Below, in pieces: positions 1 through 64,000 of a stretch of DNA of 64,000 bases. The DNA is from Candidatus Binataceae bacterium (lineage in GTDB: Bacteria > Desulfobacterota > Binatia > Binatales > Binataceae): positions 32,696-96,695 of the forward strand of contig DATKSL010000041.1 in the NCBI GenBank assembly GCA_035531675.1. The letters run 5' to 3'. A program made the position numbers and the translations under genes. Position 1 is the first letter of the stretch, and each line of letters opens with the position of its first letter. The notes under the pieces are model-generated. The model saw nothing but the letters and a program-made list of their open reading frames with translations. It was not told the origin of the DNA and ran no database searches.

Positions 1-1283
1 GCAACCGGCTTGGACTTGCCGAGCGCGCGTATCGCCCATTCCCGGATGTAAAGGTCGCGATTGCGAAGTGCCGCAATCAACGCCGGTGTAGCGCTCTTTC
101 CCAGGCCGGCAAGGGTCTCGGCGGCGCCATCGCGTATCCGCCGATCCCCGTCGCCGAGCGCCTTGACCAGGGCGGGAATCGCCGCGGCGCCATCGGGTCC
201 CAGCGCCGTGATTGCGCTGAGCGCCGCCACGCGCACCCGCGGATCCTGATCTCCAGTCAACGCGCGCGCCAGCGACGGCGCCGCGCTCGCTCCTGCGATC
301 GGGCCGAGCACTTTCGCGATCGCGGCGCGGAAGCTTGGCTGCTGATTGGTGGCGAGCTGCAGTTCCAGCATCGGCGTCGCGTCGAGCGCGTTACGGCCCA
401 TTCCTCCCAGCGCTTCGACCGCTCCCCAATGCTGCACCGACTGGTCGGACCGCAGAGCCTCGATCAAAATCGGCACCGATGCCTTGTCGGTCGGATCGAT
501 TTTGGCAAGCGCATAGGCGGCCGAGTCGCGCACGTAGCGCACCGGGTCATTCAACACCGCGGAAAGCGCGGGGACGGCGATTTTGGCGGGCGGCCCGATC
601 CGTGACAGATCGTCAGCGGCCAGAGCGCGGATATTCGGGTTGGAATCTTTGAGCGCCTCGGCCAGTTCCGGAGCCGCCGCTTTCGCCGCTCCTTGACGCA
701 TCTGCAGCGCTGCGACCGCGGCGAGGCGCACCTGCGGGTTTTTGTTCTTGAGCGCCTGCCGCAGCAACGGCACCACCGCTGCGCCGATACCCGCGACCTG
801 CATCGAGGCGAAGGATTGCACCCGGGGGTCGCTGAAGGTGCCGATCAGAATCGGCCAGACCGCCGGCTGCTCTTTTGCCATCTCGCCCAGCGCACTGACC
901 ACGGAGATGCGAAGCTGCGCGTTCCTGTCGCGCTTGTCTTCGAGCAGATGGCTCAACGCGGGAATCGCCGGTGCGCCGACGTTGGCAAGCGCTCTGATCG
1001 CGTAGCCCGCGACGTCGGGCGGCGGGGCGGGATTCTCCAGGGCATCGAGGAGCGGCGCAATCGCCGCGGGCGGCAGCGGTTTGATTCCCGCGAGCCCCCG
1101 AGCCGCCTCGCGCTGCGCCCCTGCGTCGGGACTTTGCAACTGCTTGATGAGCTCGGCGACCCGTGGCGACGCAGAACCGCGCCGATCGCTCTGCGCCTGC
1201 GCCGCTCCGGAGGCCAGCACCAGCGCCAGAAGAACGAGCAGCGCTTGCCGTCTAAGAAAGCCTCGCGATGATGCGCGCGCCAT
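1..1283 (-). CDS. Secreted HEAT/PBS-lyase-like repeat protein; partial, the 3' end runs off the window start
   Basis: Minus-strand translation starting at the ATG at 1283 gives MARASSRGFLRRQALLVLLALVLASGAAQAQ... (signal peptide), then repeated ...AIPAL..LLxDxxxxVRxxAxxALG... HEAT-like units. There is no in-window stop, which is why it is missing from the ORF track. High GC3. It shares strand and operon context with the upstream GST. Confidence 0.55.
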   Translation of the reverse strand, partial: MARASSRGFLRRQALLVLLALVLASGAAQAQSDRRGSASPRVAELIKQLQSPDAGAQREAARGLAGIKPLPPAAIAPLLDALENPAPPPDVAGYAIRALANVGAPAIPALSHLLEDKRDRNAQLRISVVSALGEMAKEQPAVWPILIGTFSDPRVQSFASMQVAGIGAAVVPLLRQALKNKNPQVRLAAVAALQMRQGAAKAAAPELAEALKDSNPNIRALAADDLSRIGPPAKIAVPALSAVLNDPVRYVRDSAAYALAKIDPTDKASVPILIEALRSDQSVQHWGAVEALGGMGRNALDATPMLELQLATNQQPSFRAAIAKVLGPIAGASAAPSLARALTGDQDPRVRVAALSAITALGPDGAAAIPALVKALGDGDRRIRDGAAETLAGLGKSATPALIAALRNRDLYIREWAIRALGKSKPV

Positions 1284-1309
1284 CTTGCCGGGCGGAGTGG
1301 TCCCGCTCG

Positions 1310-2095
1310 CTAATGCGCCACGATCGCCGCGATCGCCGCGCGTGCGTCGCGGCCCGCCGGACCCATGATATCCAGGTACTTCGGATCGACGTAATTCGCC
1401 ACGCCGCTGAAGTTCGGCCGCGCCGCGCAGCGCGCCAGCCAGCGCCCGACCGAGGCCCGCTCGCCGTCCCACATCCATGAGAGCGACAGATGGTCGAGCC
1501 GCACGAGGTAGGGGGTAAGCGCCACATCGGCCAGGCTGTATTCATCGCCCACCAGCCACGGCGTCGCATCGAGTTGCCGAGCCATCTGCGTCAGCAGCTT
1601 GTCGTGGGCCTTGATCGCATTGGCGAAGGCCGGCGACTCGACCCCCTGGTTGAGCCGCGCGCGAAAGCTCTCACGCATCGCCGGGTCCGGCCGGCCGGCG
1701 GCGTAACGTTCGATCGCTTCGGGGCCGAGCGCGAGATATTGATGGCGAAAGGCGAGCGCGAAGCTGATGGTGGCGCACGCCAGGTGCAGGCCGGTGTCGG
1801 GAATCTGCGTCCAGATGCGCATCCGGGCCCGCGCGATAGGATCCTGCGGCCGCAGCGGATGATCGGGATAGGCGTCATCCAGATACTCGCAGATGACGGT
1901 CGACTCGATGATCGGCTGACCCTTCTCGACGATAGTGGGGACCACCGCCTTGGGGTTGAGCTTTACGTACTCGGGCTGGTTTTGATCGCCGGCACGCAGG
2001 TTCAGATGGTGCTCGGTGGGTTTGAGATTTTTTTCGTGGATCACCAGCCGGACCTTCTGCGAACAGACCGACATGTTGTTGTGATAGAGCTCCAT
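1310..2095 (-). CDS. Glutathione S-transferase family protein
   Basis: 261 aa. The N-terminal thioredoxin-like GST domain carries VVPTIVEKGQPIIESTVICEYLDDAYP, and the C-terminal helical GST domain follows. A GGAGG RBS precedes the ATG. Confidence 0.75.
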   Translation of the reverse strand: MELYHNNMSVCSQKVRLVIHEKNLKPTEHHLNLRAGDQNQPEYVKLNPKAVVPTIVEKGQPIIESTVICEYLDDAYPDHPLRPQDPIARARMRIWTQIPDTGLHLACATISFALAFRHQYLALGPEAIERYAAGRPDPAMRESFRARLNQGVESPAFANAIKAHDKLLTQMARQLDATPWLVGDEYSLADVALTPYLVRLDHLSLSWMWDGERASVGRWLARCAARPNFSGVANYVDPKYLDIMGPAGRDARAAIAAIVAH

Positions 2096-2139
2096 GGTCG
2101 CCTCCGGATTGCGCCGCGACGCTCACGCGTCCGCGCGGT

Positions 2140-4371
2140 TCATTTGGTGTCGAACTCGAATACCACCTCGCCCGGCGTCTGTGGATTACCGGCGGCGAGT
2201 TTCTCCAGATAAAGTCCGATCAGCTTGTCGCCCGGCCGCTCGGCCAGCAGCGCGTTGAAGGCCTCGCGGGCGGCCTCCGGCGCGCCCTGCCTGAGACGGC
2301 CGAGCGCTTCCGCGTAACGCTCACAGTAGCGCGGGTCGACGCCGTCGCCGAGCCGGCCGGCCACCTCTACCACCGGCACCAGCTCTTCCTTGCCTTTGAC
2401 CTTGACCAGTCCGATCTCGCGCACCAGGTAGTGGTTGGTGCCGCCGGCTTCGTCGAGGGTCTTGCGGGTGACGATCAGATGCGAGCCGAAGCGGCGCGTC
2501 AGCCCCTCCAGCCGCGAGGCGAGATTCACCGTGTCACCGATCACCGAATATTCGAAATGCTGGTCGCCGCCGAAATTGCCGACGATCACGTCGCCGGTCG
2601 CGATGCCGATGCCGATGTCGAGGTCGGCGAAACGCTCGTCGTTGTGGCGCAACCGTGCCAGGGCCTCGAGCATGTTGAGCCCGCAATCGATCGCGGCGCG
2701 CGACGGATTTTCCAACGGCAGCGGTGCGCCCCAGAACGCCATGATGCCGTCGCCCATCAGCTTGTCGAGCACGCCGCGGCTGTCGAAGATAAGCCCGGTC
2801 ATGGCGTTGGTGTAGGTGTTGAGCAGCGCGACCAGCGCTTCGGGCTCGGAGCGCTCGGCGCGCGCCGTGAAGTTCACGATGTCGGAAAACAGGATGCTGA
2901 GGTGGCGGCGCTCGCCGCCGAGCCGCAGCCCCTGGGGATCGTCGACGACCGAGGAGATCACACCCGGATGCAGGTAATGCTCGAAGGCGTGACGAATACG
3001 GCGCTTCTCGCGGCCTTCGGTGGCATAGCGGAAGCTTGCCAATAATGCGTAGGTGATACTGACCACGCCGAGCGGAAAGACCACCCCGACCAGCGTTCCG
3101 CCGTACGCCAGCCGCGCCTGCGCATACAGAAAATAGCCGCCGGCCAGGACCAGCAGCGCCACGAAGGACCAGATCGCCGAGAGCGTTGCGGCCGCGGCGC
3201 TGATCGCGATTCCCAGTATCACCGCGCTCAGCCGCGCCTCGCCCTCGCTGGTCTCGGAGCGGCGGATGAAGGTGCCCTGCAGCAGATCGTCGATCGCGTT
3301 GGCGTGAATCTCGACCGCCGGATAATCGGCGCCCACCGGCGTCACCACGCGATCGCCGAGCCCATGGCCGGTGACGCCGACCAGCACGATTTTATTTGCC
3401 AGCGCGGCGGCCGGGACGCGATGGTTCACGATATCGGCCACCGAGTAGCGCGGGAAGACGGTTTCATCGCCACGGAAATCGACCAGCATCCGGCCCATCT
3501 CATCGACCGGAATCGATTCGTCTCCGATCGCCACGCCGGTGATGCCGACCGGCGACAGTCGCAGCGAGAGCGGCGCGTTGTCGCGATAAGCGGCGGCCAC
3601 CGCCAGGAACAGCGGGATGCAATAGCGGTCGTGAAAACGCACCACCGTCATCTCCGAGCGCATCACGCCGTCCGCGTCGGCGTCGATATCGACGTAGGCG
3701 CTGCCCCGGGCCGCCTTGAGCAGCGGCGCGATCGGCGGCAGGTAGGCATGCGCGGTGAGCAGCAGCGCGGGCGCCGGGCCGGCCGCCTTGAGCACGGTCC
3801 CATACTCGAGCGGCGGCGGCGTCTGGATGGTGGTGACGTAGTTGGCGTTGGCCTGCGCGCTCTGCAGATTGTTGAACTGATGGCTGGCCAGCGGATAGGC
3901 GAGGATGGTCGAGCCCTGGGTCTGAATCGCCCTGGCGAACTGGAGATCGTTGCTTTCGCCCAGGGTGCTGGCGATGGTCGCCGGGCTGAGGCCGGCGGCA
4001 GCGAGCCGCCGGGCGATCTGCTCGCGCTGCACGTCGGCGTTGTCGCGTTCGCTGAAGAAGATATCGAAACCGACGACCTTGACCCGGTAAGCGCGCAGCG
4101 CGTCGACCAGCCGCGCCATCGTGCTTCGCGGCCATGGCCAGCGTCCGAGCTCGGCGATACTACGGTCGTCGACCGCGGCGATCACGACGATACGCGCCGG
4201 CTTGCGGCCCGGCCGCGCGTACATCCGCAGATCCGAGGCCTTGAGCTCCGCCATCTCGAGCGCGCGCGAATAGCGTGCAGCGATCGAGAACAACCCGACC
4301 ATCACCAGCAGGCCGAGAACGAACGAGCGCAGCGCCGTGCCGCGAAGGATTTTGAACCTGCCTGAGGCCAT
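2140..4371 (-). CDS. CHASE2 sensor-domain adenylate/guanylate cyclase (class III nucleotidyl cyclase)
   Basis: 743 aa. N-terminal TM helix, then a large periplasmic CHASE2-like region, then 3 TM helices. The C-terminal cyclase catalytic domain contains ...ILFSDIVNFTARAE...GDGIMAFWGAP... Confidence 0.8.
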   Translation of the reverse strand: MASGRFKILRGTALRSFVLGLLVMVGLFSIAARYSRALEMAELKASDLRMYARPGRKPARIVVIAAVDDRSIAELGRWPWPRSTMARLVDALRAYRVKVVGFDIFFSERDNADVQREQIARRLAAAGLSPATIASTLGESNDLQFARAIQTQGSTILAYPLASHQFNNLQSAQANANYVTTIQTPPPLEYGTVLKAAGPAPALLLTAHAYLPPIAPLLKAARGSAYVDIDADADGVMRSEMTVVRFHDRYCIPLFLAVAAAYRDNAPLSLRLSPVGITGVAIGDESIPVDEMGRMLVDFRGDETVFPRYSVADIVNHRVPAAALANKIVLVGVTGHGLGDRVVTPVGADYPAVEIHANAIDDLLQGTFIRRSETSEGEARLSAVILGIAISAAAATLSAIWSFVALLVLAGGYFLYAQARLAYGGTLVGVVFPLGVVSITYALLASFRYATEGREKRRIRHAFEHYLHPGVISSVVDDPQGLRLGGERRHLSILFSDIVNFTARAERSEPEALVALLNTYTNAMTGLIFDSRGVLDKLMGDGIMAFWGAPLPLENPSRAAIDCGLNMLEALARLRHNDERFADLDIGIGIATGDVIVGNFGGDQHFEYSVIGDTVNLASRLEGLTRRFGSHLIVTRKTLDEAGGTNHYLVREIGLVKVKGKEELVPVVEVAGRLGDGVDPRYCERYAEALGRLRQGAPEAAREAFNALLAERPGDKLIGLYLEKLAAGNPQTPGEVVFEFDTK

Positions 4372-4441
4372 ACCCGAACCGGACTGGCCAGAGATTAGGA
4401 CACCGGGGCGCTTTAAGCCAACCGGCTCCGACCGGCGATCG

Positions 4442-5209
4442 CTATTCCTTCCAGCTGAACTGCCGGAACAGGCTGATTTCGCCGTATTGCTTGGCGGTGC
4501 CGTAGCCGAACTGGGTCATCAGGCCGAGCTGCCATGGACGGTAGAAGAACGTGAGGTCGGGGCCGCCCTGGCCGGCGCTGCCATTGGTGATGCCGCCGGT
4601 CCAGAACGCTCCGCCGGCGCCGGCCAGCACCATGAACGTATCGTTCGAGATCGCGACCGTGCGCAGATCGATCTCGGTCGAGGTCACCGCGTTCTCGAAG
4701 GTATGGAGCGAGCTGAACGACCAGTTGAGCGGCAACCGGCTGTAGGCGAACAGCCAGCTATTGAAATCGCCCTCGATCACCGAGCTGTGGCTGTCGCCGC
4801 CGTCGTGCCCGCCGGAAAGATAAAAGTGAGCGCCCGGAAAGATCGCGAAATCGAGGCCGCCCTGGAAGCGCCCGAAATCGTAGCGCGAGTTGGCCCCGTT
4901 GGTCGGGTCGAGCGGATTCGAGAAGCCCTCGCCCACGTAAAGCTGATAGCCGGTCGCGCGTCCGAACACGCCGATGTAGGGCGTCAGACTTTGCTCAATC
5001 TGGAAACCTTCCTGGGTGACGCCCGACTGATCGCTGATATAGCCGCCGCCGTACAGCACGAGTTGGAAAGTCCCCTGCTGCTTCAATGAGAAGAAATCCG
5101 GATAGAAGCTGCTTAGCTGCGCATGGGCTGTTCCGGCAGCAAGGATCGCAAGCGACAGGGCCAAGGCCGCGCCGCGAAGCAGCGTCGGTATTACAGAATC
5201 GCGGGGCAC
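4442..5209 (-). CDS. Secreted hypothetical protein, possible outer-membrane beta-barrel
   Basis: 255 aa with a signal peptide (ALALSLAILAAGTAHAQ). It is Gly/Ser/aromatic rich with alternating hydrophobic patterning and a C-terminal aromatic-rich end (FSWKE). It lies between the FecR-like and CHASE2 genes on the same strand. Confidence 0.45.
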   Translation of the reverse strand: MPRDSVIPTLLRGAALALSLAILAAGTAHAQLSSFYPDFFSLKQQGTFQLVLYGGGYISDQSGVTQEGFQIEQSLTPYIGVFGRATGYQLYVGEGFSNPLDPTNGANSRYDFGRFQGGLDFAIFPGAHFYLSGGHDGGDSHSSVIEGDFNSWLFAYSRLPLNWSFSSLHTFENAVTSTEIDLRTVAISNDTFMVLAGAGGAFWTGGITNGSAGQGGPDLTFFYRPWQLGLMTQFGYGTAKQYGEISLFRQFSWKE

Positions 5210-5221
5210 GTCAAATTCCCG

Positions 5222-6016
5222 CTAGCCGGGGAATCCTCCACCGCTCGGCGGGGGTGGCGGTGGCGGCGGCGGGGGTGGCGGTGGTGGTGCCGCGCTGGCG
5301 CCGGGGCTGACGCCGGTGAAGCCGCCCGCGCCGCTGCCGGTGGTGCCGATCGCGGCCGGCGTCAGCGGCGCCAGCGCGCACGGTACCGCACTCGTGTAGC
5401 CCGGCTTGATCTCGATCGCCGGCGCTCCCGGATTCAGCGTGCTGCGAACCTCGACCACGCCCTCGGCGACCGAGACATCGGTGAAATCGCTGCAATTTGG
5501 ATAGCCCGGCCGCGGGGCTCCGGCGCGATAGTCGGTCTCGTAATCGGTGCCGCGCGCCGCCGCGATCGCGTTGGGCGTATGCACCGCGAAGTTGGGCACG
5601 CCGCCCGCCGAAGTGGCGTGGACCAGCGAACGCAGCAGGCCCGAGACCAGGCTCACCTGGGTGCTTATCCGCCCACCGGCGCCGACCAGATGCTGGTCGA
5701 TGGTGATGGTGCTGGATTCGTGAATCTGGAGCTGGCTCTGATCGGTCAGTGTGATGGTCGCGGAGGAGGCCGGCCCGGTGGTGATGCGATCACCGACCAT
5801 TATCGCTGTGCCCTGGGCGAGGTTGCTGGTCGTGGCTCCGCGCTTCACCTGCACCTGACCCTGGACGGCGGTGGCGGTGCCGGCGGTTGCTTGCGCGAAG
5901 ACCGGCGGCGTCGCCAGCCCGATCGCGAGCGCGATCACTGCGCCGAGAAGCGTGGCGAACCGTGCCGCAGTGGCGAGTGGCGCGCGCGGCCGACAAGCTG
6001 CGATCCGCATGGTCAT
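5222..6016 (-). CDS. FecR-domain secreted protein with C-terminal polyproline tail
   Basis: 264 aa with a signal peptide and a FecR-like beta-sandwich region. The C-terminal region ...AAPPPPPPPPPPPPPPSGGGFPG carries 14 consecutive Pro. FecR-domain genes are a known neighbour of CHASE2 proteins. Confidence 0.6.
   Translation of the reverse strand: MTMRIAACRPRAPLATAARFATLLGAVIALAIGLATPPVFAQATAGTATAVQGQVQVKRGATTSNLAQGTAIMVGDRITTGPASSATITLTDQSQLQIHESSTITIDQHLVGAGGRISTQVSLVSGLLRSLVHATSAGGVPNFAVHTPNAIAAARGTDYETDYRAGAPRPGYPNCSDFTDVSVAEGVVEVRSTLNPGAPAIEIKPGYTSAVPCALAPLTPAAIGTTGSGAGGFTGVSPGASAAPPPPPPPPPPPPPPSGGGFPG
5246..5287 (-). repeat. Simple GC-rich repeat encoding a 14-residue polyproline stretch
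   Basis: GGTGGCGGTGGCGGCGGCGGGGGTGGCGGTGGTGG on the plus strand equals CCN x14 on the coding strand. Confidence 0.7.
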
Positions 6017-6040
6017 AGCTACTATGCGAAACTTCTATGT

Positions 6041-6068
6041 TTTGCGGTGAGTCGAGTCAAACCGCAAA
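6041..6068. promoter_or_regulatory. Palindrome TTTGCGGT-N12-ACCGCAAA in the divergent intergenic region; candidate regulator binding site
   Basis: Perfect 8-bp inverted repeat arms between the FecR-like operon start and the meta-cleavage operon. A TTGACA hexamer at about 6172-6177 lies about 70 bp upstream of the dmpF-like ATG. Confidence 0.3.
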
Positions 6069-6247
6069 CTGCTCTTTTGGCCTAATCGGCACCCTGGGAA
6101 GTCGATCGTGAGGCGTTTCGATCGCCATGCGGCGAGCCGGTCTTGCGGCGCCGGCGCGCCGGCGGGGTTTCTTGACACTGTTCGGCGTTCATGAAAATCA
6201 GCTAAGCTGACAGTATCGACATACTGGAGCGTTGCAAGGAGTTCTCG

Positions 6248-7162
6248 ATGGCATCGGAGAAAGTCAAAGTTGCAATCATCGGCTCGGGCAATATCGGCAC
6301 CGACCTGATGTTCAAGCTGCGCCGCAGCACGGTGCTCGAGCTGACCTGGATGGTCGGCGTGGTGCCCGATTCCGACGGGCTGCGCCGCGCCCGTGAGCTC
6401 GGCTACAAGACCACGCACAAGGGTATCGAAGACCTGAAGGACCATCTCGAGGACTTCGAGATGGCCTTCGACGCCACCACGGCGCACGCCCATTACAAGC
6501 ACGCCGAACTGCTCAAGCAGTGGGGCAAGATCGCAATCGATCTGACCCCGGCGGCGATCGGTCCCTACGTGGTGCCGGTGGTCAACCTCGATCAGTACCT
6601 CGACCATCAGAACGTCAACCTGGTGACCTGCGGCGGACAGGCGACGGTGCCGATGGTCTATGCGGTGTCGCGGGTGACGCCGGTCAAGTACGCCGAAATC
6701 GTCTCGACCGTGGCCAGCCGCTCGGCGGGTCCCGGCACGCGCCAGAATATCGACGAGTTTACCGAGACCACGGCGCGCGGACTCTCGGAAGTCGGCGGCG
6801 CCGCGCAGGGCAAGGCGATTATTATTCTCAACCCCGCCGACCCGCCGATCATCATGCGCAACACGGTTTACGTCAGCCTCGACAAGGACGCCGACCGCGA
6901 GGCGATCAAGGGCTCGATCGAGGAGATGGTGACCGAGGTGCAGCGTTACGTGCCCGGCTATCACCTGAAGTCGCCGCCGATCTTCGACGAGGATCGGGTG
7001 ATGATAATGCTCGAGGTCGAAGGGGCGGGCGATTACCTGCCCAAGTTTTCGGGCAACCTCGACATCATGACCTCGGCCGCGGTGCGCGTGGCCGAGGGCT
7101 TCGCCAGCCATCTCAAGACACGCAAAGGACGCCCTGAGCGGCGGGAGGAGAGCCGGGCATGA
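6248..7162 (+). CDS. mhpF: Acetaldehyde dehydrogenase (acetylating), DmpF/MhpF/BphJ family
   Basis: 304 aa. [23 protein letters not shown]... is the typical N-terminus of acetylating ALDH. An AAGGAG RBS precedes it, and the stop overlaps the aldolase start. Confidence 0.9.
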
Positions 7163-8211
7163 GTGCCAAGAAAATCTGGATTACCGATACCACGCTGCGC
7201 GACGGCGACCATGCGATGTCGCACAAGTACGAGGTCGACCAGGTGCGGCGTATCGCCCAGGCGCTCGATGAGGCCGGCGTGCCGGTCATCGAGGTCTCGC
7301 ACGGCGACGGGCTGGGCGGCTCGTCGATGCAATACGGCTTCTCGATCGAAGAGGAGGAGAAGTACCTGCGCGCCGCCGCCGAGGTTATCAAGCGCGGCCG
7401 GATGGCGTTCCTGCTGCTGCCGGGAATCGGCACCCGCCACGACCTCGAGCGGGCCGCCAAAATCGGCGCCAAGGTGGCGCGCGTCGCCACCCATTGCACC
7501 GAGGCCGACATCTCCGAACAGCACATCAAGATGGCCAAGGACCTCGGCCTCGACGTGCATAGCTTCCTGATGATGTCGCACATGACGTCGCCCGAAGCGC
7601 TGGCCGGGCAGGCCAAGCTGATGGAAAGCTACGGCGCCGACTGTATCTACGTGGTCGACTCCGCCGGCGCCCAGCTCGTCGACGAGGCGCGCCAGCGGGT
7701 GCGCGCGCTGCGCCATGCGCTCGAGCCCAAGACCGAGGTCGGCTTCCACGCGCACAACAACCTCGGCCTGGCGGTCGGCAACAGCCTGGTCGCGATCGAA
7801 GAAGGCGCCACCCGCATCGACGGCAGCGCCTGCGGACTCGGCGCCGGCGCGGGCAACACCCAGACCGAGGCGCTGGTCGCGGTGCTCGATCGGATGGGTA
7901 TCGAGACCGGCATCGATCTCTTCAAGATCATGGACGTGGCCGAGGAAGTGGTCTACCCGATAATGCGCCAGCGCCACGTGCCGCGCATCGATCGCGGCAG
8001 CCTGACGATCGGCTACGCCGGCGTCTACTCGACCTTCCTGCTGTTCGCGCAGCGGGCGGCCGAGAAGTTCGGCGTCGAGACGCGCGACATCCTGGTCGAG
8101 CTCGGCAAGCGCAAGATGGTCGGCGGCCAGGAAGACATGATTATCGACGTCGCGGTCGAGCTCGCGAACCAGGCCAAGAGCAAGCCCCGCCGCGCCGAAG
8201 CGCGCGCCTAG
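7159..8211 (+). CDS. mhpE: 4-hydroxy-2-oxovalerate aldolase, DmpG/MhpE/BphI family
   Basis: 350 aa. [56 protein letters not shown]... is the canonical HOA aldolase. It is translationally coupled to the ALDH. Confidence 0.9.
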
Positions 8212-8296
8212 GCGGCGCTGCGGGCCTGAAACTTCGCAACCCACGATGGGCGCCGGCAGCCCCGGCGCCCGTCATCCGCTTAGGGAGCGCCATTCC

Positions 8297-9169
8297 ATGT
8301 CAATCTGGACCGGCCTGATGGGCCACGGGGTCAAGCAGACGTTCTATGACGCCGGCGGCGTGCGCACGCGCGCGATCGAGGCTGGTTCCGGCCCGGTGCT
8401 GATCTTCCTGCACGGCACCGGCGGCCATGCCGAGGCTTACACGCGCAATATCGTCGAGCATGCGCGACACTTCCACGTCTATGCGGTCGACATGGTCGGG
8501 CATGGCTACTCGGCGATGCCTGACATCGCGTACCACTACGACGATTACGTGAAATGGCTGCACGACCTGCTCGACGCGATCGGCGCCCGCACGGCGATTA
8601 TCTCGGGCGAATCGCTGGGTGCGATGGTCGCGCAACTGTTCGCGATTCGTTATCCCGAGCGCGCCGAAAAAGTGGTGCTCAACACCGGCATCATGTGGCC
8701 GTCGGACGCCGCCGGGCGCAAGGAAGTAAACGACCTGCTCGAGCGCAGCCGCGCCGCCACCGGCGCGCTCACCCGCGAAACGGTGCGCAAGCGGCTGGAT
8801 TGGCTGATGTTCGAGCCGGCCAAGAGCGTGACCGACGAGCTGGTCGAGGTGCGCTATCAAATCTACACCCAGCCGGGACGCGGACCGGTAATCCGCAAGA
8901 TCGCCGAGGCCAGTATCAGCGGCCTGCTGGCGTTGGAGGCGGGCAAGGGGCTGTGCGATCCCGAGTTCCTGCGGCGCTGTCGATGCCCCGCGTTGCTGGT
9001 CTGGACGCGGCATAATCCGGGGCAATCGATCCCGGTCGCCGAGGCCGGCATGCAGCACATCCCCAACGGCCGCATGGTGATCATGGAGAACAGCGCGCAT
9101 TGGCCCCAATGGGAGGAGCCCGAGCTGTTCAACAAGCTGCATCTCGAGTTTCTGCGCGGCAACGGCTGA
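8297..9169 (+). CDS. Alpha/beta hydrolase, meta-cleavage product (2-hydroxy-6-oxo-dienoate) hydrolase, BphD/MhpC/HsaD-like
   Basis: The ORF track starts at 8246. The ATG at 8297 (MSIWTGL...) has a GGGAG RBS. Alpha/beta-hydrolase fold with GxSxG (GESLG). Context is within the meta-cleavage operon. Confidence 0.75.
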   Translation: MSIWTGLMGHGVKQTFYDAGGVRTRAIEAGSGPVLIFLHGTGGHAEAYTRNIVEHARHFHVYAVDMVGHGYSAMPDIAYHYDDYVKWLHDLLDAIGARTAIISGESLGAMVAQLFAIRYPERAEKVVLNTGIMWPSDAAGRKEVNDLLERSRAATGALTRETVRKRLDWLMFEPAKSVTDELVEVRYQIYTQPGRGPVIRKIAEASISGLLALEAGKGLCDPEFLRRCRCPALLVWTRHNPGQSIPVAEAGMQHIPNGRMVIMENSAHWPQWEEPELFNKLHLEFLRGNG

Positions 9170-9194
9170 GCGACCGCTTTCAGGAGAGACTGCC

Positions 9195-9989
9195 ATGGCA
9201 TCCACGATGAATTCAGCGCAAATCAACACGATCGCCAAACGGCTGATCGAGGCCGAAGACAAACGCGCGCCGATTGCGCCGTTGACCACCGAGTTTCCCG
9301 AGCTGGCGGTCGAGGACGCCTACGCAATCCAGCTGGCGGTGCTCGAAGTCAAGAAATCGCGCGGCGAAATGGTGACCGGCCGCAAGGCGGGGCTCACCAG
9401 CCAGGCGATCCAGAAACTGTTCGGCGTCAACGAGCCCGACTTCGGCCATCTGCTGGCGAGCATGATGGTCGAGAGCGGCGCCGCCATCGCGTCGTCGGAA
9501 GTGATACAGGCCAAGGCGGAACCGGAAATCGCGTTCGTGCTGGCGCAGGACCTGCGCGGACCGGGGGTGACCGCGCTCGATGTAGTCGGCGCGACGAAAT
9601 ACATCGTGCCGGTGCTGGAGATAATCGACAGCCGCATCGCGGACTGGAAAATCAAGCTGGGCGATACCATCGCCGACAACGCCTCGTGCGGCAAGGTGGT
9701 GATCGGCGGCCCGGCGCGGCCGGTCACCGGGGTGGACCTGCGATTGGTCGGCGTGGTGTTCGAGAAAAATGGCGAGGTGATCGCGACCGGCGCCGGCGCC
9801 GCGGCGCTCGGCAATCCCGCCATCGCGGTGGCCTGGCTCGCCAACAAGCTGGCCTCCTTCGATCAATATCTGCGCAAGGGCGAGCTGATTCTGCCCGGCT
9901 CGCTGACCTCGGCGTTCGACGCGAAGCCCGGCGACCATATCCGGGCCACCTTCGATCGGCTGGGCTCGGTCGGCGTGCGCTTCGTCTAA
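9195..9989 (+). CDS. mhpD: 2-keto-4-pentenoate (2-oxopent-4-enoate) hydratase, MhpD/BphH/HsaE family
   Basis: 264 aa of hydratase/decarboxylase (FAH-like) family sequence. An AGGAGA RBS precedes it. Confidence 0.85.
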   Translation: MASTMNSAQINTIAKRLIEAEDKRAPIAPLTTEFPELAVEDAYAIQLAVLEVKKSRGEMVTGRKAGLTSQAIQKLFGVNEPDFGHLLASMMVESGAAIASSEVIQAKAEPEIAFVLAQDLRGPGVTALDVVGATKYIVPVLEIIDSRIADWKIKLGDTIADNASCGKVVIGGPARPVTGVDLRLVGVVFEKNGEVIATGAGAAALGNPAIAVAWLANKLASFDQYLRKGELILPGSLTSAFDAKPGDHIRATFDRLGSVGVRFV

Positions 9990-10150
9990 TTCGTTGCGCA
10001 AAGATTTCACACTTATCGGGCGCGATCGCTCCCGCCGCGAGGCCGCTTCGCTGCGCGTTCGGCCCGTTGAGCGGTTAAGCAATAAAGGCTAAAATAGCAA
10101 GGAGAAGACATATTAAGGCTGATATAGCTAGCACAAGGAGCGCGCCCTCG

Positions 10151-10771
10151 ATGAGCGAGATCACCGTCACCATCCATAACTACCATGAGCGATTGCTGAG
10201 GGACTTGCGTGAGCAGAGCGCGATGTTCAACGCGGATCCCTCGGAAGAGAGCGGGAGCAAGCTGCTGGCTCTGCTGCATGACGATCTGATCCGCCACACC
10301 GCGGACGAGGAGCGCGACTTCTACCCGCTGATCGATCAGATAATCAAGGCGGAACCCGGTGGCGCGACCGCGAGCATGGTGATCGACCACGAGTTCATCG
10401 GCGAGTACGTGGACTGGATAGAGGCGGCGCTGCAGTCGCTGCGCAGCGCCACTGGCAGCCATCGCGAGCTTCTGCTAAGTCAGCTGCGACGCTACCTGGT
10501 GCAACTCGAGGCGGTCCTCAATCTGCACATGGAAAAAGAAGAACGCCTGTTTCTGCCGATGATCGAGCGGCATGTCTCGCTGGTGAATCAGCAGCGGATG
10601 CTGGCGGCGATGAACGGCACTGCGATGAACGGGTCGGACGGCGATCTGCCGGTTGACGGCAAGGCTGCCGCGGGCAAGAGCGCGCGCAAAAAAGCCCCCA
10701 GCGCAAGAGCGGTCCATAATGGCGAGGCCGCGCGTTCGGCGGGCGATAAGCATCACCAACCACGCCGATGA
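10151..10771 (+). CDS. Hemerythrin-like (HHE cation-binding) domain protein
   Basis: 206 aa with H/E-rich helical motifs (HNYHERLLRDL..., HTADEERDFYPLI..., HMEKEERLFLPMI) and a basic Lys/Ala-rich tail. An AAGGAG RBS precedes it. Confidence 0.55.
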   Translation: MSEITVTIHNYHERLLRDLREQSAMFNADPSEESGSKLLALLHDDLIRHTADEERDFYPLIDQIIKAEPGGATASMVIDHEFIGEYVDWIEAALQSLRSATGSHRELLLSQLRRYLVQLEAVLNLHMEKEERLFLPMIERHVSLVNQQRMLAAMNGTAMNGSDGDLPVDGKAAAGKSARKKAPSARAVHNGEAARSAGDKHHQPRR

Positions 10772-10813
10772 CCCGCGCGCACGCGGTCTCGGCCCCAGGG
10801 GCATCGTCTTTCC

Positions 10814-12136
10814 TTGATCGAATCTGACCCTGCCGAGACGCCGCCCGGCCATCGCGCCGCGCCGCACGCGCATACCGATCCCGATCTGCCGCGGCGCCGG
10901 CCATTTCGCACGCCGCTGAATTTCTTCGTTCTTGGAATCCTGTTCTTTGCCATGGGCCTGATGGCCGCGCCGTTCGTGATCGGCGAGGCGATCGAATTCT
11001 TCTACCAGCCGATGCTGCTGGCGCTGGTCCATAGCTTCACCCTGGGCTGGATCACGGCGACCATCATGGGCGTCATGTATCGCTACGTGCCGTCGTTGAC
11101 CCACACGCGCATCCGCTTTCCGCGGCTGGCGGCGCTGCAGTTCGCGCTCTACGTGATCGGCGTGCTCGGGATGGTCAGTCATTTCGCGAGCGGCGCATGG
11201 GTGGGGCTGTGGTGGTCGGCGATCGTGATGGTGCTGAGCGTGATCCTGTTCGCGGTTAACCTGGTGCCGTGCCTGGCGCCGCATTTCGGCACGGGAATCG
11301 CCGAGACCGGGATGCTGCTGGCGATTGGATTTCTGCTGGCGGCGGCGAGCTGGGGGCTGCTGCTCGGGCTCGACAAGAGCTTCGGCTTTCTCGGCGGCGA
11401 CCTGTTGAGCAATCTCGGCGGGCACGTGGCGCTGGCGGCCGTCGGATGGGTGAGCCTGGCGATTTGCGCGGTCTCCTACCGGATGATCCCGGCCTTTACG
11501 CTGCCCTCAGTAACCCTGCCGCGAGCCGCGTTGTGGCAACTGGCGGCGCTGGCCTTGGGCGCGGCGGTGTTGGCTGCGATTCTGATTGCGCGGGGCCGTG
11601 GCGCGATGCTCGGTGGTGCGCTGATCGCCGCGGCGCTGATCGGATACATCGCGATCATGATCCGGATGGTCGCCGCGCATCGCGTGCCGATCGATTGGAC
11701 CGCGCGTCACGCGCTGTGCGGCATCGGCTGGCTGCTGATCGCATGCGCGCTCGGACTGCTGCTCGATTGGGCGGGCTCCGACACCGTCATCGGCAATCGC
11801 GCGGCCGGCGCGTTCGCCGTCACCGGCCTGCTGGGATGGGCCGGAAACTTCATCATCGGGATGTCCTACGCCCTGTTTCCGGGGCTGGTCGCACGGGTCA
11901 GGTCCGAGGCCGGATGGGCGGCGATTCCTGCCGCGCGGCTCTCGATAGCGGGGCCGCGCCTTTGGATCTGGCTGGTCTTCAATCTTGGCGTCGCGATCAC
12001 TGCCGCGGGACTTGCCGCCGGCAACGCCTGGTTGGCGCGGATCGGCGCGACCGCCTGCGCGGCTGCCGCGGTTCCATATGCGGCGGCCGCGCTGGCGACG
12101 CTCGTGCGTGCCTATCGCGAAGGCGAGGGCGGGTAG
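10814..12136 (+). CDS. Polytopic integral membrane protein of unknown function (possibly NnrS-like)
   Basis: 440 aa with roughly 12 predicted TM helices and several conserved His. The track start is a TTG; the alternative ATG at about 10952 lies inside the first TM helix. It is immediately downstream of the hemerythrin-like gene. Confidence 0.45.
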   Translation: MIESDPAETPPGHRAAPHAHTDPDLPRRRPFRTPLNFFVLGILFFAMGLMAAPFVIGEAIEFFYQPMLLALVHSFTLGWITATIMGVMYRYVPSLTHTRIRFPRLAALQFALYVIGVLGMVSHFASGAWVGLWWSAIVMVLSVILFAVNLVPCLAPHFGTGIAETGMLLAIGFLLAAASWGLLLGLDKSFGFLGGDLLSNLGGHVALAAVGWVSLAICAVSYRMIPAFTLPSVTLPRAALWQLAALALGAAVLAAILIARGRGAMLGGALIAAALIGYIAIMIRMVAAHRVPIDWTARHALCGIGWLLIACALGLLLDWAGSDTVIGNRAAGAFAVTGLLGWAGNFIIGMSYALFPGLVARVRSEAGWAAIPAARLSIAGPRLWIWLVFNLGVAITAAGLAAGNAWLARIGATACAAAAVPYAAAALATLVRAYREGEGG

Positions 12137-12139
12137 CTT

Positions 12140-13042
12140 CTAGAGCGAGCCGCGGTCCATGCCCATCGCGGGTTCGACGAACTCGTGGCCCCAGATGTCC
12201 TTGGTGTAGTACTCGGTCTGATGGGTTGCGTTGCGCGAGCCGGAGCCGTACTCGAACAGCCATCCCGACGGATTGCGCATGTAGAACGACAGCATCCGGT
12301 CGTTGGAGTGCTTGCCGAGCGTAATCGCGATCGGAATCTTGCGCCGCTTGACCAGATCGTAGGTCATGCCGACGTCGTCGATCTCGGTAACTTCGATCAT
12401 CAGGTGATTGATGCGCTTCTCCATCGGACCGAGCCCGAAAGCGATCGAATGGTCGCGCTCGTTGCAATGCATGAAGTACGGCATCACCTTGTGGCCGTCG
12501 CCGACCGTGAGCTTGTACTCGACGGTCCCGCGCATGCCGAGCACCCGGCTGTAGAATTGCTGCGAGGCGTCGACGTTGTCGGCGCGGATGATGGTATGGC
12601 CGATGCCGCCTGCGCCGGTGGCGAATTTGCCGAACATCCGGCGCCCCGGATAGAACGGCATCGAAGCTTCGATATGCGGGCCGTGGAAAATCTCGAGCGG
12701 ATTGCCCGACGGATCTTCGAGCTTGATCAGGCCGAGCACGTGGCGCTCGGTGCACTCGTCCTCGGAGCCGACCTTGAACGGTACTTCCATATGCTTGAGA
12801 TGGTCTTCCATCTCTTTCAGTTCATCGGGACCAGCCACGCGCAGGCCGAGATAGGCCAGATCGTCCTTGCCGTTGATATGCAAGGCGATGCGATGGTGCC
12901 ATTCGTCCATCCGCAGATAGGCGCGGTCGCCTTCGCCCTCATCGAGCCACTCCATGCCGACCACCTGGGTGGCGTATTCCTTCCAGGCCTTGGGGTCGCT
13001 GATGTAAACGCCGAGATAGCCGAACTCCGTGATCTGGGCCAT
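12140..13042 (-). CDS. Type I extradiol ring-cleavage dioxygenase (2,3-dihydroxybiphenyl 1,2-dioxygenase / HsaC / NahC-like, VOC superfamily)
   Basis: MAQITEFGYLGVYISDPKAWKEYA... two-domain catechol 2,3-dioxygenase family protein with a GGAGGGA RBS. The track ORF extends to 13120, but the internal ATG at 13042 fits the family N-terminus. Confidence 0.8.
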   Translation of the reverse strand: MAQITEFGYLGVYISDPKAWKEYATQVVGMEWLDEGEGDRAYLRMDEWHHRIALHINGKDDLAYLGLRVAGPDELKEMEDHLKHMEVPFKVGSEDECTERHVLGLIKLEDPSGNPLEIFHGPHIEASMPFYPGRRMFGKFATGAGGIGHTIIRADNVDASQQFYSRVLGMRGTVEYKLTVGDGHKVMPYFMHCNERDHSIAFGLGPMEKRINHLMIEVTEIDDVGMTYDLVKRRKIPIAITLGKHSNDRMLSFYMRNPSGWLFEYGSGSRNATHQTEYYTKDIWGHEFVEPAMGMDRGSL

Positions 13043-13124
13043 ATACCGTCCCTCCGCTAGTCTCATTATCTCCCATGAAAGCGGCTGTCTATCAAGCCGG
13101 CTCGCACAAACCGGGCTCAAGCGA

Positions 13125-14177
13125 TCATAAATCAGGACCGACCATCAGTTCATGCATCGCCGGATCGGACATAAACCGCTCCGACAACGGGCACAGCAGC
13201 TCGACATACAGCCCGGCCAGTTTCTCGCGCGTGTCGGCGTAGCAATAGTAGACGTCGGAGCCCTGGCCGTCCTGGATTATCGGCATCCCTTCGGCTTCGA
13301 GGCGCTTGGTTATCAGGCCCAGTTCTTCGGGACCGCACAGGGTCGTCATGATGTGATTCAGTCCCTCGCCCTGCTTATCCAGCATGTCCTGGTAAATCGT
13401 GGGACCGTAAATCTGCTCGACGATTTCGATGCCGAAGTCGTTCTTGCGTCCGAGTGAGAGCCGGAAACGGGTGTCGGCGCTCTTGCCGAAGTAATGCGTA
13501 TCCTGGCTGCTGACGCCGGTCTGATTGTCAAAATCGAACCACTGCTCGAAGCCCAGCAGACGCTGGTAGTTATCGCGCATCGAGAGGCGTTTGTTCCTGG
13601 TCAGCACGCACGCATGATAGATTTTTTCGCTCGGACATCCCGCCGCACCCGCCACCTTGCTGTCGATAGTAATAACCTCGTCGGGCTTGAGCCGCGGATC
13701 CGATTGCCAATCCGGCCGCAGCGGACACAGAACTTCATAGGTGGTGCCGAGATACGAGGTCGAGTCCAGATAGTAATACTCCAGCGTATCGGTCACGGTG
13801 GCGCTCTGACTGACGGTGATACCCTCGCTTTCGAGCCACGGCCGGAGCTGCCTGAATTCCGCCGGCGAGCAGATGGTGGGAAACAGATGATGCATGCCTT
13901 CGCCGTGCGTTTCGAGGAATTCGCCGTAGACGCTGTCGCCTGAAACCGGCTGGCAGAGCTCGAAGGCGATTTTGCCCCGGGCGCCGAGCACCGAAATAAA
14001 CGAATGCTTGACCGGCTTGCCGTGCAGGGTCGCATCGGGCATCCGCGACGAATCCTGGCGGCGAACCTCCCAGCGCTCGATGCCGAAGAAGCGCGAGAAC
14101 TGTTCGATGTATCGCCGATAGTCGCTGACGACCACGCCGATATGATGATGGCGCTCGACGGGCAGCAGATTTCCCAT
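13125..14177 (-). CDS. Two-domain VOC (glyoxalase/extradiol dioxygenase-like) family protein
   Basis: 350 aa with an internally duplicated architecture (HHIGVVV... / ...NHIMTTLCGP...). A GAGGAG RBS precedes it. It sits between the Rieske beta subunit and the extradiol dioxygenase. Confidence 0.5.
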   Translation of the reverse strand: MGNLLPVERHHHIGVVVSDYRRYIEQFSRFFGIERWEVRRQDSSRMPDATLHGKPVKHSFISVLGARGKIAFELCQPVSGDSVYGEFLETHGEGMHHLFPTICSPAEFRQLRPWLESEGITVSQSATVTDTLEYYYLDSTSYLGTTYEVLCPLRPDWQSDPRLKPDEVITIDSKVAGAAGCPSEKIYHACVLTRNKRLSMRDNYQRLLGFEQWFDFDNQTGVSSQDTHYFGKSADTRFRLSLGRKNDFGIEIVEQIYGPTIYQDMLDKQGEGLNHIMTTLCGPEELGLITKRLEAEGMPIIQDGQGSDVYYCYADTREKLAGLYVELLCPLSERFMSDPAMHELMVGPDL

Positions 14178-14238
14178 GGTGATTCTCCTCGTGGTCAGAA
14201 CGGCACGGCGCCGCGAGCATTGCGCGGCGTCGCGGCCG

Positions 14239-14745
14239 CTAAAAGAATACCGAGATCGATTCGATAACGTTGTGATCCAGGATTATCAGCCGCTCCAGCA
14301 ATCGCCAGCCGCCGGCGGTCTTGCGCCAGGTGTCCTCGCGCGTGCCGAAGAAAGTTCGTTCGTCGCGATCGCCGGCGCTGCGGAACACGATGAAATTCGA
14401 CGCCACCCGCGCGGTGTCGTCCTTCGCGTCCATCGCCAGCACCCTGACATTGGCGACGATATGGCGGGTGCGGGAGGACGGCTCTTCGGCGTGAGCCCAG
14501 CCGGTCCGTATCCGTCTGACGCGGGCGGCGAGGTCGGCTTTGCGATCATCGAAATGGGCCACCAGCTCGGGCCGGGCGAGATTTTCGACGCCGCGCGGCA
14601 GCGTCGCCCGGACCGGCGCGAAGTAGCGCAGCGCGTCGTCGAGCATCTCGAGCCATTCCTCGAAGCGATCGGAATCCAGCAGCGCCGCTTCGCGGAACAA
14701 CAACTCCTCGAAGAGGCGGCGATGCTCGTCCAACGAGGCCGTCAT
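14239..14745 (-). CDS. Aromatic ring-hydroxylating dioxygenase beta (small) subunit
   Basis: MTASLDEHRRLFEELLFREAALLDSDRFEEWLEM... NTF2/SnoaL-like beta subunit. The ATG overlaps the alpha-subunit stop (ATGA coupling). The track ORF extends 5' to 14937. Confidence 0.75.
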   Translation of the reverse strand: MTASLDEHRRLFEELLFREAALLDSDRFEEWLEMLDDALRYFAPVRATLPRGVENLARPELVAHFDDRKADLAARVRRIRTGWAHAEEPSSRTRHIVANVRVLAMDAKDDTARVASNFIVFRSAGDRDERTFFGTREDTWRKTAGGWRLLERLIILDHNVIESISVFF

Positions 14746-16037
14746 CGTGGCACCTCGCCGCGCTCCATCAGCTCGCGCCAGCGTTCGTAAAAGCCGAACA
14801 CGCCGATCTCGGTGTTCGGCGGATGGGTAAGGCCGGGACGATCGGGACGGGTCTGCCCGCGGCCCGCGCCCATCCCGTAGTAAAGCGGGAAGCGACGGCG
14901 ATAAAAACCGCGCATCGATTGGCTCGCGTCCATCCACATCTCGCCGTCATCCTGCTCGAAGATGCCGCTCGGAGAAAAGGTGCGGTTCTGCTGATCGCGC
15001 GCAAAGTCGCGGACCGTCTGCGGCGCTTCCTTGTCGACCATCGTCAGCGACCAGATCTCATGTTCCAGCGGACTGCGCGGATGATTCACGCGCACGCTGG
15101 CGAAGCCCAGCGTTACGATGATCGACAGGTTAGGAAAGATGTTGGCCACGTAGGTGATGCCGTCGTTGACCAGGTTCGCCTGCTCCGGAGTGAGCCGCCG
15201 CTTTGCAGCCGCGCGGACCGCCGCCTCATAGGACACCGCTTCGGCCGGATAATTCCTGGTGTAGCCGAGCGTCAGAATCATGAAACCGTGACCGTTGCCG
15301 CATTTGATCTCGAGGTCGCGGCGGTCCGGCGCGGTGCCGCGAAATTCGCTCACGTCGAGGTAACCGCTCTCGAGCACGCTGCGATGCAGAAAGTCGGGAT
15401 GATAATTATCCCCGCATTGCTGCTCGGAGTTGACCTTCCAGTTGCCGCGAACCGTCCATCGATGGACCCCGGGCAGCGCCACCGGACCGCCTTCGGTGCG
15501 ATCGAAGATCACGTCCAGGTACCATTTCGCATTGCCGAGGTACGAGGTCAGGCTCTCGGCTTGCGGATCGAAGTTGGCAAAGATCAAGTTGCGATAAGTT
15601 TCGACCCTCGGCACCTCCAGCAATCCCCATTCGCTGCGGTCGAAGTTCTCGTCGTAGGCTTCCTTGAATCGCGGCACCCCCACCAGCTTGCCAGCGATAT
15701 CATAGGTCCAGCCGTGATATGGGCAGGTGAAGCTGCGGGTGTTGCCGTAGTCGATGCGGCATACGCGGGAGGCGCGATGGCGGCAGGAGTTGACCAGCAC
15801 GTGAATCTCGCCTTGCGTGTCGCGGGTGACGATTACGCGCTCCTCGCCCATCGAATTCGTAATGAAGTCGCCGGGCTCCGGAATCTGCGATTCGCATCCC
15901 ACGAACAGCCAACAGTGGCCGAAGACGCGCTCCTGTTCGAGCTCGTAGAGCGACGGCTCGACAAAGACCCGCGGGCTTACGGTCTTGCGATCCAGGTCAA
16001 CCAGCTCGCTGCAATCGAATGAAGTAGCGCTCTTCAT
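14742..16037 (-). CDS. Rieske [2Fe-2S] aromatic ring-hydroxylating dioxygenase alpha (large) subunit
   Basis: 431 aa. The Rieske motif reads CRHRASRVC...CPYHGW, followed by a catalytic non-heme iron domain. A GGGAG RBS precedes it. Confidence 0.85.
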   Translation of the reverse strand: MKSATSFDCSELVDLDRKTVSPRVFVEPSLYELEQERVFGHCWLFVGCESQIPEPGDFITNSMGEERVIVTRDTQGEIHVLVNSCRHRASRVCRIDYGNTRSFTCPYHGWTYDIAGKLVGVPRFKEAYDENFDRSEWGLLEVPRVETYRNLIFANFDPQAESLTSYLGNAKWYLDVIFDRTEGGPVALPGVHRWTVRGNWKVNSEQQCGDNYHPDFLHRSVLESGYLDVSEFRGTAPDRRDLEIKCGNGHGFMILTLGYTRNYPAEAVSYEAAVRAAAKRRLTPEQANLVNDGITYVANIFPNLSIIVTLGFASVRVNHPRSPLEHEIWSLTMVDKEAPQTVRDFARDQQNRTFSPSGIFEQDDGEMWMDASQSMRGFYRRRFPLYYGMGAGRGQTRPDRPGLTHPPNTEIGVFGFYERWRELMERGEVPR

Positions 16038-16229
16038 ACCCTTGAGTCACTCCCAAAAACGACGCTCGGGAATCGGACGGAATCGACTACCTGCCGCGTC
16101 TGTAAGCCAAGTGGCCGCTCATTACAAGGGCGACGACGGGTGTGCAGTTGCCGGGCGCGGCGGCGTGGCGTGATCGCATAGTCAGCAACGGCGAAATTGG
16201 GTTAAGATATTCGGCGCGGAGGAGTGAGA

Positions 16230-17423
16230 ATGACGGCTTCGGCAGTGACACCATCGAGCGATCGGCGGCCATCGGTGACGACGGCCGAAATAGTCAGGCG
16301 CGCCACCGGACTGATCCCGGTGCTGCGCGAGCGCGCTGCGGCTTGCGAAGCCTTGCGGCGCGTCCCGGACCCGACCCGTGACGATTTCGTCGCCGCTGGT
16401 ATCACCCGCATCGCACAGCCGGTCGGGCGCGGCGGCCTCGGTCTCGACATGGACTCGGTTTACGAGGTCGCGATGGAGCTGGGTCGCGGATGCGGTTCCA
16501 GCGCCTGGATGGGCAGCTTCTGGCCGCTCCACAACTGGATGGTCGGGATGTGGCCCAAAGCCGCCCAGGACGACTACTGGGCGACCTCGCCCGATACGCT
16601 GTCCTCGACCGCGTGGGACCTGGTGAGCTGCAAGATCGAGCCGGCCCGCGACGGCATCCGGCTTTCCGGCCATTGGGATTTCTCCAGCGGCATCGATCAC
16701 GCCGACTGGGCGATGCTATTTGTTCCGGGGCCGCCGGTCGGCCTGGCGCTGGTGCCGCGCGCGGACCTGCGGATCGTCGATACCTGGCACGCGACCGGGC
16801 TGTGCGGCAGCGGCAGCAATGACGTGTTCGTCGACGACGCGCTGGTCCCCGAGCATCGAATCCTGAACATGGAGGCGGCCGGGAGCGGGCATAGCGACGG
16901 GCGTGAGTTGCATGGCACCCCGTTCTACAAGCTGCCGCTCTATACCTGGCTTACCTATTCGCTCGCCGCACCGGTTATCGGGATGGCGCAGGGGGCGGTC
17001 GATTCGTTCGAGGAGTTGATGCGCGGGCGGGTCGAAGGTATCGGCGGCGGGCGCGCGGCCGAGCGGCCGGCGAACCATCTGCGGCTCGCCGAGTCATCGG
17101 CCGAGGTCGACGCAGCGCGCGTGCTGATGCGTCGCAACCTGCGTCAGCTAATCGAGTGGGGGCAGGCGGGGGTGGAAATGTCGGTTGACGAGCGGCTGCG
17201 AATCCGGCGCGATATCACCTTCGGCGGCATGATCTGCAATCGTGCGGCGCGCCGCCTGTTCGACGCGGCCGGCGCCCATGCGATCAAGCGCAGCGCCCCG
17301 CTGCAGCGTTTCACGCGCGACGCCGACGCTGCCGTGCACTCGGGCGTGCTGACCTGGGATCCAACCGGCGAACAGTACGGACGCGTGCGCCTCGGCCTCG
17401 CGCCGACCAGCTTCTTCTATTAG
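16230..17423 (+). CDS. Acyl-CoA dehydrogenase-fold flavin-dependent monooxygenase oxygenase component (HsaA/HpaH/DszC-like)
   Basis: An acyl-CoA DH type 2 fold without the CoA-ester features. The ATG at 16230 follows GGAGGAG (the track starts at a GTG at 16224). It is divergent from the Rieske operon. Confidence 0.7.
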   Translation: MTASAVTPSSDRRPSVTTAEIVRRATGLIPVLRERAAACEALRRVPDPTRDDFVAAGITRIAQPVGRGGLGLDMDSVYEVAMELGRGCGSSAWMGSFWPLHNWMVGMWPKAAQDDYWATSPDTLSSTAWDLVSCKIEPARDGIRLSGHWDFSSGIDHADWAMLFVPGPPVGLALVPRADLRIVDTWHATGLCGSGSNDVFVDDALVPEHRILNMEAAGSGHSDGRELHGTPFYKLPLYTWLTYSLAAPVIGMAQGAVDSFEELMRGRVEGIGGGRAAERPANHLRLAESSAEVDAARVLMRRNLRQLIEWGQAGVEMSVDERLRIRRDITFGGMICNRAARRLFDAAGAHAIKRSAPLQRFTRDADAAVHSGVLTWDPTGEQYGRVRLGLAPTSFFY

Positions 17424-17470
17424 CCGGCCCGCGCGAGGCCCGGTCGTCGGGCGCGCGGCAGCGCGCCGGA

Positions 17471-18076
17471 CTACGACTGGCGGGAAGATTCGCTGATATA
17501 TTCCTCGAGAAACTCGATCCGATCGTTGCCCCAGAAGATTTGATCGTCGACCAGGAAGACCGGCACGCCGAACACGCCGCGCGCCTTCGCCGCCTCGGTC
17601 TCCTGTTCGTATTGCCCGACGATCGCCGGCTCATCGATGCCGCGCAGCAGCTTCTCGGGCGACAGGCCCGCGGCCCGCGCGATCTCATTGAGGGTCTCGT
17701 CGGTGTCGGGGTTCTTGCCATGTCCCCACACCGCATCGTAGGCCGCGTGCAGGTACTCCATCTCGCGTTCCTGCGAGCGCGCCCATAGAAAGCCCCGATT
17801 CGCGCGCGCCGTCTTGAGATCGGCCGGCATCGTGAGCGGCACCTCGTAGCGCCGCGCCCATCGATGAAGGTCGGCGATCAGCGCCTTGAACTTGTTCGGG
17901 ATCTGGCGGTTGAAGGGACCGTTATTGCCGGCGGCGAATCTGACCGCGAGCAGATCCACCGGATGGTAGACAAACGAGGCCTGGCCCTTGAAGCGTTTTG
18001 CCACCTCGGGGAGATGGACCGACGCCAGGTAGGCGTAGGGGCTCATCAGATCGAAATAGAAATCGACGGTCTTCAT
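17471..18076 (-). CDS. 2-hydroxychromene-2-carboxylate isomerase family protein (NahD-like; DsbA-like/GST-kappa fold), paralog 1
   Basis: 201 aa. MKTVDFYFDLMSPYAYLAS... and ...GVFGVPVFLVDDQIFWGNDRIEFLEEY are both hallmark HCCA isomerase motifs. Confidence 0.75.
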   Translation of the reverse strand: MKTVDFYFDLMSPYAYLASVHLPEVAKRFKGQASFVYHPVDLLAVRFAAGNNGPFNRQIPNKFKALIADLHRWARRYEVPLTMPADLKTARANRGFLWARSQEREMEYLHAAYDAVWGHGKNPDTDETLNEIARAAGLSPEKLLRGIDEPAIVGQYEQETEAAKARGVFGVPVFLVDDQIFWGNDRIEFLEEYISESSRQS

Positions 18077-18107
18077 AGCTGCCTCACCCGACCGCTGCGG
18101 CGATTCG

Positions 18108-18395
18108 CTAGATGCCCTCGACGGCGACCAGGTTGGCGACCGCGGCGGACTGGCGCTTGGCGATAAGCGGCTTGTACTCGGGCGAGTTGTACCAGCCCTT
18201 GAGCGCGTCCATCGAGGGGAATTCGAGCACTACCACGCTCTTGGGCGTCCATTTGCCTTCCAGCACCTGGAACGCGCCGTTGCGCACGATCGCCTTGCCG
18301 CCGTGTGCGGCGATGGTCGGGCCGACGCCGCGCCGATACTCCTCGAAGCCATTCTGATCCTTCACGTCCAGGTCGACTATCAAGTACGCAGCCAT
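18108..18395 (-). CDS. DUF1330 domain protein
   Basis: 95 aa: MAAYLIVDLDVKDQNGFEEYRRGV...EFPSMDALKGWYNSPEYKPL... fits the DUF1330 family. Confidence 0.6.
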   Translation of the reverse strand: MAAYLIVDLDVKDQNGFEEYRRGVGPTIAAHGGKAIVRNGAFQVLEGKWTPKSVVVLEFPSMDALKGWYNSPEYKPLIAKRQSAAVANLVAVEGI

Positions 18396-18514
18396 CTTTC
18401 GTCTCCTTAGAATTTACAGGTTAAAGGGCCGTGGCCCCATGATAACAGATGAGGCAGTTATGGGACGAATCGACCGGAAAGTAAACCCCGCAGGCGTATG
18501 CTGCGGCGCGTATG

Positions 18515-18549
18515 AAAAAGGCCCCGGTCTCTTCGCGAAGACCGGGGCC
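18515..18549 (-). terminator. Rho-independent terminator downstream of the 18601-19773 gene
   Basis: On the minus strand the structure is GGCCCCGGTCT-TCGCGAAG-AGACCGGGGCC followed by TTTTT. It is an 11-bp GC-rich stem plus a U-run. Confidence 0.7.
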
Positions 18550-18600
18550 GGTCAGTCAATCACTCAAACAATCACTCAAGGAAAAATAAGAACCGGGGGC

Positions 18601-19773
18601 TTACGGGGGTGATGCGCAAGTCTGGAAGGCAGCATTGAAACAGGCGTCGCCCAGCGACCAGACGAAATCGCGATGGATCCACGCATGGCTCGGCAACGGC
18701 GCCGGCTTTCCGATCGGCGAACTGGTCAGCAGCGAAATGCCGTCAGTCCCGTCCTGATTGATCGAGGACACCTGATGGCAGGTGATACAGGACGATTGAG
18801 TCAGCGGCACGCCAGCGTTCTCGCCCTCGATAACCGAGTTCCCCAACAGCGTAGGTTTCCCTTGCGCATCGACGAAATGGAGCTGGACCCCATCGAGGCG
18901 ATAATTGCGCCACTCCGGCGCAAGATTGGCCCGCGTCATCAGGTTCGACAACTGCGTGGTCAATTGCGTGTCCGCACCCTGGGTTCGGGGAGGACTGGAT
19001 CCCCACGGATCGAAGCAGCCGAGCACCACGCAACGATTGGGATTGGTCGTGAGATTCTGCGCTTCGAAGGTCGCCCACACCCAATTGTCGCGTAATTTGG
19101 ATATCAGGTGCATGCCGGCCAGCGCGAAGCAGTAGCTGCCGATTTGTTCGATATGGACTCCGGCAGGCGGGTTGTCGCAACTGGGCAATTTAATCCAGTC
19201 GGCCTTGATTTCGACCGCGGCCTTGGGAAATTTAATCTGCGGAACCCCGCTGGCGACCTGCTGGCGCGCCACCTGCTGCTGATTCGCCCGATTCCACAGC
19301 CCGGTGGCCGACACATAATCCTCGAACGCGCCGTTTTCTCTCACCTCTTCGCAGATAGTCTGACCGTTCGAGGCTATGGTGCATCCCGTGTCGGGGTCGG
19401 TAGGAAGTCCATTGACGATCCCCAATGGACTGGGGCCCAGCAAATGAGCGCTGGTGGTTTGTCCGGCATTAGGCACGATCAGTCCCTGGACCGGGTTGGC
19501 CGGATACATCTGGGGCTGCTGAAGCCAATTTTCCCAGACCACGTACGGATAGTGATTCTGGTTCACCGGGCAGGTCGCTGCGACCCACAATCGCCAGGCG
19601 GTCTTGGCCGGGGTCCCGTCCATCTTGGTTGGTGGGACGCAGGCGCTGCCGAGCGCGGTGGAACCCGCGGCGAGTGCCGGCCGCGCGGCGAAGATCGATG
19701 GACCTCCGGCGATAAGAAAAAGGACCGCGGTCGCGATTAGAAGTCGAGCGCCACCGGTCGGCCGATGTTTCAT
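18601..19773 (-). CDS. Secreted hypothetical protein with a single CXXCH motif
   Basis: 390 aa with a signal peptide (LLIATAVLFLIAGGPSIFAARPALAAGS). It is Cys-rich and carries one heme-c-like CITCH near the C-terminus. No confident family assignment. Confidence 0.5.
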   Translation of the reverse strand: MKHRPTGGARLLIATAVLFLIAGGPSIFAARPALAAGSTALGSACVPPTKMDGTPAKTAWRLWVAATCPVNQNHYPYVVWENWLQQPQMYPANPVQGLIVPNAGQTTSAHLLGPSPLGIVNGLPTDPDTGCTIASNGQTICEEVRENGAFEDYVSATGLWNRANQQQVARQQVASGVPQIKFPKAAVEIKADWIKLPSCDNPPAGVHIEQIGSYCFALAGMHLISKLRDNWVWATFEAQNLTTNPNRCVVLGCFDPWGSSPPRTQGADTQLTTQLSNLMTRANLAPEWRNYRLDGVQLHFVDAQGKPTLLGNSVIEGENAGVPLTQSSCITCHQVSSINQDGTDGISLLTSSPIGKPAPLPSHAWIHRDFVWSLGDACFNAAFQTCASPP

Positions 19774-19856
19774 AATCCCCCCCGGGCATGTGAGTTTGAA
19801 AAAAAAGAGCTTAGCGCAATTAGGCTGATATCACTAGCCTCTGGCTGAATAAAGTG

Positions 19857-19888
19857 GCGTTAGCCTAAGGTCACCCCCAGGCTAACGC
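19857..19888 (-). terminator. Stem-loop GCGTTAGCCT-N12-AGGCTAACGC downstream of the dehalogenase-like gene
   Basis: Perfect 10-bp inverted repeat 20 bp past the stop at 19909. The minus-strand 3' flank is CACTTTATTC. It could also serve the divergent upstream region. Confidence 0.45.
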
Positions 19889-19908
19889 CCTATGGCGATA
19901 GCTGGAGC

Positions 19909-20790
19909 TCAGATCGAGCGATACCAATCAGCCAGGGCCGTGCCGATTTCGTGCGGCGAATCCTCTTGGATGAAGTGGATGCCGTTGACGGTGATCTCGC
20001 GCTGGTTTGGCCAGGTGCGGCAGAACTCGCGCTGAGCGCCGACCAGAATCGCGCCGGGATTGGCGTTCACGAATAGCTTCGGGATGGCGTTGCGGGCGAG
20101 CCACCGGGAATAGTTGCTGACGATCTCGACCACGTCCTGCGGTTCGCCGTCGATTGGAATCTCGCGCGGCCATTGCAGCATCGGGCGACGCCCTTCACCC
20201 GGCACGAGCCACGGCCGCCGATACGCGGCCATCTCGGGCTCGGTCAGCTTGCGGATGATGCTGCCGGGAAGAATCCGCTCGACGAACTGATTTTTCTGCA
20301 GAACGATTTCCTCGCCCTGCGGGCCGCGCATCGCTTCGAAGATCGGCCGCGCCTGCTGATTCCAATCCGTCCACGTAAGCGGCTGGACGATCGCTTCCAT
20401 GTAGGCCAATGCCTTGACGCGGGTTGGATTGCGACACGCCCAATGGAAGCCCAGCGCGGAACCCCAGTCGTGCACGACCAGCGTTACGTTGTGCAAGCCC
20501 AGCGCGTCGAACCAGCCGTCGAGGTAACGCGCATGGTCGACGAATCGATACGAGCCGTCAGGCGCTTTGCCCGAATCACCCATTCCGACCAGGTCGGGCG
20601 CGAGACAGCGGCCGAGACCGTCGAGATACGGGATGATGTTGCGCCACAGGTAGGACGAGGTGGGATTGCCGTGCAGGAACACGACCGGATCGCCGGCACC
20701 CTGGTCGACGTAAGAGATTTCCGTACCGAGCACCGCAAGCCGTTGGCGCGGATGCGGGTCGTGGGCGGAAATCGCCGGCCTATCGCTCAC
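19909..20790 (-). CDS. Haloalkane dehalogenase-type alpha/beta hydrolase (HLD-II, DhaA/LinB-like)
   Basis: 293 aa. VVFLHGNPTSSYLWRNIIP... is the hallmark HLD motif. A nucleophile elbow VHDWGS and a cap domain are present. The stop overlaps the upstream LLM gene. Confidence 0.8.
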   Translation of the reverse strand: MSDRPAISAHDPHPRQRLAVLGTEISYVDQGAGDPVVFLHGNPTSSYLWRNIIPYLDGLGRCLAPDLVGMGDSGKAPDGSYRFVDHARYLDGWFDALGLHNVTLVVHDWGSALGFHWACRNPTRVKALAYMEAIVQPLTWTDWNQQARPIFEAMRGPQGEEIVLQKNQFVERILPGSIIRKLTEPEMAAYRRPWLVPGEGRRPMLQWPREIPIDGEPQDVVEIVSNYSRWLARNAIPKLFVNANPGAILVGAQREFCRTWPNQREITVNGIHFIQEDSPHEIGTALADWYRSI

Positions 20791-21890
20791 CGCTCAGCTC
20801 CAAGCCACCTGCGCACGTCGGCCATCAGTTCGCTGGCGAAAAAGCGCATCGAGGCGGCCGCGGCTTCGAGCGCGATACCGCCGCAATCGATGTTGAGGAT
20901 CAGGCCGTCGGGGCGCAGCCGCGCGATCACTTCGGTGAGCTTTTTTTCGAGCACCGGCCGGTTGCCCCAGAACGCGAGATGGCGCGGGAAGTCCCCCATC
21001 ACGCGCTGCTCGCAAACCTTGGGATCGGACATCTCTTCGAACATGTTGCCGATCTCGCGATAAGCCGGGTATTGATCGCCGAATTTCTCGACGTAGCCGG
21101 TCATGTTGCGCGCGAAGACCTTCATCTGCACCGCCAGTGCCCGCGCCCCCATCGCAATCGCCGCGCGCTCGTCGGGGAGGCCGTAAAAGTTGACGCCGAG
21201 CAGAATCGTGCCGGCGTTACCCCATCGATTCCGGTATTCGTCGCGATAGGTGCGCATCAGCATCTCGATCAACTCGATCGGCGTACCGAGGTAGGCCGGG
21301 ATCAGGATTCCGAAGCCGTGGGTGGCCGCTTCGACGACCGAAGAGGGGCTGACCGAAACCGCGAAAAAGACCTGCGGCGCCTTTTGCGCGAATTGCGGCA
21401 CCAGCTCGAAATCGTGCACCCGCCAGAATTTGCCGTCCAGCGTATGGCGGGCGGTGGGCGCGTCGAGGATGGTCTTGATCATGCGGCAGAACTCCGAGGC
21501 GCGCGCCTTCGATTCGTTCTGATCGAAGCCCAGCCGCTCGTAGAGCCATGGATGGCCGCGGCCGATACCGATCATCACGCGTCCGCCGCTCAGCACGTCG
21601 GCGGCGGCGAAGTCCGACAGCGCCATCGCCGGATGATGGAACGGCGCGATCATGATCGCGGTGAGAAGCTTTATCCGTTCGGTGCGCGGCACCTGGGCCA
21701 GGAACAGCGCGAGCGGATCGGGCACCACCGAGAAGGTCGAGTCGGCGTGATCGAGGCCGTAGCTCTGGGTGGTCGAGAAGAGGTCGTAGCCGAGATGGTC
21801 GGCGATCACGATTTGCTCGCCGAGTTCGCGGTAGTAGGCGTGAGTAGTGCGGCCCGGGGTGAGCGATCCCTCAGTGAACAGTCCAATCAT
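20787..21890 (-). CDS. LLM-class (luciferase-like) flavin-dependent oxidoreductase/monooxygenase
   Basis: TIM-barrel LLM family protein (MIGLFTEGSLTPGRT...HLGYDLFSTTQSYG...). The ORF track extends to 21908. Confidence 0.75.
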   Translation of the reverse strand: MIGLFTEGSLTPGRTTHAYYRELGEQIVIADHLGYDLFSTTQSYGLDHADSTFSVVPDPLALFLAQVPRTERIKLLTAIMIAPFHHPAMALSDFAAADVLSGGRVMIGIGRGHPWLYERLGFDQNESKARASEFCRMIKTILDAPTARHTLDGKFWRVHDFELVPQFAQKAPQVFFAVSVSPSSVVEAATHGFGILIPAYLGTPIELIEMLMRTYRDEYRNRWGNAGTILLGVNFYGLPDERAAIAMGARALAVQMKVFARNMTGYVEKFGDQYPAYREIGNMFEEMSDPKVCEQRVMGDFPRHLAFWGNRPVLEKKLTEVIARLRPDGLILNIDCGGIALEAAAASMRFFASELMADVRRWLGAER

Positions 21891-21998
21891 CGAATTACAT
21901 CCTGACACGAAGTTGGGTCACGCTAAGACGCGACGGGCGCCCGGTGCGGACGCCCGTCGCGGTGCTTCATCGATTTGTCGTCAGGCGCCGAGAGCGCG

Positions 21999-22988
21999 TC
22001 AGGGCAGCGGGATGCGCTTGTCGAGCTCGGCCCAGCGCTGACCCGCGATGCGCGCGCCCTCGCGGATGTCCTCGGGTACCACATGGTACGGCGGCCGGCA
22101 CGGTCCGACCTTCATCCAGCCCGCGGCCTGCATGCGCTCCTTCTCGATGCCAATGTTGTACATCGAGAATTCCTTGAAGCTGCCGTGCGGGAACAGAGTC
22201 TGGACGGTCTTGCCCATCTCGTCGTTGATCTTCTTGGCGCGGCTCCAGTCGCCGGTCTGGCGCGCCTTGATGACCTCGTCGCGCAGCGCAAGGCTGGGCT
22301 TGGGGCCGCATACTGCGCCGCTGCTCCAGAAGGCGGTGACGAAATCGTCGACCCGCGCGCCGGCATAGTAATCGAGCTCGATCGGCATCAGCCGGATTCT
22401 GCGTTTCGAGAGATCGATATTCTGCAGCAGGCCGGCGACCCCGATGTACTTGCACGAAACGATCTGCGGAATCTCGCCGACCTGCGCCCAGAAGGCGTGG
22501 GGGAAGTCGAACTTGAAGGCCTCCGGATTGGCGTAGACCGAGATCGCCATGTTGGGGCAGGCCTCGGCCACGTCCTTGTAGAAGCGCACCGCGGTGGCGA
22601 CGCTCGGCGCACACCACATCGGGATGCCGAGCATGGTGCCGTCGGCGCCGAGATCGGCGGCGTAGCGCGTGAGCGCGATGGTGTCGCGGGTGTTGAGCGT
22701 GGTGGTGCCGACGAACACCGGGATACGGCCGCGCGCCGACTCGACCAGCGCCGCCATGAAGCGCTGCTTCTCGTCGAGCGTCAGGGTGGCGCCCTCGCCG
22801 AAGGTGCCCATCGAGAGCAGCCCGTCGACTCCGGCGCGGACCAGCGCGTCGACTGCGCGGGCGGTTTCGTCGAGGTCCAGCGTGTCGGTCATCCGCCAAT
22901 CCTCCGCGCCTTCCTTGGCCGTGGTCGGCAGAATTACCCACGCTCCGTTAACATCCTTGGCCGTCATCAACTCGCGCTTGGTTGGCAT
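21999..22988 (-). CDS. DHDPS/NAL-family class I aldolase; candidate trans-o-hydroxybenzylidenepyruvate hydratase-aldolase (NahE-like)
   Basis: 329 aa DapA-like fold. It lies immediately downstream of a NahD-like isomerase gene, as in nahD-nahE modules. The function is inferred from family plus synteny. Confidence 0.6.
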   Translation of the reverse strand: MPTKRELMTAKDVNGAWVILPTTAKEGAEDWRMTDTLDLDETARAVDALVRAGVDGLLSMGTFGEGATLTLDEKQRFMAALVESARGRIPVFVGTTTLNTRDTIALTRYAADLGADGTMLGIPMWCAPSVATAVRFYKDVAEACPNMAISVYANPEAFKFDFPHAFWAQVGEIPQIVSCKYIGVAGLLQNIDLSKRRIRLMPIELDYYAGARVDDFVTAFWSSGAVCGPKPSLALRDEVIKARQTGDWSRAKKINDEMGKTVQTLFPHGSFKEFSMYNIGIEKERMQAAGWMKVGPCRPPYHVVPEDIREGARIAGQRWAELDKRIPLP

Positions 22989-23039
22989 CGTCGTGCCTCC
23001 TGATAGTTGTTTTCGCGCCCCATCTAACTATTCCGCAAA

Positions 23040-23660
23040 CTAGGCGCGCGCGCCCTTCGACGCGTCGCGCAGCAAGTCCTCGACCATGTCGAGCCGGTCG
23101 TTGCCCCAGAACAGCTCGTCGTTGACGATCACGCTGGGCACGCCGAACACGCCGCGTTCGGAAGCCTCGGCGATCTCGCGCTCGGCCTCCTTGCGGATCT
23201 CGTCGGAATCGACCGCCTTCAAGAAGTCCGCGGCCGGCAATCCGGCGACCGCCGCCAGCTCGCGCAGCAGGGCGTCGTTCATCTCGGCGGCTTCGCCCCA
23301 GACCTTGCGATAGGCGGCGCTCAGGTAGGCAAGCTCTTTTTGGCGGCGTCGGGCGACCAGGAAGCCGCGGCCGATGCGCGGCGGAATAGTAGGGTCCATG
23401 TGCGAGACGCTCTCCGGCGAGACGAGCGGCACCCCGTAGCGGCGCGCCCAGCGGGCAAGGTCGGCGCGCAGGTAGCGATACTTGGGCGGCAGCGCATGAT
23501 TGGGTCGCCCGGTGGTTCCGGCGTTGCGCTTGATAACCTGGTTATCCACCACATGGTAGACCACGGTCGCGCCGTGGCGGGCGGCGAGATCGCCGATCCG
23601 CAGGCTGGCCAGATAAGAGAAGGGGCTGAAGAAATCAAAATAGAAATGAATTTGCGTCAT
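23040..23660 (-). CDS. 2-hydroxychromene-2-carboxylate isomerase family protein (NahD-like), paralog 2
   Basis: MTQIHFYFDFFSPFSYLAS...GVFGVPSVIVNDELFWGNDRLDMVEDL. The track ORF extends to 23903, but the internal ATG at 23660 matches the family N-terminus. Confidence 0.75.
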   Translation of the reverse strand: MTQIHFYFDFFSPFSYLASLRIGDLAARHGATVVYHVVDNQVIKRNAGTTGRPNHALPPKYRYLRADLARWARRYGVPLVSPESVSHMDPTIPPRIGRGFLVARRRQKELAYLSAAYRKVWGEAAEMNDALLRELAAVAGLPAADFLKAVDSDEIRKEAEREIAEASERGVFGVPSVIVNDELFWGNDRLDMVEDLLRDASKGARA

Positions 23661-23718
23661 GGTCTGTCCCCACTCTGACCGCTCACGCCTGCTCCTGACC
23701 CGTGATGGCCGCGCTCGC

Positions 23719-24339
23719 TTACAGATGCACCGCCGCCCCGGGATCGCGCAGGTACTCTTCGAGGAAGTCGATGCGGTCGTTGCCCCAGAATAACTGATCG
23801 CCGACGACAAAAGTCGGCACGCCAAAGACTCCGCGGGCCTGCGCTTCGAGATTTTCACGCGCGTACTCGGCGATGGTTTCGGGGGCGTCGGCAGCGGCTG
23901 CAAGCTCGCGCGGATCGAGGCCCGCTTTCGCGGCCACGTCTTTCAGCGTCGCCTCGCTCGGCTCGCGCCGGGCCTGCCATAACGCGGCAAAGGCGGCCGT
24001 GAGGTAGGCCTCGCCGGCGCCGCGGCGCGTGGCATACAGGAAGCCCCGATTGAGGCGCGCGGCGGCCTTGAGATCGACATGGGCGAGGGTTTCAGGAAAG
24101 GCCAGCGGAGCCTGGTAGCGTGCGGCCCAGCGCGCCAGGTCGGTTTTCAGATAGCGCAACTTGCGGGGCAGCAGATGGCTGGCCGGACGAGTATTGCCGA
24201 TGGCCTGCTTGGCGGCCTCGAGGTCGACTACGTGGAAGACGATCTCGGCGCCGAACTCGGCGCGCAGGCGCGGAAGCCGAAAGGTTGCGAGATAGCTGTA
24301 GGGGCTGAGGAAATCGAAATAGAAATCGACTTTGGCCAT
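23719..24339 (-). CDS. 2-hydroxychromene-2-carboxylate isomerase family protein (NahD-like), paralog 3
   Basis: 206 aa: MAKVDFYFDFLSPYSYLAT...GVFGVPTFVVGDQLFWGNDRIDFLEEYL. Confidence 0.75.
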   Translation of the reverse strand: MAKVDFYFDFLSPYSYLATFRLPRLRAEFGAEIVFHVVDLEAAKQAIGNTRPASHLLPRKLRYLKTDLARWAARYQAPLAFPETLAHVDLKAAARLNRGFLYATRRGAGEAYLTAAFAALWQARREPSEATLKDVAAKAGLDPRELAAAADAPETIAEYARENLEAQARGVFGVPTFVVGDQLFWGNDRIDFLEEYLRDPGAAVHL

Positions 24340-24428
24340 CTTATCCCGCCGCTCCCGGTGATACGGGCGGCGAGCCTAGCACGAATGCGCGGCGATGCGT
24401 GATCGGGCTGCCGGGCCGCGCGGCGTCG

Positions 24429-25031
24429 CTACGGGGTGCGGTTGACGGTGCGGCCAACGATTACCTCGTCGATGAGCCCGTACTCGACCGCCTGCGTCGG
24501 AGTCATGAAGGTATCGCGGTCGGTGTCGCGCTCGACCCGCTTGATATTCTGGCTGGTGTGATGGGCGAGGATATCGTTGAGCACCTCGCGCAGTCGCAGC
24601 GCTTCGCGCGCCTGGATATCGATGTCAGTGGCCTGACCCTCGAAGCCGCCCGAGAGCTGATGGATCATCATGCGGGCGTGGGGCAGGGCATAGCGGCGCC
24701 CCTTGGTGCCAGCCGTCAGCAGCACCGCGCCCATGCTCGCGGCCTGACCGACGCACAGCGTGGAGACCGGAGGTTTGACGAACTGCATGGTGTCGTAGAT
24801 CGCCAGGCCGGCGGTGACCGACCCGCCCGGCGAGTTGATGTACATGCTGATCTCTTTCTCGGGATCCTCGGATTCGAGGAACAGCAGCTGCGCAGTCACC
24901 AGGTTGGCGAGGTCGTCGCCGATCGGACCGCCGACAAAGATAATCCGGTCCTTCAGCAGGCGCGAATAAATATCGTAGGAACGCTCACCACGTCCGGTCT
25001 GCTCGACCACATAGGGCACCAAAACGCTCAT
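24429..25031 (-). CDS. clpP: ATP-dependent Clp protease proteolytic subunit ClpP
   Basis: 200 aa with the canonical ClpP sequence (...[17 protein letters not shown]...[17 protein letters not shown]...[10 protein letters not shown]...). The catalytic Ser/His/Asp context is present. Confidence 0.9.
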
Positions 25032-25128
25032 GAAGGGAAAATACTACATGGCGCGCGGAGCGTCGAGATGTCCCTGGCGGGCCCGAAAATGGCGCGCAGT
25101 TTCGAAGTTAATTTCGATTTGGCGACGC

Positions 25129-25146
25129 CGTAACAATTTCGTAACA
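25129..25146. promoter_or_regulatory. Candidate Pho-box-like direct repeat (CGTAACA-ATTT-CGTAACA) upstream of pstC
   Basis: Two identical 7-mers spaced by 4 bp (11-bp periodicity), about 85 bp upstream of the pstC start. The complement TGTTACG loosely resembles the CTGTCAT half-site. Confidence 0.3.
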
Positions 25147-25228
25147 CTACTTCCTTAATTTCCTTTTGCGGGCGGCATAGCATGCAGTTCATCCGATCGA
25201 AGCGTATCGGCAGGGCATATTAAGGCGG

Positions 25229-26230
25229 ATGCGCTTGGCAGAATTCCTCGAAGCGACGGCAGATACGGCGGCTGTGGGGAGAGGTGAGGGGCGCCGGCGT
25301 CCCGGCTTTGGCGTGCGGCCGTTCGGCGACCGCCTGTTCGCGTTTACCACCTTAGGGCTCGGGCTGATAATTCTCGCGATCCTGTTTGGACTGGCGCTCT
25401 CGCTGGTCCTCGGCTCCACCCCCTCGATCAAACAATTCGGACTGGGCTTCGTCGTCAGCACCGACTGGGACCCGGCCAATGATGTGTACGGGGCGCTGCC
25501 GTTTATCTACGGAACGGTGGTTTCCTCGACGCTGGCGCTGCTGATCGCGGTGCCGCTGAGCCTCGGCACGGCGCTCTACCTGAGCGAGACGGCGCCGGAA
25601 TGGCTGGGCCGCCGGATTGGATTCCTGGTCGAGCTGCTGGCCGCGATTCCAAGCGTGGTCTACGGCTTGTGGGGAATCTTCGTGCTCGGGCCATGGCTGC
25701 GCGATCACGTCGAGCCGGCGCTCGGTACGCTGGGCTTCGTGCCCTTGTTCACCGGGCCGCACATCTCGGTCAGCATGCTGTGCGCGGGGGTGCTGCTGGC
25801 GATCATGGTGCTGCCCTACATCGCGTCGGTCTGCACCGATGTCTTCCGGGCCGTGCCGCAGGTGCAGCGCGAGGCTGCGCTGGCGCTGGGGGCGACGCGC
25901 TGGGAGATGGTGCGCACGGCAGTGCTGCCATACGGACGTTCCGGAATAATCGGCGGTATCATCCTGGGGCTGGGACGGGCGCTGGGCGAAACTATCGCGG
26001 TGGCGATGGTGATCGGCAATCGCCCGCAAATCGCGGCCTCGCTGTTCGCGCCCTCTGCAACGCTGGCCAGCGTTATCGCCAACGAGTTCGCCGAGGCGAC
26101 CTCGAATCTCTACGTGTCGTCGCTGATGGAACTCGGGCTGGTGCTGCTCGCGGTCGGCGTGTTGCTGAACATCGCCGCCCGGGTCCTGGTGCTGAGCGTG
26201 ACGCGCGGGCAGGGGGACGAGACGCGATGA
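25229..26230 (+). CDS. pstC: Phosphate ABC transporter permease PstC
   Basis: 333 aa. It aligns by eye to PstC (…SIKQFGLGFVVSTDWDPANDVYGALPFIYGT…LLAAIPSVVYGLWGIF…). Confidence 0.85.
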   Translation: MRLAEFLEATADTAAVGRGEGRRRPGFGVRPFGDRLFAFTTLGLGLIILAILFGLALSLVLGSTPSIKQFGLGFVVSTDWDPANDVYGALPFIYGTVVSSTLALLIAVPLSLGTALYLSETAPEWLGRRIGFLVELLAAIPSVVYGLWGIFVLGPWLRDHVEPALGTLGFVPLFTGPHISVSMLCAGVLLAIMVLPYIASVCTDVFRAVPQVQREAALALGATRWEMVRTAVLPYGRSGIIGGIILGLGRALGETIAVAMVIGNRPQIAASLFAPSATLASVIANEFAEATSNLYVSSLMELGLVLLAVGVLLNIAARVLVLSVTRGQGDETR

Positions 26231-27090
26231 ACCGGAGCTCGGAAATGACCAGCCAGTTCCGCCGCAAGCTCAAGAGCGACGCGATGATCGCGGTCACCGC
26301 CGTGGCGACGCTGCTCGCGGTCGTGCCGCTGTTCCTGGTGCTCGGCTACCTGGTGAGCAAGGGCGCCAGCAGCCTCAACCTCAACTTTTTCACACAGATG
26401 CCCAAGCCGGTCGGCGAGCATGGCGGCGGGATGGCCAATGCGATCGTCGGGACCTTCGAGCTGGTCGGGATGGCCTGTCTGATCGGCGTCCCGGTCGGAA
26501 TCGGGGCCGGACTCTACCTGGCCGAACATCCCTTGACCTCGGTAGCCCGCGCGATCCGCTTCGCCGCCGACATCACCATGGGGGTGCCGTCGATCGTGGT
26601 AGGAATTTTCGCCTATGCGGTGGTGGTGCGGCCGATGCACGGATTTTCGGCCTTGGCCGGATCGTTCGCGCTGGCGGTCATCATGATTCCCCTGATCACC
26701 CGGACCACCGAGGAGATGGTCAAGCTGGTGCCGCGCGAGTTGCGCGAGGCGGCCCTGGCGCTGGGGGTGCCGCGCTGGCGCACCAGTCTCTCGATCGTGG
26801 TGCCGACCGCGATGACCGGGGTCGCCACCGGGGTGATCCTGGCGATCGCGCGGATCGCCGGCGAAACCGCGCCGTTGCTGTTCACCTCCTTCGGCAACCA
26901 GTTCTGGTCGACCTCGGTAACCCAGCCGATTGCCTCGCTGACCGTGCAGGTCTACGCCTTCGCGATCTCGCCCTTCGCCGACTGGCAACGTCAGGCCTGG
27001 GCGGGCGCGCTGGTCCTCACCTGCATCGTGCTGGCGCTTGAAATCGGCGTAAGATGGATGACCAGGGGCGCCGCGCGGGTGCCCAGATAG
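26227..27090 (+). CDS. pstA: Phosphate ABC transporter permease PstA
   Basis: MNRSSEMTSQFRRKLKSDAMIAVTAV... 287 aa. The ATG overlaps the pstC stop (ATGA). The track ORF 25600..27090 is an in-frame 5' extension over pstC. Confidence 0.85.
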   Translation: MNRSSEMTSQFRRKLKSDAMIAVTAVATLLAVVPLFLVLGYLVSKGASSLNLNFFTQMPKPVGEHGGGMANAIVGTFELVGMACLIGVPVGIGAGLYLAEHPLTSVARAIRFAADITMGVPSIVVGIFAYAVVVRPMHGFSALAGSFALAVIMIPLITRTTEEMVKLVPRELREAALALGVPRWRTSLSIVVPTAMTGVATGVILAIARIAGETAPLLFTSFGNQFWSTSVTQPIASLTVQVYAFAISPFADWQRQAWAGALVLTCIVLALEIGVRWMTRGAARVPR

Positions 27091-27096
27091 ACCCTT

Positions 27097-27864
27097 ATGG
27101 CCGACAAGCTTATTTGCCGCAATCTGAACGCCTACTTCAGCCGTGGCCAGGTTCAGGCCCTCACCAATGTCAACCTTAACGTCGGCGTTAATCTGGTGAC
27201 CGCGATCATCGGCCCGTCGGGATGCGGTAAATCGACGCTGGTGCGATGCCTCAACCGGATGCACGAGGAAGTGCCGGGAGCGAGCGCCGTCGGCGAAGTG
27301 CTGCTCGACGGTGACGATATCTACGCCGCCGGTCTCGACCCCGCGCAAATCCGCCGGCGCATCGGGATGGTGTTCCAGAAGCCCGCACCGTTCCCGACCA
27401 TGTCGATTGCCGAGAACGTCGCGGCCGGGCTGCGGCTCAATAGCGCCCGCTTGAGCCGCGCCGAGCGCGATGAGATTGTCGAACGCAGCCTGCATAACGC
27501 GGCGCTATGGGAAGAGGTCAAGGACCGCCTCGACGCGCCGGGAGTGAGCCTCTCGGGCGGCCAGCAACAGCGCCTGTGCGTGGCCCGTGCGCTGGCAGTG
27601 GAGCCCGAGGTGCTGCTGATGGACGAGCCGTGCTCGGCGCTCGACCCGATCTCGACCGCGCGCATCGAGGAGCTGCTGCTCGAGCTCAAGGAGCGCTACA
27701 CGATCGTAATCGTCACGCACAACATGCAGCAGGCGGCGCGGACCTCGGATTACACCGCCTTCATGTACAACGGCGAACTGGTCGAGTTCGGCGGCACCAA
27801 GCAGATCTTCACCAATCCGACTCGGCCCGAGACCGAGGACTATATTACCGGGCGCTTCGGTTAG
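27097..27864 (+). CDS. pstB: Phosphate ABC transporter ATP-binding protein PstB
   Basis: 255 aa. Walker [10 protein letters not shown], signature LSGGQQQRL, Walker B LLMDEP. Confidence 0.9.
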
Positions 27865-27879
27865 CGCCGGGAGGGCGGC

Positions 27880-28578
27880 ATGAATGTTACTCAACCGCAG
27901 CACACCAACCGTCAGTACGAGGAGGAGTTGCGCGGCTTGCGCGCCGGACTCATCAAGATGGGCGGACTGGTCGAGAGCCAGATCACCGAGGCCGTCGAGG
28001 CACTGGTGGAGCGCGATTCCGTCCACGCCCGGACGGTGATCGAGCGCGACGCCGAGGTCAACCGCATGGATATCGAGACCGACGGCCGCTGCATCAACCT
28101 GCTGGCGCTGCATCAGCCGGCCGCCAGCGACCTGCGCTTCATCACCACCGGCCTCAAGATCACTACCGACCTCGAGCGCATCGGCGACAACGCGGTCAAC
28201 ATCTGCGAGCGCGCCCTGGAGCTCAACGAAGAGCCGCAGCTCAAACCCTATATCGACATTCCGCGGATGGCTTCGATCGCGCAAACGATGGTCAAGGACA
28301 GCCTCGACGCCTTCATGCGCAACGACACCACGCTGGCCGAGCAGGTGATCGCGCGCGACGACGAAGTCGACCTCCTCAACTACCAGATCTACCGCGAGCT
28401 GCTGAGCTTCATGGCCGAGGATCCGCACACCATCGGGGTGGCAACCCGGGTGCTGTTCGTTTCCAAGTACCTCGAGCGGATCGCCGACCACGCAACCAAT
28501 ATCGCGGAGATGGTGGTCTACATGGTTGAAGGCAAAAACATCAAGCATATGGATCCCAAACACGAGCAACCATCATGA
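27880..28578 (+). CDS. phoU: Phosphate signalling complex protein PhoU
   Basis: 232 aa with two PhoU repeats (…DLERIGDNAVNICER… / …LERIADHATNIAEMV…). Confidence 0.9.
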   Translation: MNVTQPQHTNRQYEEELRGLRAGLIKMGGLVESQITEAVEALVERDSVHARTVIERDAEVNRMDIETDGRCINLLALHQPAASDLRFITTGLKITTDLERIGDNAVNICERALELNEEPQLKPYIDIPRMASIAQTMVKDSLDAFMRNDTTLAEQVIARDDEVDLLNYQIYRELLSFMAEDPHTIGVATRVLFVSKYLERIADHATNIAEMVVYMVEGKNIKHMDPKHEQPS

Positions 28579-29330
28579 GCTCAACGATGACTCAGCCGCA
28601 GCAGCCGGAGACGCGGGCGCCGGTGCATAATCGCATCCTGGTGGTCGAGGACGAGAGCGAGATTCGCGAGTTGATCCGCTACAACCTCGAGCGCGAGGGC
28701 TTCGCGGTCGAGGAGCGCGGCGACGGCGCCAGCGCGCTGACCCGCATCCGCCAGCATCCGCCCGACCTGGTGGTGCTCGATCTGATGCTGCCCGGGATGC
28801 CCGGACTCGAGATCTGCCGCCAGCTTCGCGCCGATGCCGAGCTGGCCAGTCTGCCCATCCTGGTGGTTACCGCGCGCGGCTCGGAGGTCGATCGCGTGAT
28901 CGGCCTGGAGATGGGCGCGGACGATTACGTGGTCAAGCCCTTTTCGCCGCGCGAGCTTGTCGCACGGGTGCGCGCGCTGCTGCGCCGCGCCGGCCATGCC
29001 AGCGAGCCGGCGAGCGATGGCCTCTACGAACGCGGCCGCCTGCGGATCGATTTCGACACCTACCAGGTGTGGGTCGAAGGCGAGCGCGAAACCCTGGCGC
29101 TGCGCGAATTCGAGCTGCTGCGCTTCTTCGTGCAGCATCCGCTGCGCGTCTACACCCGCGAACAACTGCTCGACATGGTGTGGGGACGCGACACCTTCGT
29201 CGAGCCGCGCACGGTCGACGTTCACGTCCGCCGCCTGCGCCAGCATATCGAGCGCGACGACGCCAATCCCCTGCTGATCCTGACCGTCCGCAGCGTCGGC
29301 TACCGCTTCGACCCCAGCGCGCTTGACTAG
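28575..29330 (+). CDS. phoB: Phosphate regulon response regulator PhoB (OmpR family)
   Basis: The receiver domain (LVVEDESEIREL...DLVVLDLMLPGM) is followed by a winged-helix output domain. Confidence 0.85.
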   Translation: MSSTMTQPQQPETRAPVHNRILVVEDESEIRELIRYNLEREGFAVEERGDGASALTRIRQHPPDLVVLDLMLPGMPGLEICRQLRADAELASLPILVVTARGSEVDRVIGLEMGADDYVVKPFSPRELVARVRALLRRAGHASEPASDGLYERGRLRIDFDTYQVWVEGERETLALREFELLRFFVQHPLRVYTREQLLDMVWGRDTFVEPRTVDVHVRRLRQHIERDDANPLLILTVRSVGYRFDPSALD

Positions 29331-30762
29331 AAGCCTAAAGCTGCGCCTTGCCGCCGTCATCCTGCTGGCGATCGTGCCGCCGGCGGTGCTGCTGGCGGTA
29401 ATCGCGGCCAACCAGCCGGGTTACTGGGTATGGATGCTGATCGCGATCGGCGCCGGGGCGCTGCTCGCAATCGTCGCGGCCGGCACCATCGTCGGATGGT
29501 GGCTGCAGAGCGTCGAACGCATCAGCGCGGTTGCCTCGGCGCTCGCCGGGCGCCGGCCGCCGGCCCATTTCACCGCCGACTCGCGCGATGCGATGGGCCG
29601 CGCCGAGCATCTGCTGCTCGAGAGCGCCGGCGCGGTAATCGCCGACCTCGGCCGGCTGTCCGAGGAGGCCGGCGAGTTCGACGCGATCCTGCGCGGCATG
29701 AGCGAAGCGGTGGTGGTCACCAATGCCAACGGCGCCGTGGTGCTGCTCAACGGCGCGGCGCTCAGGATGTTCGCGCTGGCCGAAACTATCGACTACCGCG
29801 GCCGCGACTTCGTCGAACTGTGCCGCGATCCGCGCCTGCAGGAATTCGTCGCGCGCTCGATGGCCACGGCGGCCGCCGGCCAGGGCGCGGCCACTGGTCA
29901 GCGGATGGCGAGCGCCGAAATCACCATCCAGACTCCGACGCCGCATAATCTGAGCGCCAGCGCGGCGCCACTCACGCCCGCGCGGGGAGCGGCCGCGGCC
30001 TGGGTGTTCGTGTTTCACGACATCACCCAGCTCAAGTCGTACGAGACCGTGCGCACCGACTTCATCGCCAACCTGACGCACGAGTTGCGCACTCCCTTGA
30101 GCGCCCTGTGCGGCTATGCGGAGACGCTGATGGAGGGGGTCGACGAGCTCGAGACGCGCCAGCGCTTCCTCGGCATCATCGAGCGCCAGGCGCGCCGCCT
30201 TTCGCGCCTGCTCGACGACCTGATTTCACTCTCGGACCTGGAACGCGGCTTCGCCGCGCTCAAGCTGGAGGCGCTGGCGCCGCGCCGCGCGCTCGGCGAA
30301 GCGGTCGATCTGATGCAGGAGCAGGCGCAACGCCACGGCGTCACGCTGGCGATGAAATGCCCCGACGGACTGCCCGAGATCGCCGCCGATCGCGATCGCG
30401 TGCAGCAGGTGATGCTCAACCTGATCGACAACGCCATCAAGTACACGCCGCGCGGCGGCAGCGTCACCGTCGAGTCGCGGGCGGCCTCCGACGGCGCCAA
30501 CGGCGAGCCGCATGCGGGCGTCGAACTGGCGGTCGCCGACACCGGCGACGGCATCCCGGCGGCCGACATCCCGCGCCTGACCGAGCGCTTCTACCGGGTC
30601 GATCGGGCACGCTCGCGCGAGCTGGGCGGCACCGGGCTGGGACTCGCGATCGTCAAGCATATCGTGCAGCTTCATCACGGCCGCCTGAAGATCGAGAGCC
30701 GCCTGCGCGAGGGCACGACCGTCACCGTCTGGCTGCCCGCCGCTCAGCCGCCGCCCGCCTGA
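29323..30762 (+). CDS. phoR: Phosphate regulon sensor histidine kinase PhoR
   Basis: Two N-terminal TM helices, a PAS-like region, an H-box FIANLTHELRTPLSAL and an HATPase_c domain (…DTGDGIPAADIPRLTERFYRVD…GGTGLGLAIVKHIV). The start is a TTG per the track and overlaps the phoB stop. Confidence 0.8.
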   Translation: MTRSLKLRLAAVILLAIVPPAVLLAVIAANQPGYWVWMLIAIGAGALLAIVAAGTIVGWWLQSVERISAVASALAGRRPPAHFTADSRDAMGRAEHLLLESAGAVIADLGRLSEEAGEFDAILRGMSEAVVVTNANGAVVLLNGAALRMFALAETIDYRGRDFVELCRDPRLQEFVARSMATAAAGQGAATGQRMASAEITIQTPTPHNLSASAAPLTPARGAAAAWVFVFHDITQLKSYETVRTDFIANLTHELRTPLSALCGYAETLMEGVDELETRQRFLGIIERQARRLSRLLDDLISLSDLERGFAALKLEALAPRRALGEAVDLMQEQAQRHGVTLAMKCPDGLPEIAADRDRVQQVMLNLIDNAIKYTPRGGSVTVESRAASDGANGEPHAGVELAVADTGDGIPAADIPRLTERFYRVDRARSRELGGTGLGLAIVKHIVQLHHGRLKIESRLREGTTVTVWLPAAQPPPA

Positions 30763-30774
30763 ATTTCCTGGGCT

Positions 30775-30868
30775 CCCTCCCCCGAAACAGTGGGGGAGGG
30801 AGTCAGAAGCGTGCGCGCATCGCGCGGCGGACCACCATCCTTGAAACGCGATCGTCATTATGAAAAGT
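30775..30868. repeat. Direct repeat copy 1 (about 95 bp) containing the hairpin CCCTCCCCC-GAAACAGT-GGGGGAGGG
   Basis: A 46-bp core identical to copy 2 (CGCGGCGGACCACCATCCTTGAAACGCGATCGTCATTATGAAAAGT) plus a diverged upstream arm. The extended similarity continues to about 30890 (AGCGTGCGCGCC). Confidence 0.8.
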
Positions 30869-30928
30869 GAGGAGGACTAGCGTGCGCGCCGGAAATTCCA
30901 TCTGAGTTGAAAGAGCGGGGTCGAAGAA

Positions 30929-31543
30929 ATGGCGCCGAGAATAAAATTAATCGAAGACCTCAACAACCCACCGCCCGAGGTCGGCAAGGTCCTCGCCGCG
31001 TACATGGAACGGACCGGAGGGCAATACGCGAAGATCGCCCTCGACATGGACCATCCATGGCGCCAGAAGGGGACCGACGACCATCATCAATGGGCGTTAC
31101 AGATAGCCAACGCTTACGGACTCAGCCCGCGGCTGCTGGAACTGAAACTCCAGTACGACTGGTACCTGGTGCGCGAGGGGCTGATTGCTCAGCGTTCGCA
31201 GCAACTGGTCGAGATGTTAGGCACGGTGATCGCCGGGGCCCTGCAATGCCCGTATTGAACTGCCTGGCATTCAGCCGCGTCGCGGTTTGCAGGAGCAGGT
31301 GCGGAGCAAGTCGAAAAACTCAAGGATTACGATCAGCACCGGGCGGCATTTTCGGAGCTTGAGCTCGCGGTTTTCGATTACGGCCGGAAGATTGCGCTGT
31401 GGGCCTACAAGGTAACGGACGAGGAAATCGAACACTTAAAGCAATGGTTTAATGATGCGGAATTGGTCGAGCTGACCGAACTGGCCTGCCATTTCACGGC
31501 GCTCGCCAAATTTTTCCCATCGCTTGACGTCGAGATTTGGTGA
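30929..31543 (+). CDS. AhpD/carboxymuconolactone-decarboxylase (CMD) family peroxidase-related protein with in-frame UGA; putative selenoprotein (Sec at codon 110)
   Basis: The track ORF 30929..31258 stops at TGA (31256-31258), but the same frame continues for 94 more codons to a TGA at 31541-31543. The TGA sits in ...GALQ-C-P-Y-[TGA]-T-A-W-H..., i.e. in the position of the second Cys of the CxxC...H AhpD active-site motif. An RBS GAGGAGGA lies upstream. Combined length is 204 aa, typical for the family. Confidence 0.6.
31263..31293 (+). promoter_or_regulatory. Candidate bacterial SECIS hairpin immediately downstream of the in-frame UGA
   Basis: The sequence CCUG.GCA...AGCCGCG-UC(G)-CGCGGUU...UGCAGG can fold as an interrupted stem of roughly 12 bp. 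The upper stem starts about 15 nt after the UGA and the apical loop contains GUC. This was folded by eye only. Confidence 0.3.
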
Positions 31544-31596
31544 GCAAGCTGACCGGCCTCCTGGGCCTCAAAAAAAGAGGCGTCGAGAGTATCTCA

Positions 31597-31734
31597 CTTC
31601 CGCCCCCTCAGTTTTGGGGGAGGGTTGCGATGCGGCTCGCGGATGTTTGACTCCCTCCCCCTGTGTTTTGGGGGAGGGTTGCGATACGGCTCGCGGATGT
31701 TTGACTCCCTCCCCCACTGTTTTGGGGGAGGGTT
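31597..31734. repeat. 54-bp tandem repeat (about 2.6 copies), each unit carrying the palindrome CCCTCCCCC-N8-GGGGGAGGG
   Basis: Units at 31597-31650, 31651-31704 and 31705-31734 (partial). Unit consensus is CTCCCTCCCCCNNNGTTTTGGGGGAGGGTTGCGATRCGGCTCGCGGATGTTTGA. The small track ORFs here (31524..31760 +, 31568..31819 -, 31594..31836 -, 31625..31864 +) are repeat artefacts. Confidence 0.85.
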
Positions 31735-31922
31735 GGGGTGGGGGTCGAAGACTATTCTGACTGTCTGTGAGAACCGTCTCGATTTGAATCCGAATCTGCT
31801 CGATCGAAAGCTCGACCAATCACCAAAGTCGGCCACGCCGGAAGCATCGGCGCAAAAAGATTAGGACGAGGAAGCGCCGCAGAAAAAGCCCCCGGCGCTT
31901 CCTCGCTCGACCCTCACCCCAG

Positions 31923-32018
31923 CCCTCCCCCGAAACTGAGGGGGGGAGTCAGCAGCGCGCACGTGTTCATCGCGCGGCGGACCACCATCCTTGAAACGCG
32001 ATCGTCATTATGAAAAGT
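31923..32018. repeat. Direct repeat copy 2 (about 96 bp), ending 17 bp upstream of tRNA-Arg
   Basis: Same core as copy 1. The extended similarity (AGCGTGCGCC at 32031-32040) runs into the first 5 nt of the tRNA gene. Confidence 0.8.
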
Positions 32019-32035
32019 CTTTAAGGTTCCAGCGT

Positions 32036-32112
32036 GCGCCGTTAGCTCAGCGGATTAGAGCGGCAGACTACGGATCTGTAGGTCGGGGGTTCAAATCCCT
32101 CACGGCGCACCA
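32036..32112 (+). tRNA. tRNA-Arg (anticodon ACG)
   Basis: 77 nt. Acceptor stem GCGCCGU/ACGGCGC, D-arm GCUC/GAGC, anticodon stem GCAGA/UCUGU with loop CU-ACG-GA, 5-nt variable loop, T-arm GGGGG-UUCAAAU-CCCUC, and 3' ACCA encoded. Confidence 0.9.
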
Positions 32113-32212
32113 GGCAAACTCCCTAACCTTCAATCAAAACTTGTGATTCCACGCCCGATGCGGGTCCGCGCGCGCATCATGTCCGGCGCGGATGCTATGC
32201 TGAAACCCGCCG

Positions 32213-33232
32213 ATGCGACTCGCTGATCTCGATTACGAACTGCCGCCGGAACGAATCGCGCAGCATCCGATCGCTGAGCGCGACGACGCCCGCCTGATGG
32301 TGGTCGAGCGCGGGACCGCTGCGATCGAGCATGCGCGCTTCCGCAAGCTCGGCCGCTTTCTCCATGAGGGCGACCTGCTGGTGCTCAACGATACCCGGGT
32401 CTTTCCGGCGCGGCTCTTTGCCCGCAAACCATCGGGCGGGCGGCTCGAACTGCTGATGGTGCGGCCGGCGAGCGATCCGCCGGGCGGATGGGTGGCGCTG
32501 ATGCGCGCCCATCACGCGCCCAAAGAGGGTGATAGGCTGGCGATCGAATCCGGCCCGACGCTCAGGGTGGTGCGCTACGAGCGTCCCGGCCGTCCGGTGC
32601 TGGTCAGCGAGAACGGCCGTTCGATCGACGAGCTGATCCAGGCCCACGGACGCCTCGCGCTGCCGCCCTATATCGATCGCGAGCCCGAAGCCGAGGATGC
32701 CGCCGCGTATCAGACCGTCTATGCCGCGCAAACCGGGGCGGTCGCCGCGCCGACCGCGGGCTTGCATTTCACGCCCGCCCTGATGGACGAGCTGGCGGCG
32801 GCCGGAATCCGGCTCGCGCGCCTGACGCTCCATATCGGGCCGGGAACTTTCGCGCCGGTACGCAGCGCCGAGGTCGAGGCGCATACCATGGAGGCCGAGT
32901 GGTACACGATTCCGCCCGCCGCCCGCGACGCGATCGAGCTGGCGCGGCGCACCGGCGGACGCGTGATCGCGGTCGGCACCAGCAGCGTCCGCGCGCTCGA
33001 ATCGTTCGCGGTCACCGGCGATGCGGAGGGCTCGACCGGGCTCTTCATCGCGCCCGGGTTTCGATTCAAGCTGGTCGACGCGATGGTGACGAACTTTCAT
33101 ATGCCGCGCAGCACGGTGCTGGCGATGGTGATGGCGATGGCGGGACGCGAGCTGATCCTCAAGGCCTATCGCGAGGCGATTCGCCACCGTTATCGTTTTC
33201 TGAGCTACGGCGACGCGATGCTGATCCTGTAA
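32213..33232 (+). CDS. queA: S-adenosylmethionine:tRNA ribosyltransferase-isomerase QueA
   Basis: 339 aa: MRLADLDYELPPERIAQHPIAERDDARLMVV...LVLNDTRVFPARL... is canonical QueA. Confidence 0.9.
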   Translation: MRLADLDYELPPERIAQHPIAERDDARLMVVERGTAAIEHARFRKLGRFLHEGDLLVLNDTRVFPARLFARKPSGGRLELLMVRPASDPPGGWVALMRAHHAPKEGDRLAIESGPTLRVVRYERPGRPVLVSENGRSIDELIQAHGRLALPPYIDREPEAEDAAAYQTVYAAQTGAVAAPTAGLHFTPALMDELAAAGIRLARLTLHIGPGTFAPVRSAEVEAHTMEAEWYTIPPAARDAIELARRTGGRVIAVGTSSVRALESFAVTGDAEGSTGLFIAPGFRFKLVDAMVTNFHMPRSTVLAMVMAMAGRELILKAYREAIRHRYRFLSYGDAMLIL

Positions 33233-34380
33233 TGAACGGCGCCGTGAGTATCAGCGTCACTGCGCGCGACGGCGCGGCCCGCACCGCGCGGCTGACGACC
33301 CCGCATGGCGACGTGCCGACCCCGGCCTTCATGCCGGTGGGCACCCGCGCGGTGGTCAAAACGATGGGGCCCGACGAGCTGTGGTCGATGGGTTACCGGC
33401 TGGTGCTCGCCAACGCCTATCATCTCGCCGTCCGCCCCGGCGCCGAGCTGGTTCACGAGTTGGGCGGGGTGGCCCGCTTCATGGGCTTCGCCGGCGCGGT
33501 GCTGACCGATTCCGGCGGCTTCCAGGCGATGAGTCTGGCCAGTATCAATTCGATCAGCGAGGCCGGGATCCGTTTTCGATCGCATCTCGACGGCGCGCCG
33601 CTGATGTTCACGCCCGAGAGCGCAGTCGAGCTCCAGGAGCAGCTCGGATCCGATCTGATGATGTCGCTCGATGAATGCACGCCCTACCCGGTGACGCCCG
33701 AGCGCGCCCGCGCCTCGGCCGAGATGACGGCGCGCTGGGCCGAGCGCGGCCTGCGCGCACATCGCAGCACCGTGCAGGCGCTGTTCGGAATCGTGCAGGG
33801 CAGTATCTATCCCGATCTGCGCCGGATGAGTGCGCGCCAGATAACCGCGCTGGAGTTCGACGGCTTCGCCACCGGCGGGCTGTCGGTCGGCGAGCCCAAG
33901 GCGGCGATGCGCGAGATGGCGGCGCTGGCGGCCGAAATGCTGCCCGCGGCGAAGCCGCGCTACCTGATGGGGGTCGGCACGCCGGAGGATCTGCTCGCCG
34001 CCATCGCGATGGGTTACGATCTGTTCGATTGTGTGCTGCCGACGCGCAACGCGCGCAACGGCGGCGCCTTCACCAGCCACGGCCGGATCGCGATCAAGCG
34101 CGCCGCCTACACCCGCGATCCGCGGCCGCTCGATGCGGATTGCGGATGCCGTTGCTGTGTGACCTTCACGCGCGCCTATCTGCGCCATCTCTACATGAGC
34201 GGCGAAATTCTGGCGGCTCGCGCACTGACCGAACATAACCTGTTTTTCTATGCTGGCTTGATGCGTCAGGCGCAAGCTGCTATCGCATCGGGCACCTACC
34301 GGACGTTTTCCCGTGCGGTGATTGACCGGATTTCAGCCGGCGACGGCGAGGCCGGTGGAGTAAAAAGCGATGTGGTTTGA
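33232..34380 (+). CDS. tgt: Queuine tRNA-ribosyltransferase Tgt
   Basis: MNGAVSISVTARDGAARTARLTTPHGDVPTPAFMPVGT..., 383 aa, with the zinc motif CxCxxC...H near the C-terminus. The ATG overlaps the queA stop. Track ORF 32899..34380 is a spurious 5' extension. Confidence 0.9.
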   Translation: MNGAVSISVTARDGAARTARLTTPHGDVPTPAFMPVGTRAVVKTMGPDELWSMGYRLVLANAYHLAVRPGAELVHELGGVARFMGFAGAVLTDSGGFQAMSLASINSISEAGIRFRSHLDGAPLMFTPESAVELQEQLGSDLMMSLDECTPYPVTPERARASAEMTARWAERGLRAHRSTVQALFGIVQGSIYPDLRRMSARQITALEFDGFATGGLSVGEPKAAMREMAALAAEMLPAAKPRYLMGVGTPEDLLAAIAMGYDLFDCVLPTRNARNGGAFTSHGRIAIKRAAYTRDPRPLDADCGCRCCVTFTRAYLRHLYMSGEILAARALTEHNLFFYAGLMRQAQAAIASGTYRTFSRAVIDRISAGDGEAGGVKSDVV

Positions 34381-34729
34381 AGGAATAGCATGGGCCGCCA
34401 GTGCGTCGGCCCCGGCGCAGGGCGGATTCGATCAAGTCCTATGGACGATGATCGTGCCGTTCGCGATGATCTTCGGGATTGCCTATTTTCTGCTGATTCG
34501 GCCGCAGACCCAGAAGGCGAGCGAGCACCAGAAGATGGTCGGCGGCCTCAAGCGCAACGACGAGGTGGTGACCTCGGGCGGCATTTTGGGCAAAATTGTG
34601 GAGCTCGGCGATCGGCTGGTGACGCTCGAAATCGCCCCCAACGTGCGCATCAGGATCGAGCGCGCGCAGATCGGGGCGGTCTCAACCTACGGCAAAGGGT
34701 CGTCCTCCAAGAAGGAGCAGAACGGCTGA
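34370..34729 (+). CDS. yajC: Preprotein translocase subunit YajC
   Basis: 119 aa. ...APAQGGFDQVLWTMIVPFAMIFGIAYFLLIRPQTQK...VVTSGGILGKIVEL... matches YajC. Confidence 0.8.
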   Translation: MWFEGIAWAASASAPAQGGFDQVLWTMIVPFAMIFGIAYFLLIRPQTQKASEHQKMVGGLKRNDEVVTSGGILGKIVELGDRLVTLEIAPNVRIRIERAQIGAVSTYGKGSSSKKEQNG

Positions 34730-34759
34730 GGCCAGTTTTGCAACAAGGAATTTGAGCTC

Positions 34760-36418
34760 GTGGCGGCGCAAAATCAAAACCTGGCACCAATTCTCGTCCT
34801 GCTCGCGATTGCGATCGCGATCCTCTACCTGCATCTGAGCGGCGGGAGCGGCAAGACGCGGCTCTACTTGGCCGGCCTCCTGACCGCAGTCGGCGTACTG
34901 GTGATGCTGCCGACCTTGGCGGTGCCGATGCCCAACTGGTACCGGACCTGGTTTCCAACCCCCAAAATCCAGCTCGGGCTGGATCTGCAGGGCGGCAGCC
35001 ATCTGCTGCTCGAAGTGCAGCTCGACGCCGCCGTCAAGACCGCGTTGCGGCGCCGCGGCGACGATCTCAAGCGCGAGCTCGCCAGCAACAAGATCGATGC
35101 CGGGATTTCCGAGAATGCCGCCGGCGCGGTGATCGTCACACTGAAGAACGGCAGCCAACGCTCCCAGTTTCTTGATGTCGTCGACCGGCTGTTCAACGAC
35201 ATGACCGTGAACCAGGCCGCCGGCACAGGGGGCGCGGCCTATACGTTGAACTTCAAGCCGCGCCAGCTTGCCCAGGCCCGCTCTTCGGCGATGGACCAGG
35301 CGCTGGAGACGATCCGCAACCGTATCGACCAGCTCGGCGTGCGCGAAACCACCGTCGAGCGTGAAGGCGAAGATCGAATCCTGGTGCAACTGCCCGGCAT
35401 CCAGGATCCCGAGCGCGCCAAGGAGCTGATCGGCAAGACCGCGGTGCTCGAGTTCAAGCTGGTCGACGACGGCCACCCGGTCTCCGACGCGATCCGCAAC
35501 GGACCGCCGCCCGGCGACCAGGTGCTCTACGGCCGGCCCGAAGCCGGCGGCCGCGAACCCTACCTGGTCGAGACCCCGGTGCTGATGACCGGCGACGTGG
35601 TGACCGACGCGCGGGTGCGGCCGGGCGGAAGGCTCGAGGGGCCGTACGTGACGGTCGACCTCGATCGGCGCGGGGCCGATGTTTTCGACGCGCTGACCGC
35701 CTCCAACGTCGGACGCCGGCTGGCGATCATTCTCGACAATACGGTCTACTCGGCGCCGGTAATCAAGGAACGAATCCCCGGCGGGCGGGTGCAGATCACC
35801 GGCAATTTCTCGATCGATGACGCCCACGAGCTGGCGATCGTGCTGCGCTCGGGCGCGCTGCCGGCGCCGGTCAACATCATCGAGGAGCGGACCGTCGGTC
35901 CGTCGCTGGGACGCGATTCGATCCGCAACGGCGAGTTGTCATTTGTGGTCGGCGCGGCGGCGGTGCTGATCTTCATGGTGGCCTACTACAGCGGCGCCGG
36001 AATCTTGGCCGACTTCGGGCTGACGCTCAACATCCTGCTGCTGGTATGCGTGATGGCGGCGCTCGAGGCGACCCTGACCCTGCCGGGCATCGCGGGTATC
36101 GTGCTGACGCTGGGCATGTCGGTTGACGCCAACGTGCTGATCAATGAGCGGATGCGCGAGGAGCTGCGCGCGGGCAAGAGTCCGCGCGAGGCGGTCAAGC
36201 TCGGCTACGAGCGGGCCTGGTCGGCGGTGCGCGATTCGAATATCTCGACCTTTGCCGCCGGGCTGATCCTGTTCGAGTTCGGCACCGGTCCGGTCAAGGG
36301 CTTTGCCGTGACGCTGTGCGTCGGTATCCTGACTGGTCTGTTCTCCTGTATCGTGGTGACGCGCGCATGGTATGATTACCTGATAAGCCAGCGCCGGCTG
36401 AACACCATAAGTGTCTGA
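34760..36418 (+). CDS. secD: Protein-export membrane protein SecD
   Basis: 552 aa with an N-terminal TM helix, a large periplasmic domain and a C-terminal 5-TM bundle. No secF follows. Confidence 0.85.
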   Translation: MAAQNQNLAPILVLLAIAIAILYLHLSGGSGKTRLYLAGLLTAVGVLVMLPTLAVPMPNWYRTWFPTPKIQLGLDLQGGSHLLLEVQLDAAVKTALRRRGDDLKRELASNKIDAGISENAAGAVIVTLKNGSQRSQFLDVVDRLFNDMTVNQAAGTGGAAYTLNFKPRQLAQARSSAMDQALETIRNRIDQLGVRETTVEREGEDRILVQLPGIQDPERAKELIGKTAVLEFKLVDDGHPVSDAIRNGPPPGDQVLYGRPEAGGREPYLVETPVLMTGDVVTDARVRPGGRLEGPYVTVDLDRRGADVFDALTASNVGRRLAIILDNTVYSAPVIKERIPGGRVQITGNFSIDDAHELAIVLRSGALPAPVNIIEERTVGPSLGRDSIRNGELSFVVGAAAVLIFMVAYYSGAGILADFGLTLNILLLVCVMAALEATLTLPGIAGIVLTLGMSVDANVLINERMREELRAGKSPREAVKLGYERAWSAVRDSNISTFAAGLILFEFGTGPVKGFAVTLCVGILTGLFSCIVVTRAWYDYLISQRRLNTISV

Positions 36419-36558
36419 TTTGGAAAGATTTTTTGGGCCGCGCGCGAAGCGCCGCAGTGGTGTATACTAACCGCTTAGCGCTTGGCTTGACTTGTAAGAT
36501 GACGCCGTATTACAAAGCCTCGTCCCTTTCGACCCGTACGAAAGGGCGTCCTGTTTGG

Positions 36559-36759
36559 ATGACGATTGCCGATAAAGACGATGTGCTGCTGAACTCGCGG
36601 GAGGTCGCCTTTCTGCTCGACCTCAGCCCCGATACCGTTAACGAGTTCGCGCGGCGCAACCTGTTGCCTGCCTTCAAGAAGGGCCGCCAATGGCGGTTCC
36701 GCAAGCGCGATATTGCTTCCTTCAAGCGCCAGATGAGGGGCGTGAACGCCGCTGCATAG
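36559..36759 (+). CDS. Small helix-turn-helix DNA-binding protein (excisionase/MerR-like HTH_17 type)
   Basis: MTIADKDDVLLNSREVAFLLDLSPDTVNEFARRNLLPAFKKGRQWRFRKRDIASFK... is a 66-aa excisionase-family HTH. The track ORF 36433..36759 has a longer, low-complexity N-terminus. Palindromes lie upstream (CTTGTAA-N13-TTACAAG and CCCTTTCG-N7-CGAAAGGG). Confidence 0.5.
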   Translation: MTIADKDDVLLNSREVAFLLDLSPDTVNEFARRNLLPAFKKGRQWRFRKRDIASFKRQMRGVNAAA

Positions 36760-36851
36760 GGCGTCGCGCGCGGGGGAAAGATGATGCGGCGGTGGCAGCG
36801 TTGAGCTGGCTCTGGATTCCTAAATTACCGGGACTTGGAGAGGTGTGAGCG

Positions 36852-37481
36852 ATGGGTGAACCGCATGAGAGCCGGGTCTATTCGGATCTTGCCCGTTTTT
36901 ACGATTCGGTTTTCGGACGGGTCTTCGTCGACCATGAGCACGAGGTCATCGAGTCGCTGAATTTCCGCCCCGGCCAGCAGGTGCTGGAGGTCGGGGTCGG
37001 CACCGGCATCGCGCTCGAGGCCTACCCGCCGTACGTCCATATCGTCGGTATCGATCCCTCGGCCGACATGCTGGCCCAGGCCTCGGCCAAGGTGCGCGAA
37101 AACGATTGGCGCCATATCGAGCTGCGTCAGGGCGATGCCCAGAACCTCGATTTTCCCGACAACAGCTTCGACTACGTCTGCTCCTTCCATGTGATGACGG
37201 TGGTGCCCGACCCGGTGCGCAAGATGAAAGAGATGGTGCGGGTCTGCAAGCCGGGCGGCAAGATCGTGGTGATCAATCACTTCTCGAGCCCCCATCCGGT
37301 GCTCTACGCACTGAACACCATGATCAATCCGATCACCAAGCATCTCGGCTGGACCACGCGGCTGCGCGTCAGCGACGTGCTCGACGGTCAGCCGATTATG
37401 GTCGAGCGCAACGAGCGGGTCTCGATGCTCTCGGTGCATCACGTGATCATCGCACGCAAGGGGGAGCTGGCCACCGCCTGA
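36852..37481 (+). CDS. Class I SAM-dependent methyltransferase (Methyltransf_11/UbiE-like)
   Basis: 209 aa with motif I VLEVGVGTG, post-I IVGIDPS and motif II/III. There are no DNA-MTase motifs. It starts with MGEPHE.... Confidence 0.75.
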   Translation: MGEPHESRVYSDLARFYDSVFGRVFVDHEHEVIESLNFRPGQQVLEVGVGTGIALEAYPPYVHIVGIDPSADMLAQASAKVRENDWRHIELRQGDAQNLDFPDNSFDYVCSFHVMTVVPDPVRKMKEMVRVCKPGGKIVVINHFSSPHPVLYALNTMINPITKHLGWTTRLRVSDVLDGQPIMVERNERVSMLSVHHVIIARKGELATA

Positions 37482-37570
37482 AGGGGCGTTCTCGCGATTT
37501 TGCTGTTCTCCGGCCGACGTGTCCGTCGAAGCAGAAGTTGTTGTTTCGCTGGATCGTCTTAATCTTTGAG

Positions 37571-38320
37571 ATGGACCAGCTAAAACTTATTCCCGGGCGC
37601 CTGCTAGCGGCGTCCCTGCTCGCCCTCGCCATCGCACTCCCCGCGGCGGCGACAGTCATTTATCATGCCGTGACGGTCTCCAATCCGGGCACCATCGTCG
37701 GCACCGTGAAGTTCGAGGGCACGCCGCCCCCGCCCGAGAAAATTGCCGTCACCAAGGATGTCGGCGTGTGCGGCAAGCAGGTGCATTACGATCAGTCGCT
37801 GATGGTCGGCAAGGACGGTGCGATCGCCAACGCGGTGGTCGCGCTGCCCGACATCGAGAAGGGCAAGCCGTTTCCGCCGGTGGCGCAGAACTACAAGTTC
37901 GATCAGATCGGATGCGAGTATGTTCCGCACGTGCTCGCGATCCCGGCCGGCGCGGCTATCGACGTCATCAACTCCGACGGCATCCTGCATAACATCCACG
38001 ATTTCCCGACCAACAACCGGCAAATCAACATGGCGCAACCCGGCTTCAAGAAGATGATCCGGGTGCACATCGCCAAGCCCGATATCATCCGGGTCGAATG
38101 CGACGCGCATAACTGGATGCGGGGATGGTGGTACGTCGCGGCCAATCCCTACTATGCCGTCACCGGCGCCGACGGCCATTTCGCGCTGACCAACGTTCCG
38201 CCCGGCACCTACACTATCCGGGTATGGCAGGAGAAGCTCGGCACGCAGGAACGCAAGGTCACCGTCACGCCGGGCGCGACCGTCACAGTCGATTTCACGA
38301 TGGCTGCGAAGGCGGGCTGA
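37571..38320 (+). CDS. Secreted cupredoxin-like (type-1 copper) domain protein with C-terminal carboxypeptidase-regulatory-like beta-sandwich
   Basis: Signal peptide MDQLKLIPGRLLAASLLALAIALPAAA. Candidate T1Cu ligands are H...H (ILHNIHDF) and C-x2-H-x2-M (ECDAHNWM). The C-terminus has ...GHFALTNVPPGTYTIRVWQ... The track ORF starts upstream at 37106. Confidence 0.55.
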   Translation: MDQLKLIPGRLLAASLLALAIALPAAATVIYHAVTVSNPGTIVGTVKFEGTPPPPEKIAVTKDVGVCGKQVHYDQSLMVGKDGAIANAVVALPDIEKGKPFPPVAQNYKFDQIGCEYVPHVLAIPAGAAIDVINSDGILHNIHDFPTNNRQINMAQPGFKKMIRVHIAKPDIIRVECDAHNWMRGWWYVAANPYYAVTGADGHFALTNVPPGTYTIRVWQEKLGTQERKVTVTPGATVTVDFTMAAKAG

Positions 38321-38330
38321 TCGGTCGACG

Positions 38331-38693
38331 ATGGGCAAGGCGGACGATAGCCGGGTGGAGAAGCTCGAGCGTCTCGAAGTCGCTGCCGCGGCGCCCGAGG
38401 CCGCCGCTGCGACCTATGAGCGGAACTTCGGCTTCAAAATCCGGAACGCAGGACCCGGCGAGGCGATCGTCGAGGTCGGTGACGCCGAGATTCGCCTGCG
38501 CGCCGCGGGCTCGGAGCGCGAAGGGCTGACGGCGCTGCGGCTGGTTGCCGACGACCTCGATCGACTCATCGACGTACTACGAAGCGCCGGCATCGAGTGC
38601 GAAGCGGTGAATGAGGACGGGCTGAGGGCCATCAGCATCCCGACGCGCTTCACCGGCAACGTCCCGCTCACGATCATCGAACGAAAATCGTAA
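38331..38693 (+). CDS. Hypothetical small protein (possible glyoxalase/VOC-like fold)
   Basis: 120 aa with high GC3. No clear motif. Confidence 0.35.
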   Translation: MGKADDSRVEKLERLEVAAAAPEAAAATYERNFGFKIRNAGPGEAIVEVGDAEIRLRAAGSEREGLTALRLVADDLDRLIDVLRSAGIECEAVNEDGLRAISIPTRFTGNVPLTIIERKS

Positions 38694-38715
38694 AGCGCTA
38701 CTGCGCGGCCGCTGG

Positions 38716-39225
38716 CTACTTCGCGGTTATCGCGTCGACGTCGACCTCGAGCTTCATCGGCGGCCAGGCGAGCCGATTGATTATCAACAGCGTCTCGGCC
38801 GGCAGTTTCGCGTCGGCCGCCTTGAAGGCCTTGTTACGGCAGGCGATATAGGCGCCGATATTGCGCGCGCTGGTCAGGTAGGAAGTCATCTTGGTGATGT
38901 CCTTCAGGCTCGCGCCGTTGTAGCCGAGCACGCGCCCGATCTTCTCGAAGGTGTATTTGCATTGCCCGTCGAAATTTTTGGGCGATCGGATCGCGCCGGC
39001 TTTGCCATGCTCGTCTTCGGCGCCGATGCCGCCCAGGTAGATCAGCTTGCCGTTGCCGAAGCCGGTCACGGTCACCGCCTCGGCGAACAGACCCTTGGTC
39101 CATTCGCTGTAGTTGTAGTAGTGCTTGTCGATTTTCGCCGGCGCGGCCTGGCCGAAAGATAGCGAGGCCAGGCCCAGCAAAGCACAAAAGAAGGTCAGTA
39201 TCGCAACTGAAGTGGATTTCGCCAT
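38716..39225 (-). CDS. Secreted RidA/YjgF/Endoribonuclease-L-PSP family protein
   Basis: MAKSTSVAILTFFCALLGLASLSFGQA is a signal peptide, followed by a RidA-like core (…TGFGNGKLIYLGGIGAED…ASLKDITKMTSYL…). A GGGAGG RBS precedes it. The track ORF extends to 39321. Confidence 0.6.
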   Translation of the reverse strand: MAKSTSVAILTFFCALLGLASLSFGQAAPAKIDKHYYNYSEWTKGLFAEAVTVTGFGNGKLIYLGGIGAEDEHGKAGAIRSPKNFDGQCKYTFEKIGRVLGYNGASLKDITKMTSYLTSARNIGAYIACRNKAFKAADAKLPAETLLIINRLAWPPMKLEVDVDAITAK

Positions 39226-39351
39226 GTTCGCCTCCCGGCTTTCGGAGCTTCCCGGCCGCGGCTGAAAATAGCCGGGCCGATGCCGGTCGGCGATATTAGG
39301 CGGACGCTGGTCCAGTGACAAGCGCCGTGACTGCCGAGAGGGAACCGCGCC

Positions 39352-39579
39352 TCAGTTCAGCACGCGCGCCTGGCGATTCGGCCCGTCGCCGTTGACGAGT
39401 CGCGTTCGCAACCCATCGGGCGAGTCCCGCAGCGCATCAAGGCTCGAGTAGACCGCCTCGCGCGGCGCCGGGCAGTTTTCGACCAGATGCCGCGGGCTGT
39501 GGATACAGATGTGATCGGGATGCAGGGTCGCTCGGGGATCCCATTCCTGGAGCATGTCCAGAGCATGATGGAGCCGCAT
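39352..39579 (-). CDS. Hypothetical 75-aa protein
   Basis: High GC3 ORF in the long divergent intergenic region. No recognisable motif. Confidence 0.25.
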   Translation of the reverse strand: MRLHHALDMLQEWDPRATLHPDHICIHSPRHLVENCPAPREAVYSSLDALRDSPDGLRTRLVNGDGPNRQARVLN

Positions 39580-39853
39580 AATTATTCCATTTCCATCCTG
39601 ATGATCTCTCCCCTCGCAAAGCTAAAGACGTAATTCGCCGGGAACGGTTACAGAGTATCTGCGTCGCGCCTCGGTTAGCAGTCGCGATGCCACCAGCATC
39701 CGCAACCGCCGACCCTTCGTGCGTCTGCTAGCCGAAACGTGTAAAAGCAACAGTCAAATAAAAACATCTTGCCTCACATTGTGATCGCTGCAAATCTCAT
39801 CAAAGGTCACGCGATACTCCTTCATGCCGTGTGATCCTTCAGGGGGAACCAAC

Positions 39854-41383
39854 ATGCGGGCGAAACCGTCTTCCACCACTATTGCCACTGCTATGGCTGC
39901 GATCGTCGGCGCGTTGCTGGCAGTTACCATCGCCTCGCCGAGCTACGCGGCTACGTTCACGGTCTGCGCAAGCGGATGCGACTACACCACGATTGCGGCA
40001 GCCATCGCGGTGGCAAACTCCGGCGATACCATCAGCATCACCGACGCGACTCACAACGAAGCGAACATCACGGTCGATAAGAACCTGACGATCGAGGGGC
40101 AGGGCGCCGCCAACACGGCCATCGATGGCGGTGGCGGTGGCGGTGGTAACGGCCCGATATTTACCGTCGGCAACGGCGTCACCGCCACGTTCCAGGAGCT
40201 GACCATCCGCAACGGTTCCTATGCGGTCGGCGGCGGTATCTTGAACTTCGGCACGGTCACGATCAGCGACAGCGCGCTCTCGGGCAACTCGGCTTACTAC
40301 GGCGGCGGCATCTTCAACCTCGGTACCGCGACGATCAGCGACAGCACACTCTTGGGCAACTCCGCTACCTACTCCGGCGGCGGTATCTACAGCGGCGGCA
40401 CGGTGACGATCAGCAACAGTACGCTCTTGGGCAACTCCGCTACCTACCTCGGCGAGGGCGGCGGCATTTTCAGCTACGGCACGTTAACGATCAGCAACAG
40501 CACGCTCGCGGACAACTCCGCTACCTACTCCGGCGGCGGCGTCTTCAATGGCGGTGACACGGCCACGATCAGCAACAGTACGCTCTCGGGCAACTCGGCT
40601 ACCTACTCCGGCGGCGCACTCGAAGACGATTACCCTGGCACCACCACCACCGTAAACAACTCGGTATTGGCGGGCAGCACTTCGGGAGAAAACTGCGGAG
40701 CATCGGATGGGGGGACCGCGGCTGACGGCGGCTACAACATCTCGGATGACGGTTCGTGCGGATTCGGCGCCAGCGTCGGCGCCAACGGCCAGTCCATCGG
40801 GGATAACGTCGATCCGCTGCTCAGCCCCAGTGGCCTGCAAGACAATGGCGGCCCCACCCAGACCATCGCGCTTCAGGCCAACAGCCCCGCGGTTAACGCG
40901 GTGCCGCTGGCTGATTGCCCGGCCACCGACCAGCGCGGCGCCACGCGTCCCGACAATGGTGAATCAGCGTGCGACATCGGCGCCTTCGAACTGGCAGACC
41001 AGACGCCCTTTGCGAACTTCAGCGGCAAGCTTGAGGTTACCGTTTCGACCGGCAGCTTCGATCTAAACTCGAGCTTCACGCTGGGCGCCGGAAGCGACGG
41101 TATCGATCCTTCAGCGGAGGACGTAACGCTGCAGATTGGACCCTACTCGGTGACCATTCCGGCCGGCTCCTTCACGCAAAATAAGAAAGGCGCTTACGTT
41201 TATTCGGGAACCATCGACGGTGTCGCGCTGCAACTCAGAATTAATCCTGCGGGCGGCGGCAGCTATACGCTGCAGGCTGAAGGCAGCGGGGCGAGTCTCG
41301 ACGGCATCGGCAATCCGGTTACCGTAACGCTGACTATCGGCAATGATGCCGGCAGCACCCAAATCACCGCTGGCATCAGCTGA
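39854..41383 (+). CDS. Secreted right-handed parallel beta-helix repeat protein (choice-of-anchor/pectate-lyase-fold-like) with tandem 23-24 aa repeats
   Basis: Signal peptide MRAKPSSTTIATAMAAIVGALLAVTIASPSYA. Repeats TISNSTL(L/S)GNSATYSGGG(I/V)... occur at least 6 times. A Gly run G7 is present. The C-terminal domain is predicted beta-rich. An AGGGGGA RBS precedes it. The track ORF starts at 39824. Confidence 0.65.
   Translation: MRAKPSSTTIATAMAAIVGALLAVTIASPSYAATFTVCASGCDYTTIAAAIAVANSGDTISITDATHNEANITVDKNLTIEGQGAANTAIDGGGGGGGNGPIFTVGNGVTATFQELTIRNGSYAVGGGILNFGTVTISDSALSGNSAYYGGGIFNLGTATISDSTLLGNSATYSGGGIYSGGTVTISNSTLLGNSATYLGEGGGIFSYGTLTISNSTLADNSATYSGGGVFNGGDTATISNSTLSGNSATYSGGALEDDYPGTTTTVNNSVLAGSTSGENCGASDGGTAADGGYNISDDGSCGFGASVGANGQSIGDNVDPLLSPSGLQDNGGPTQTIALQANSPAVNAVPLADCPATDQRGATRPDNGESACDIGAFELADQTPFANFSGKLEVTVSTGSFDLNSSFTLGAGSDGIDPSAEDVTLQIGPYSVTIPAGSFTQNKKGAYVYSGTIDGVALQLRINPAGGGSYTLQAEGSGASLDGIGNPVTVTLTIGNDAGSTQITAGIS
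40270..40630 (+). repeat. Intragenic approximately 69-72 bp tandem DNA repeats encoding the beta-helix coil units
   Basis: ACGATCAGCAACAGYACGCTCTTGGGCAACTCCGCTACCTACTCCGGCGGCGG... recurs with a few substitutions. Confidence 0.7.
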
Positions 41384-41412
41384 CGGCAGGGTTGGTTATC
41401 TTATCGCTGCCG

Positions 41413-42171
41413 TCACAGCTCGCTGATAAAGGCGGCGCGGACGGCGGTTTCGAGCCGGCTGGTCAGGGCGAAGCGATCGGCGCTCTTGAGCTCGCGGGTT
41501 TCGATCGGCGTGCCGATTCTTATCCGGATGCGCCGGCCGGGCACCACCACTTTCGCGCCGCGCGGAAAAATCGCCGCGCTGCCGCTGATCGCGATCGGAA
41601 TACACGGTCGCCGGGTCGCGATCGCAATCCAGGCCGCGCCGTCGTTGAACTCGTGCACCTGGTTGTCCGAAAAGCGCGTCCCCTCGGCGAACACGCACAG
41701 GTTGTAACCCATCCGCGAGACCTCGATCGCGCGCCGAATCGCGTTGCCGCCGCGCTGCCGATCGACGAAAACGTGCCCCGAGCGCCCCATCGCATAGCCG
41801 ACCAGCGGCACCTTCTTCAGCTCCCGCTTGGCCACGAAGCGCGTTTCGCCCGGGATGTAGGCCAGAATCGCGAAGATGTCGAACATGCTCTGATGGTTCG
41901 AGACCATCACGAACGTTCCGATGCCGGCGAGATTCTCGAGCCCTTCGATCTCCACCCGTAAACCGCAGGTCCGGATGATCAGCCAGCCCCACAGCCGCCC
42001 GATATGGGTGACTGCGTGGCCGTCGAAGAACGGCGCGGTGAGGGCGGCGGGAATCGACAGCACGGCGGTATAGAGCACCGCCATCGCGACCCCGATCGCA
42101 CCCCACAGCCAATTGAAGATGCCGGCGCGCGGGGCGGCGGCAGAATCGCGGGCGTCAGCTCGAACGGCCAT
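41413..42171 (-). CDS. plsC: Lysophospholipid (1-acyl-sn-glycerol-3-phosphate) acyltransferase, PlsC family
   Basis: HX4D motif VSNHQSMFDIF and FAEGTR...; MAVRADARD... starts at 42171. The track ORF extends to 42324 through a low-complexity leader. Confidence 0.7.
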   Translation of the reverse strand: MAVRADARDSAAAPRAGIFNWLWGAIGVAMAVLYTAVLSIPAALTAPFFDGHAVTHIGRLWGWLIIRTCGLRVEIEGLENLAGIGTFVMVSNHQSMFDIFAILAYIPGETRFVAKRELKKVPLVGYAMGRSGHVFVDRQRGGNAIRRAIEVSRMGYNLCVFAEGTRFSDNQVHEFNDGAAWIAIATRRPCIPIAISGSAAIFPRGAKVVVPGRRIRIRIGTPIETRELKSADRFALTSRLETAVRAAFISEL

Positions 42172-42214
42172 CGGGGGGATTATACGGTAAACTGTGACGT
42201 CTGGATGATCGGTA

Positions 42215-42769
42215 GTGTCTGCGATCGACAAATGGATGATTGCGCTGGTGGCGCTGGTGGCGCTGGTGGCGCTGTTGGCCTGCGGGTCTGCGGCCTGGGC
42301 CGAAACCGGCGGGACTGTTGCCAACGACGCCTGCCCCGCAATCAGCCGCTCGGTCAGCCGCCTGGCCGCCGCCGAGCATCAGCAGGCCTTTGCACTCGAG
42401 CTCTATTCCAAGGCGGCCGGCGCTCCGGGGCCTCATCGCGGCGCGCTGCCGATGGTCGAGGTGCGGCTGGCCGAGATGCTGGCGCGGGCCGACGAGCTTC
42501 GCACCACGCTTCGACGGGTGCGCGCGGAGCCGGGGGCACTCGGCGATGCGACGGTCGGGGAATGCGTGACAGTGGGCGAGGCGGCGCTTAGGCAGAGCGA
42601 GCAAGTGAGCTCGGAGGTGGAGCGGATCGTGATCGAGGGGCGCAGCTATGCGCCGAACAACGCTACTCCGGGAGCCGTCAGGTCGGCCGCGCCTGTGGCG
42701 CGTGGGTCGTCGTCGTCGTCGCCGGGCTCAGTTTCGGCGCCCGCGCCGCCCGGCGCCGCGGTACGATGA
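42215..42769 (+). CDS. Hypothetical lipoprotein
   Basis: Signal peptide with lipobox LLAC|GS and high GC3. The N-terminus is encoded by the tandem nonamer GCGCTGGTG x3. The 3' end overlaps the convergent FTR1 gene by about 90 nt. Confidence 0.4.
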   Translation: MSAIDKWMIALVALVALVALLACGSAAWAETGGTVANDACPAISRSVSRLAAAEHQQAFALELYSKAAGAPGPHRGALPMVEVRLAEMLARADELRTTLRRVRAEPGALGDATVGECVTVGEAALRQSEQVSSEVERIVIEGRSYAPNNATPGAVRSAAPVARGSSSSSPGSVSAPAPPGAAVR

Positions 42770-43541
42770 ACGCCGCGGCGGCAATCGAAAGCAGTATCGC
42801 CTGGGCCACGATGGTCTGTACGGTCGGGAACAGCCCCAGCACCTGGATAGTCGGCACATGCGCGATAAACGTCGCCGCGATCCATCCCGATTCCTGGAAG
42901 CTCGCTACCCCCTGCCCGACGAATACCACCGCCAGGCCATAGAGCAGCACCGTGGTGGCCGAGAAGAACGATCCAATCGGGATCCGGATGGCGGCGCGCG
43001 TCAGAACCAGGAAGACGATCGCCAGCGCGACGAAACCGGCCGCCACTCCCGCCATCACTGCATGCTTCTCGGGGGTGGCCGTAGCCCCGGCGACCAGCGC
43101 CTGGAAGAAGACGATAGTCTCGGCGCCCTCGCGCATCACGGCCAGAAAAGCCGTCAAGCCCAGCGCGACCGACGGCAGCATGCTCTCCCGGGCGGTCCGA
43201 ATCTGCGATCGTATAAAGCCCATCCATTGTTCGGCCTGGGCTTTCGAGGTCAGCCACGAGCTGACGTAAAAGAGCGTGGCGGCGGCAAAGATTTGGAAGA
43301 TGCCTTCGAGCGTATCGCTGGTGTTATCGGCCAGGAAATGATTGACCGACCAGGCCAGCCCGGCGCTGACCACGATCGCAATCGCGGCGCCGGCGTAGAT
43401 ACCGCGCGCCTTGCCGCTCTCGCCGGCCTCGCGGGTGCCGGCCACCAGCGCGATGACGACGATCAGGGCTTCGAAGCCCTCACGAAACAGGATGCCGAAG
43501 GAATAGAGAAAATAGGGTAGAACGGTCGATGAGCCGGTCAT
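42678..43541 (-). CDS. FTR1/EfeU-family high-affinity iron permease
   Basis: 287 aa with 7 TM helices and two REGxE motifs (REGFEA, REGAET). The C-terminus is Thr/Pro-rich. Confidence 0.75.
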   Translation of the reverse strand: MTGSSTVLPYFLYSFGILFREGFEALIVVIALVAGTREAGESGKARGIYAGAAIAIVVSAGLAWSVNHFLADNTSDTLEGIFQIFAAATLFYVSSWLTSKAQAEQWMGFIRSQIRTARESMLPSVALGLTAFLAVMREGAETIVFFQALVAGATATPEKHAVMAGVAAGFVALAIVFLVLTRAAIRIPIGSFFSATTVLLYGLAVVFVGQGVASFQESGWIAATFIAHVPTIQVLGLFPTVQTIVAQAILLSIAAAAFIVPRRRAARAPKLSPATTTTTHAPQARPT

Positions 43542-43741
43542 AGTTGATCGTTTGTGATTTTGAGAACTATTCTCAACTAGAGATTAGGACGTCATCGGCG
43601 ACACTGTCAAGCGGCGGTAATCGCGAGCTCGCCCGGCCTCGTCGCCTTGCCGTCCGAGGCCCGGCTGGGGTAGCTTCGATAATGAAGCGCGGGCTCGCCA
43701 GGCTGGGGCTCCCGCTTCAATTTTTTTTGGCGACGGTGGTC

Positions 43742-44608
43742 ATGATCGAAACGCTGGGCGTAGTCGGTGCGGGTCAGATGGGCGCGGGAATCGCGCAGGT
43801 CGCGGCACAGGCCGGAATCGAGGTCATCCTGAGCGAGGTCTCGGAGGAGCTGTGCCGGCGCGGAATCGACGGTATCCGGCGCAATCTCGATCGCGCGGTC
43901 GAACGCGGACGGATGGCGGCCGGTGAGCGCGAGGCAACCATGGCCCGGCTGCGCCCGAGTGCGCAGCTCGAGGGACTGGCCACGTGCGAGTTCGTAATCG
44001 AGGCGATTATCGAACGCGAAGAGGCCAAGCTCGCGCTGTTCCGCCGGCTCGACCAAATCTGCCCACCCGAGGCGATCCTGGCCTCCAACACCTCGTCGAT
44101 CTCGATCACCCGGATGGCGGCGGCAACGCGCCGGCCCGAGCGCTTTATCGGCATGCACTTCATGAACCCGGTGCCGGTTATGAAGCTGGTGGAAATCGTG
44201 CGCGGCCTGACCACCTCCGAGGAGACGCTGGCCGCCACGCGCGAGCTCGCGGCGCGGCTCGGCAAGCAGATCATCACCGTCCAGGACGCGCCGGGGTTTG
44301 CGGTTAATCGGGTCCTGCTGCCGATGATCAACGAAGCGATTTTCGCCCTGCAGGAAGGGGTGGCGAGTGAGGCCGATATCGACCTCGGGATGAAACTCGG
44401 CACCAATCATCCGCTGGGACCGCTGGAGCTGGCCGACCTGATCGGACTCGACACCTGTCTCTATATTATGGAAGTGCTGCATGCGGGGCTGGGCGAGGAC
44501 AAGTATCGTCCCTGTCCGCTGCTGCGCAAGTACGTTGACGCGGGTTTCCTGGGACGCAAGAGCGGGCGCGGATTTTACGTCTACGATCGCGGCGGCAGCG
44601 GGCGGTGA
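43742..44608 (+). CDS. hbd: 3-hydroxyacyl-CoA (3-hydroxybutyryl-CoA) dehydrogenase
   Basis: MIETLGVVGAGQMGAGIAQVAA... (Rossmann GxGxxG), with a C-terminal 3HCDH domain. The track ORF starts at 43544, and an alternative ATG is at 43682. Confidence 0.8.
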   Translation: MIETLGVVGAGQMGAGIAQVAAQAGIEVILSEVSEELCRRGIDGIRRNLDRAVERGRMAAGEREATMARLRPSAQLEGLATCEFVIEAIIEREEAKLALFRRLDQICPPEAILASNTSSISITRMAAATRRPERFIGMHFMNPVPVMKLVEIVRGLTTSEETLAATRELAARLGKQIITVQDAPGFAVNRVLLPMINEAIFALQEGVASEADIDLGMKLGTNHPLGPLELADLIGLDTCLYIMEVLHAGLGEDKYRPCPLLRKYVDAGFLGRKSGRGFYVYDRGGSGR

Positions 44609-44868
44609 GCAGCGCCGGCGCGAAGGAGGGCGCGACCGTGGTGAAGGCATTTATTTTAATCGACACCTCGCCGGGCAAAGCCAGGGAAGTTACCACCAGG
44701 ATCCGGCAGGTCGCCGGCGTCTCGGCGGCCCATGCCGTGACCGGGCCGCACGACATCATCGCGGTGGTCGAGGCCGCCGACGTCTCGGCGCTGGGCGAGC
44801 TGGTGGTGCAGAAAATCCAGAGCGTGACGGGCGTCAATCGCAGCCTGACCTCGATCGTCGCCGATTGA
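44605..44868 (+). CDS. Stand-alone Lrp/AsnC ligand-binding (RAM) domain protein
   Basis: 87 aa: …KAFILIDTSPGKAREVTTRIRQVAGVSAAHAVTGPHDIIAVVEAADVSALGELVVQKIQSVTGV… matches an AsnC_trans_reg C-terminal domain. Confidence 0.55.
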   Translation: MSSAGAKEGATVVKAFILIDTSPGKAREVTTRIRQVAGVSAAHAVTGPHDIIAVVEAADVSALGELVVQKIQSVTGVNRSLTSIVAD

Positions 44869-44997
44869 CTCGCGCCGTCCCCTCCTGTTTACCGATGGCG
44901 ACGACCTAACTTGCAGGGCCTTTGCCACACGCTTAGGGTGGAGGGATGGCGGCGCCGTCAGCGACGGGCCGGCGACGGTTGAAGAAGATGATTTGCG

Positions 44998-45504
44998 ATG
45001 CCTGAGCTACCGGTAATCAAACGGCTGCGCAAGGAGCTGGAGACGCTCAAGCGCGAGCTGACCGTCGAGCTGCCCAAGGAGCTGGAGCGCGCCCGCGCCC
45101 ACGGCGATCTGTCGGAAAACGCCGAATGGGCGATGGCCAAGCAGCGCCAGGAATTCCTGCGCGCCCGGGTCTCCAACCTCGAGGCCCGCATCGCCGAGCT
45201 CTCGATGATCAATCTCGATTCCATCCCGCACGACACGGTCGGCCTCGGCAGCCGGGTCGAGCTCGAGGATCTCGACGAGGGCAACCATATCGCCTACGAG
45301 ATCGTGGTGCCCGAAGAGGTCGACGGCTCGCTTAACCGCATCTCGCTGTCCTCGCCGCTGGGCCGCGCGCTGCTGGGCAAGGCCGGCGACGACGATATCG
45401 AGGTCCAGACGCCCAAGGGCAAGCGCTCCTACCTGATCCGCAAGCTGGTCACGATCCACGAGCTGCTGGTCGTCGCCGACAGCAACGGCGAACGCCAGAG
45501 CTGA
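44998..45504 (+). CDS. greA: Transcription elongation factor GreA
   Basis: 168 aa. An N-terminal coiled-coil with acidic tip (…AHGDLSENAEW…) is followed by a C-terminal FKBP-like domain. Confidence 0.85.
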   Translation: MPELPVIKRLRKELETLKRELTVELPKELERARAHGDLSENAEWAMAKQRQEFLRARVSNLEARIAELSMINLDSIPHDTVGLGSRVELEDLDEGNHIAYEIVVPEEVDGSLNRISLSSPLGRALLGKAGDDDIEVQTPKGKRSYLIRKLVTIHELLVVADSNGERQS

Positions 45505-45527
45505 GCGTCGCTCGACGGCGTCCCCCC

Positions 45528-47318
45528 TCAATCCCGGTACATCGCCTCGATCTGTTCGCGATAGTGCGCCATCACCACCCGCCGGCGCAGCTTGAGGGTC
45601 GGCGTGAGTTCACCGTTGTCCTGCGAGAACGGATCGGCGATGAGCGTGAAGGCGGAGATCGCCTCGAAATCGGCCAGCGTGCGGTTGAACTCGCGGATCC
45701 GGCGTTGGAACAGCGCTTTGAGGGCCTTTTCGTTGATCAGATCCGCGGGCGGTTTCGCTGCTATCCCGTCGCGCCGAAGCTGCTCGGCGAGCTGCTCGAA
45801 ATCGGGCACGATCAGCGCCGCCAGATGCTTGCGCCGATCGCCGACGATGCAGACCTGCGCGATATACGGATCGTTGCTCAGGCGGGTTTCGAGGTTGGCG
45901 GGCGAGACGTTCTTGCCACCCGACAGCACGATGATCTCCTTTTTCCGATCGACGATCGCGATATAGCCGTCGTTGTCGATCCGCGCGATGTCGCCGGTAA
46001 GGAGCCAGCCGTCGCCGTCCAGCGCCTCGCGCGTTTCATCCTCGCGCCCGAAGTAGCCCTTCATCACGTTCGGCCCGTGCACCAGCAATTCACCGTCGCC
46101 GGCGGTCTTGACCTCGACGTTGACCAGCGGCCGCCCGACGGTGCCGATACGCGTGCGTCCCGGCAGGTTCACCGATACCACCGGGCCGGCCTCGGTGAGT
46201 CCGTAGCCTTCATAGATCGGCACTTCGGCGGCGGACAGGAACTCGAAGATTTCGACCGGCAGCGGCGCGCCGCCCGAGATCAGGTAGCGCATGCGATCGC
46301 CGAAGATCGCTCGAATGCGGCCGAACACCAGGCGCCGGAACAATGCCATCGCGAGTGCCAGATGCGGCGGGACCGTGGCCCCGCGATGGCGGTACGCGGC
46401 GGCCCGTTTGCCGATTCCAAGCGCGCTGTGGAACAGCCGGCGGCGCGCTCCCGAAGCCTCGTCGACGGACCGCATCACGCGGTTGTAGACCACCTCGAGC
46501 AGGCGCGGCACGACCAGGAAGACCGTCGGGCGAATCGATTGCAGGTCCTGCGCGATTTGCGACAGCCCCTCGGCGTAGGCGATCGTCCCGCCGCACATCG
46601 TGACCGTGTAGTAGCCGGCCGTGCGTTCGAAGGAGTGGGCGATCGGCAGAAACGACAGCACCACGTCGCGCTGGTCGAGCTCCAGCGCGTTCAGCGAGCC
46701 CTCGCAATTGCCGATCAGGTTGCCGTGGGTGAGCATCGCACCCTTGCTCGGGCCGGTGGTGCCGGAAGTGTAGATGAGGGTGGCGAGGTCTTCGCGGCGG
46801 CCGTCGATCGCGGCCATCGGCGACGCTGCGCTCATCGCGGCCAGGGTCGCGACCGGCGGCGCCGCGGCGCCGGTTTCCGGGGCGGCCTCGGAATCGAGCA
46901 TCACAATCCGCTCGAGTTTAGGGATCGACGGCGCCAGCGCGAGGATTTTTCTGAGCGACTCGGCGCCCTTGACGGCAATCAGCCGCGCGCCGGAATCATT
47001 GAGGACGTGGGCGGTCTCCTCGGCGGCGATAGTCGTATAAAGCGGCACCACCACGCCGCCCATCCCCAGCACCGCCTGGTCGGCGATCACCCATTGCGGT
47101 GAGTTCTCGGCCAGAATCGCGACCCGATCGCCGGGCTTGATTCCCGCTCCGACCAGGCCCGCGCGCAGCCGCGACGCCGCCGCGCCGATTTCGTTCCACG
47201 AGTAGCCGCGCCAGGCCTTGCCGGCCCTCTCCTTGAGTAGGATATGGTCGCCGAATCTGCCGACCCTTTCCTCGAAGGCGAGGGCCAGGGTTTGGTCGTT
47301 CAGCGTTACGCGTCGCAC
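45528..47318 (-). CDS. Long-chain-fatty-acid--CoA ligase (AMP-binding/ANL superfamily)
   Basis: 596 aa. AMP-binding motif IYTSGTTGPSKGAMLTHGNL, then GYGLTE and the C-terminal domain. Confidence 0.8.
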   Translation of the reverse strand: MRRVTLNDQTLALAFEERVGRFGDHILLKERAGKAWRGYSWNEIGAAASRLRAGLVGAGIKPGDRVAILAENSPQWVIADQAVLGMGGVVVPLYTTIAAEETAHVLNDSGARLIAVKGAESLRKILALAPSIPKLERIVMLDSEAAPETGAAAPPVATLAAMSAASPMAAIDGRREDLATLIYTSGTTGPSKGAMLTHGNLIGNCEGSLNALELDQRDVVLSFLPIAHSFERTAGYYTVTMCGGTIAYAEGLSQIAQDLQSIRPTVFLVVPRLLEVVYNRVMRSVDEASGARRRLFHSALGIGKRAAAYRHRGATVPPHLALAMALFRRLVFGRIRAIFGDRMRYLISGGAPLPVEIFEFLSAAEVPIYEGYGLTEAGPVVSVNLPGRTRIGTVGRPLVNVEVKTAGDGELLVHGPNVMKGYFGREDETREALDGDGWLLTGDIARIDNDGYIAIVDRKKEIIVLSGGKNVSPANLETRLSNDPYIAQVCIVGDRRKHLAALIVPDFEQLAEQLRRDGIAAKPPADLINEKALKALFQRRIREFNRTLADFEAISAFTLIADPFSQDNGELTPTLKLRRRVVMAHYREQIEAMYRD

Positions 47319-47518
47319 GATACAGATACTCCCGCTTCCATTAGGCGAACTTCAAATTGATCGCTTTCAGTAGCAAAATCACTTCAGGATTGATATCGTC
47401 TTCGGCGATTCGGTGGCGATGCGATAGAGCCGAAACCGGCGCCCGGGGGATTCATGGCGAATCACCGGGATCACGACGACCGGAGCTAGCGCCGACGCCA
47501 ACCAGGACGACACCAGAA

Positions 47519-48541
47519 GTGATCGACGATAGTTTTCCGCCCGTTACGGCGGCCTCGAACCGCTCGCGCGGCCTCCATCGGTGGGCGCTGTTGGCCGCCA
47601 TCATGACCTTTATCCTGATCTTTGTGGGCGGCCTTGTCACGACCACGGGCTCGGGCCTGTCGGTACCCGATTGGCCGCTGGCCTTCGGCAAGCTGGTGCC
47701 GCCACACTGGGTCGGCGGTATCCGCTTCGAGTACAGCCATCGGGTGGCGGCGGGGACGGTCACGATTCTGACCTTCTCGCTGGCCGTCTGGGCCTGGATG
47801 GCTGAGGCGCGGCGCTGGGTCAGGAACCTGGCCCTGGCGGCCTGCGGATTAGTAATCGCGCAGGCGCTGCTCGGCGCGATGAACGTGCTGTTCCGGTTGC
47901 CGCTGCCGGTGACGGTCGCCCACGCCGCCATCGCACCCGCGTTTTTCTGCCTGATGGTGGGACTCGCGATGTTCACCAATCCGAGCTGGGATGCGATGCT
48001 GCCGGCACGTACCGCCGACCGCGCGCGCCCGACGCTCAGGACTCTCACCGTGCTCACCGTCGCCGCCGTCTACCTGCAGATAATTATTGGCGCGTTGATG
48101 CGGAACATGGGCGCGGGGCTGGCGATTCCCGATTTTCCGCTGAACTATGGACACCTGGTGCCGCCCGGCTGGAGCGCTCCAATCGCGGTGAATTTCGCGC
48201 ATCGATGCGGCGCGCTGGTGGTCACGATTCTGGTGGTGTGGACCGTCGCCCGCATCGCCCGGCGCCATCGCGATGAGCCGCGCCTGATGCGGCCCGCGAT
48301 CGGCCTGCTGACCCTGCTGGCGATACAAATCACGCTCGGGGCGCTGACTATCTGGACCCGCCGCGCGATGCTTCCGACCACCGCTCACGTGGCGGTCGGC
48401 GCGGGCGTGCTGGCGACCGCGTTCTTCCTGTCGATTCGGGTCGCCCGCCTGACGCGCGTTGCCGATGCGGCCCAGGCGCCGGCGGCACAGCCTGACTATG
48501 CGCGCGACCGCACGGTCGCCGGCCGCGGGGTGGCATCATGA
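47519..48541 (+). CDS. ctaA: Heme A synthase CtaA (COX15 family); start uncertain
   Basis: 8 TM helices with conserved His pairs. The track ORF starts at 47357, only 39 bp from the divergent ligase start, and its first about 50 codons have low GC3. I propose the GTG at 47519 (341 aa) as the start. Confidence 0.65.
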   Translation: MIDDSFPPVTAASNRSRGLHRWALLAAIMTFILIFVGGLVTTTGSGLSVPDWPLAFGKLVPPHWVGGIRFEYSHRVAAGTVTILTFSLAVWAWMAEARRWVRNLALAACGLVIAQALLGAMNVLFRLPLPVTVAHAAIAPAFFCLMVGLAMFTNPSWDAMLPARTADRARPTLRTLTVLTVAAVYLQIIIGALMRNMGAGLAIPDFPLNYGHLVPPGWSAPIAVNFAHRCGALVVTILVVWTVARIARRHRDEPRLMRPAIGLLTLLAIQITLGALTIWTRRAMLPTTAHVAVGAGVLATAFFLSIRVARLTRVADAAQAPAAQPDYARDRTVAGRGVAS

Positions 48542-49440
48542 GCGCCGAAGCGGCAGCGGTCGCGACCTCGATGGGCGGCGCGCGGCGCCGGCTGGCGGAT
48601 TATTTCGCGCTCACCAAGCCGCGCGTGGTTTCGATGGTCCTGGTGACGGCCTTCGCCGGCTATTATCTCGGCGCCGGCGGCGCGATGAACCCGATGCTGG
48701 CGCTGAACCTGTTGATTGGCACTGCGTTCGCGGCGGGCGGCACGCTGGCGCTCAATCAGTACTTCGAGCGCGACCTCGATGCGCTGATGGAACGGACGCG
48801 GCGCCGGCCGCTGCCCGCAGCGCGTTTGCGTCCAATCGAAGGGCTGCTGTTCGGCGTGCTCACGACGGTCGTCGGTCTGTTCTGGCTGATAGTCACGGTC
48901 AACTGGATGTCGGCCGCAGTGATCGCCGCCATCACGGTGCTCTATCTCGGCGCCTACACGCCGCTCAAGCGCGTCTCGTGGGCCTGCAACATTATCGGCG
49001 CGGTGCCGGGCGCGCTGCCGCCGGTGGCGGGCTGGGTGGCGGCGCGATCGACCATCGGGGCCGAACCGATCCTGCTGTTCGCGATCATGTATTTCTGGCA
49101 GCTCCCCCATACGCTGGGGATCGCGCGGCTCTACCGGCGCGACTACGAGGCCGCCGGAATCCACCTTTGCCCGCCCGATGGACCGCGCGGACTGTTCATC
49201 AACGCGCTGATCGTCACCGACTGCGTGATGCTGGTGGCGGTGAGCATGCTGCCGGCGCTGATGGGCTTCGCGGGGCGAATTTACCTGGCCGTCGCGATCG
49301 TGCTGGGCGTCGGGATGCTGGCGTGCGGCTACGGCCTGATTCGCACTCCCGACCGCGCCGCCGCGACGCGCCGCGTCATCATGGCATCGCTGGTCTACCT
49401 GCCGGTGGTCCTGCTGGTGCTGGTGATCGATCGGATCTGA
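48538..49440 (+). CDS. ctaB: Protoheme IX farnesyltransferase (heme O synthase) CtaB/CyoE
   Basis: 300 aa UbiA-family prenyltransferase, overlapping the ctaA stop. Confidence 0.85.
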   Translation: MSAEAAAVATSMGGARRRLADYFALTKPRVVSMVLVTAFAGYYLGAGGAMNPMLALNLLIGTAFAAGGTLALNQYFERDLDALMERTRRRPLPAARLRPIEGLLFGVLTTVVGLFWLIVTVNWMSAAVIAAITVLYLGAYTPLKRVSWACNIIGAVPGALPPVAGWVAARSTIGAEPILLFAIMYFWQLPHTLGIARLYRRDYEAAGIHLCPPDGPRGLFINALIVTDCVMLVAVSMLPALMGFAGRIYLAVAIVLGVGMLACGYGLIRTPDRAAATRRVIMASLVYLPVVLLVLVIDRI

Positions 49441-49464
49441 AGATGGGCGCGCGGTGATCGAGGG

Positions 49465-49956
49465 TTGATTTCCTACGCCACACTGCCGCTTCTGAACGCT
49501 GTGTTCAACAGCATCGCGGCGGTGCTGCTGGTGGCTGGATTGATCTTCATCCGGCGCGGCGCGGTGCGAGCCCATCGCGCCTGCATGCTGTCCGCGGTGG
49601 GCGTCTCGGTCGCGTTCCTGATTTCGTACATCACTTATCACGCGCATGCCGGCGACGTGCGGTTCCTTGGCCGCGGCCTGATTCGCCCGGTCTATTTCAC
49701 GATTCTGATTACGCACGTCACGCTCGCCTTCGTGATCGTTCCGCTGGTGATTATCACGCTGTGGCGCGCGCTCGCCGGCCGCTTCGGCGCCCACCGTGCG
49801 ATTGCGCGCTGGACCTGGCCAATCTGGATGTACGTCTCGGTGACCGGCGTAATCGTCTACCTGATGGTCTACCGGATCTATCCGCATTCGCCGATCGCGC
49901 AGGCACCGGCAGCCCGCGTGGTCGCCGCCTCGTCAGCTTCGACTCCTGCCCGCTGA
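49465..49956 (+). CDS. DUF420 family membrane protein (cytochrome oxidase biogenesis-associated)
   Basis: 163 aa with 4 TM helices and conserved His. It is in the typical location after ctaA/ctaB. Confidence 0.6.
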   Translation: MISYATLPLLNAVFNSIAAVLLVAGLIFIRRGAVRAHRACMLSAVGVSVAFLISYITYHAHAGDVRFLGRGLIRPVYFTILITHVTLAFVIVPLVIITLWRALAGRFGAHRAIARWTWPIWMYVSVTGVIVYLMVYRIYPHSPIAQAPAARVVAASSASTPAR

Positions 49957-50052
49957 TCGTCAGGCTGCGGCGCGTTAGGCGCTGGCGCCGCAGCTCTGGT
50001 AGCATCCGCCCCGCATCGGTCGTGGGGGAAACGACCGCCAGCTCGCTGTGGG

Positions 50053-51321
50053 GTGTCGAACATGACGGGGACCAACGCAACGGAAGCGTCGTCTTACCGA
50101 TGGCTCGTTGAAGCGCTGCTCGTGCTGCTGCTGATCGCGCAGGCGGTCGCGTGGATGTCGCCGGCGCCGATCCTGGCTCCGATTATCCATCATCTTCGCA
50201 TCGGGCTCGGCGCCGGCGGCCTGCTGATCTCGATCGTCCCGGCCTGCATCGTGATTTTCTCGCTGGTCGGCGGCGTGGTCTCCGAGCGGCTCGGCGCGGT
50301 GCGCACCGGCATCGTCGGTGCGTGGGCGATGACGGTCGGGCTGGTGCTGAGCGGCTATACCGACAGCTTCATCCCGCTGCTGGGGTGCCGCGTGCTGATG
50401 GGCCTCGGCTATGGCGTCCTGCTGGCGCCGATCGCGACGCTGGTGATGGGCTGGTTTCCGCCGCGGGAATGGGCCTACGTCAATATCGCGAATTCGATCG
50501 CGCCGTTCGCCGGGCTGACGCTGGTGTTTGCCATCATGCCGCTGATCTATGCCGCCACCGGCAAGCACTGGGCGACCTCGATGTTGTACGCCGGACTCGG
50601 CGTCGGTGCGATCGCGATCCTGTGGAGCGTGCTCGGCCGCGAGCCGCGTCGCGCCGGCGCGCAGGGCGAAGCGGGCGGCCATGGCGGCGGAGTCAGCGGC
50701 TCCTCGCTGCCTGAGGTGATCGGGATGCGCGGCGTCAGGCTGGTGGGCGTCGCGCTGTTCGGCAGCCTCTGGACGTTCCAGATCTTCGCCGCCTTCCTGC
50801 CGCTCTATCTGCATGCGACTCACGGCATGTCGCTCGACGAGGCCGACGGGATCGTCGCGATTCTGCCGCTCACGGCGGCGTTTGCTGCGGCCGGAGGCGG
50901 ATTGGGCGCGGCCATCACGGGGCTGCGCCGGCCGTTCATGTGGCCGATACAGGCGCTGATGTTCGTCGGTGCGCTCGGCGCAGTCAGCTTTCACGATCCG
51001 ACTGCGATCCGGCTGTCGATGGTCGCCTTCGGGGCCGGCACTTCCGGACCGCTCAGCGGAATTCTCACCACCATGATGGAGCTGCCGGGAATGACGCCGG
51101 TGAAGATGGGCGGCGCGTACGGCGTGGTCTGGGCGATGGGCTTTCTGGGGGCGTTCGTTTCGCCATTTCTCGGCGGCGCGATCGCGGGCTACATCGGGCT
51201 GCTGCCGGTGTTGATGATGTTTACCGTCTTCGCGTTACTCGCGACGCTGGCCCTCTACCTGCTGCCCGAGACCGGACCCGGCCGCCGCCGCGTCGAGGTA
51301 TCAGCGGTCGGCCAGGCCTGA
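50053..51321 (+). CDS. MFS transporter
   Basis: 422 aa with 12 TM helices and an MFS signature region GxLaDrxGrR-like (…SERLGAVRTG…). Confidence 0.75.
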   Translation: MSNMTGTNATEASSYRWLVEALLVLLLIAQAVAWMSPAPILAPIIHHLRIGLGAGGLLISIVPACIVIFSLVGGVVSERLGAVRTGIVGAWAMTVGLVLSGYTDSFIPLLGCRVLMGLGYGVLLAPIATLVMGWFPPREWAYVNIANSIAPFAGLTLVFAIMPLIYAATGKHWATSMLYAGLGVGAIAILWSVLGREPRRAGAQGEAGGHGGGVSGSSLPEVIGMRGVRLVGVALFGSLWTFQIFAAFLPLYLHATHGMSLDEADGIVAILPLTAAFAAAGGGLGAAITGLRRPFMWPIQALMFVGALGAVSFHDPTAIRLSMVAFGAGTSGPLSGILTTMMELPGMTPVKMGGAYGVVWAMGFLGAFVSPFLGGAIAGYIGLLPVLMMFTVFALLATLALYLLPETGPGRRRVEVSAVGQA

Positions 51322-53465
51322 TGCTCCGCGCCCGCAGCGCCGAGGAATGGCGTGATCAACTCGGGCGGCGGTGACGACCTGAGTTGCTCGGCGGCCGCAA
51401 CGAGGCGGGTGCGATCGAAGATCAGGAGCAGCGGCTTGACGAGGTCGCGCTGAGGCTTTGAAGCCGGCGTCCATCGGACCGGCGCCGGGTAAAATATCTC
51501 GACCGCCTGATCGCGATAGCGATCGATCAGAGGCTTTACCGCTGGGTACGAGCCTGCCACCGCGATGCCAATTTTGCCCTTGTCAGCGCTGAACGCACCC
51601 CAGTCCTGGTAGGCGTCCGGCGCCGTGTCGATCAGCCAGTCAGCCGGCAACAGGCCCTGCTGCTTGAGGACCGACGGCGATAACTGCGCCGGGTTGTGGC
51701 CGGCCGCCAGGTATTTGGCAACCGCCTCCAGGATCGTGTCGCAGCGGATGGAAACCGCGCGCGTCTCGAGATAGACGGGGCTCAGTTTTCCGTAAGCGGC
51801 GAAAGCCTCGGGTGGGATCTTATAGACGCTGAAACCGTCGCGGCGCGAAGGCGGTATGCCGAGGCTCTCCAGAACCCGCCGCCAAACCGGAAACAGCGGC
51901 GCTTGCCGATCCACGACCACCGCCTGTACTCCGAAGCGCGCGAGATATGCCTTGAGCTGGTCGCCTGCCTCGGGCAGGTCGACCCCGCCATAGAAGAACT
52001 GTAACACGGGCACGAACGGCCACGGCCCGGTGTAGCCGCCCGCCATGCGGAAGTACATATCGGTGCGCGCCTGCCAGTACATCGAGGAACCCCGCTGCCC
52101 GAACGGCAGCACCAGTACAAGCTCGTGCGGCTTGAGTTCCGTACGATAGGCGCCGCCGCGTGCGAAAAACGCCGGCAACTCGAGCGGACTTGTCCAGAAC
52201 GACGCGTGTGGATTCGGAAACAGCGAGATCGCGATCGCGACTGCCGCCAGCGATCTGGTCGCTGCCGAGCGTGCGCCGCCCGCAAACCACAGTGCGCCGA
52301 TGATCGCGATTACCAGGTCGGCGTAGATCATGAAGCGCGCCGGCAGCGCGCTCGAGATGAGCGGCAGCTTCAGCATCAGCGCCCACGGCAGCGAAAACGT
52401 CTCCCGTCCCATGATGCGCAGTGCGGGGCCCAGCGCCGCGAGCAGCAGGATCAGCAGCAGCAGGATCAGAAACTTCCCCGCCGGTGTTGCCCAGTTGCGG
52501 CGGCGGAAATCCTCGGCCAGAACAATCAGCGGGATGCCCAGATAGGCGCCGGTTTCCTGAACGTAGCCGCCGAAGCTGGCGGCGATTGCCGCGGCCGGAT
52601 GCGCCGCACCGATCCAGGCGGTAGTGGTCGGGATTACGAAGTTCAGGAGATCGGCGGAATAGCGCCCGGGATCCCATAGCGGCGCATGCGGGATGCCGCG
52701 GGCAAACAGGAAATAGAAATAGGGCGACAGGAGCGCGATCGAGATCGCGTAGGCAACCGCGGTCGGCGCAATCAGGCCGGCGATTCTGGAGCGGGTCTCC
52801 GCATCGAACAACCAGATCGCCAGCAGTATCGCGACCGCGCCGAATACCGTGATGGTGGCGAACAACTCGACCGCGCAAAGAAACTCGATTACCACCATCA
52901 ACGCCAGCATCGCCGCATAGCGCCGGGCCGAGATCTCGCCCGCGATCCGTCGCAGCGCAATGATCGCGATTAGAGGTATCGGGAAGACCGCGAGCAGGCT
53001 CAAATGACCCAGTGCGCGGCCGAGCATGTAGGGCGAAAAGCCGAACAGGTAGCCGCCCAGTATCGAAGGCCAGAAAGCATGGGTCAGTCGGCGACATAGT
53101 ATGAAGGCGCATAACGCCGCCGCCGGCATCGCGACCGTCACCAGCGTGTTGTAGGCGGTTATCAGGCCGAAGGCGCTTTGAATCGGCGCCGAGACCATCG
53201 CCAGCAACGGCACGCAGGTAGTCCAGGCCAGATTGACTCCCATCGGCGCCCACACCATGTGGGTCCAGAACGGGTTGAGCCGATGCGCAATCGCGTACGG
53301 CCACCATTTCAGGAACCACATCAGCATCGGCGGATCGGTGCCGGTGCCGAGGTATTGCGGGACGCGCGCGCCAATCAGGCCGCGGTCGAGCAGCGCTATC
53401 GCAATCGCAAGGTAGATGGCAAAGGCGACCAGGGATTGGGCGCGGCGATCGGATAAACGAGTCAA
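51255..53465 (-). CDS. Large polytopic membrane protein with C-terminal soluble domain (YfhO/GT-C-like, unknown function)
   Basis: 736 aa. The N-terminal about 430 aa hold at least 12 TM helices, and the C-terminal about 300 aa are soluble. It overlaps the convergent MFS gene by 67 nt. Confidence 0.5.
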   Translation of the reverse strand: MTRLSDRRAQSLVAFAIYLAIAIALLDRGLIGARVPQYLGTGTDPPMLMWFLKWWPYAIAHRLNPFWTHMVWAPMGVNLAWTTCVPLLAMVSAPIQSAFGLITAYNTLVTVAMPAAALCAFILCRRLTHAFWPSILGGYLFGFSPYMLGRALGHLSLLAVFPIPLIAIIALRRIAGEISARRYAAMLALMVVIEFLCAVELFATITVFGAVAILLAIWLFDAETRSRIAGLIAPTAVAYAISIALLSPYFYFLFARGIPHAPLWDPGRYSADLLNFVIPTTTAWIGAAHPAAAIAASFGGYVQETGAYLGIPLIVLAEDFRRRNWATPAGKFLILLLLILLLAALGPALRIMGRETFSLPWALMLKLPLISSALPARFMIYADLVIAIIGALWFAGGARSAATRSLAAVAIAISLFPNPHASFWTSPLELPAFFARGGAYRTELKPHELVLVLPFGQRGSSMYWQARTDMYFRMAGGYTGPWPFVPVLQFFYGGVDLPEAGDQLKAYLARFGVQAVVVDRQAPLFPVWRRVLESLGIPPSRRDGFSVYKIPPEAFAAYGKLSPVYLETRAVSIRCDTILEAVAKYLAAGHNPAQLSPSVLKQQGLLPADWLIDTAPDAYQDWGAFSADKGKIGIAVAGSYPAVKPLIDRYRDQAVEIFYPAPVRWTPASKPQRDLVKPLLLIFDRTRLVAAAEQLRSSPPPELITPFLGAAGAEHQAWPTADTSTRRRPGPVSGSR

Positions 53466-53637
53466 AGTTGCGGGCCAGCGTAATCGCTGCCGATGCTATT
53501 TGCCACCGACCAGACGGGCTCGGCGGGCACGCCGGCCGGCGTCCTGATTATCAAACTTGAATACCGAAACCAGCAGCGCTTATACTCGGCCGTGAGCCAA
53601 CCCCGAGCGTGCCTCGACCCGGATTTGGAAGGAAGCC

Positions 53638-55137
53638 ATGCCCGATCGCGACTTCTTTGATCTTCGCACCGCGCTTGAACATCTCGACCGCCACGGCGAG
53701 CTGGCCCGCGTCGAGGGCGAAGTCGACTGGAACCTGGAACTCGGGATGCTGGCGCGCGAGGTGCAGAGCCGCAAGGGTCCGGCGCTGCTGTTCACCAATA
53801 TCAAGGACTACCAGGCGCCCGGCGCGCGATGCGCGCAGTTGACCACCGGCCTGCTCGGCAGCACGCGGCGGCTGTCGCTGATGTTCGGTTTCGAGGACGA
53901 GCAGCCCAATCGCACGCTGATGGAGTACGTGCTGGAGCGCAATCGGCGGCTGGTGCCGCCGGTGATCGTCGATCGTGGACCGGTGCACGAGAACGTGGTG
54001 ACCGGCAAGGATATCGATCTGGCGCAACTGCCGGTGCCGCAATGGCATCGCCTCGACGGCGGGCGTTATGTCGGCACGATGGGCTGCGTGGTCACCAAGG
54101 ACCCCGAGAGCCAGCGCGTCAACGTCGGCGTCTACCGTAGCATGCTTGCCGATCGCGATAAGATGGCGACGCTGCTGGTCAGGTCGCAGGGCTGGGGTGG
54201 CCACTTCACCAAGTACGAGGCGATGGGCCAGCCGATGCCGACCGCGTGGGTGCTCGGCTGGGATCCGATCATGGATTTTGTCGCCTCGACGCCGCATCCG
54301 GTCGAGATTTGCGAGTACGACGTGATGGGCGGTTATCGGGGCCGCCCGGTGCCGCTGGTCAAGTGCAAGACGGTACCGCTCGAGGTGCCGGCCACGGCGG
54401 AAATCGTCATCGAAGGTTTCGTCTCGCCCGACCCGGCGACGATGCGCCTCGAGGGGCCGTTCGCCGAGTTCACCCAGTATCTTAGCGATCTGCCGACGAT
54501 GCGCCCGGTCGTGCAGGTCACCGCGATTACGCATCGCAACCAACCGATCTTTCGCGGCACGCTGGCCGGCGTCGAGAGCGCATACTACGGCGCGATTCAT
54601 CGCGGCGGCGCGGCCTGGAACGTGCTCCGCACCGCCGGCATCCCCGGCATCCTCGACGTCTACATCGAGCCGATCACCAACGGCACCACGATCATCGTGC
54701 AGATCAAGAAACATTACGAAGGACAGCCCAAGCAGATCGCCGCCGCGCTGTGGGGCTCGAACGCCGCGAACTACGCCTACAAACGGGTGATTGTGGTCGA
54801 CGACGACATCGATCCGTCGGACCATGACGCGGTGGAATGGGCGATCAACTATCGCGTCGACCCGGGCTCCGACGACGTGGTGACGATGCGCGGGGTCTTC
54901 GGCTCGCCGCTCGATCCGTCGATACCGCTGGAGCTGCGCAACACGCCGGAACTCGGCACCGGGCTGTGGACGCGGGTGGTGATCGACGCGACCCGCACCT
55001 GGCGCTTCCCGCGCCGGCCGGAATGGAACAACGAGAAATTTCCGCCCGTCAGCCGCAACCGGCCCGAGGATAGCGCGCTCATCCGCGATCGATGGGACCA
55101 GTATCGGATCAAAAAATGGCGCCCGGATACGTTCTAA
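53638..55137 (+). CDS. UbiD-family (prenylated-FMN-dependent) decarboxylase
   Basis: 499 aa. The UbiD-like fold is supported by …VGTMGCVVTKDPESQRVNVGVYR… and …EIVIEGFV…GPFAEFTQY…. A GGAAGGA RBS precedes it. Confidence 0.8.
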   Translation: MPDRDFFDLRTALEHLDRHGELARVEGEVDWNLELGMLAREVQSRKGPALLFTNIKDYQAPGARCAQLTTGLLGSTRRLSLMFGFEDEQPNRTLMEYVLERNRRLVPPVIVDRGPVHENVVTGKDIDLAQLPVPQWHRLDGGRYVGTMGCVVTKDPESQRVNVGVYRSMLADRDKMATLLVRSQGWGGHFTKYEAMGQPMPTAWVLGWDPIMDFVASTPHPVEICEYDVMGGYRGRPVPLVKCKTVPLEVPATAEIVIEGFVSPDPATMRLEGPFAEFTQYLSDLPTMRPVVQVTAITHRNQPIFRGTLAGVESAYYGAIHRGGAAWNVLRTAGIPGILDVYIEPITNGTTIIVQIKKHYEGQPKQIAAALWGSNAANYAYKRVIVVDDDIDPSDHDAVEWAINYRVDPGSDDVVTMRGVFGSPLDPSIPLELRNTPELGTGLWTRVVIDATRTWRFPRRPEWNNEKFPPVSRNRPEDSALIRDRWDQYRIKKWRPDTF

Positions 55138-55144
55138 TCGCTTT

Positions 55145-56512
55145 ATGAAAAATCGCGCTGTTCGATCTGATTACGGCGCGCTGGTCGAAAGCGACCGCGT
55201 GCATTCGCGGGTCTATACCGATGCCGCCATCTTTGCCGACGAGATGGCGAGGATCTTCCATCGCGGATGGGTGTTCGTCGGCCACAGCTCGGAAGTGCCG
55301 GGCAGCGGCGACTTCCGCCTCAAGCGCATCGGGCTGCAACCCGTCATCATGGTGCGCGATCAGGCCGGGCGGGTGCAGTTGCTGCTCAACCGATGCCGCC
55401 ATCGCGGAGCCACGGTATGCGAGCACGAGCGCGGCCACGCGCGCGCGTTTCGCTGCGCCTATCACGGCTGGACCTACAAGCTCGACGGCACTCTGGCGCG
55501 AGTGCCTTATCCCGAGGGCTACGACGAAAGTTTCCGGCGCGAGGAGTTCGGACTGGTGCGGGTGCCGCGAGTCGCGGAATATCGCGGCTTTATTTTCGGC
55601 AGCCTGAGCGCGGTCGGAATCGCGCTCGAGGAGCATCTGGGCCGCGCGCGCGAACAGATCGATCTGTTCGTCGAACTCTCGCCCGAGGCGGAGATCGATC
55701 TGTCGCCGGGCGTGCAGAAATACGGATTTGCCGGCAACTGGAAACTGCAGGTCGAAAACGGGATGGACGGCTATCATCCGCCGGTGGTCCATCAATCGAT
55801 CGTCGAGGCGATCGAAAGACGGCTCGGCCGCAAGCTCGAAACCTACACCGGCCAGACCAAAGCGATGACCCGCGACCTCGGCGACGGCCACGTGATGCTC
55901 GACTATCGGCAATGCCCCGGCAATCGTAGCCTCAACATGACGACCACCTACAACGGCCCGCCGTCAAATTCGTTTCAGGGCGTATTCGTCGACGCGATCC
56001 AGCGCCGCTACGGTGAACGGCGCGCGGCCGACATCCTGCAATCCAGCGGCACGCATCTGCTGGTCTTTCCCAACCTGATCATCCTGGGCGTGCAGCTCCG
56101 CGTGATCTATCCGCTGAGCGTCGATCGCACCGAAGTGGCGGTCTATCCGGCCTTGCTGCGCGGCGTGCCCGAAGAGATCAATCACATCCGGCTGCGCGGC
56201 CACGAAGCGTTCTTCGGCGCCGCCGGGATGGGCAGCCCGGACGACACCGAGATGTTCGAGCGGATGCAGCACGGCTTCGCGGCGACCGTCGAGCCGTGGG
56301 TGATGCTGGCGCGCGGCTTGAATCGGCAGCGCACGGATGTCGACGGCACCACCGTCAGCCACATCATGGACGAGATCACGCAGCGCGCGATCTGGCGGCG
56401 CTGGAAGGAATTGATGACGGGCGAGGGCGGCAGTGCCTCCGCGCGCCGCGCATCCGGCCCGCGCCGGCGCATCGCGACCAACGGGGCGCGCGAGCTGACG
56501 CATCAGTCGTAA
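55145..56512 (+). CDS. Rieske [2Fe-2S] ring-hydroxylating oxygenase alpha subunit
   Basis: 455 aa. Rieske motif CRHRGATVC...CAYHGW plus a mononuclear iron domain. No beta subunit follows. Confidence 0.8.
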   Translation: MKNRAVRSDYGALVESDRVHSRVYTDAAIFADEMARIFHRGWVFVGHSSEVPGSGDFRLKRIGLQPVIMVRDQAGRVQLLLNRCRHRGATVCEHERGHARAFRCAYHGWTYKLDGTLARVPYPEGYDESFRREEFGLVRVPRVAEYRGFIFGSLSAVGIALEEHLGRAREQIDLFVELSPEAEIDLSPGVQKYGFAGNWKLQVENGMDGYHPPVVHQSIVEAIERRLGRKLETYTGQTKAMTRDLGDGHVMLDYRQCPGNRSLNMTTTYNGPPSNSFQGVFVDAIQRRYGERRAADILQSSGTHLLVFPNLIILGVQLRVIYPLSVDRTEVAVYPALLRGVPEEINHIRLRGHEAFFGAAGMGSPDDTEMFERMQHGFAATVEPWVMLARGLNRQRTDVDGTTVSHIMDEITQRAIWRRWKELMTGEGGSASARRASGPRRRIATNGARELTHQS

Positions 56513-56548
56513 AGTGAGCGCTGTCCGGCATCGCGCTGATTTTCAGGT

Positions 56549-57436
56549 GTGTCCGAAGTCTTGGACGATTACCAGATAGACCCTGAGTGGCGGTTAGCTG
56601 AGTCGCGCCCGGAGTCGCGCTCGCGCGGGCTCTCGCCGTATGCGCTCGGCGGCTCGATAGCGATCCATCTGATGCTCGCGGGGCTGCTGTTGATCGCGCT
56701 GGTTCATGTTGGTGCGCCGCGGCCCTCGCATCCCGCCTACCTGATGGCGCGTATCGTCGATCGATTACCCGGCGCGGACGGCGGCACGGCGAGCAGCCGC
56801 GCCAACCCGGTCGTCGCGCAACATGCCGGCGCTCCAGCGATAGCCGCGGCCTCGTCGCGCGATCGCAAGCCTGCCGCGCATCGGCTGCATCGTATCCGCT
56901 CGTGGGTCGAAAAGCGTCTCGCGGCGGCGAAAATCGACGCGCACAGGCACCGGCACGACGCCGAAGCCCCGATCAAGGCGCGAACGGCCGCATCATCGGA
57001 GGTCGCGAGTATCCCGGCCAAACCGGCGCTGCCGATCGCAGCGCCACGCACGGCCGCGACCGGCGGTTCCGCGGGCCCGGCCGGTATCGAAGCGAGCAGC
57101 GCGCCCGGCGCACGAGCCGGTGCCGGTGGATCGGGAGGCAGCCGGGATGCGCATGCGGCGTACGGCGCGGCGCCGGCCCCGGAGTACCCGATCGAAGCGC
57201 GCCGGATGGAGCAGCAGGGCGTCGTGATGCTGCGGGTGCTGGTCAGCGCCGACGGCGCGACCACGCGAGTCGAAATCGCGCACTCCTCAGGCTTTCAGTT
57301 GCTCGATGACGAGGCGCTCGAGACGGTCCGCGAGCGCTGGCGGTTCGTGCCCGCGATGCGCAACGGAACTGCGGTCGCAAGCTGGGTGATGGTTCCGATC
57401 CGCTTCGCGCTCACCGAAGCCGACGCCTCCGATTGA
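56549..57436 (+). CDS. TonB-family energy transducer (C-terminal TonB domain)
   Basis: N-terminal TM helix, an Ala/Pro/Arg-rich spacer, and a C-terminal TonB_C domain (…EYPIEARRMEQQGVVMLRVLVSADG…). Confidence 0.7.
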   Translation: MSEVLDDYQIDPEWRLAESRPESRSRGLSPYALGGSIAIHLMLAGLLLIALVHVGAPRPSHPAYLMARIVDRLPGADGGTASSRANPVVAQHAGAPAIAAASSRDRKPAAHRLHRIRSWVEKRLAAAKIDAHRHRHDAEAPIKARTAASSEVASIPAKPALPIAAPRTAATGGSAGPAGIEASSAPGARAGAGGSGGSRDAHAAYGAAPAPEYPIEARRMEQQGVVMLRVLVSADGATTRVEIAHSSGFQLLDDEALETVRERWRFVPAMRNGTAVASWVMVPIRFALTEADASD

Positions 57437-57531
57437 CCGGCCGCGGCGGCGCCGCGAGACGGATTGAAAAGCGTGCGTGCGCCGGGCCACACTCTTTGCA
57501 CTCCCGCCGCGCGCGGGATCGCGGAGGTATC

Positions 57532-57963
57532 GTGAAACAGAAATTGCAGGCAGATCTGAAGAGCGCGATGAAGGCGGGCGAGCAGATGCGGGTGCTGACG
57601 GTGCGCGGGATTCTCGCCGAGATCACGCGGCTCGAAAAAGAAGTCCTGCACGAGGCCGGCGAGGCCGAGATCATCCAGATCATCAAACGCGAGCGGGCTC
57701 GGCGCGAAGAGGCGCTGGAGTTCGCGCGCAAGGCGTCGCGTAACGACCTGATCGAGCAGAACCAGCGCGAAGCGGAGATTCTCGAGGCTTATCTGCCGGC
57801 CGCGGTCGGCGCCGATGAGGTTAGCGCGGCGATCACCGAAGCGATCAATGGCGGCGCCAATCAGATTGGTCCGATCATGAAGGCCTTGCGCGATCGGTTC
57901 GGCGAGCGCCTGGACGGCAAGCTCGCCAGCGACCTGGTGAAAAAAGCGCTGACCGCGCCGTAG
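57532..57963 (+). CDS. GatB/YqeY domain protein
   Basis: VKQKLQADLKSAMKAGEQMRVLTVRGILAEI... has a GTG start after GGAGGT. 144 aa. The track ORF starts at 57433. Confidence 0.7.
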   Translation: MKQKLQADLKSAMKAGEQMRVLTVRGILAEITRLEKEVLHEAGEAEIIQIIKRERARREEALEFARKASRNDLIEQNQREAEILEAYLPAAVGADEVSAAITEAINGGANQIGPIMKALRDRFGERLDGKLASDLVKKALTAP

Positions 57964-57988
57964 CGAAGGTCTGCATCAGGCCCATTCT

Positions 57989-58051
57989 GTCATTCTGAGC
58001 GCAGCGAAGAATCCCGGGATTCTTCACGTCGCAGACTACGTTCAGAATGAC
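57989..58051. terminator. Nested palindrome between convergent genes (candidate bidirectional terminator)
   Basis: The outer stem GTCATTCTGA/TCAGAATGAC encloses a perfect 20-bp palindrome GAAGAATCCCGGGATTCTTC. Confidence 0.45.
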
Positions 58052-58084
58052 GACCAGAATTGGGCATCCCGCGCGTTCGACGAT

Positions 58085-60049
58085 TTATCCGGGGGCCTCT
58101 GGACTTCGGTCGAGGTTCACCAACTCGGCGTACAGGGCGTCGATTTCGCGGCCGAGCGTTTCGTAGCGCACCATCACGTCGTTCGCGTCGCCGCGTGTCA
58201 GGTAAAAATTCGGATCGTTCATGATCCGGCCGAGGTCGGTTTTCTCGGTCTCTTTCTGCTCGATCGCGCCCTCGATTCGCTGCCGGGCGCGCGCTGCCTG
58301 CTCGCGACGCCGTTCGGCCTCGCGCTCGCGCTTGCGGGCCGCATTCTGGTCGCGCCGCTCCGTCTCGATGCGCCCGTTGCGCTCGGGGGCGCCGCCGCCG
58401 TTGCGGGCCGCCGGCGCAGGCGCGGCGGCTTCCGAAGCCGCCGCCATCGCGGCCTTTTTGGCCAGGTATTCGTCGTAGTTGCCGAGGTAGCGCAGCGCGT
58501 CGCCCTGGCCGACCTCGATCACCTCGGTCACCAGCTCGTTGAGCAGGTAGCGATCGTGACTGACGATCACGACCGTGCCGGGAAAGCGACGCAGCGCTTC
58601 GAGCAGCGTGTCCTTGGCGATGATGTCGAGGTTGTTGGTCGGCTCGTCGAGCAGCAGGCAGTTGTTGCGATGGGCCAGCACCTTGGCCAGCGCGATTCGC
58701 GCCCGCTCGCCGCCCGACAGCACGCCGACGCGTTTTTCGACCTCGTCGCCCGAGAACAGCATCGCACCGAGCAGGCTGCGAATCTCGCTGCTGGTCATGC
58801 CTTCGGCGGCATCGCTCAGCTCGTTGAGCACGCGCTTGTCGTAATCGAGACCTTCGGCGAGATTCTGCGCGAAGTAGCCGAGCCGCACCCCCTCGCCGAC
58901 CTGGCGCTGGCCGGCGCTCAGCGGTTCGACGCCCGCCAGCAGCTTCATCATGGTCGATTTGCCGGCGCCGTTGGGACCGACCAGCGCGATTCGCGCGCCG
59001 CGCTCGATTACCAGGTCGATACCGTCATAGATCGTCAGCTCGCCGTATTTCTTGACCGCGCCGGTGAGCTCGAACACCCGCCGCGCGCCGCGCTCGCAGG
59101 CCGGGAAGCGGATCGCGGGCGGCTTGTCGAGTCCGGCCGGCGGCTCGAGCCGGACGGTCTTTTCGAGCTGTTTGACGCGGCTCTGAACCAGGCCGGCCTT
59201 GCTCGCCTGGGCGCGGAAACGGCTGATGAACGCCTCGACATGCTCGATCTCGTTGCGCTGCTTTTCGTAGGCCGCCAGCTCGGCTTCGAAGCGTTCGGCG
59301 CGCTGCACCAGGTACTTCGAGTAGCCGCCGATATATTCGGCAAGCCGGCTGCGCGCGACTTCGACCGTGCGGGTGGTGACGCGATCGAGGAAGTAGCGGT
59401 CGTGCGAGACCACGATCAGTCCGCCGGGATAATTCGCCAGGTAATCCTCAAGCCAGTTGCGCGCCTCGATATCGAGATGGTTGGTCGGCTCATCCAGCAT
59501 CAGGAATTCGGGCTCGGTCAAAAGCAGCTTGGCAAGCGCGATTCGCATCCGGATGCCGCCGGAGAACTCGGCCACGTCGCGGCCGAGATCGGCGCTGGTG
59601 AAGCCCAGTCCGAACAGCAACGCCTCGGCGCGGCTCTCGGCCGTGTAGAAGCGATGGCGCTCGAGGTCGGTCAGCACGTCGCCGAGTTCGGCCAGCGCGG
59701 ATTCGTGGGCGGGGCCCGAGTGCTCGCGGGTGAGGATCTGTTCGAGCTCGACGCGCCGCTGGTCGAGCGCGCGCAGTTCGGTGAGCGCGCTCAGGGTTTC
59801 GTCGGCTACCGTGCGACCGCCCATCTCGGGCGCGTCCTGGGCGAGGTAGCCGACGCGGGTGCGCTGCGGGCGGCTGATACGGCCGGAGTCGGGCGGAATT
59901 GCGTCGGCGACGATCTTGAGCAGGGTCGATTTGCCGGCGCCGTTGAGGCCGACCAGTCCGACCCGCGCGTCGTCGGTCATCGACCAGCTCACGCCGTCGA
60001 GCAGGACCCGGCCGCCGTAAGCTTTGCTGAGGTTATCGAGCGTCAGCAC
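58085..60049 (-). CDS. ABC-F family ATPase (tandem ABC domains, no TMD; Uup/EttA-like) with C-terminal coiled-coil
   Basis: 654 aa with two Walker A motifs (GLNGAGKST, GPNGAGKST), two signature motifs LSGG and an Arg/Glu-rich C-terminal helix. Confidence 0.85.
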   Translation of the reverse strand: MLTLDNLSKAYGGRVLLDGVSWSMTDDARVGLVGLNGAGKSTLLKIVADAIPPDSGRISRPQRTRVGYLAQDAPEMGGRTVADETLSALTELRALDQRRVELEQILTREHSGPAHESALAELGDVLTDLERHRFYTAESRAEALLFGLGFTSADLGRDVAEFSGGIRMRIALAKLLLTEPEFLMLDEPTNHLDIEARNWLEDYLANYPGGLIVVSHDRYFLDRVTTRTVEVARSRLAEYIGGYSKYLVQRAERFEAELAAYEKQRNEIEHVEAFISRFRAQASKAGLVQSRVKQLEKTVRLEPPAGLDKPPAIRFPACERGARRVFELTGAVKKYGELTIYDGIDLVIERGARIALVGPNGAGKSTMMKLLAGVEPLSAGQRQVGEGVRLGYFAQNLAEGLDYDKRVLNELSDAAEGMTSSEIRSLLGAMLFSGDEVEKRVGVLSGGERARIALAKVLAHRNNCLLLDEPTNNLDIIAKDTLLEALRRFPGTVVIVSHDRYLLNELVTEVIEVGQGDALRYLGNYDEYLAKKAAMAAASEAAAPAPAARNGGGAPERNGRIETERRDQNAARKREREAERRREQAARARQRIEGAIEQKETEKTDLGRIMNDPNFYLTRGDANDVMVRYETLGREIDALYAELVNLDRSPEAPG

Positions 60050-60341
60050 GAGAAGTTTCCACGTCTGTTAATCCTCAAATGATACCGGCGCGGGGCGCGG
60101 TGCGGAAGCCGGGCTGAGCCCGGGATTCTGTTCGCGAGCCTGACCAGCGGCGCCCGGCCACGCTTGCGGGGGAAGCCGGTTCGATCTATACGCCGAGTTG
60201 GAGTCCGAAAGTCAAAGCGGAGATTCCTGGATGAATTTACCCCCGGGCGCCGGCCCGGTCCCTGTTTCTTCACAATATTGTCGGATTCTTCCGCTTTTGT
60301 TGCGGCTGAAATGGCGAGACGCTGGACCTGATTGACAGCTT

Positions 60342-61232
60342 TTGAATAGTAGGCGCATGGCCACACCATCGATCCTGGTTGGCGACGACAGCGGTGCCCT
60401 CCCGTTTGCCTACCAATACAAGGATTACAATGGGTTCGCCCTTTTCTACGCACGTCAACCGCGCCGGCTGTGCGTCAGGCACAACGACCGTCGCATCCAG
60501 GTTTCGATTAGCTTCAATCCGTCCGCGGTCAAGCTCAAGTTACGCGAGCTGACCGATCGATCGAGCGCCGGCAACCATCAGGGACGGGGAGAGCACGTCT
60601 CGGTGATTCCGTCCGGACAACCTTACACGGCGCAATGGTTGCACAACGCCGACCTGGTGAATATCTACCTCGAGCCGAGCTTCATCGTGCGTGCGGCCTA
60701 CGAAAGCGTGCGCGGCCGCGTGGTTAACATCGCCGGCCGCTATTTCGTGCGCGATCAGTTCGTCGAGATGCTGGGCGCGTCGTTGCGCGAGGAATTCAGG
60801 GTCGGCACGCCGAACATGCTGTACGCCGAGTCGATCGCGACGGTGCTCGCGGTTCACCTGGTGCGGAACTATGGCGGTTCCGGCGCCACGACGCGCGATC
60901 TCAGCGCCACGCTCAGCCCCTACTGGCTGCGCAAGGTTATCGATCATATCGAAGCCCATCTCGGCGACAACCTGACGCTGAGCGAGCTGGCGCGCGAGGT
61001 CAGGATGAGCCCGCACTATTTCTCCGCGTTGTTCCGCAACGCCACCGGCTTCTCGCCCCATCGCTATGTCACCCATCGGCGCATCGAACGGGCCAAGCAG
61101 ATGCTGGCGGACCGCGAGCGCAAGCTCGGCGAGATCGCGCTGACGCTCGGCTTCGCAACTCATAACCGCTTCACAGAAGTATTCGCCCGCTGGGTTGGGA
61201 CCACTCCGCGGGAATACCGCAACTGCCTCTAA
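60342..61232 (+). CDS. AraC-family transcriptional regulator
   Basis: A cupin-like N-terminal domain is followed by a C-terminal double HTH (…LSELAREVRMSPHYFSALFRNATGFSPHRYVTHRRIERAKQML…). Confidence 0.8.
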   Translation: MNSRRMATPSILVGDDSGALPFAYQYKDYNGFALFYARQPRRLCVRHNDRRIQVSISFNPSAVKLKLRELTDRSSAGNHQGRGEHVSVIPSGQPYTAQWLHNADLVNIYLEPSFIVRAAYESVRGRVVNIAGRYFVRDQFVEMLGASLREEFRVGTPNMLYAESIATVLAVHLVRNYGGSGATTRDLSATLSPYWLRKVIDHIEAHLGDNLTLSELAREVRMSPHYFSALFRNATGFSPHRYVTHRRIERAKQMLADRERKLGEIALTLGFATHNRFTEVFARWVGTTPREYRNCL

Positions 61233-61250
61233 CAGAGGGAGAGTATCGAC

Positions 61251-63131
61251 ATGGCCAGAATCAACCGTAGCGAGAACCGTACGCGCGCCCACGCGGCGAG
61301 GATGCTGTCGCCGGCCGCCATCGCGCTTCTTTTGGTGCTCCTGTCGGGCGCCTGGATATTAAGCCCGTCGCCGGCCGCGGCGGCGATGACTTGCGCGGAC
61401 GTGCCAAGCCTCACGCTGCCGAACACGCAGATAATCAGCGCTACCGAGGTGTCCACGCCGGTCAACCATTGCAACGTGATCGGAGTGATCGACAAGCGCG
61501 TGAGTGCACAGGATCCCGATCATTTCACCTACGGCATCGGCTTCGAACTCAACCTGCCGGACACCTGGAACGGCCGCTTCGAGATGATGGGTGGCGGTGG
61601 CACCGATGGCTCGCTTGGAAACCCGAAGGGCAGCGCGGGAACGGAATTGAGCAAGGGTTGGGCGGTCGCCGACGACGACGGCGGGCATGAGGATGCGCCC
61701 GGCAACTCCTCGCTCGGCTGGATCGATGACGACGCTAGTGCGGGCGGCACCGGGCACTTCGGTGTCGATGAGCAGGCGCGTATCGACTACGGCTACAACG
61801 GCATCGGCCAGACCACGTTGATCTCGAAGCAGATCATCGTCGACTACTACGGCAGCGGTCCCCAGTACTCCTATCTATGGGGATGCTCGAACGGCGGGCG
61901 CGACGGCGTGGTCGCATCGCAACGCTTCCCGAACTATTTCGACGGCATCGTCGCCGGCAATCCCGGCTTCGATCTGCCGCGCGCCGGCGTCGCCGAGGCG
62001 TGGAATGAGCAGCAACTGGTGCCGCTCGCGACCAGCCTCGATGTCACCAACGGCCAGCCCTATGTGGGCGACACGTTCCCGTCGCAGGATCTCGAAGTCG
62101 CCTCGGCCGCCATCCTGAGCGCCTGTGACGGGCTCGACGGCCTGGTCGACGGCATCATCGACAACTACACCGCCTGCACCAACGCTCGGGTCTATGCGGC
62201 GCTGGACGAATACACCTGCAGTCCGAGCGGCGCCCATGGTGACACGCCGCACGGCGGCAGCTGCCTTACGGCTGGTCAGGTCGAGGCCTTGAAGAAAATC
62301 TACTCGGGGCCGGTCAACTCTCACGGCCGGCCGCTCTATTCGAACTGGTACTGGGATGCGGGCATCTGGGATCCGCCGAGCGCGTTCGGCGCGGGCTGGG
62401 GCGCATGGAACGTCGCCTTCTTTGGCCCGCCCAACGTCAACACGGCGATCAACCTGACGCTCGGCGCCGGCGCCATCCCGATGATTTTCACCACTCCGCC
62501 GGTTATCACTCCGGTTTCGGGTGTCGATGGACAGGAGGCCTTCATTTTCGGCTACAGCTTCGATACCGATGCGCCGAAGATCTATGCGACCGCGCCGGGC
62601 TATGGTCAGAGCGCGATGGACTTCATGTCGGGGCTGGATTTCATGGACGGGCAGCGCGTCGATCTGCGGCCGTTCGCACGTCGCGGCGGCAAGATGATCA
62701 TCTACGACTCGCTCAACGACGGCATCTTCTCAGCCGCCGACCTGGTGAACTGGTACAACTCGATTCATGGCGCCCATGCGAACGATCGGCAGAACTTCGT
62801 ACGGATGTTCCTGATTCCGAACATGGCCCACTGCGGCGGCGGTCCGGCGACCAACAGCTTCAGCGGCAATCTGCTCGACGCCATCACGGGCTGGGTCGAA
62901 AGCGGCGACGCGCCTCAGGAGATCATCGCCGCCAACACCAATGTCAGCTCGCCATTTCCGAGTGGCGCGCCCTTCGATCCGCAGGTAGCTGTGAACTTTC
63001 CCACCGGCGGCACCCGGCCGATCTGCGTGTATCCCGAACAGACGCGCTACAAGGGCAGCGGCGCCACCGATGACGCGGCCAATTTTGTCTGCGTGATGCC
63101 GAACGGGAACGGTCACCGGCACCACAGTTAG
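61251..63131 (+). CDS. Tannase/feruloyl esterase family alpha/beta hydrolase (secreted)
   Basis: 626 aa with a signal peptide. GCSNGGRDG is the nucleophile motif typical of the tannase/feruloyl esterase family. Conserved Cys pairs are present. Confidence 0.8.
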   Translation: MARINRSENRTRAHAARMLSPAAIALLLVLLSGAWILSPSPAAAAMTCADVPSLTLPNTQIISATEVSTPVNHCNVIGVIDKRVSAQDPDHFTYGIGFELNLPDTWNGRFEMMGGGGTDGSLGNPKGSAGTELSKGWAVADDDGGHEDAPGNSSLGWIDDDASAGGTGHFGVDEQARIDYGYNGIGQTTLISKQIIVDYYGSGPQYSYLWGCSNGGRDGVVASQRFPNYFDGIVAGNPGFDLPRAGVAEAWNEQQLVPLATSLDVTNGQPYVGDTFPSQDLEVASAAILSACDGLDGLVDGIIDNYTACTNARVYAALDEYTCSPSGAHGDTPHGGSCLTAGQVEALKKIYSGPVNSHGRPLYSNWYWDAGIWDPPSAFGAGWGAWNVAFFGPPNVNTAINLTLGAGAIPMIFTTPPVITPVSGVDGQEAFIFGYSFDTDAPKIYATAPGYGQSAMDFMSGLDFMDGQRVDLRPFARRGGKMIIYDSLNDGIFSAADLVNWYNSIHGAHANDRQNFVRMFLIPNMAHCGGGPATNSFSGNLLDAITGWVESGDAPQEIIAANTNVSSPFPSGAPFDPQVAVNFPTGGTRPICVYPEQTRYKGSGATDDAANFVCVMPNGNGHRHHS

Positions 63132-63591
63132 CGGACGCTCGCGGCTCAGATGACGATGCAGCGCCGACCGCGTTGAAGCGGTCGGCGCTGCCGCATATCC
63201 CTGCGAATCACCCGGCCATTCCCGCCGGCCCGGCCGATCGTTTCAATCAAGATTCCTGACTTGCCGCCTAAATCGAGTTGCGGCGGGGGCGGAGCCTCGC
63301 AAACCGGTGAAACCCGGCAGGCATCAGCAGCGTATCTTGATCAGACGTAGTAATGAGCTGATCTCAACTGTTCATTACGATAATCAAAGAGAGAAACTGA
63401 GCTAGGCATTGACAATTAAGTCACTGCCACATTAAAGCATGCGTGAGAAGTCAATACCGAAAGTTGCTACCGATGGTCGCCAATGGCTAATCGTCGCAGG
63501 TCGAAATCAATCGGCGAGAGGAGGGTGATGAATCGCCGCTAAGTGAGGGGGAACACATAGCCGCATTCAGTCGTAGAGAAGGGGTTGACAT

Positions 63592-64000
63592 ATGTCAGTC
63601 GCAATACGCCTCGGGTCTATGGTCCGCATCACGCAGGCAACCGTCATCCTGGCCTTGCTCATCGTCAGTCCGGAGTTAGCCTCTGCAAAACGAATGACCT
63701 GCTCGGTTGGGTCCGGTGCGCCTACTGCGGCGATCGTTGAAGGCCTCGTGATGATCGCGCCGGGCGGCGCCGGAATCGGCGGGGCGCTGGTCCGCTGGCA
63801 TATGGGCAAGCAGCGGATGCTGGGCTCGACTGACGGCAACGGCCGCTACGCATTCGAGATTCCGTTCAATCGCTCCGGAACAAATCCGGAGACCGTGATG
63901 CTGTCGGCGCAGGCGAACACTTATCGCATCCCCGCGAAGCAGAAAATGCATCTCTGTCCGGGGATGACATATGAGGCGGATTTCTCACTCAAGCCCGGGC
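63592..64000 (+). CDS. Secreted protein with carboxypeptidase-regulatory-like domain; partial, runs off the window end
   Basis: MSVAIRLGSMVRITQATVILALLIVSPELASA is a signal peptide. The motif …LGSTDGNGRYAFEIPF… follows. No in-window stop. An AAGGGG RBS precedes it. Confidence 0.45.
   Translation, partial: MSVAIRLGSMVRITQATVILALLIVSPELASAKRMTCSVGSGAPTAAIVEGLVMIAPGGAGIGGALVRWHMGKQRMLGSTDGNGRYAFEIPFNRSGTNPETVMLSAQANTYRIPAKQKMHLCPGMTYEADFSLKPG

Follow-up and report, generated by a model that had tools for sequence, protein, structure and literature searches.

The window, that is the whole stretch of 64,000 nt that was analysed from a contig of an uncultured soil bacterium (Candidatus Binataceae), carries on its forward strand a single reading frame of 204 codons, which runs from an ATG at 30929 to a TGA terminator at 31541–31543. 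It is interrupted at codon 110 by an in-frame TGA (31256–31258) that directly follows ...L-Q-C-P-Y. The sequence around this internal stop reads C-P-Y-TGA-T-A-W-H, and after it the frame stays open for 94 further codons, up to the terminator. The original prediction, made from the sequence of the window, had proposed that a 109-residue ORF continues in frame as a 204-residue product; its frame, TGA and motif were all reproduced here, and the further disabling lesions that it had asked about were not found at 30929–31543. It had also foreseen that automated pipelines would truncate the gene, and indeed the GenBank entry HUY20518.1 (PGAP annotation of a Candidatus Binataceae MAG) stops at the UGA and records a protein of 109 residues as “hypothetical protein VMV15_14990”, flanked by PhoR (HUY20517) and QueA (HUY20519). 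Because at least six metagenome samples contained the same gene with an identical TGA, on six or more contigs in total, the TGA is not a sequencing error. The features of the locus are listed below; the L numbers denote related loci that are described further on.

30775–30868, + strand: direct repeat of ~95 nt, upstream copy, consisting of a REP-like hairpin and then 51 nt identical to the copy before the tRNA-Arg; also in L005
30929–31543, + strand: complete gene, very likely of a selenoprotein, with 204 codons plus a TGA terminator; AhpD/CMD-fold product with a predicted redox centre C107-P-Y-U110; AF2 model with pLDDT 94.2; fold matches 3c1l, 2oyo, 2pfx and 6k40
31211–31270, + strand: active-site segment, with E95 (31211–31213), C107 (31247–31249), Y109, U110 and H114 (31268–31270)
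31256–31258, + strand: in-frame UGA, codon 110, putative selenocysteine (Sec); the column is an invariant Cys in 18 homologues and is TGA in L005, L012, L014-16, L017 and L018/19
31260–31298, + strand: candidate bacterial SECIS hairpin, nt 5–43 (U of UGA = 1), with the apical stem at 31273–31278 / 31282–31287 and a G-U-C loop at 31279–31281
31583–31744, + strand: array of three 54-nt units in tandem, located after the gene and before the downstream repeat, each with a REP-like hairpin of the CCCTCCCCC-N8-GGGGGAGGG type; largely absent from L005
31923–32018, + strand: direct repeat of ~95 nt, downstream copy, ending 17 nt before the tRNA-Arg; also in L005
32036–32112, + strand: tRNA-Arg (anticodon ACG), a neighbour outside the Sec system

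By searching the joined 204-residue product against 5.8 billion proteins, we obtained 18 relatives with 55–62% identity, nearly all of them 203–204 residues long and including proteins of Amycolatopsis and Mycolicibacter. Alignment placed a Cys on the TGA column in all 18 full-length homologues, within the segment C-P-Y-C-(I/T)-A-W-H-S-A-A-S-R-F, which is the correspondence that the original prediction had put forward as a check. When 35 close and distant relatives, down to 25% identity, were considered, E95, C107, C110 and H114 were each conserved in at least 90%. The sole matches of a genome scan were three actinobacterial Cys forms, and no matches were returned by metagenome scans, one using peptide patterns and one using a TGA-specific DNA pattern. 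Truncated orthologues were not returned by the first full-length protein search, and surfaced only via a representative-library search and an N-terminal-only query.

The family was then placed by its profile and its predicted fold. Comparison of the family profile with the PDB yielded 10 AhpD-core sequences (2oyo, 3c1l, 6k40, 2pfx, PA0269 and others) with E values of 9e-6 to 1e-3, in which the CxxC-x3-H motif was aligned. The AlphaFold (AF2) model, which was computed with X at position 110, is all-helical with a pLDDT of 94.2 and a pTM of 0.90; its top 35 Foldseek matches were AhpD/CMD-family chains without exception (TM up to 0.77), and when it was laid on 3c1l, 2oyo, 2pfx and 6k40, TM scores of 0.67–0.77 were obtained over ~200 aligned columns. 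This places the protein in the AhpD fold, in the ~190-residue “peroxidase-related” group.

The curated models, by comparison, were approached to different degrees. Pfam CMD (PF02627) scored the window protein at 20 bits against a gathering cutoff of 23, and 13 of the 18 homologues carry PF02627 in their records. The cutoff of TIGR01926 (peroxidase-related enzyme; 81.8 bits) was missed by the window protein, a relative but not a member of that group, with 37.3 bits and by other family members with 42–55 bits, and that of NF053654 (GroundWater_YciW, YciW-related (seleno)protein; 310 bits) was missed with 44.4 and 36–46 bits, respectively. NF041238 (AhpD_rel_CFYUT; cutoff 175 bits) and NF041047 (GSU3128 family; cutoff 110 bits) matched in the local motif region only, with 14.7 and 14.6 bits for the window protein and up to 20 and up to 30 bits for the family. 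Since no curated NCBIfam cutoff was reached by the protein or its relatives, they make up an uncurated subfamily of the AhpD/CMD superfamily. The full-length members of this subfamily fall in one 50%-identity cluster, and they have a conserved N-terminal half of their own, marked by DHPWR.KGT, SPRLLEL and DWY.

Within the active-site segment, the residues E95, C107, U110 and H114 are spaced by 12, 3 and 4 residues, the same as in the relay Glu118, Cys130, Cys133 and His137 of Mycobacterium tuberculosis AhpD (MtAhpD; PMC3141380). In the latter enzyme, Cys133, which is the second Cys and is followed by x3-His, lies exposed at the cleft base and attacks Cys61 of AhpC, while the partly buried Cys130 is the resolving residue (PMC6626918). 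The original prediction had assigned the Sec to the resolving position; as the TGA is the second Cys of the CxxC and corresponds to MtAhpD Cys133, a Sec encoded by it would instead stand in the attacking position. Sec generally replaces a nucleophilic Cys, and a Sec at the Cys133 position fits this tendency. By analogy with the relay, C107-P-Y-U110 would form a redox pair that is backed by E95 and H114 in the product.

Orthologues were sought among 1.84 billion cluster representatives, and in a second search with the N-terminal 109 residues alone, and both searches gave gene-caller fragments of split genes. Together with the Binataceae gene shared by the window and L005, the DNA of these fragments (L012, L014-16, L017 and L018/19) provided five lineages that carry TGA in the same column, in the motifs C-D-Y-TGA-T-S-W-H, C-P-Y-TGA-T-A-W-H and C-P-Y-TGA-L-E-W-H. 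P0172 of L013, which had been considered a post-TGA fragment, was rejected: it belongs to the Cys forms, with the motif C-G-S-C-V-P-Y-H, and is truncated at a contig end. Every TGA lineage has exactly 94 open codons after the TGA and ends in ...L-D-(V/L)-(E/Q)-(I/V)-W. The TGA-bearing genes, which are referred to as Sec forms below, share 57–75% amino acid identity with each other and 48–58% with the Cys forms, and neighbour-joining grouped the six sequences of the Sec form into one clade, separate from all twenty Cys forms. Two of the lineages with a Sec-form gene are Binataceae, namely those of the window and of L018, the DNA ligase of which clusters at ≥90% identity with a Candidatus Binatus protein.

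Folding of the 48 nt from the UGA gave one hairpin as the minimum free energy (MFE) structure, which spans nt 5–43 and has a stability of −17.7 kcal/mol. Its upper stem (A18–C23 / G27–U32) comprises 6 bp, and the loop G24-U25-C26 starts 20 nt past the UGA. The published model of the bacterial SECIS (bSECIS) has an apical loop of 3–9 nt, an upper stem of 4–16 bp, a UGA-to-loop distance of 16–37 nt, a G in the first two loop positions (usually G-G or G-U) and an MFE of −7.5 kcal/mol or lower (PMC13188914), and the window hairpin lies within all four of the published constraints. A GUC-loop hairpin about 15 nt past the UGA had been considered consistent with a bSECIS in the original prediction, and the AGCCGC-GUC-GCGGUU hairpin was indeed located, starting 14 nt past the UGA. 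At the same place in the other TGA lineages, hairpins with a G-U-C, G-G-C or C-G-U-C-U loop were found (−13.9 to −16.5 kcal/mol); the bSECIS hairpin is the unconstrained MFE structure in four of the five lineages, the exception being L018, where a competitor is favoured by 3.4 kcal/mol. The apical stem is absent from three Cys-form genes: the lower stem is already present in the Cys forms, and only the Sec forms have the apical GCCGC-GUC-GCGG.

Codon usage within the hairpin was compared with that in the remainder of the gene. Among the 67 columns that are amino acid-invariant in the five Sec lineages, nine have an identical codon in all five. Four of the five invariant codons that lie within codons 111–122 are identical (CAU, GCC, GCG and CGG), versus 5 of 62 elsewhere (Fisher p = 7.7e-4), and in the Cys forms the same segment contains 0 of 10 identical codons versus 35 of 122 elsewhere. 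An unbiased 8-codon sliding window over the Sec forms also found the gene-wide maximum of nucleotide identity at codons 112–119 (0.89 versus a mean of 0.665). This synonymous-site conservation, the strongest of the evidence for a SECIS, argues for an RNA-level constraint on the hairpin that acts in the Sec clade only.

Taken by itself, the hairpin does not exceed shuffled sequence in stability (z = +0.66), and its significance therefore comes only from the comparative data. Covariation was weak, because the stem hardly varies: one compensatory pair was observed, and 85 of 500 shuffles were equally good, with 84% of the stem cells paired versus 40–53% in slid registers. RNAalifold favoured an overlapping alternative hairpin (columns 7–13 / 19–25). 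As the covariation is not significant and RNAalifold picks another hairpin, the SECIS case rests on the geometry and the synonymous-site conservation. The Rfam SECIS families gave no match at the gathering score or at E values up to 10. The hairpin is thus regarded as a well-supported candidate SECIS and not as a proven one.

The genes of the Sec machinery were searched for in ~66 kb of the 270-kb contig, that is the window plus ~1 kb on each side, and none of selA, selB, selD and tRNA-Sec was found there or in the fetched loci of the other lineages; the only tRNA in the ~66 kb is the tRNA-Arg. The gene content of the window looks aerobic, with heme A synthesis, Rieske dioxygenases and a meta-cleavage pathway, and in a literature search we found no paper reporting the use of selenocysteine in Binatota. 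When the window was scanned naively for further ORFs split by a TGA, 156 pairs came up, among which only the target had a redox motif; because these pairs are essentially all high-GC noise or adjacent genes, the scan adds no independent evidence of Sec use. Judged from the gene itself, Sec decoding in Binataceae is nevertheless probable.

Purifying selection downstream of the UGA, which is described below, reveals that translation continues but not which residue is inserted. Near-cognate insertion of Trp or Cys, a suppressor tRNA or a leaky stop stimulated by the hairpin would give a full-length protein with Cys or Trp besides the 109-residue product; a stable hairpin past a stop can promote read-through in general, and no Sec machinery was found in the ~66 kb inspected. 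Such read-through is nonetheless improbable, as the site is the catalytic Cys of the CxxC, exactly where several known AhpD-like families carry Sec (CxxU; PMC13188914), and the geometry of the hairpin, whose loop of the G-U or G-G type lies 20 nt past the UGA, is that of a SelB-type bSECIS. Moreover, TGA is an ordinary terminator in this host, including in this gene and in phoR just upstream, no suppressor tRNA was present in any fetched locus, and the redox centre would be lost if Trp were inserted at the catalytic position.

Another explanation is that a single TGC/TGT-to-TGA mutation killed a Cys-type AhpD-like gene, from which a 109-residue stub or nothing at all is now made. One base change from Cys suffices for this, the annotated full-length homologues are all Cys forms, PGAP calls a hypothetical protein of 109 residues, and no Sec machinery was seen in the ~66 kb inspected or in the other fetched loci. 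In addition, the L018 copy has a second nonsense mutation (codon 4), so this gene may be in decay. However, the TGA is kept at the same column in five lineages that have diverged to 57–75% amino acid identity, with 94 downstream codons free of any frameshift or stop, and the internal stop is TGA in all lineages while the real terminators vary among TGA, TAG and TAA.

The substitution patterns also speak against a pseudogene. Strain L005 (JGI 3300054963), which has ~95% nucleotide identity to the window over 10.7 kb, differs from the window gene at 16 of the 615 positions, 10 before and six after the TGA, and all 16 differences are synonymous. The six post-TGA changes are found at codons 127, 137, 148, 149, 153 and 175, one of them being a first-position CGG-to-AGG change, and would alter 5–6 residues if read in either of the other two frames. 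With the synonymous fractions of this sequence taken separately for transitions and transversions, the chance of all six being synonymous is P ~3e-4. Over all Sec-clade pairs, among which synonymous sites are near saturation (pS 0.5–0.9), the pN/pS ratio after the TGA (0.17–0.50) equals that before it (0.22–0.49) and is similar to the 0.06–0.29 of three Cys-form genes. These patterns indicate that both halves of the gene are under purifying selection of the kind expected from translation. Given a TGA that is retained in a diverged clade and a constraint on both of its sides, a nonsense pseudogene, which is strongly disfavoured and has a still lower probability than the read-through above, is excluded for practical purposes, and the ribosome must pass the UGA.

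The least probable explanation is a split gene, in which the 109-residue N-terminal piece would associate with a separately initiated C-terminal piece as two polypeptides: gene callers do give C-terminal pieces (57 residues in L005, 77 in L012 and L018, and 61 in L014), but these are called from differing, non-homologous starts, a break at this site would remove the catalytic residue, and the first in-frame ATG, GTG or TTG after the TGA of the window gene does not come before codon 179, so that reinitiation cannot yield the downstream half or explain the purifying selection on codons 111–178.

Based on these comparisons, we conclude with high confidence that 30929–31543 is the gene of a 204-residue AhpD-fold thiol/selenol oxidoreductase in which the UGA at codon 110 is decoded as selenocysteine. 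The public record of 109 residues is very probably wrong, with the UGA inside the gene being used for Sec at the active site. In the proposed mechanism, a ribosome arriving at the UGA would face a hairpin that begins 2 nt downstream and displays its G-U-C apical loop 20 nt past the UGA; this loop would recruit SelB-GTP-Sec-tRNA(Sec), and Sec would be inserted with no termination. As the Sec would occupy the exposed attacking-Cys position, the product would be expected to cycle between the selenol/thiol and the selenenyl-sulfide states, and may thereby pass electrons to a partner of the peroxiredoxin type or to a small oxidised molecule, for instance a hydroperoxide.

The gene sits in a 1150-bp unit that is bounded by the ~95-nt direct repeats (30775–30868 and 31923–32018) and lies next to the tRNA-Arg(ACG), in agreement with the repeat-flanked setting beside a tRNA that had been described originally. 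The low G+C content of the gene, which might suggest a recent acquisition as a cassette, turned out to be a family-wide trait: in actinobacteria the Cys-form genes are likewise poorer in G+C than their flanks, so that it is no sign of recent horizontal transfer and was rejected as such. A resemblance of the 5′ leader to a degenerate tRNA-Arg copy was also rejected, since the match covers just 9 nt and 88 of 2000 shuffles score equally. Scanning the locus for sigma-70 promoters and terminators gave nothing useful. Comparison of the neighbours at the Cys and Sec loci revealed no conserved partner gene, and these neighbours vary by locus, including hemerythrin, GST, YdhR, a second CMD protein, DUF1326, TetR and PhoR.

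A speculative reading of this arrangement, which we consider rather unlikely, is that the Sec-form gene is a small horizontally mobile unit with its own SECIS that spreads among aerobic soil and groundwater bacteria, Binataceae included. Here it would have landed 5′ of the tRNA-Arg by duplicating ~95 nt of the region upstream of the tRNA, probably its promoter region, and would now be driven by a copy of the tRNA promoter. If this were true, Binatota would be a previously unrecognised Sec-using lineage that has acquired at least one selenoprotein as a cassette.

The finding chiefly corrects an annotation, and has some biological content besides. Besides HUY20518.1, at least five other metagenomic lineages carry the gene as one or two “hypothetical protein” fragments, for which a 204-residue selenoprotein would be the proper annotation. 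A Sec-containing clade is defined within a small AhpD-like subfamily that lies outside all curated NCBIfam models, and because none of these models covers the subfamily, a new one could be built from the present sequences. The split between the Cys clade and the Sec clade offers a compact example of a SECIS laid over pre-existing codons. Furthermore, the gene points indirectly to selenocysteine decoding in Binataceae (phylum Binatota), and flags them as probable Sec users.

AhpD-like (TIGR01926-type), CMD-like (PF02627), AhpD-related (NF041238, C-F-Y-U-T) and distant AhpD (NF041047) selenoproteins are established families, all of the CxxU type, and CxxU AhpD-type selenoproteins were first described from the Sargasso Sea and GOS metagenomes (PMC13188914); the original prediction was right in stating that AhpD-like selenoproteins were already known. 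The window gene resembles these families in the AhpD/CMD fold of its product, in the putative Sec at the second Cys of the CxxC followed by x3-His, in the candidate SECIS located in the coding sequence right after the UGA, and in the Cys homologues being in the majority, and its C-P-Y-U-T is nearly the same as the C-F-Y-U-T of NF041238. In a sister family, too, one member (L020) is split by a TGA, in the motif C-K-L-TGA-V-P-F-H. Unlike the known CxxU families, the present proteins score below every curated cutoff and make up a small orthologous group apart, in which the N-terminal half has a conserved sequence of its own; the group occurs in Binataceae, for which we found no published selenoprotein.

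Compared with M. tuberculosis AhpD (Rv2429), the adaptor by which AhpC is returned to its reduced state, the Glu-(11)-Cys-x-x-Cys-x3-His relay is present with identical spacing. However, MtAhpD was absent from the sequence and fold matches, TIGR00777 (ahpD) was not matched, and no ahpC or other peroxiredoxin gene adjoins the window gene. The window protein also has a Tyr between the redox positions, as in P. aeruginosa PA0269, where MtAhpD has His132, and it would carry Sec instead of Cys. The best full-length profile and fold matches were Mlr4105 (3c1l), 2oyo, 2pfx, 2prr and Deinococcus radiodurans AhpD (6k40), and the window protein shares with these ~190-residue AhpD-core structures a CxxC motif placed mid-chain on the equivalent helix; it differs from them in sharing only 14–19% identity, and they are all Cys forms, most of them without demonstrated activity. 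The gene therefore adds a new branch, at the level of a subfamily, to the established CxxU AhpD-like selenoproteins, and not a new class of mechanism.

The AhpD-like selenoprotein gene, in which an in-frame TGA (31256-31258) is inferred to be read as Sec, is flanked on both sides by the two copies of a direct repeat of approximately 95 nt, 51 nt of which are 100% identical between the copies. The features of this region of the window are as follows:

30775-30868, upstream copy of the direct repeat
30929-31543 (+), selenoprotein gene, 204 codons
31583-31744, three tandem 54-nt units, each with one CCCTCCCCC-N8-GGGGGAGGG hairpin
31923-32018, downstream copy of the direct repeat
32036-32112 (+), tRNA-Arg(ACG)

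Because tRNA-Arg(ACG) starts 17 nt after the end of the downstream copy, the selenoprotein gene appears to lie behind a duplicate of the tRNA upstream region; no sigma-70 consensus promoter was detected at this locus. Both repeat copies were also found in the strain locus L005 (~95% nucleotide identity to the window), where the 54-nt tandem array is mostly missing and is therefore strain-variable. The hairpin motif of the array has no occurrence elsewhere in the 64-kb window. In L005, approximately 0.9 kb of additional DNA (10860-11755), which the window lacks, separates tRNA-Arg from queA. This segment is a second insertion varying by strain at the same tRNA-Arg, and one of its ORFs, of 183 aa, has no recorded Pfam match.

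Diverged loci carry the following related genes:

L018 9929-10540 (also L019), selenoprotein gene, Candidatus Binatus-like copy
L012 1459-2100, Sec-form gene with a DUF1326 gene after it
L020 524-1120 (GCA_964589675.1), TGA-split member of a sister AhpD-like family, motif C-K-L-TGA-V-P-F-H

The L018 copy has an additional TGA at codon 4, a position that is Arg in the other copies, and the next codon in L018 is GTT, not a start codon; its C-terminal residue is Gly in place of the invariant Trp, and an IS1595-family transposase gene lies 230 nt away. This copy may be decaying or may start further in, yet its pN/pS against the window gene is still 0.19-0.26. The L020 gene was called as two proteins of 103 aa and 94 aa, with DUF1326 and PpoB2 genes coming after it. 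The gene order shared by L020 and L012 hints at a recurrent AhpD-like/DUF1326 pairing.

Elsewhere in the window, two features were found that bear on lifestyle:

about 6250-16040, aromatic-ring degradation gene cluster
about 48400-49440, CtaA/CtaB

The cluster encodes acetaldehyde dehydrogenase and an HMGL-like aldolase (DmpF/DmpG type), a hydrolase and an FAA hydrolase. It also holds two glyoxalase/extradiol dioxygenase genes and those for both subunits, alpha and beta, of a Rieske ring-hydroxylating dioxygenase. Combined with CtaA/CtaB, it points to an aerobic lifestyle.

Three DsbA-family genes (201-206 residues), two of them in tandem, were located inside one 7-kb stretch of the window:

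17471-18076 (−), DsbA family
23040-23660 (−), DsbA family
23719-24339 (−), DsbA family

Each of these three genes is full-length and in the Cys form, with no sign of Sec; DsbA-like selenoproteins occur elsewhere.
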